This document shows positions 1 to 20,000 of a stretch of DNA of 20,000 nt, in pieces (position 1 is the first letter of the stretch; each line of letters starts with the position of its first letter). Below the pieces are notes generated by a model. That model made no database searches. It worked only from the letters and a program-made list of their open reading frames with translations, and was not told where the DNA came from. Source of the stretch: an uncultured virus (IMG/VR IMGVR_UViG_3300042465_003139) (lineage: Duplodnaviria > Heunggongvirae > Uroviricota > Caudoviricetes); IMG/VR virus record IMGVR_UViG_3300042465_003139. One strand, written 5' to 3'. The position numbers were made by a program, and so were the translations under genes.

Positions 1-2
1 AT

Positions 3-347
3 AAATTCCTAAAAGAACATATAATTAAGGGGGATAGAAGCGATGGTATTCCTAATTTTCTTAGTGGTGATGATTGCTTTGTTACTGAAAGTCGGCAGAA
101 ACCTGTAACTGAGAAAAAACTAAATAACTGGATGGATCAAGAACCTGAGGCTTTTTGTGACGAAAACATGCTGAGAAACTATCGAAGAAATGAGATGTTG
201 ATCGACTTGTCCAAAATTCCTGAGGAATATAAGCAAAACATTCTAGATACATATAAGAACGCTAAACAAAACGGTAGAGAGAAGATTTTCGACTACTTAA
301 TTAAACACCGCATGAAAATGCTTATGGAACACATTCAGGAATTTTAA
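3..347 (+). CDS. rnh: T4-type RNase H / 5'-3' exonuclease, C-terminal part (truncated at window start)
   Basis: Frame is open upstream of the listed ORF and reads LKEHIIKGDRSDGIPNFLSGDD...RQKP...RNYRRNEMLIDLSKIPEE; the GDxxDGIP and RNxxLIDL motifs are typical of T4 RNase H. Confidence 0.9.
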   Translation, partial: KFLKEHIIKGDRSDGIPNFLSGDDCFVTESRQKPVTEKKLNNWMDQEPEAFCDENMLRNYRRNEMLIDLSKIPEEYKQNILDTYKNAKQNGREKIFDYLIKHRMKMLMEHIQEF

Positions 348-349
348 AT

Positions 350-796
350 ATGGCTATTGATATTGGTAAGATGACTATACCGGAGATTTTAAAACATGTC
401 TCCGATTTACCTGCCCCTAAAAGGTCAGGCGCTTTGACACAAATTGCAAATCTACGCAAAGAGGTTAAAGTATTGATGTGGTATGCTTTTCGCAAAGATG
501 TGACTTTTGATTTACCTGAGGGTTCACCCCCATACAAGGAAATGGAAGTTCCCGCAAATATGGGATTGAATCGCCTACCTTCCGAAATTCGGAAACTAGA
601 ATACTTGCTACCAGCATCAAATCTGAATAGAATCAGAAAAGAAAAAATCTTTATTGAGATTCTGGAAGCAGTATCACCTGAAGAAGCAAAACTTGTTATT
701 CAGGTGAAAGACAAGAAGTTGTCATATAAAGGCATCAACCGTAAGTTGGTAGAAGAAGCACTACCAGAAGTTTTTCTAGGAGAACCTAATTCATAA
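350..796 (+). CDS. Conserved hypothetical protein of T4-like phages, downstream of rnh
   Basis: 148 aa ORF with FDLPEGSPPY and RKEKIFIEILEAVSPEEAKLVIQVKDK motifs, recalled from T4-like phage proteins at this position. Confidence 0.75.
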   Translation: MAIDIGKMTIPEILKHVSDLPAPKRSGALTQIANLRKEVKVLMWYAFRKDVTFDLPEGSPPYKEMEVPANMGLNRLPSEIRKLEYLLPASNLNRIRKEKIFIEILEAVSPEEAKLVIQVKDKKLSYKGINRKLVEEALPEVFLGEPNS

Positions 797-800
797 CGCT

Positions 801-986
801 ATGGCTAAGACTAAAAAATATAACAGTTTTCGCGAATTTTACGAAGACGAAGATCGTCCGCGAAAGAAAGTAAAGCAGGTAAGTGAATCCCAAAAGAAAA
901 AAGATAAGATGAAGAAGCAATTTAAGTTTCTTGATCCGAAAAATATAAGGGAAGAGGACTTTGATGAATTCGAAGATTACCAATAG
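801..986 (+). CDS. Hypothetical highly charged protein
   Basis: 61 aa, tightly packed after the previous gene. Confidence 0.65.
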   Translation: MAKTKKYNSFREFYEDEDRPRKKVKQVSESQKKKDKMKKQFKFLDPKNIREEDFDEFEDYQ

Positions 987-1227
987 AGACTATGACGGAC
1001 TCACTCAAAGAGACTTAGACAATTTAAAGTTTCTGATCAACGCATCCAAAGCCACAATCAGGAAGTGGATGTCAGTTGTTGACGAAGATGATATACATTA
1101 TGCACTAGAGTTAATGGCAATGTACCATTTACGTATGTGTGATGCCGCGGTAGAAGATTCTGACCTGAAAGAGGCTAGAAAACAACTATCCAAAATCGGC
1201 ATTCATACTACAAACACCGATATCTGA
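961..1227 (+). CDS. Hypothetical protein
   Basis: 88 aa ORF, GAGG SD near 953, followed by a terminator. Confidence 0.65.
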   Translation: MMNSKITNRDYDGLTQRDLDNLKFLINASKATIRKWMSVVDEDDIHYALELMAMYHLRMCDAAVEDSDLKEARKQLSKIGIHTTNTDI

Positions 1228-1245
1228 CACTAATTTAGACACCCC

Positions 1246-1270
1246 AAACCGCCCTCTAGGCGGTTTTCTC
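1246..1270 (+). terminator. Rho-independent terminator
   Basis: AAACCGCC-ctcta-GGCGGTTT hairpin ending in a T-rich tail. Confidence 0.7.
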
Positions 1271-1329
1271 GTTGGATTGACACTCTGACACTCACCCCCT
1301 AGCAAAAACCGCCCAAAACCGCCCTAAAG

Positions 1330-1411
1330 CGTTGTTTTTTTGCAACATACTGTGTTGTTTTTACCCAACATTGAAAATAACCCTTGACATACCCTCCGAA
1401 TCGTGTAGAAT
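1330..1411 (+). promoter_or_regulatory. Sigma70-type promoter with two upstream TGTTG-N8-CAACA boxes
   Basis: TTGACA 1384-1389, 16 nt, TAGAAT 1406-1411; boxes at 1330-1347 and 1353-1370. Confidence 0.75.
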
Positions 1412-1441
1412 AGACTCTGTTGATTGAGAAACACGGAGAAA

Positions 1442-1780
1442 ATGATGATGAACGAAGCCCTCGAAACCTTGAAGAATGACATTGTTGCTGACTATGAAGG
1501 TTGGCAAACGTTAAGCGGTAAACCTCGCACCGAGATTCAAGCCCGTATGCTTGATGAGTTTATCAATGGCATTCGTATTGATGAAGGTAGCAAGTATATC
1601 AAAGTTGTTACTGGTTCTTCCGTTTGGGGTTTTATTGTGAAGACTGATACGGACAAGAAATTCCGTAAAGGCGACATTCTGAAAGCGGCTGGTTGGGCGG
1701 CTCCTGCACGTAACGCGGCTCGCGGTAACATTCTGGATGGTGGCTACACCGTTCGTTGGACTGGTCCTCTGTATCTGTGA
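1442..1780 (+). CDS. Conserved phage hypothetical protein (GDILKAAGWAAPA motif)
   Basis: GGAG SD at 1435, ATG 1442; motifs KYIKV, SVWGFI and GDILKAAGWAAPARNAARGNI recalled from phage early proteins. Confidence 0.8.
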   Translation: MMMNEALETLKNDIVADYEGWQTLSGKPRTEIQARMLDEFINGIRIDEGSKYIKVVTGSSVWGFIVKTDTDKKFRKGDILKAAGWAAPARNAARGNILDGGYTVRWTGPLYL

Positions 1781-1788
1781 AAAAAGAC

Positions 1789-1817
1789 TTGACAGGTACT
1801 TGGATTGTTGATATAAT
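1789..1817 (+). promoter_or_regulatory. Sigma70 consensus promoter
   Basis: TTGACA-17 nt-TATAAT in an intergenic position. Confidence 0.75.
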
Positions 1818-1846
1818 GGTTGTGTTGAAATTGAGAAAGGCAAGTT

Positions 1847-2080
1847 ATGTCCGCTAAAGAAATTGCAATGTTCGGTATGACAAAAGAAGATATTCGTGAA
1901 GACTACATGGAAGGGCTGACTGCAAAGTTGTCCGGTCTTGAAATGGTCGTAGCAGGTATTCTTTCTGACTGCCAAGAGTTGACTGCAATGGGTCGAGCCG
2001 AAGATGTTCGCAAGCAATTAAATGTTGCGAAGTTTATTCTGTTCGAAATGATGGACGCAAAAAGCACGGAGACTGTATAA
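1847..2080 (+). CDS. Hypothetical protein
   Basis: 77 aa, AAGG SD, stop overlaps next start (TAATG). Confidence 0.75.
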   Translation: MSAKEIAMFGMTKEDIREDYMEGLTAKLSGLEMVVAGILSDCQELTAMGRAEDVRKQLNVAKFILFEMMDAKSTETV

Positions 2081-2427
2081 TGGTTATGCTTGTTATTCGC
2101 ACCCAATATCACGAAAATTATGGCGCACATGATTGGGATGGTACAGGTGAATGCCCTCAGTATTGGAAAGCAAAAGGCGGTTCCGAGTATAAGATACTTG
2201 ACGTTCCTCTTAACATAGACTATAATGAGTTTGTGAAGTTTGCTTTGACCGGTATTGAAACTGATACGGATTACTCAAGTGAATACATGGTTGATTGGTC
2301 TGTGGAAAGTGATGATTACCTTTCATGGTTTGAGAGGTCTCAGTTACAGTTTGATGGTGCTATCACTAGCAAAGAACCAGCAATGACGTATCAACAAGTT
2401 TTGGATAAACAAAGGGAACTAGCATGA
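2080..2427 (+). CDS. Conserved phage hypothetical protein
   Basis: TQYHENYGAHDWDGTGECPQYWKAKGG motif; translationally coupled to both neighbours. Confidence 0.8.
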   Translation: MVMLVIRTQYHENYGAHDWDGTGECPQYWKAKGGSEYKILDVPLNIDYNEFVKFALTGIETDTDYSSEYMVDWSVESDDYLSWFERSQLQFDGAITSKEPAMTYQQVLDKQRELA

Positions 2428-2666
2428 GTAAAATGTCTGAAGTTATGATTGATATTGAGGAAATGTATATCGCAGGATATACCGCTACCGAAATTCGTGA
2501 TTTGAAGGGATGGCCAATGCGTTGGATCGAAGAGGTTATCAATTCAATTGAATATGATGACTCTGGTTATGACGATTCAATGGACGGTGATGCACAATCG
2601 GCACTTGCATCGGCAGGTTGGGGTACCGATGAAGACTATGGTGGTTCGGTGGATGATTCATTCTGA
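2424..2666 (+). CDS. Hypothetical acidic protein
   Basis: C-terminal DSMDGDAQSALASAGWGTDEDYG motif recalled from phage proteins; ATGA overlap. Confidence 0.75.
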   Translation: MSKMSEVMIDIEEMYIAGYTATEIRDLKGWPMRWIEEVINSIEYDDSGYDDSMDGDAQSALASAGWGTDEDYGGSVDDSF

Positions 2667-3312
2667 AAAAGATTTTTATAGTGAGATCGAAAGACTAAAA
2701 CTGCGCCAATCTGTTCTCGCACTCAAGCGAAAATGGACAATGGTAACTGGTCAAGATGCAATTGGATATTCTCCTGCGAAGAAAACTTTTTTCTACACTC
2801 TAGGCGATTCTCTGTATGAAATGGAATCGAACGATAAGAAAGAGGAAGATATCAATCGGGATACGCAAAAAATTCTGTTGAAGGAATTCAAATGGATTTA
2901 TGATCGTATCTTCAAACGAATTGAAGACTTGACAGGCAAGAAGGTTAAGTTGTATAATGGGCTTACGGTTCCAGGATTTCATATCAGTAAAGTGCCAATA
3001 CAATATTCACCCTCATACTATCATCAAGATCGAAGTATACTTTTGTATCGACCTGATGTAGATATGAATACGGTGCATTCTGTATTGTTACTTATAGAGA
3101 AACCGAAGAATGGTGCGTGGTTGGATTATCTAGATGATGCTGGCAACAAGTGTGTCAAAAATTATCACTACGGACAATTCAACATGTGGAAATCAACAAT
3201 GTTGCATAAGATCGGTGGGTTTTATACATTGCCGGATGAACATAGAATTACTTTGCAATGTCACTACTGTACCGATCCGAATGACAACAAAACGATTATG
3301 GTGTATTTCTGA
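2653..3312 (+). CDS. Putative 2OG-Fe(II) oxygenase
   Basis: HxD (YYHQD), distal H (MLHKIG) and RITLQ pattern match a DSBH Fe(II)/2-oxoglutarate site; start set at ATG 2653 to limit overlap. Confidence 0.6.
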   Translation: MIHSEKDFYSEIERLKLRQSVLALKRKWTMVTGQDAIGYSPAKKTFFYTLGDSLYEMESNDKKEEDINRDTQKILLKEFKWIYDRIFKRIEDLTGKKVKLYNGLTVPGFHISKVPIQYSPSYYHQDRSILLYRPDVDMNTVHSVLLLIEKPKNGAWLDYLDDAGNKCVKNYHYGQFNMWKSTMLHKIGGFYTLPDEHRITLQCHYCTDPNDNKTIMVYF

Positions 3313-3611
3313 TGATGTATTTTGATGGAATGGGTCCTAGGCAATCGATTGCCACAGAGATTTTAGACACCGTGAGATTCGGTGCGCTAGATCGAATCAA
3401 AGGCGCAAATGGTTACCGCAAGCAAAAACTTGACAAAGGTGATGCATATGTGATACCATTTGGGTTATCAAAAGATTGTTATGGTGCAGTCCTAGTGAAA
3501 GCACCTAAGAATGTAGAAGTGCAGTATAGGATTAATGGTAAGAAGTTTATAAAGAGTTTTCGCTATGCGAGTGAAGTGAAAAGTTTCTTAGTGAAACAAT
3601 TCATTCAATGA
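3312..3611 (+). CDS. Hypothetical protein
   Basis: 99 aa, TGATG coupling with the upstream gene. Confidence 0.65.
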   Translation: MMYFDGMGPRQSIATEILDTVRFGALDRIKGANGYRKQKLDKGDAYVIPFGLSKDCYGAVLVKAPKNVEVQYRINGKKFIKSFRYASEVKSFLVKQFIQ

Positions 3612-3707
3612 TCAGAATGGGGAACTTGCCAATTGGACTTCAATGGCTCAGTTTTAAACAACAGCAGACTATTGTGAAATAGACAACCGTGCCCCTTAAT
3701 AAAAAAC

Positions 3708-3736
3708 TTGAAAAAAACTTTTGATTGTGATATAAT
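3708..3736 (+). promoter_or_regulatory. Sigma70-like promoter for the MazG-like gene and leader peptide
   Basis: TTGAAA-17 nt-TATAAT. Confidence 0.55.
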
Positions 3737-3758
3737 TGTAGTGTTCAAAGGATATATA

Positions 3759-4040
3759 ATGAATGAGAAACAAAAAGAGATTCTTAGGATCACACAGGAA
3801 GAATGTGCAGAGGTGATTCAAGCAATCAGTAAGATTTTTCGATTTGGTATTGATGAAATGTATCTAGATCAAACCAATCGTCAAAGGCTTGCAGGAGAAC
3901 TTGGTGACTTACAATGTATGATTACATTGTTGAAACAACATAATGTTGTAGATGACTCAGAAATTTTTAAAGCAGAACTAAACAAACGTAATAGACTGAC
4001 ACAATGGTCAGATATTTTTAAGGAAGACAAACTTCAATGA
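3759..4040 (+). CDS. MazG-like NTP pyrophosphohydrolase
   Basis: AAGGA SD; EECAEVIQAISK...ELGDL matches the all-alpha NTP-PPase (MazG) EExxE/ExxD motif. Confidence 0.8.
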   Translation: MNEKQKEILRITQEECAEVIQAISKIFRFGIDEMYLDQTNRQRLAGELGDLQCMITLLKQHNVVDDSEIFKAELNKRNRLTQWSDIFKEDKLQ

Positions 4041-4156
4041 AGCAATTATCGAAACTCTCATATAGAAACACAATGCCAGCGTCATGCAATTGGCAGGGTG
4101 TATCTCGCTTTGAGATTGCCGATAGCCACACACCTGGAATGGGGGCTTGTACCTGA
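4037..4156 (+). CDS. Putative attenuator leader peptide (39 aa, all 20 amino acids)
   Basis: MKQLSKLSYRNTMPASCNWQGVSRFEIADSHTPGMGACT*; ATGA overlap with the MazG-like stop; last codons overlap the antiterminator strand. Confidence 0.65.
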   Translation: MKQLSKLSYRNTMPASCNWQGVSRFEIADSHTPGMGACT

Positions 4157-4218
4157 GGACTAAAAAGTCCAACTGAATACAAAGACAAGCCCCCTAGCGT
4201 AAAAACTAGGGGGTTTTT
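4141..4218 (+). terminator. Attenuator: mutually exclusive antiterminator and intrinsic terminator
   Basis: GGGGGCTTGT (4141-4150) is perfectly complementary to ACAAGCCCCC (4185-4194), which overlaps terminator stem CCCCCTAG (4190-4197)/CTAGGGGG (4206-4213) followed by TTTTT. Confidence 0.8.
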
Positions 4219-4223
4219 CTTTG

Positions 4224-4295
4224 TGTTGCTAGAAAACAACGAAGTGAAAAAAATTTCAAAAAGTTGTTGACAACAACCAAGATGCGTGTTAAGAT
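4224..4295 (+). promoter_or_regulatory. tRNA array promoter with upstream TGTTG-N8-CAAC box
   Basis: Box 4224-4241; TTGACA 4267-4272, 17 nt, TAAGAT 4290-4295. Confidence 0.7.
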
Positions 4296-4304
4296 ACGTA
4301 TCTA

Positions 4305-4334
4305 GACTGAAAAATCAGTCACCGCTCTTTAAAA
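4305..4334 (+). promoter_or_regulatory. rrn-like boxB/boxA antitermination signal
   Basis: GACTGA-aaaa-TCAGTC hairpin then CGCTCTTTAAAA, resembling rrn boxA TGCTCTTTAACA. Confidence 0.6.
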
Positions 4335-4350
4335 ATTTGTCTGTCAATTT

Positions 4351-4425
4351 GCACCGTTCGTCTATCGGTTAGGACGTTGCCCTTTCAAGGCGAAAAGACC
4401 AGTTCGATTCTGGTACGGTGTACCA
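4351..4425 (+). tRNA. tRNA-Glu(TTC)
   Basis: Cloverleaf, anticodon loop CTTTCAA, T-loop TTCGATT, encoded CCA. Confidence 0.92.
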
Positions 4426-4608
4426 TTAATAAACATACTGCCCAGTACCGTTGCGGATGGAAGTAAGTCAAACCAATGGGGTAACCCATTAACAATGTTT
4501 GCATTCCAGAGTTAAGTCTCAAGTCCAAGGAATACGTGATAACAAAAGTGAGCAGAGCAAATGCAATATCTTAGGAAGGGATTTGCCAGTATGTTTATTA
4601 ATGGTACA
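4419..4608 (+). ncRNA. Putative structured ncRNA closed by a 22-bp perfect inverted repeat
   Basis: TGTACCATTAATAAACATACTG (4419-4440) pairs with CAGTATGTTTATTAATGGTACA (4587-4608); no credible ORF inside. Confidence 0.55.
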
Positions 4609-4616
4609 AAATTATT

Positions 4617-4763
4617 ATTTGTTTAGTGTTATCAAGGTATCGTCATAGGACGCTATGACTACGCGACAGTAAGGGTGCGACCGAAACTGTCTGATATAAC
4701 TGCTATTCGCTTGCCAGTGCTTGCAACATTGTTGGCAAATAGGCGCGATAACACTAAACAAAT
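4617..4763 (+). ncRNA. Putative structured ncRNA closed by a 17-bp perfect inverted repeat
   Basis: ATTTGTTTAGTGTTATC/GATAACACTAAACAAAT; internal hairpins GTCATAG/CTATGAC, GACAGT/ACTGTC and TTGCCA/TGGCAA. Confidence 0.55.
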
Positions 4764-4769
4764 CATAAT

Positions 4770-4844
4770 GGGGGTGTAGTGCTAATGGGAACACATCTGG
4801 TTTGCAACCAGAAATTGAGAGTTCGATTCTCTCCACCTCCACCA
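4770..4844 (+). tRNA. tRNA-Ala(TGC)
   Basis: Cloverleaf, loop TTTGCAA, G3:U70 pair, CCA. Confidence 0.92.
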
Positions 4845-4866
4845 AAACATTTTTAAGGAGAAAGTA

Positions 4867-4998
4867 ATGAAGCGAAAACAGATCGCTAAGAAACGTAACC
4901 CGTTCGTTATCTTGGCGTTATTTAAAAAAGCGGGAGCGCACCGCAAGTCTAACAAGGCATTGCGAAAGGCGCAAAAGCAAACACCTTTGGGGGTATAA
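4867..4998 (+). CDS. Small basic protein (43 aa) whose stop codon lies inside tRNA-Lys
   Basis: AAGGAG SD 4855-4860; MKRKQIAKKRNPFVILALFKKAGAHRKSNKALRKAQKQTPLGV*. Confidence 0.65.
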   Translation: MKRKQIAKKRNPFVILALFKKAGAHRKSNKALRKAQKQTPLGV

Positions 4999-5063
4999 CT
5001 TAACGGCTAAAGTAGTAGGCTTTTAACCTATTAATCAGAGTTCGATTCTCTGTGCCCCTACCA
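4989..5063 (+). tRNA. tRNA-Lys(TTT)
   Basis: Cloverleaf, loop CTTTTAA, CCA. Confidence 0.9.
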
Positions 5064-5149
5064 TATAAAAACACATTACGAACAGTATCGCTTTTTAGCA
5101 AAGCCTGTGCCAAAGTAGTCAGTCTAGGATAGTGTGTTTCTATATGGTA
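5059..5149 (+). ncRNA. Putative long-stem ncRNA
   Basis: TACCATATAAAAACACATTA pairs with TAGTGTGTTTCTATATGGTA (about 20 bp, imperfect). Confidence 0.45.
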
Positions 5150-5156
5150 TTAGTAT

Positions 5157-5245
5157 GGGTCTTGCCCCTTTCAGCGGACTGTAAATCCGTCGGCTTTGTT
5201 ACGAAAGGAAGTTGCCACGTGGAGCGTTACCATCAAGACCCACCA
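5157..5245 (+). tRNA. Atypical tRNA-Tyr(GTA)-like RNA lacking a D-arm
   Basis: 8-bp acceptor GGGTCTTG/CAAGACCC plus ACCA; anticodon arm GCGGA-CTGTAAA-TCCGT; long variable region; 4-bp T-stem with loop AGCGTTA. Confidence 0.65.
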
Positions 5246-5368
5246 ATTCGCACCGTCAGGTGTGTCAATCCAGCAAAAGGTGCTGGCGTGTAGAATACGG
5301 CGCATCAACGATGTTGCTTTCGGTATCCGCGTAAGAGATACGGCTAAAGTTCGTAATGCCAAATATTA

Positions 5369-5443
5369 GGTCTTGAAGTGTTCATGGACGCACGTAGGCT
5401 TGTCACGCCTAAAGACGGGGATCGTTACCCCGCAGGACCGCCA
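5369..5443 (+). tRNA. tRNA-Asp(GTC)
   Basis: Cloverleaf, loop TTGTCAC, G73, CCA; non-canonical T-loop ATCGTTA. Confidence 0.88.
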
Positions 5444-5448
5444 AATGA

Positions 5449-5524
5449 CGCGGTGTATGGAAGTGGTCATCCGTTTGGTCTCATAAGCCAAGAATCGCAG
5501 GTTCGAATCCTGCCACCGCAACCA
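5449..5524 (+). tRNA. tRNA-fMet(CAT), initiator-like
   Basis: C1:A72 mismatch, loop CTCATAA, CCA. Confidence 0.88.
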
Positions 5525-5529
5525 GTTTT

Positions 5530-5586
5530 AGGATACATTCAGCAAATACAAAAACTTTACTGGAAATAAAGCAAAAGCGTATCCTG
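5530..5586 (+). ncRNA. CAGCAA-motif RNA copy 1 (cargo: anticodon stem-loop, GGA)
   Basis: AGGATAC/GTATCCT stem, ATTCAGCAA, CTTTA-CTGGAAA-TAAAG. Confidence 0.7.
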
Positions 5587-5596
5587 TTATTTTTAT

Positions 5597-5671
5597 TCCA
5601 CAGTAGCACAGCGGTAGTGCAGTTGACTGTTAATCAATTGGTCGTAGGTTCGATCCCTGCCTGTGGAGCCA
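5597..5671 (+). tRNA. tRNA-Asn(GTT)
   Basis: Cloverleaf, loop CTGTTAA, G73, CCA. Confidence 0.93.
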
Positions 5672-5679
5672 TATTTAAA

Positions 5680-5755
5680 GGTGATGTAGTTCAGTTGGTA
5701 GAACACCTCCTTCATACGGAGACTGTCGGGAGTTCGAATCTCTCTATCACCACCA
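5680..5755 (+). tRNA. tRNA with CAT anticodon (elongator Met or Ile2)
   Basis: Cloverleaf, loop TTCATAC, CCA; Met versus lysidine-modified Ile cannot be resolved by eye. Confidence 0.85.
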
Positions 5756-5757
5756 AT

Positions 5758-5832
5758 GGAGTCGTTAGTTTAGTGGCAAAACCGCGGGTTGTGATTCCGC
5801 TATCATGGGTTCGATTCCCATACTTCTCCCCA
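5758..5832 (+). tRNA. tRNA-His(GTG)
   Basis: G-1:C73, loop TTGTGAT, CCA; two acceptor stem mismatches. Confidence 0.85.
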
Positions 5833-5833
5833 T

Positions 5834-5909
5834 GCCACTTGAGCAAGTGTGGTCATTGCGGCGGACTGAAAATCCGTAGAAGTCGGTTCGATTCCGACAG
5901 GTGGTACCA
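5834..5909 (+). tRNA. tRNA-Phe(GAA)
   Basis: Cloverleaf, loop CTGAAAA, CCA. Confidence 0.9.
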
Positions 5910-5919
5910 AAGTAATTAT

Positions 5920-5994
5920 ACCGGATTAACTCAGCGGTAGAGTAATCGCTTGATAAGCGATAAGCCATTGGTTCGATCCCAATATCCGGTACCA
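5920..5994 (+). tRNA. tRNA-Ile(GAT)
   Basis: Cloverleaf, loop TTGATAA, CCA. Confidence 0.9.
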
Positions 5995-6005
5995 ACAAAT
6001 TTATA

Positions 6006-6082
6006 GCCCTGGTGACGGAATTGGTATACGTGTCAGTCTTAGAAACTGAATTTTAGGAGTTCGAGTCTCCTCTAGGGCACCA
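6006..6082 (+). tRNA. tRNA-Leu(TAG) with short variable loop
   Basis: Loop CTTAGAA, Leu-type D-arm, 5-nt variable loop, CCA. Confidence 0.88.
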
Positions 6083-6088
6083 ATTAAT

Positions 6089-6163
6089 ACCCGATTAGTG
6101 AAATGAATATCACACCTTGCTACGAACGAGGAGTTGGGAGTTTGATTCTCTCATTGGGTGCCA
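6089..6163 (+). tRNA. tRNA-Arg(ACG)
   Basis: Loop CTACGAA, T-loop TTTGATT, CCA. Confidence 0.85.
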
Positions 6164-6169
6164 AATTGT

Positions 6170-6243
6170 TGGGGGTTAGTTAAATGGTATAACCACGGAT
6201 TTTGATTCCGTTGTCAAAGGTTCGATTCCTTTACCCTCTGCCA
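6170..6243 (+). tRNA. tRNA-Gln(TTG)
   Basis: Loop TTTTGAT, weak 1:72 pair, G73, CCA. Confidence 0.88.
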
Positions 6244-6253
6244 AAAAATTAAT

Positions 6254-6331
6254 GGTGCGATGCCGGAGCGGTCAAACGGCGGAGCCTGCAAAACTCTTGT
6301 ATCGTGAGTTCGAATCTCACTCGCACCTCCA
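6254..6331 (+). tRNA. tRNA-Cys(GCA)
   Basis: Loop CTGCAAA, U73, CCA. Confidence 0.9.
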
Positions 6332-6369
6332 AGATATATAAATGTTATATCAACTAAAAAAATAAACGT

Positions 6370-7113
6370 ATGAAAAAAATAATCGCAACTATACTCATGA
6401 TGTTTTCTATGAGTGCAAATGCAATTACATTTTATGCTTATAACATTACACAACATCAACCAATTGTTGATTCTGAAATTGGCATTGTTCGACCAATTGC
6501 AAGCATTACAAAATTAATGACTGCGATTGTAGTCTTAGAAAGTGGATTGTCATTAAATGAACGAATCTCATACAAAGGAATGTTCTACTCTCATAAGAAA
6601 TTTACTAGAGATGAATTATTGAATCTAATGTTGGTGAAGAGTGATAACAGAGCCGCAGAAGCATTAGCGGAAGGTATGGGTGGTAAGTTGTGGACGGTTT
6701 ATCAAATGAATAAACGCGCAATGGCACTTGGAATGTATGATTCGAATTTTGATGATACTTCTGGTTTGAGTGCAAAGAACACAAGTACCGCAAAAGATTT
6801 GGTTACACTATTGACTTATGTTTATCAAAATGATAAGATACGTGAAATATCTGCACTCAGTAAATATGATCTTACTGTGGTAGATAAAAAGAATAAAGAG
6901 AAACATATACCAGTCAACAATACTAATTTGAAATTGATGACGAAGTATGATATAATTGAAGTGTCAAAAACAGGCACCACTAATGCCGCAGGCAAATGTC
7001 TAGTCATGGTGGTTCACAAAAATGGAGATAGAATTGCTATTGTTATTCTTGGAGGAAAAACAAGAACCGATGTGGATAATTTAGCAAAACGTATCATAGA
7101 GCAAATAATTTAG
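6370..7113 (+). CDS. D-alanyl-D-alanine carboxy/endopeptidase (peptidase S11, PBP7-like), secreted
   Basis: Signal peptide (SANA), SxxK (ASITK), SxN (SDN) and KTG (SKTGTT) motifs. Confidence 0.9.
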   Translation: MKKIIATILMMFSMSANAITFYAYNITQHQPIVDSEIGIVRPIASITKLMTAIVVLESGLSLNERISYKGMFYSHKKFTRDELLNLMLVKSDNRAAEALAEGMGGKLWTVYQMNKRAMALGMYDSNFDDTSGLSAKNTSTAKDLVTLLTYVYQNDKIREISALSKYDLTVVDKKNKEKHIPVNNTNLKLMTKYDIIEVSKTGTTNAAGKCLVMVVHKNGDRIAIVILGGKTRTDVDNLAKRIIEQII

Positions 7114-7186
7114 CCCCTGTAGCATGAAGGTCGTGCAGTTGCCTTGTAAGCATCAGGTCCGTGTTCGATTCACGGTGGGGGCACCA
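7113..7186 (+). tRNA. tRNA-Thr(TGT)
   Basis: Loop CTTGTAA, CCA; G1 is the last base of the upstream TAG stop. Confidence 0.88.
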
Positions 7187-7192
7187 AACAAT

Positions 7193-7267
7193 GCCTTGTT
7201 AACTCAGCGGTAGAGTGTCTCCCTTACAAGGAGAAGGTCGGCAGTTCGATCCTGTCACAAGGTACCA
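7193..7267 (+). tRNA. tRNA-Val(TAC)
   Basis: Loop CTTACAA, CCA. Confidence 0.92.
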
Positions 7268-7293
7268 GTTTCATATAGTATAGGTAATTTAAT

Positions 7294-7728
7294 GTGTTGC
7301 ATCTTATAAGTGATTTAACTGATAAATTTTTTAATTTTCTAAGCGAAGATCCGGTACGTCCCAACATACCTCATGTTGATCGTGTCGGTAGCAATAAAGA
7401 TATCTTTGTTATGCGCGATGAAGACGATAAGGTGCAGGCTATAACTTGTGTGAGTTATCAGAAAACAATTCCAACAAGCGAAGCAGAATTGTTTGAGAAA
7501 ACTGAAAATCCTGAAGTTGCAATTTTCTATACTATATGGAGTTATAAGCCAGGTGCTGGTAGAACATTGATCTTTGATGCAGTATCGTATATAAAAGATA
7601 ACAGAAAAGGCATTGAAAGATTTGTTACTCTCAGTCCTAAAACTGAAATGGCAAAAAGATTTCATATTAAAAATGGTGCTGTAGTCTTCAGAGAAAATGA
7701 AGAAACAGTAAACTATGAATATAAATGA
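7294..7728 (+). CDS. Hypothetical protein, possibly GNAT-like fold
   Basis: EDPVRP, FYTIWSYKPGAGR, VTLSPKTEMAKRFHIKNGA resemble GNAT motifs A and B; GTG start. Confidence 0.7.
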   Translation: MLHLISDLTDKFFNFLSEDPVRPNIPHVDRVGSNKDIFVMRDEDDKVQAITCVSYQKTIPTSEAELFEKTENPEVAIFYTIWSYKPGAGRTLIFDAVSYIKDNRKGIERFVTLSPKTEMAKRFHIKNGAVVFRENEETVNYEYK

Positions 7729-7733
7729 TTAAT

Positions 7734-7811
7734 CCGAGTGTAGCGCAGTCTGGTTAGCGCATCTGGTTTGGGACCAGAGGGTCGGGAGTTCGAATCTCTC
7801 CACTCGGACCA
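7734..7811 (+). tRNA. tRNA-Pro(TGG)
   Basis: C1:G72, loop TTTGGGA, CCA. Confidence 0.93.
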
Positions 7812-7830
7812 ATGTATAAAGGAAACTAAA

Positions 7831-8010
7831 ATGACGCATGAAGCAGGAAAAGGATCGCGACCACGACCTTTTAGCGTTGCCCAAGACGAATATGAAAGAC
7901 GTTGGGATGCAATTTTCAGTCGCGATTTAGACAAAGAAAAAACAAATGAAGATGGAGAAGTTCTTCATGGTAATGTTATTGATCGCGATGAAAAAGTAGA
8001 AGAAGATTAA
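7831..8010 (+). CDS. Small conserved phage protein (GKGSRPRP motif)
   Basis: AAGGA SD, ATG 7831; MTHEAGKGSRPRPFSV...YERRWDAIF. Confidence 0.75.
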   Translation: MTHEAGKGSRPRPFSVAQDEYERRWDAIFSRDLDKEKTNEDGEVLHGNVIDRDEKVEED

Positions 8011-8016
8011 TTCAAT

Positions 8017-8092
8017 GCAGGTAAAGTGTTTACGGTTACACGGCGGTCTTCCAAACCTCAATAGAGGAGTTCGAATCTCCCTACCTGCTCCA
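8017..8092 (+). tRNA. tRNA-Gly(TCC)
   Basis: Loop CTTCCAA, U73, CCA. Confidence 0.88.
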
Positions 8093-8098
8093 CACATT

Positions 8099-8174
8099 GC
8101 GCCCGTAGTCTAACGGATAAGGCAACACTCTTCTAAAGTGTCTTATGGGGGTTCGAGTCCCTCCGGGCGCGCCA
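8099..8174 (+). tRNA. tRNA-Arg(TCT)
   Basis: Loop CTTCTAA, CCA. Confidence 0.92.
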
Positions 8175-8179
8175 ACAAT

Positions 8180-8253
8180 ATCTCGCTGGTGTAATGGCAG
8201 CATACGGGTCTCCAAAACCCTTGGTGGGAGTTCGAGTCTCTCGCGGGATGCCA
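8180..8253 (+). tRNA. tRNA-Trp(CCA)
   Basis: Loop CTCCAAA, G73, CCA. Confidence 0.9.
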
Positions 8254-8273
8254 ATCAATTTTTAACGCAATAT

Positions 8274-8365
8274 GGAAACGTGGCAGAGTCTGGTTTATTG
8301 CAACAGTCTTGAAAACTGTCGAGTCAGAGATGGCTCCGTGAGTTCGAATCTCACCGTTTCCGCCA
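8274..8365 (+). tRNA. tRNA-Ser(TGA)
   Basis: Long variable arm, loop CTTGAAA, G73, CCA. Confidence 0.93.
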
Positions 8366-8370
8366 ACTAC

Positions 8371-8480
8371 ACTCTCTGAGTAACTACACTTGAGAACAGA
8401 AAAACTTGCCAATGTCGGCAAAAGCAAGGACCTGCAAGGAAGTAGGGTTACCGTGGATTCAAGTACCGCAGAGAGTACCA
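8371..8480 (+). ncRNA. CCA-ended tRNA-like RNA (acceptor and T-arm, non-tRNA core)
   Basis: ACTCTCT/AGAGAGT plus ACCA; T-arm-like GTGGA-TTCAAGT-ACCGC; GTAAC/GTTAC stem encloses two hairpins. Confidence 0.65.
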
Positions 8481-8481
8481 C

Positions 8482-8510
8482 TTGACACACCAGAGTTTCT
8501 GGTGTATAAT
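8482..8510 (+). promoter_or_regulatory. Consensus sigma70 promoter of the ncRNA and Ro-like gene unit, with a palindrome in the spacer
   Basis: TTGACA-17 nt-TATAAT; ACACCAGA-gtt-TCTGGTGT at 8487-8505. Confidence 0.8.
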
Positions 8511-8532
8511 ACGTAGTATTGAGAATGAAAAA

Positions 8533-8756
8533 GGGATGATTACAGCAAGTTAAAAACGACTTAACTTACTAGCCGTCTACAATGGAGGGACCACCGTAAG
8601 GTGTATTTTCGTAGACTAGGCAATGAAGCCGAATCAAATAATGACTCTGGAAAGACAGCAAGATAATGGTAACCCATTTGATTTTTCGTGGAGCATACAA
8701 CCGAAAGGTAGCACGATGTTTACAAGTAAAACTACTCGACTAACTCGCTCATCCCG
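8533..8756 (+). ncRNA. CAGCAA-motif RNA copy 2 (long multi-hairpin cargo)
   Basis: GGGATGA/TCATCCC stem, TTACAGCAA; internal GTCTAC/GTAGAC and GGC-AATGAA-GCC hairpins. Confidence 0.65.
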
Positions 8757-8768
8757 TTATATTATTTT

Positions 8769-8882
8769 AGAATAGGTTCAGCAACAAGTTCACGGCTTCA
8801 TTGCCGTATCAAGATGGTCTGGTTCGCCGGACGCCCTGCGTTTCGAGTTTGGCAGGTTAATCTCAAAGTAGAAACTATTCTG
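8769..8882 (+). ncRNA. CAGCAA-motif RNA copy 3
   Basis: AGAATAG/CTATTCT stem, GTTCAGCAA; hairpins ACGGC-TTCATT-GCCGT, GTCTGG-TTCG-CCGGAC and CCTGC/GCAGG. Confidence 0.7.
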
Positions 8883-8901
8883 TTTTAACATGAAAGATTT
8901 T

Positions 8902-9014
8902 AGAATGCATTCAGCAACATAAAGGCAATGAAAGCCTCCTGTTATTGGTTCGAATCCAATATTACGCTTCATGCGTGATTAGCACAATGGTAGTGCAGAG
9001 TAAAAAGCATTCTG
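8902..9014 (+). ncRNA. CAGCAA-motif RNA copy 4: YrlA-like circularly permuted tRNA mimic
   Basis: AGAATGC/GCATTCT stem; T-arm ATTGG-TTCGAAT-CCAAT, loop-closed acceptor ATTACGC-TTCAT-GCGTGAT, D-arm GCAC-AATGGTA-GTGC. Confidence 0.8.
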
Positions 9015-9022
9015 TTGATTTT

Positions 9023-9084
9023 AGGTTAAGTTCAGCAAACATAAAAGCATTCAACTTGTAATTGAAAACGCAAAAATTAACCTG
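9023..9084 (+). ncRNA. CAGCAA-motif RNA copy 5 (cargo: anticodon stem-loop, TGT)
   Basis: AGGTTAA/TTAACCT stem, GTTCAGCAA, TTCAA-CTTGTAA-TTGAA. Confidence 0.7.
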
Positions 9085-9105
9085 TTGTATTAAAGGAGTT
9101 ATACT

Positions 9106-10527
9106 ATGACAACATTTGTAGACGCAGTAGTAAATCAAGAAGCCCGTACCGAGAATGGTATGAAGGCACGTAAATCAACATCTAGTGCAGTTGTTGATTT
9201 GTTCTACAATGCGGGTGCATCCCGCGGTAAGAACATTACATCAGCATTCTCTGCCGCAATGGCTGAGAACCGCGAGTTGGCTCTTCGAATTGCCGCATGG
9301 CTTCGTGATGCCCGCGGTGGTGCTGGTGAACGTCAGTTGTTTCGTGACATTCTAGTGTATCTAGAAAAGAACGATACACAAGCCGCAAAGGCTCTTCTTC
9401 GCAAAGTTCCTGAATTGGGACGTTGGGATGACCTGTTTGTCTTCACAGGCAAAGAAATGAAGGCTGAAGCATTCACTATGCTTGGTGACGCCCTGCGCCA
9501 GCGCAATGGTCTTGCCGCAAAGTGGACTCCACGCCAAGGTAAACTTGCAGTAGAGATTCGTGAGTTCTTCGGAATGTCACCTAAGTTCTATCGTAAGTCT
9601 CTAGTCGAAATGACTAAGGTCGTGGAACAAAACATGTGTGCTAAAGAATGGGATGCTATTAACTTTAGCCATGTGCCTTCTGTTGCGTCAGCACGTTACA
9701 AGAAAGCATTCAATCGCAATACTACAAAGTATTCCGAATATGTTCAATCTCTTGTAAAGGGTGAAGACAAATCAGTAAAGGTAAATGCATCCGTTGCATA
9801 TCCATACGATGTTCTGAAAGGACGCATCGGTCACTATGGAATGACTTTTGACAAGACAGAAATGGACTTGATTCAAAAGCAATGGGAAGCATTGCCTAAC
9901 TATGTTGGTGATGCAAACATTCTACCTCTGGTAGATGTGTCTGGCTCTATGTCTACTTCAGCAGGTAAGAACACAAAGTTGTCTTGCCTAGATGTTGCAG
10001 TCTCTCTGGGACTGTATCTTGCAGACAAGAATACAGGCAAGTTCAAGGATACGTTCCTGACTTTCTCTGCAAAGCCAGAGTTGCTACACCTGAAGGGTAA
10101 CATCAACCAAAAGATTGACCAAATGGTTAAGTCTAAATGGGAGATGAACACTAACCTTCACGCCGCATTCAACAAGATTCTTGATGTTGCGGTGAAAGGC
10201 AACGTGCCACAAGAAGAAATGCCAGAAATGGTATTGATTCTATCTGACATGCAGTTTGATCAATGCGTAAAGCACGATAACTCTGCTATCGAAATGATTG
10301 CGCGTAAGTATGAAGCCGCAGGATATAAAGTACCACAAGTGGTGTTCTGGAACCTGAATGCATCATACGGAAACGCGCCTGTTAAGTTCGACAAGTCTGG
10401 TACTGCGCTAGTATCTGGATTCTCTCCAGCAATTGTGAAGCCACTCCTTTCAGGAGATATTGATAATTTCACACCAGTATCGGTCATGATGACTACAATC
10501 ATGCAAGACCGTTACAAAGTTCTGTAA
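9106..10527 (+). CDS. DUF2828-type TROVE/Ro60-like protein with C-terminal vWA domain
   Basis: AAGGAG SD; TENG, RDARGGAGER, GRWDD and AAKW N-terminal motifs; MIDAS DVSGSM, ILSDMQFD, VVFWNL and LVSGFSP. Confidence 0.85.
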   Translation: MTTFVDAVVNQEARTENGMKARKSTSSAVVDLFYNAGASRGKNITSAFSAAMAENRELALRIAAWLRDARGGAGERQLFRDILVYLEKNDTQAAKALLRKVPELGRWDDLFVFTGKEMKAEAFTMLGDALRQRNGLAAKWTPRQGKLAVEIREFFGMSPKFYRKSLVEMTKVVEQNMCAKEWDAINFSHVPSVASARYKKAFNRNTTKYSEYVQSLVKGEDKSVKVNASVAYPYDVLKGRIGHYGMTFDKTEMDLIQKQWEALPNYVGDANILPLVDVSGSMSTSAGKNTKLSCLDVAVSLGLYLADKNTGKFKDTFLTFSAKPELLHLKGNINQKIDQMVKSKWEMNTNLHAAFNKILDVAVKGNVPQEEMPEMVLILSDMQFDQCVKHDNSAIEMIARKYEAAGYKVPQVVFWNLNASYGNAPVKFDKSGTALVSGFSPAIVKPLLSGDIDNFTPVSVMMTTIMQDRYKVL

Positions 10528-10533
10528 AGAACC

Positions 10534-10609
10534 GCGGGCGTAACTCAGTTGATAGAGTGTCACCTTGCCAAGGTGAATGTCGAGAGTTCGAATCTCTTCG
10601 CCCGCTCCA
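10534..10609 (+). tRNA. tRNA-Gly(GCC)
   Basis: Loop TTGCCAA, U73, CCA. Confidence 0.93.
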
Positions 10610-10615
10610 AATTTT

Positions 10616-10707
10616 GGTGAAGTGCCCGAGAGGCCTAAGGGAGAAGTTTGCTAAACTTTCGATTCACGAAAGTGGGTCCGTGGGTTCGAATCCCACCTTC
10701 ACCGCCA
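10616..10707 (+). tRNA. tRNA-Ser(GCT)
   Basis: Long variable arm, loop TTGCTAA, G73, CCA. Confidence 0.92.
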
Positions 10708-10997
10708 GACCCGTCAGCACCGAACGTGATCGGTGTCGCTTATTCGGTGTTATAGAATCGGGGGCGGTTAACCGTTAAGAAGAGTGCCCATTTTTAGGGA
10801 GTCCGAACCGCTGAGCCGAATTGCAATGGCTAAGGTTACTATAAACGCAATGACAGGGATGACAACTCAAGTAGGGGCGACTTGGTAAGCGTAGCCTACA
10901 AAGTTTTTATCTATAGGCTTCATGAGAAAAAACAATGAAATTTTCTCTACAATAAAGAATACATATTAACATGACATATTAATACATGGAGGCTATA

Positions 10998-11450
10998 ATG
11001 TCAATTACACTAAAAAATTTAGAGAGTGCCTTAGCAGGAGAGTCTATGGCACATATTAAGTATCGATACTTTGCTAAACTAGCAAGAGCAGAGGGCTTTG
11101 AAGAAGTTGCAAAGCATTTTGAACACACCGCAGATCAAGAAATCAAACATGCATGGGGACACCTTGAATTGCTGATTGGTAAGCCTGACACACGCAAATG
11201 TCTTGAAATGGCAATTGAAGGTGAGACTTACGAATTCACAGAAATGTATCCTAAGTTTGAACATCAAGCAAAAGCAGAAGACAACATTGAAGCAGTCAAA
11301 GAATTCAATGAACAAGGGCGCGAATCAAACGAACATGCACAGCAATTTAGAAATGTTCTGGCACTTGCAGAGAAGCGATTTGCGGCTCTGAAGAAAGTTG
11401 AAGAACGTCATGCTACTGCATATCAGAAAATGTTACAGGAGGTTCAATAA
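10998..11450 (+). CDS. rbr: Rubrerythrin (ferritin-like diiron domain)
   Basis: GGAGG SD; NLxxAxAGESxA..KY..FA, EIKH, GETYE and ExxH diiron motifs. Confidence 0.9.
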   Translation: MSITLKNLESALAGESMAHIKYRYFAKLARAEGFEEVAKHFEHTADQEIKHAWGHLELLIGKPDTRKCLEMAIEGETYEFTEMYPKFEHQAKAEDNIEAVKEFNEQGRESNEHAQQFRNVLALAEKRFAALKKVEERHATAYQKMLQEVQ

Positions 11451-11581
11451 TGGATCACATTTGCATTGTTTGTGGACATATTCACGATGAAGAAACAGAA
11501 GGTAAGTGGGAAGATTTGCCTGAAGACTTTCTCTGTCCAGAGTGTGGTGTAGGTAAAGACGAATACGAAACATTAGAATAA
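11450..11581 (+). CDS. Rubredoxin
   Basis: MDHICIVCGHIHDEETEGKWEDLPEDFLCPECGVGKDEYETLE: two CxxCG motifs and WEDLPED; below the ORF track cut-off. Confidence 0.9.
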   Translation: MDHICIVCGHIHDEETEGKWEDLPEDFLCPECGVGKDEYETLE

Positions 11582-11582
11582 T

Positions 11583-12002
11583 ATGATAGACTGTCTGATC
11601 TTGGGTGATAGTATCGCTGTTGGAGTTCATCAACAAAAACAAGAATGTGTTGCCTATGCAAAGGGTGGAATCAACAGTTGGCAATGGAATCGTGATTACT
11701 TAAAAAATAATTTAACTGCTAACACAGTTATAATCAGTTTAGGTAGCAATGATCACAAGTATATTCACACAGAAGCCGAACTAGTGAAGATGCGCGAAAA
11801 AGTAAAAGGAAACCGCGTGTTTTGGATTTTACCAGCAGGCAATCTCAAAGCCAGTGAAGTTAATATAAACTATCTTCAGTTGACTGTAAAAGAAATTGCC
11901 AATAAGTATGGCGATGTTGTGTTACCAATTACACGATTACAAAAAGATGGTATTCATCCAAGTTGGGCTGGCTACAAAGAACTAGCAGAAAAAACAAAGT
12001 AA
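11583..12002 (+). CDS. SGNH/GDSL-like hydrolase
   Basis: GDS, GSND and DGIHP blocks. Confidence 0.8.
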   Translation: MIDCLILGDSIAVGVHQQKQECVAYAKGGINSWQWNRDYLKNNLTANTVIISLGSNDHKYIHTEAELVKMREKVKGNRVFWILPAGNLKASEVNINYLQLTVKEIANKYGDVVLPITRLQKDGIHPSWAGYKELAEKTK

Positions 12003-12008
12003 TAAAAC

Positions 12009-12099
12009 GCCTCGGTAGTTTAATGGTAAAACAGCGGATTTATACCCCGTAGCGCCAGATAAGCGGCTGATAAGAGTTCGATTCTCTTCCGAGGCACCA
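12009..12099 (+). tRNA. Atypical tRNA with TAT anticodon and long variable arm
   Basis: GCCTCGG/CCGAGGC, loop TTTATAC, 21-nt variable region, canonical T-arm, ACCA. Confidence 0.75.
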
Positions 12100-12100
12100 A

Positions 12101-12184
12101 GCCGCCATGGTGGAATAGGTAGACACAGGAGACTTAAAATCTCCCGCCTTGTGCGTCCCGGTTCGAGTCCGGGTGGCGGCACCA
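12101..12184 (+). tRNA. tRNA-Leu(TAA)
   Basis: Loop CTTAAAA, variable arm, A73, CCA. Confidence 0.93.
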
Positions 12185-12253
12185 TATATAAAGGTAACTT
12201 GACAGGCAAGTTTTTACGTGAGATAATAGTCATACTAACCCTGAAAGATACCT

Positions 12254-12733
12254 ATGAAGTTCAATCTTGATGAAGTGAAAGAATTTATCGCAAATCAATC
12301 ACCAGAAACGAAAATCTATATCGGATGCGATTCCGAAAGATTTCGTATTGGTACTGATTGGTATGCAGATTACATTCTAGCAATTGTTGTCCACATCAAT
12401 GGAAACAACGGATGCAAATTGTTTGGTGAAGTTCAACGCGAACGAGACTATGATCAAAAGGTCAATCGTCCACGTTTTCGTTTGATGAATGAAGCATACA
12501 AATTGTCTGAATTGTATTTAAAACTTGCCGATGTGCTAGAAGATCGTTTGGTTGAAGTTCATTTGGATATCAACCCTAACGAAAACTACGGTTCATCTTG
12601 TGTGGTGCAAGAAGCAATTGGATACATTCGTGGTACTTGCAATGTAATTCCTATGGTTAAACCTAGAGCGTTTGCCGCATCATATGCCGCAGACAGACTC
12701 AAGGGATTAAATTTGGGGCTGAAAGTTGCTTGA
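12254..12733 (+). CDS. RNase H-like (YkuK/DUF458-type) protein
   Basis: IYIGCDS, RLMNEA, EVHLDIN and AASYAAD motifs. Confidence 0.8.
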   Translation: MKFNLDEVKEFIANQSPETKIYIGCDSERFRIGTDWYADYILAIVVHINGNNGCKLFGEVQRERDYDQKVNRPRFRLMNEAYKLSELYLKLADVLEDRLVEVHLDINPNENYGSSCVVQEAIGYIRGTCNVIPMVKPRAFAASYAADRLKGLNLGLKVA

Positions 12734-12758
12734 GTTAATTCAGTACCGTGATGCGGGA

Positions 12759-12896
12759 ATGAGTACCTACACCTATTTCTATATTCATTCAGAAAAAGGT
12801 GTGATACTCAGCCCTTACTTTGATAATGAGGATGATGCTAAATTATGGTTACAAGAACAATTGCAAAAACTACGTTCGCAATTACACTCGCAGTAA
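12759..12896 (+). CDS. Small hypothetical protein
   Basis: MSTYTYFYIHSEKGVILSPYFDNEDDAKLWLQEQ...; may start at TTG 12726; overlaps the next gene by 52 nt. Confidence 0.45.
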   Translation: MSTYTYFYIHSEKGVILSPYFDNEDDAKLWLQEQLQKLRSQLHSQ

Positions 12897-13582
12897 GTGC
12901 AAATTTTGCACATTCGAAAACAATCGGTGAAGGTGAATACCGATTCGGTCCTGAGACTGCCGAGAATGTAGCATGTAAGATTGCAGAAGACCGCGCAAAG
13001 CAAGATGCAATCGAAAACTTTGTTGGTGAATTGATTGAACATAGCACAAATGAAATCTGCAAAGATGAAAAGTGTTCTACACTCAGATCGTTTCATTCCG
13101 AAACAAGCGGTGAAATCAAAAAAATTCATAAACTCGAAACTCTAGTTCATCCTGAACAAAAGCATTCCGTATGTGTGGTACACATTTTAGCGGACGTAGA
13201 GAAGATTACGAATTCGATTCAACTAACAATCCAATCACAAAAAGAATTTAAGCACGGCGATAGATTTAAAATATCTGGTGCAACAAACCGAGTTGGTAGT
13301 CTCGGTATCTTCAATGTTGTTGACGATAAGCATACGCTAGTTTGGCAAGGCAAAGTGTTTGCTCCTAACAAAGAATTTAGTTTGCCGACAAAGGATCAAA
13401 AGATTGAAGCAAGATTGCCAAGTGGCAAATCTCAGTCGAAGGAATTGTTGGTATATGTCTTCACCGAAGAGAACTTGACATTCCGACCATTTTATAGTAG
13501 AATAGAGTTTAATCAGATGGTAAAAGATTTGCCTTTTCTGGGACGTAAAGTGGTAAGTCATCAAATTCAAATTTTGAGGTGA
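12845..13582 (+). CDS. Putative exported protein
   Basis: Signal-peptide-like N-terminus; ACKIAEDRAKQDAI segment; lies next to two lipoprotein genes. Confidence 0.7.
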   Translation: MVTRTIAKTTFAITLAVSANFAHSKTIGEGEYRFGPETAENVACKIAEDRAKQDAIENFVGELIEHSTNEICKDEKCSTLRSFHSETSGEIKKIHKLETLVHPEQKHSVCVVHILADVEKITNSIQLTIQSQKEFKHGDRFKISGATNRVGSLGIFNVVDDKHTLVWQGKVFAPNKEFSLPTKDQKIEARLPSGKSQSKELLVYVFTEENLTFRPFYSRIEFNQMVKDLPFLGRKVVSHQIQILR

Positions 13583-13584
13583 AT

Positions 13585-13713
13585 ATGAAGTATCTTTTTG
13601 TTATGATTTGTATTATGGGTTTGTTAGGTTGTGGTACTGTGGGTGGTGCAATGCAAGGTGCGGGAGAAGACCTTGGTCGCGCTGGTAACTATGTTAAAAA
13701 CGTGGGAAAATAA
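13585..13713 (+). CDS. Entericidin EcnA/B-like small lipoprotein
   Basis: GAGG SD; MKYLFVMICIMGLLGC-GTVGGAMQGAGEDLGRAG with lipobox LLGC and GxGxD motif. Confidence 0.7.
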   Translation: MKYLFVMICIMGLLGCGTVGGAMQGAGEDLGRAGNYVKNVGK

Positions 13714-13716
13714 ATT

Positions 13717-14322
13717 ATGAATAAAACTTGGATGGTTGTTCCTTTGGTGCTTGCGTTGACTGCATGTGGCTCTACAAATTTTCGTGGATCAAGTGTGTCG
13801 GAAACAAAAGTGTTTAGTAATGAAGTAGACTACCCTAGTTGGTATACTGACAAGCCTAGCGAAAAGAATTCACTCTTTTCGGTTGGTTCTGAATTCTCAA
13901 AAGACTTTCAGTTTTCAGTTGACAAGGCAATGCTTTCTGCAAAGCGTGAACTTGCATCACAGTTTTCTTCACACACTAGTTCCATGATGAAAGACTTTGC
14001 AGTTGAATCTGGAACACTCGGTGTTGGTGTCGCTGGCGCTGATATCGAACGTACCACACGTTTGATTGTTGCGAAGGTTAACATGATTGGCGTTCAACGA
14101 ACTAACTTCAAGGTTGTGCGTGAACGTGATGGATATCGCACCTTTGTGCAGTTGAAATATTCTACTGATGAAGCAAACAAGATTATGCTTGCTGAGGTTC
14201 AACGTAATCAAGCACTCTATGCTAAATTCCGCGCATCAAAATCTTTCCGTGAACTTGATGCACAGACAGACAAGATTGAAAATCAAAAGATCGAAGAAAT
14301 TCGTGCAATGCAAGGAAACTAA
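13717..14322 (+). CDS. LPP20-like lipoprotein
   Basis: Lipobox LTAC, PSWY and AMLSAKRELA. Confidence 0.75.
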   Translation: MNKTWMVVPLVLALTACGSTNFRGSSVSETKVFSNEVDYPSWYTDKPSEKNSLFSVGSEFSKDFQFSVDKAMLSAKRELASQFSSHTSSMMKDFAVESGTLGVGVAGADIERTTRLIVAKVNMIGVQRTNFKVVRERDGYRTFVQLKYSTDEANKIMLAEVQRNQALYAKFRASKSFRELDAQTDKIENQKIEEIRAMQGN

Positions 14323-14324
14323 TC

Positions 14325-14816
14325 ATGCCTAATTGGTGTTACAATACAATCGATATTATTGCTGAACCAGAGACTATTCAAAAGTTTGAGAAGTTTCTTG
14401 AGGACAAAAAAGGCGAAGATTGGTTCGATTTCTTCTTGCCTATGCCTAAGGAAATTAAAGAGACAGACCAAGATTGGTATGCATGGGCAGTAAACAATTG
14501 GGGATGTAAGTGGAACTGTAGTGCGCGAGATTGGGAAGTATCTGAACATAATAATCGAATCTCATTCTCTTTTGATTCTCCTTGGGGTCCTCCAATTGCA
14601 TTGTATGATTTCATGTCAAATGAATTTGAAGACGTTGTAATTGAGGCGAAGTATCTTGAAGAGGGTATGTGTTTCGTGGGTCAATACATCGATGGTATTG
14701 ATGAGTGTTATGAATATCAAGACAAAGATGATTTGGATTTGATTCCTGAAGAACTTGTTGACCATTGGAATTTGCACGATCAATTTTCCGAAGAAGACGA
14801 AGAAGACGAAGAATAG
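14325..14816 (+). CDS. DUF1281/YubB-like protein
   Basis: MPNWCxN, WYxWxxxNWGxKW and FDSPWGPP motifs. Confidence 0.8.
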   Translation: MPNWCYNTIDIIAEPETIQKFEKFLEDKKGEDWFDFFLPMPKEIKETDQDWYAWAVNNWGCKWNCSARDWEVSEHNNRISFSFDSPWGPPIALYDFMSNEFEDVVIEAKYLEEGMCFVGQYIDGIDECYEYQDKDDLDLIPEELVDHWNLHDQFSEEDEEDEE

Positions 14817-14820
14817 TAAG

Positions 14821-15018
14821 ATGACAAAACAAATTGTTTTGGATGGCGATGCCGCGGATCGCATTACAGTCTGTAATCTTAAAGACTATAGAAATTATCT
14901 CAAAAAAGAATTGAGAGAATACAAAAAAGGCAAATGGCTTCACTCGGAAGACGTTGCTGGAAATATTCGGCGTGTTGAAGCGTTGAATCTAATCATAAAA
15001 GATTTTGGTGGAGAATAA
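14821..15018 (+). CDS. Hypothetical protein
   Basis: MTKQIVLDGDAADRIT..., fills the gap between neighbours. Confidence 0.7.
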   Translation: MTKQIVLDGDAADRITVCNLKDYRNYLKKELREYKKGKWLHSEDVAGNIRRVEALNLIIKDFGGE

Positions 15019-15019
15019 A

Positions 15020-15928
15020 ATGAGAATTGCTGTTACATCCGATGTTCATCTAGAATTCGGACCACTCATTCTGAAAAACGAACACAACATTGATGTTCTG
15101 GTGTTGTCTGGTGATATTTGTGTTGCAAGCGACTTGAATTATAAGTCCGATAATCTTGGTATTGTGAGTAATGGTAAGTATGAAAGAATGCGTGAATTCT
15201 TCCGTTCTTGTTCTGACAATTTCAAGAATGTGATTTACATCATGGGTAACCATGAACACTATCACGGAGACTTCAATACTAGCACACATATGCTACGTAG
15301 TTTTCTGATGAATGATGATGACTACAGCAACATTCATTTTCTCGACAAAGAATCAGTTGAGATTGATGGTGTGACTTTTGTTGGTGGCACTCTTTGGACT
15401 GACTTTAATGGTGGCGATGAAATGACAATGCGCTACATTGAACGCAGAATGAATGACTTTCAGATTGTGAAGCATAGTGGTCGCAAAGTATCATACAAAG
15501 AGTTTGATTACGCAATCAAAGAAGATGGAACGAAAGACTATAATACAGTTGTTCGTACCACATTCAGAGAGCGTGATGCACGTTTCTGTCCTGCCGATGC
15601 ATATGAAGACTATAAGCAAATGCTTGAGGTTATCAAAACTTCAGTAGCAGATCACACAAAGAAGTATGTTGTATGCACACACCATGCACCTAGTAAGGCA
15701 TCTACGCATCCTCGCTACGCGCATGAGGTGGAAATGAATTGGGGTTATAGTTCGAATCAAGATGAATTCATTCTGAACAATCCTCAAATCAAGTTGTGGA
15801 CTCATGGACACACACATGAAGATTTTGACTACATGATTGGTAGCACAAGAATCTTTTGTAACCCTCGCGGTTATGATGGATATGAATCAAGGGCAGATCG
15901 TTTTGAACTGAAATTTGTAGATATTTAA
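15020..15928 (+). CDS. Calcineurin-like metallophosphoesterase
   Basis: SDVH, SGD, GNHE, THH, HGHTH and NPRGY motifs. Confidence 0.9.
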   Translation: MRIAVTSDVHLEFGPLILKNEHNIDVLVLSGDICVASDLNYKSDNLGIVSNGKYERMREFFRSCSDNFKNVIYIMGNHEHYHGDFNTSTHMLRSFLMNDDDYSNIHFLDKESVEIDGVTFVGGTLWTDFNGGDEMTMRYIERRMNDFQIVKHSGRKVSYKEFDYAIKEDGTKDYNTVVRTTFRERDARFCPADAYEDYKQMLEVIKTSVADHTKKYVVCTHHAPSKASTHPRYAHEVEMNWGYSSNQDEFILNNPQIKLWTHGHTHEDFDYMIGSTRIFCNPRGYDGYESRADRFELKFVDI

Positions 15929-15929
15929 A

Positions 15930-16241
15930 ATGAAAAAACTAATTCGTGATGGAAAAGTTGCGGTTCTAGTTTCAGGTGGATTTGGCGCAGGCTGGTCTAC
16001 TTGGAACTATGATGAACCACAAATGCTTTATGATCCAGTGATTGCAGAAATGCTTGAACAATCAAAAGGCGAAAGTGAAATTGAAAAGTATTGCGGAGAA
16101 CAATACCCTAATGCATACTTAGGAGGACTTGATGGATTGTATGTTGCGTGGTTGCCTGAAGGAACTGCGTTTCGAATCCATGAGTATGACGGATCAGAGT
16201 CCGTTGAAATTCGTGATGAAGTTCGTTGGGAGATAGCATGA
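15930..16241 (+). CDS. Conserved phage hypothetical protein
   Basis: VAVLVSGGFGAGWSTWN...FRIHEYDGSE. Confidence 0.8.
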   Translation: MKKLIRDGKVAVLVSGGFGAGWSTWNYDEPQMLYDPVIAEMLEQSKGESEIEKYCGEQYPNAYLGGLDGLYVAWLPEGTAFRIHEYDGSESVEIRDEVRWEIA

Positions 16242-16366
16242 TACAATTTCTTGCTGGTATTGTAGTAGGAATTATAATTTCTACTGTTGGTGTCTCTGGA
16301 CTCACAAAGTCTGTTGATGAACAAGTTGAAAACTTTAAAACGGTAATTAAGGAAAAATCAAAATGA
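16238..16366 (+). CDS. Small membrane protein
   Basis: MIQFLAGIVVGIIISTVGVSG...; ATGA overlaps on both sides. Confidence 0.7.
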   Translation: MIQFLAGIVVGIIISTVGVSGLTKSVDEQVENFKTVIKEKSK

Positions 16367-16680
16367 AATATTGGAATACTATGACCAATCTTGAGAATGA
16401 AATTCTCCGTGTTCGCGAATTCAAAACATTGCTTGATGTTACGACAAGAGGACTGACAGAAACTGGATCAACACCAGAAGAAACTTCAACGGTTCTCTAC
16501 ACCTTGCTCGGAATGATTGAAGATATCGATTCTAAGATGTATGACAATTTTCAATCATTGTGGGATGAAGTCAGGACTGATTCGTGGGAATCTGATGAAA
16601 ACGAAAGTGATACAAATTCTGATGAGCGATGGGGTCGAATTGTTGATGATTTAAGGAAAATGAGTGTTAGTGAGGGCTAA
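16363..16680 (+). CDS. Hypothetical protein
   Basis: 105 aa ORF with AAGGA SD. Confidence 0.7.
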   Translation: MKYWNTMTNLENEILRVREFKTLLDVTTRGLTETGSTPEETSTVLYTLLGMIEDIDSKMYDNFQSLWDEVRTDSWESDENESDTNSDERWGRIVDDLRKMSVSEG

Positions 16681-16710
16681 CTAACATAAAAGTAGTAAAA
16701 TTAAGGGTTG

Positions 16711-16784
16711 GGGGTGTTGTTTTTGTGCAACATCCCCATTTTTTTGTGGAAAACCCTTGACAATTACCTAGGAACGTGTAGAAT
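16711..16784 (+). promoter_or_regulatory. Promoter with TGTTG-N8-CAACA box (box also forms a terminator-like hairpin)
   Basis: GGGG-TGTTG..CAACA-TCCCC plus T run; TTGACA 16757, 16 nt, TAGAAT 16779. Confidence 0.75.
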
Positions 16785-16818
16785 AGACTTTGTTGATTGA
16801 GATTAAGAGGAAATTCTA

Positions 16819-17073
16819 ATGCGTACCAAGACTTTTATTGACGGCTTCAAAAATTCACAAAAGATTCGTGTGATGTTTGAAGGATTCGGTGTCTACACTA
16901 CAGTAGGTGGTGTTTGTGAAACCTTTGCAACCGCTAGCCATAGTGCCGCCGCTTGTGATGCATTGTTGAAGTTGGCGTATATGCGCCGCACCGCTGAAAA
17001 GACTGGCGATTTGATTCCAGTTGGTTTGGGTTATACAACCCGCGGTATGCAAGTTCAGATTGATTTGATTTAA
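16819..17073 (+). CDS. Hypothetical protein
   Basis: GAGG SD; first gene after the promoter. Confidence 0.7.
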   Translation: MRTKTFIDGFKNSQKIRVMFEGFGVYTTVGGVCETFATASHSAAACDALLKLAYMRRTAEKTGDLIPVGLGYTTRGMQVQIDLI

Positions 17074-17082
17074 GGAAATAAA

Positions 17083-17319
17083 ATGACTACATTGGCAAAT
17101 GATATCTCTTACTCAATGTTTAGCGAAGTTGGCAACTTAGCCGTTCACGGTGTTGTTGTTACTGCTATTACAATGAACCTGACATGGCCACAAACTTACA
17201 AGTGTTTGCGAGTGTTGGCTAATTCAAATCCAGATATGTTTGGCGAAGCAATGGACACCGCGGTTCGGGAATGTGTCTACAATGCTTGTGGTTTTACTTC
17301 TGACTTTTATGGTGCTTAA
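17083..17319 (+). CDS. Hypothetical protein
   Basis: AAGGA SD; EAMDTAVRE motif. Confidence 0.7.
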   Translation: MTTLANDISYSMFSEVGNLAVHGVVVTAITMNLTWPQTYKCLRVLANSNPDMFGEAMDTAVRECVYNACGFTSDFYGA

Positions 17320-17320
17320 T

Positions 17321-17500
17321 ATGATTACATACAAATTTTATGTCGGTAAAGATGTTTATGAATTTGTCGCAGAGTCTAAACTTAATGCGATGGAAATGTG
17401 CAATCGTCAAGTGATTGATAAGTTGGATTTGCATCCTATGGCTTGGGCTGATGCTGGCCAGAATGCGTTTTCATATCAGTCTGGCAACTTTTTTGATTAA
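17321..17500 (+). CDS. Hypothetical protein
   Basis: ATG 17321 directly after the previous stop. Confidence 0.65.
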   Translation: MITYKFYVGKDVYEFVAESKLNAMEMCNRQVIDKLDLHPMAWADAGQNAFSYQSGNFFD

Positions 17501-17510
17501 GGAAAACAAA

Positions 17511-17681
17511 ATGAAAATCGAAACTGCAATTGGTGTCTTAGAAAAAGAACGTCAATTTTTGGGCATGGGTTTCTTGGAATTGTTGCAAGATATCCAAAAG
17601 CATGGTAAGATGATTTACTCTGAAAGGGTCATGGAAGCCTTTGAACGGTTCATGATTGATGGTCGCCGTATGTTTTCGTAA
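17511..17681 (+). CDS. Hypothetical protein
   Basis: AAGGA SD, MKIETAIG... Confidence 0.7.
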   Translation: MKIETAIGVLEKERQFLGMGFLELLQDIQKHGKMIYSERVMEAFERFMIDGRRMFS

Positions 17682-17701
17682 GTTAGTGCTTACTTACTAA
17701 G

Positions 17702-17760
17702 TGTTGCATAAAAACAACATTTAAAATAGTTGTTGACAGGTGGTAGGAATCGTGTATAAT
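17702..17760 (+). promoter_or_regulatory. Promoter with TGTTG-N8-CAACA box
   Basis: Box 17702-17719; TTGACA 17733, 16 nt, TATAAT 17755. Confidence 0.8.
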
Positions 17761-17791
17761 AGGTACTGTTGATTGAGAAAAGGACTGAAAT

Positions 17792-18541
17792 ATGAAACTG
17801 CTTTCTACAGGTAATCCCAAGATTCTTAAAGGAATGTCACAAGGTTATAATACCTACATTCTGCACCTTGCGCCTGCAAATTTGAGTGGTTATGAAACTT
17901 GCGCCAAGCGTACCGCAGGCTGTACCGCCGCTTGTTTGAACCTCGCTGGTCGCGGTGGTATGTTTAAGCGTGGCGAAACCACTAACGTTATTCAACAAGC
18001 CCGCATTCGTAAGACTAAACTGTTTTTCGAAGACCGTATTCAATTTATGAACCTGCTGGTTGCCGATATCGAATTGGCTATCAAGCAAAGCAAACGGATG
18101 AACCTGATTCCTGTGTTCCGTTTGAACGGCACTTCCGACCTTGCATTCGAAAAGTATGAGGTTGTTCGTAACGGACAATTGTTCCGTAACATGTTTGCCG
18201 CATTCCCTGAAGTCCAATTCTATGACTACACCAAGATTCTTGGTCGTAAAATTGTTGATATCGCTAACTACCATTTGACATTCTCTGCCGCTGACGGCAA
18301 TGATGCCGATGTTGCTAAAGCAATTCAACAAGGTTACAATGTTGCTACCGTGTTCGGTATTAAGAAAACTTTGCCAATGCCTGAGACTTATATGGGTATG
18401 CCAGTTTTCAATGGTGACGAATCCGATTTGCGTTTCCTTGACCCCAAAGGTGTTGTGGTTGGTTTGTATGCAAAAGGCAAAGCAAAAAAAGACACCACTG
18501 GTTTTGTGAAATATCCTACTGTTATGTTGATGGCGGCTTGA
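17792..18541 (+). CDS. GP88-like Cys-motif phage protein
   Basis: C-x6-C-x3-C, RLNGTSD, FYDYTK, NYHLTFS and GDESDLRFLD; the family name is from recall. Confidence 0.65.
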   Translation: MKLLSTGNPKILKGMSQGYNTYILHLAPANLSGYETCAKRTAGCTAACLNLAGRGGMFKRGETTNVIQQARIRKTKLFFEDRIQFMNLLVADIELAIKQSKRMNLIPVFRLNGTSDLAFEKYEVVRNGQLFRNMFAAFPEVQFYDYTKILGRKIVDIANYHLTFSAADGNDADVAKAIQQGYNVATVFGIKKTLPMPETYMGMPVFNGDESDLRFLDPKGVVVGLYAKGKAKKDTTGFVKYPTVMLMAA

Positions 18542-18684
18542 TGCAATATACTCTGATAATGCGAAACGGAAAGATAATGCAATTCTACATTCAATCAATG
18601 GCAGAAATGTATCAGAATCTTTACGGTGGCGTGATTGTGACAAATGATGTATTGAATGAAGTGAAGGAAATTCAAAATGTATGA
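18541..18684 (+). CDS. Small hypothetical protein
   Basis: 47 aa, TGATG coupling; MQYTLIMRNGKIMQFY... Confidence 0.6.
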   Translation: MQYTLIMRNGKIMQFYIQSMAEMYQNLYGGVIVTNDVLNEVKEIQNV

Positions 18685-18874
18685 CAATAGACATGGCGGT
18701 CCCTTTGACCGCGGTGGTGCTGATTACTATTATGGTAGATCATATGAACCACATTATTATGTTGGCGATACCTATTCAAGTGACCGGGTTGAATTGGCTA
18801 ACATGACTGCACAACAAATTGTAGAATATACTGCTGGCTACAATGCTGGTGGCGCACAAAAGGATTGGGGTTGA
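18677..18874 (+). CDS. Conserved phage hypothetical protein
   Basis: RHGGPFDRGGADYYY...YTAGY...KDWG. Confidence 0.75.
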   Translation: MYDNRHGGPFDRGGADYYYGRSYEPHYYVGDTYSSDRVELANMTAQQIVEYTAGYNAGGAQKDWG

Positions 18875-18875
18875 T

Positions 18876-19100
18876 ATGACAATTCGAAAGAAACAAAAAC
18901 AGGATAAGATTGTAATTGACCTGACTGGTCCGCAAGGTAATGTATTCTATTTGCTTGCCGTTGTAAAGAAAACTTTCGCACGGTCCGGCGCACATGAATT
19001 GGGCGAATCGATTTGCGAAGAAATGAAAAAAGGTGACTACGAACACCTAGTAAAAACTTTTGATTTGTATCTTGGTGATCATTTTATTTTGGAGCGATAA
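18876..19100 (+). CDS. Hypothetical protein
   Basis: IDLTGPQGNVF...EMKKGDYEHL. Confidence 0.75.
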   Translation: MTIRKKQKQDKIVIDLTGPQGNVFYLLAVVKKTFARSGAHELGESICEEMKKGDYEHLVKTFDLYLGDHFILER

Positions 19101-19321
19101 TGACAGGCTTTCAGAGTAAGCGAATGATGGCAGAGAGCCGTTATAAGGTTTATTGTGAGTGGTGTAGTGACTGGCATTACACCGATGAGGTTGAGGTTCT
19201 GAATGTTGAGGAAGATATTCAAGGGCGTGATGTGTTGCATTTTGAATGCATGAAACCTCCTTCATGGAACGAGGATATTTCACGATATGACGGAACATCC
19301 TCACTTGTCTATAAAGAATGA
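19100..19321 (+). CDS. Hypothetical protein (CxxC)
   Basis: TAATG coupling; CEWC. Confidence 0.7.
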   Translation: MTGFQSKRMMAESRYKVYCEWCSDWHYTDEVEVLNVEEDIQGRDVLHFECMKPPSWNEDISRYDGTSSLVYKE

Positions 19322-19343
19322 AGTTAGTGTCTACTAACATCGA

Positions 19344-19404
19344 TGTTGTTTTTATGCAACACCGTGAAAATAGTGCTTGACATTCTCCGAGGGTGTGGTA
19401 TACT
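19344..19404 (+). promoter_or_regulatory. Promoter with TGTTG-N8-CAACA box
   Basis: Box 19344-19361; TTGACA 19377, 16 nt, TATACT 19399. Confidence 0.75.
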
Positions 19405-19434
19405 GTAGTCTGTTAAGTGAGAAAAGGATTTGAT

Positions 19435-19668
19435 ATGAACAAATTTGTGCAGGAAATGAATGCTCGGTCTGCGCGGTCTGCAATGATCCGCGATGCGATT
19501 CGTGACTATGAGGATGTCCTCCGTGCCGAATACGGTTCGCCTTATGCTGGTCTTGCCGGCGTTCTCGAATCCATGTTGACTTCCCTAGCGGCTGACCGCT
19601 TGGATTCGACCGAAGATGTTGTTCGTCAATTGAAGCGTTTGACTAAACGCAATATGGAGACTGTATAA
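19435..19668 (+). CDS. Hypothetical protein
   Basis: AAGGA SD, ATG 19435. Confidence 0.7.
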   Translation: MNKFVQEMNARSARSAMIRDAIRDYEDVLRAEYGSPYAGLAGVLESMLTSLAADRLDSTEDVVRQLKRLTKRNMETV

Positions 19669-19832
19669 TGTTGATGTTGGTGCCCACCTCTGATGTTGCG
19701 AAGGATTTTTTCTCCGCAATATCTACGTTGCCTAGTGCAACTTTGGAACAAATTTACTTTGCGATTGGTGCTGAATTGCAAGATCGCGAAGTGACCGTTA
19801 TGGAACGTGAAACTGAACTGGAGGTTGCATGA
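19668..19832 (+). CDS. Hypothetical protein
   Basis: 54 aa, GGAG SD, TAATG coupling. Confidence 0.6.
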   Translation: MLMLVPTSDVAKDFFSAISTLPSATLEQIYFAIGAELQDREVTVMERETELEVA

Positions 19833-19990
19833 AAGGTTCGATTCGATTTTTTGTTGGTCTGTTGATTGTCGCCGGTTCTGTTGGCGGTGTTGAAACTGAA
19901 TCGGCTGATTTGTTGGAAGGCTTGTTGCTTTCTATTCTCGGTCTTGCAATCATGTATTCTGGTGCTAATGCTATGAAGGAAAATGTGTAA
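19829..19990 (+). CDS. Small protein with two predicted transmembrane segments
   Basis: GGAGG SD; two hydrophobic stretches. Confidence 0.65.
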   Translation: MKGSIRFFVGLLIVAGSVGGVETESADLLEGLLLSILGLAIMYSGANAMKENV

Positions 19991-20000
19991 TGGGAACTAG

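What the first reader, a model, noticed from the sequence alone, without database searches (positions are those of the whole stretch)
4037..4218. Leader peptide with all 20 amino acids on an attenuator in front of the tRNA array
Seen: the 39-codon ORF has all 20 amino acids within its first 31 residues and uses 35 different codons. Synonymous variety is high (Ser TCG/TCA/TCT/AGC, Gly GGT/GGA/GGG, Ala GCG/GCC/GCT). Its last codons (4141-4150) are a perfect 10-nt complement of 4185-4194, which overlaps the 5' strand of an intrinsic terminator. It is coupled (ATGA) to the MazG-like gene. Known: trp/his-type attenuators use ribosome position to choose terminator or antiterminator, with runs of one codon. 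Inference: a ribosome reaching the stop masks the antiterminator and transcription terminates, while stalling on any depleted or cleaved tRNA allows read-through into an array that supplies all 20 specificities. This would be a general tRNA-shortage sensor, for example against host anticodon nucleases.
Basis: partly seen in the sequence, partly recalled or inferred. Interest (0 to 1): 0.92.

Follow-up and report, generated by a model that had tools for sequence, protein, structure and literature searches.

The report
Amino-acid-complete leader gating phage tRNA genes
A tiny translated gene that uses all 20 amino acids is built into a switchable transcription stop signal just in front of this uncultured phage's tRNA genes, and it probably lets the phage make more tRNA when decoding in the infected cell falters.

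Summary
ORF 4037-4156 has 39 codons, all 20 amino acids by codon 31 and 35 distinct codons. Its last codons (4141-4150) are a perfect complement of 4185-4194, which overlaps the 5' arm of the intrinsic terminator 4187-4216. A 25-tRNA array starts at 4351.

Related uncultured phage contigs gave 28 distinct versions of this leader in six deep lineages. Every version found lies before a tRNA array. The frame is always open. In 27 of 28 versions the nascent RNA pairs the ORF tail with the terminator's 5' arm, and three lineages use quite different helix sequences. Twenty of the 28 contain all 20 amino acids and none has fewer than 18. The combined chance for the five lineages other than the window's is 4e-5 (conservative) to 7e-8.

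At the same terminator sequence elsewhere, 20 ORFs not followed by tRNAs have 10-17 kinds and mostly lack the complement.

Best reading (about 0.6): a ribosome-dependent attenuator that raises read-through into the tRNA genes when translation is slow.

Caveats: most members also have a promoter after the terminator; some amino acids lie only within or beyond the antiterminator strand; the window has no tRNA-Tyr; there is no experimental evidence. Earlier notes of this scan describe similar elements on other DNA.

The parts
3708..3736 (+). sigma-70-like promoter of the short MazG-leader operon
   Evidence: 11 of 12 consensus matches, 17-nt spacer, TG extension
3759..4040 (+). MazG-like nucleoside triphosphate pyrophosphohydrolase gene (93 codons)
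   Evidence: Pfam MazG E 1.1e-4, just above its cut-off. PHROG 4856 E 1e-22. 62-86% identical in the leader-bearing relatives.
4037..4156 (+). leader ORF: 39 codons plus stop, all 20 amino acids, start overlapping the MazG stop
   Evidence: Open in 17 of 17 distinct versions while no other frame is. dN/dS is 0.12-0.71 in 14 of 15 pairs.
4047..4124 (+). long imperfect hairpin inside the ORF (5' domain), tipped by the invariant 5-bp helix 4074-4078 / 4091-4095
   Evidence: MFE. 80% of cells are paired against 28-44% when the partner is slid. 5 pairs show changes on both sides. The tip helix is 100% paired.
4141..4150 (+). antiterminator 5' strand, formed by the last codons of the leader
   Evidence: Perfect 10-nt complement of 4185-4194. 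Helix 98% paired over 17 sequences, with one compensatory GC-to-AU change. Synonymous sites are frozen.
4154..4156 (+). leader stop codon, 3 nt after the antiterminator strand
   Evidence: In the 17 close relatives the stop lies 1-6 nt after the strand.
4157..4170 (+). small hairpin in the loop of the antiterminator, starting right after the stop
   Evidence: MFE. A hairpin at this place, with a different sequence, is also predicted in the other lineages.
4185..4194 (+). antiterminator 3' strand, sharing 4190-4194 with the terminator's 5' arm
4187..4218 (+). intrinsic terminator (11-pair stem, 8-nt loop) with U-run
   Evidence: 99% paired over 17 sequences.
4267..4295 (+). second sigma-70-like promoter, between the terminator and the first tRNA
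   Evidence: 10 of 12 matches, TG extension. Conserved in most relatives but missing in L111, L117, L133 and L136.
4324..4340 (+). conserved 17-nt element just 5' of the first tRNA
   Evidence: Conserved across clades whose first tRNA differs. One copy in the window, at 3 mismatches to the consensus.
4351..12184 (+). tRNA array: 25 genes, 19 amino-acid specificities, interrupted by protein genes
   Evidence: ARAGORN; Rfam finds 24 of them

Best explanation
This is a ribosome-dependent (leader-peptide) transcription attenuator placed at the head of a phage tRNA gene array.

Transcripts start at the promoter at 3708 and carry the MazG-like gene, then a 39-codon leader that is translated by the same ribosomes. 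If the leading ribosome moves quickly to the leader's stop codon, it covers 4141-4150. Then 4185-4197 pairs with 4206-4213, the terminator forms and the transcript ends at 4218. If the ribosome lags or stalls earlier in the leader, 4141-4150 pairs with 4185-4194 as soon as that segment is made. The terminator then cannot form, and RNA polymerase runs on into the tRNA genes.

Because the leader contains every amino acid, shortage of almost any charged tRNA would slow the ribosome. Such a shortage could come from starvation, codon mismatch or cleavage by a host nuclease. The result would be a feedback that raises phage tRNA output when decoding is poor, on top of a basal promoter at 4267.

Shown: the conserved open frame, the two mutually exclusive helices, the link to tRNA arrays and the excess of amino-acid kinds.
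Inferred: translation of the leader, which ribosome positions select which helix, the direction of the response and the physiological signal.
For: 1. Family. There are 22 DNA versions and 17 distinct peptides of the close family. Five further lineages bring the total to 28 distinct peptides.

2. Link to tRNAs. Each lies upstream of a same-strand tRNA or tRNA array wherever enough downstream DNA is held.

3. Coding signal. The leader frame is open in 17 of 17 versions, against 0, 1, 0, 6 and 4 of 17 for the other frames. Length varies from 30 to 57 codons without loss of frame.

4. Alternative helices.
- The antiterminator is 98% paired and the terminator 99% paired over 17 sequences.
- A GC-to-AU double change in L013 keeps the antiterminator pair while breaking the terminator pair at the same base.
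- The nascent RNA folds into the antiterminator in 17 of 17 close relatives and in 27 of 28 versions overall; the one miss is a truncated locus.
- L014 (13 bp), L272 (11 bp) and L433 use unrelated helix sequences.
- In the window the two forced folds are isoenergetic, -27.3 against -27.4 kcal/mol.

5. Control at the same terminator sequence. A complement of 7 nt or more lies upstream in 19 of 19 distinct loci that precede a tRNA, against 3 of 43 that do not.

6. Dependence on read-through. Four contigs lack any plausible promoter in the 65 nt between the terminator and the first tRNA.

7. Amino-acid completeness.
- 20 kinds occur in 20 of 28 peptides, 19 in 5 and 18 in 3.
- Single-lineage chances are 1e-3 to 6.5e-2. 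Fisher's combination over the five lineages other than the window's gives 6.5e-8 unconditionally. It gives 4.2e-5 when every column identity to any other lineage is counted as inherited.
- 18 distinct ORFs that precede tRNAs have 18-20 kinds. 20 distinct ORFs at the same terminator without a tRNA have 10-17.
Against: - A strong promoter lies after the terminator in the window and in most relatives. Read-through can therefore only add to tRNA transcription there.
- The codons that a ribosome could stall on while leaving the antiterminator strand free hold all 20 kinds in only 4 of 27 versions. They hold 19 in 4, 18 in 10 and 15-17 in 9. In one clade Gly never occurs upstream of the strand.
- The antiterminator shares only five bases with a terminator stem of 8-13 pairs. 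In that clade the terminator is 4-10 kcal/mol more stable in most versions, though nearly isoenergetic in one.
- Inside the close family the retention of 20 kinds is mostly explained by conserved residues (P 0.1-0.9, except L004 at about 0.01). The high codon variety is not shared.
- The window has a Tyr codon in the leader but no tRNA-Tyr.
- The element is not general. Only 2 of 27 tRNA-Glu-headed arrays sampled have it, and the inner array heads of the window have none.
- The null model uses the window's amino-acid frequencies for all phages.
- The lineages are probably distant homologues, not independent inventions.
- No transcript ends, ribosome positions or reporter data exist.
Confidence: 0.6

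Rival explanations
1. The attenuator is real, but its signal is not shortage of particular tRNAs. It reports general coupling of translation to transcription. Alternatively the conserved nascent peptide arrests the ribosome near the stop in response to some ligand or state, as in TnaC- or Erm-type leaders. On this view the full amino-acid set serves another purpose or is a by-product.
For: The peptide is conserved well beyond what codon sampling needs: invariant Trp-Gln, Glu and Gly, and near-invariant Pro, Arg, His and Ala. Several amino acids lie only in or after the antiterminator strand, where stalling should not induce. In one clade the leader is translated by ribosomes arriving from MazG, so delay anywhere in 93 + 39 codons would count.
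Against: Much of that conservation also freezes synonymous sites and coincides with RNA helices, so it need not reflect peptide function. The other lineages do not share the conserved residues yet keep 19-20 kinds. No ligand or arrest motif is identified.
Confidence: 0.2
2. This is an ordinary operon end: a small conserved protein gene followed by a strong terminator. The complement in its last codons is a relic of the terminator or serves mRNA stability, and there is no regulated read-through.
For: A promoter right after the terminator gives the tRNA array its own start. The terminator is strong and extended by A/U-tract pairing. dN/dS below 1 fits a functional peptide.
Against: The complement is tied to tRNA heads: 19 of 19 against 3 of 43 at the same terminator. 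It is kept with different sequences in other lineages. Four contigs have no promoter after the terminator. Gene callers and family libraries know no such protein: there are no Pfam or PHROG hits, and only 3 proteins turned up among 5.8 billion. The amino-acid count is far from chance.
Confidence: 0.1
3. This is an RNA-only switch. The structured leader binds a protein or a tRNA (T-box-like) to choose between terminator and antiterminator, and the open frame is incidental.
For: The leader RNA is highly structured, with some covariation, and synonymous sites in the helices are frozen.
Against: Only the leader frame stays open across versions of differing length. The start codon is invariant. Two lineages have a ribosome-binding site before it. 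No T-box or other Rfam family matches 3500-4800 at E up to 5, apart from a sub-threshold His_leader hit on the wrong strand.
Confidence: 0.05

Closest known systems
Leader-peptide transcription attenuators of enterobacterial amino-acid operons (trp, his, leu, phe; multivalent thr and ilvGMEDA).
   Same: A short translated ORF. An intrinsic terminator. An antiterminator helix that competes for the terminator's 5' arm. A leader stop codon placed so that a ribosome that finishes covers the antiterminator strand. A further hairpin inside the leader that could act as a pause or synchronising element.
   Different: There is no run of codons for one or a few amino acids; nearly every amino acid appears once or a few times. 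The genes downstream are tRNA genes of a phage, not biosynthetic enzymes. A second promoter follows the terminator. In one clade the leader is translationally coupled to a preceding protein gene.
Ribosome-mediated attenuators that sense general translation inhibition upstream of antibiotic-resistance genes (vmlR: PMC9226507; msrD: 10.1101/2021.11.29.470318). Only the search listing and abstracts were seen.
   Same: A leader ORF whose slowed translation, whichever codon causes it, shifts a terminator/antiterminator balance and switches on genes that relieve the translation problem.
   Different: Those respond to drug-stalled ribosomes at particular peptide contexts and control ABC-F or efflux genes in bacteria. 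Here the controlled genes are tRNAs, the owner is a phage, and the leader appears selected for a complete amino-acid set.
T-box riboswitches (recalled)
   Same: A terminator/antiterminator switch that reports tRNA charging status and controls translation-related genes.
   Different: A T-box binds the tRNA directly and needs no translation. No T-box match was found here, and the conserved open frame points to a ribosome.

Membership tests
Leader-peptide (ribosome-mediated) transcription attenuator | Short ORF in the leader transcript that is translated | tested here: inconclusive
   The sequence signals are strong. The frame is open in 17 of 17 versions against 0-6 of 17 for other frames. The ATG is invariant. 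Length varies from 30 to 57 codons with the frame kept. Translation itself was not observed.
Leader-peptide (ribosome-mediated) transcription attenuator | Intrinsic terminator between leader and regulated genes | tested here: met
   4187-4216 plus U-run; 99% paired over 17 sequences
Leader-peptide (ribosome-mediated) transcription attenuator | Antiterminator helix mutually exclusive with the terminator | tested here: met
   4141-4150 pairs with 4185-4194. It is 98% paired with one compensatory change. It forms in the nascent-RNA MFE in 27 of 28 versions. Forced folds are -27.3 against -27.4 kcal/mol.
Leader-peptide (ribosome-mediated) transcription attenuator | Leader stop placed so that a finishing ribosome masks the antiterminator strand | tested here: met
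   The stop is 1-6 nt after the strand in 17 of 17 close versions. It lies within about 15 nt in the other lineages. The footprint size is taken from general knowledge.
Leader-peptide (ribosome-mediated) transcription attenuator | Cluster of regulatory codons for the amino acid(s) whose pathway is controlled | tested here: not met
   There is no run of any codon. 35 distinct codons and 20 amino acids occur in 39 codons.
Leader-peptide (ribosome-mediated) transcription attenuator | Read-through rises when ribosomes stall in the leader | not testable with these tools
   This needs a reporter or 3'-end mapping. The RNA-library contigs were uninformative.
Rfam His_leader (RF00514) | Match at or above the gathering score on the sense strand | tested here: not met
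   19.9 bits against a gathering score of 49, E 1.6, on the minus strand
T-box riboswitch | Match to the Rfam T-box model | tested here: not met
   No T-box hit in 3500-4800 at E up to 5, nor in the whole window at gathering scores

The most novel reading that the evidence does not exclude
A group of freshwater phages carries a 'checklist' leader: a mini-gene kept by selection to contain every amino acid and wired to a terminator switch. A shortage or cleavage of essentially any host tRNA slows one test ribosome and turns up transcription of the phage's own replacement tRNA set. That would be a self-regulating counter-measure to starvation, codon mismatch and host anticodon nucleases.
Probability: 0.4. 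Interest if true: 0.9.

Novelty: new variant of a known kind. Interest (0 to 1): 0.8.

Why it matters
Phage tRNA arrays are usually explained by codon usage or by replacement of tRNAs that the host destroys. How their expression is controlled is largely unknown. Three full-text searches turned up no description of a leader-peptide attenuator in front of tRNA genes.

A leader that samples all amino acids would extend attenuation logic from 'one pathway, one amino acid' to a general monitor of decoding capacity. It would also give a small, portable part of about 180 nt whose behaviour can be tested directly in a reporter. If it responds to tRNA cleavage, it links phage tRNA genes mechanistically to anti-phage anticodon nucleases.

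Earlier notes of this scan report similar elements in other phage genomes. If those hold, the arrangement is widespread rather than a curiosity of one clade.

Tried and rejected
- GenBank phages. No relative of the leader region was found apart from tRNA hits. tblastn with a 42-residue leader gave only E = 3 hits. The MazG protein reached only 36% identity in two Pseudomonas phages. No cultured host or isolate is therefore known.
- The window's own assembly is not held. The nearest record, G001, is an 18.9-kb fragment without this region.
- Bacterial and archaeal genomes: 0 matches to a specific leader-terminator pattern.
- Protein database of 5.8 billion sequences, searched with the 17-peptide profile: only 3 unnamed proteins. 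A first try with the 39-residue peptide was too short for the tool.
- A second DNA pattern scan for the close family gave no new members.
- RNA evidence. Only small shares of the region's sampled words were found in 11 runs. Laying four runs (contigs only) gave two short contigs, about 95% alike, over 4023-4170 in river metatranscriptome libraries of two studies, and nothing across the terminator. There is no strand, end or level information and DNA carry-over is possible, so this counts as no evidence.
- An interim conclusion, later revised. Within the close family the 20-kind property looked merely inherited. The column-permutation excess is confounded by relatedness, and the conditional redraw was unremarkable except for L004. 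The distant lineages found later changed this reading.
- Codon variety as a family trait was rejected. Given the peptide, P is 0.0012 in the window but mostly 0.05-0.77 elsewhere.
- The RNAalifold consensus pairs 4056-4061 with 4140-4145, a possible 'segment 1:2'. That helix has six pairs, three of them G-U, is weak, and was not pursued.
- My terminator finder accepts perfect stems only. It missed some known family members and the L491 type until the loop limit was raised, so absences in the screens are soft.
- One small ORF before a tRNA-Glu (L469: 39 codons, 17 kinds) did not meet the terminator criteria and was not counted. It may be a further, less complete relative.
- Two open-ended ORFs were treated as ends of ordinary genes: L459 (14 kinds) and L471 (16 kinds).

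Full report
WHAT IS THERE

The window is phage-like. All long ORFs and 25 tRNA genes (4351-12184) lie on the + strand.

Upstream of the first tRNA lies a compact unit:
- a sigma-70-like promoter at 3708-3736;
- a 93-codon MazG-like pyrophosphohydrolase gene at 3759-4040;
- a 39-codon ORF at 4037-4156 whose ATG overlaps the MazG stop;
- an intrinsic terminator at 4187-4216 with a U-run to 4218;
- a second promoter at 4267-4295;
- tRNA-Glu at 4351.

The ORF has 20 amino acids by codon 31 and 35 distinct codons, and 4141-4150 is a perfect 10-nt complement of 4185-4194 that overlaps the terminator's 5' arm.

Taken alone, these features are uncommon but not extraordinary. P(20 kinds) is 2-4e-3. P(complement of 10 nt or more) is 6.5e-4.

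THE CLOSE FAMILY

I searched viral contigs with the MazG protein, metagenome contigs with a MazG alignment and viral contigs with a DNA pattern for the pairing. This gave 22 distinct DNA versions and 17 distinct peptides of 34-42 codons. All come from uncultured, mostly freshwater contigs. All follow a MazG gene, and all are followed by a same-strand tRNA array whose first tRNA and gene order differ between clades.

Coding signal:
- Only the leader frame is open in all 17 versions.
- The ATG is invariant.
- dN/dS is 0.12-0.71 in 14 of 15 pairs.

RNA-level constraint is also evident. Many synonymous sites are frozen, and they coincide with predicted helices. These helices are a long hairpin inside the ORF (4047-4124), the antiterminator strand and the terminator.

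Structure:
- The antiterminator helix is 98% paired. It carries one fully compensatory change, in L013, at a base whose terminator pair is broken by the same change.
- The nascent RNA, up to the end of the terminator's 5' arm, folds into the antiterminator in 17 of 17 versions.
- In the window the two alternative folds are isoenergetic.

Four contigs (L111, L117, L133, L136) have lost the promoter between the terminator and the first tRNA. That leaves 65 nt with no usable promoter, so their arrays must be reached by transcription through this terminator.

AN INTERIM DOUBT

Inside this close family the full amino-acid set looked largely inherited. With the residues shared with the window held fixed, retention of 20 kinds was unremarkable (P 0.1-0.9) except in L004 (about 0.01). 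The high synonymous variety was confined to the window's clade. The codons upstream of the antiterminator strand held all 20 kinds in only 4 of 17 peptides.

WIDENING THE VIEW

Earlier notes of this scan describe leader-type attenuators, some 'pan-amino-acid', before tRNA arrays in other genomes. These are unchecked AI notes and I give them no weight as evidence. They did prompt me to screen tRNA-array heads in my own fetched loci, blind to composition. The screen asked for an ORF of 15-70 codons ending 75 nt or less before an intrinsic terminator, and scored complementarity between the ORF tail and the terminator's 5' arm.

The screen and three further scans found five more lineages:
- L014 type: 34 codons, 20 kinds, with its own promoter and ribosome-binding site.
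- L272 type: 57 codons, 20 kinds.
- L543/L379 type: seven distinct peptides of 35-36 codons, all with 20 kinds.
- L491/L389 type: 40 codons, 20 kinds.
- L433 type: 30 codons, 19 kinds.

Their peptides share only scattered motifs with the window's family, so they are probably distant homologues.

Over all 28 distinct peptides, 20 have all 20 amino acids, 5 have 19 and 3 have 18. Chance values per lineage are 1.0e-3 to 6.5e-2. I combined the five lineages other than the window's, leaving the window's out because it was the discovery. The combined value is 6.5e-8.

The antiterminator architecture is kept in 27 of 28 versions; the miss is a truncated locus. L014, L272 and L433 use helix sequences unrelated to the window's.

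A NATURAL CONTROL

The window's terminator sequence occurs in 85 viral loci.
- The 18 distinct upstream ORFs that are followed by a tRNA within 450 nt have 18-20 kinds.
- The 20 distinct ORFs not followed by a tRNA in the DNA held have 10-17 kinds.
- 35 loci have no such ORF, and none of these has a tRNA.
- A complement of 7 nt or more to the terminator's 5' arm lies upstream in 19 of 19 distinct tRNA-preceding loci, against 3 of 43 others.

The tRNA-preceding loci belong to only two lineages, so this is a contrast and not 19 independent events.

HOW IT MOST LIKELY WORKS

The anatomy is that of a classical ribosome-dependent attenuator. A ribosome that reaches the stop (4154-4156) covers 4141-4150, so the terminator forms. 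A ribosome delayed earlier leaves 4141-4150 free to capture 4185-4194 before the terminator's 3' arm is made, and transcription continues into the tRNA genes.

The hairpin inside the ORF may pause the polymerase until the ribosome arrives, as in the trp leader. That step is inference from general knowledge.

The complete amino-acid set fits a sensor of almost any charged-tRNA shortage. The phage's tRNA array is the logical output.

WHAT DOES NOT FIT

- Most members, the window included, have a good promoter after the terminator, so read-through can only add to a basal level.
- In 23 of 27 versions, one to five amino acids occur only within or after the strand that a stalled ribosome would itself mask. 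Completeness is therefore a property of the whole ORF rather than of the predicted sensing zone. Either the footprint assumption is too simple, or completeness serves something I have not understood.
- The antiterminator shares only five bases with the terminator stem. In one clade the terminator is 4-10 kcal/mol more stable in most versions.
- The element is not general among phage tRNA arrays. Only 2 of 27 tRNA-Glu-headed arrays sampled have it, and the inner heads of this window's array have none.

COMPARISON WITH KNOWN SYSTEMS

It works like the leader-peptide attenuators of amino-acid operons, and in logic like the translation-inhibition-sensing attenuators of vmlR and msrD (abstracts only).

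It fails one defining feature of the amino-acid-operon class, the cluster of regulatory codons. It also controls tRNA genes in a phage.

It is not a T-box and not an Rfam His_leader.

Three full-text searches found no description of such control of tRNA genes. These searches cover open-access papers and preprints only.

VERDICT

The attenuator reading is well supported by comparative sequence evidence (about 0.6 with the tRNA-shortage signal, about 0.8 for some ribosome-dependent attenuation). The claim that the amino-acid set is selected is now statistically strong. The physiological trigger remains untested. It is a new variant of a known kind of regulator and is worth a bench test.

Noticed in passing
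window 4419-4449 / 4578-4608; 4611-4633 / 4747-4769; 5059-5078 / 5130-5149: The long spacers between the first tRNAs are bracketed by inverted repeats of 20-31 nt (87-96% complementary). These abut or overlap the tRNA ends. They look like structured spacer RNAs and have no Rfam match.
   Followed up: partly
window 12009-12099: A 91-nt tRNA gene that ARAGORN calls Ile(TAT) has a long extra arm and an anticodon stem I could not draw by eye. No tRNA-Tyr was found in the window, although related arrays carry one.
   Followed up: partly
window 4324-4340 and the matching place in L004, L116, L117, L118, L128 and others: A 17-nt element lies 10-30 nt before the first tRNA and after the second promoter. 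It is conserved across clades whose first tRNA differs (Glu, Gln, Asp). Its function is unknown; it may be a processing or regulatory site.
   Followed up: partly
L111, L117, L133, L136 (about 65 nt between terminator and tRNA-Gln): A stretch of about 75 nt that holds the second promoter and a small hairpin in sister contigs is missing here. This leaves the tRNA array directly behind the terminator.
   Followed up: yes
L010, L011, L012, just after the MazG stop: In these more distant MazG loci the gene is followed by sequences that end like a tRNA or tmRNA 3' end (T-arm plus CCA-type tail) instead of a leader ORF.
   Followed up: no
L110, L112, L131, L138, L141, L143, L150, L153, L154, L157, L158: A family of GC-rich viral contigs has the same G-run and the same terminator core at the end of an unrelated ORF. 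The G-run can pair either with a nearby C-run or with the terminator arm. I did not check whether tRNAs follow.
   Followed up: no
window 6370-7113, 9106-10527, 12254-12733: Protein genes are interspersed in the tRNA region. They include an S11-type D-Ala-D-Ala carboxypeptidase, a DUF2828/DUF7788 protein that some phage records call an RNA-binding protein, and an RNase H-like protein.
   Followed up: no
L379 / L543 type, first 10 codons of the longer ORF version: The sequence just upstream of the leader start resembles the 3' end of the MazG gene of the window's clade, although the upstream gene here is a small membrane-like protein. This suggests a remnant of a lost MazG gene.
   Followed up: no
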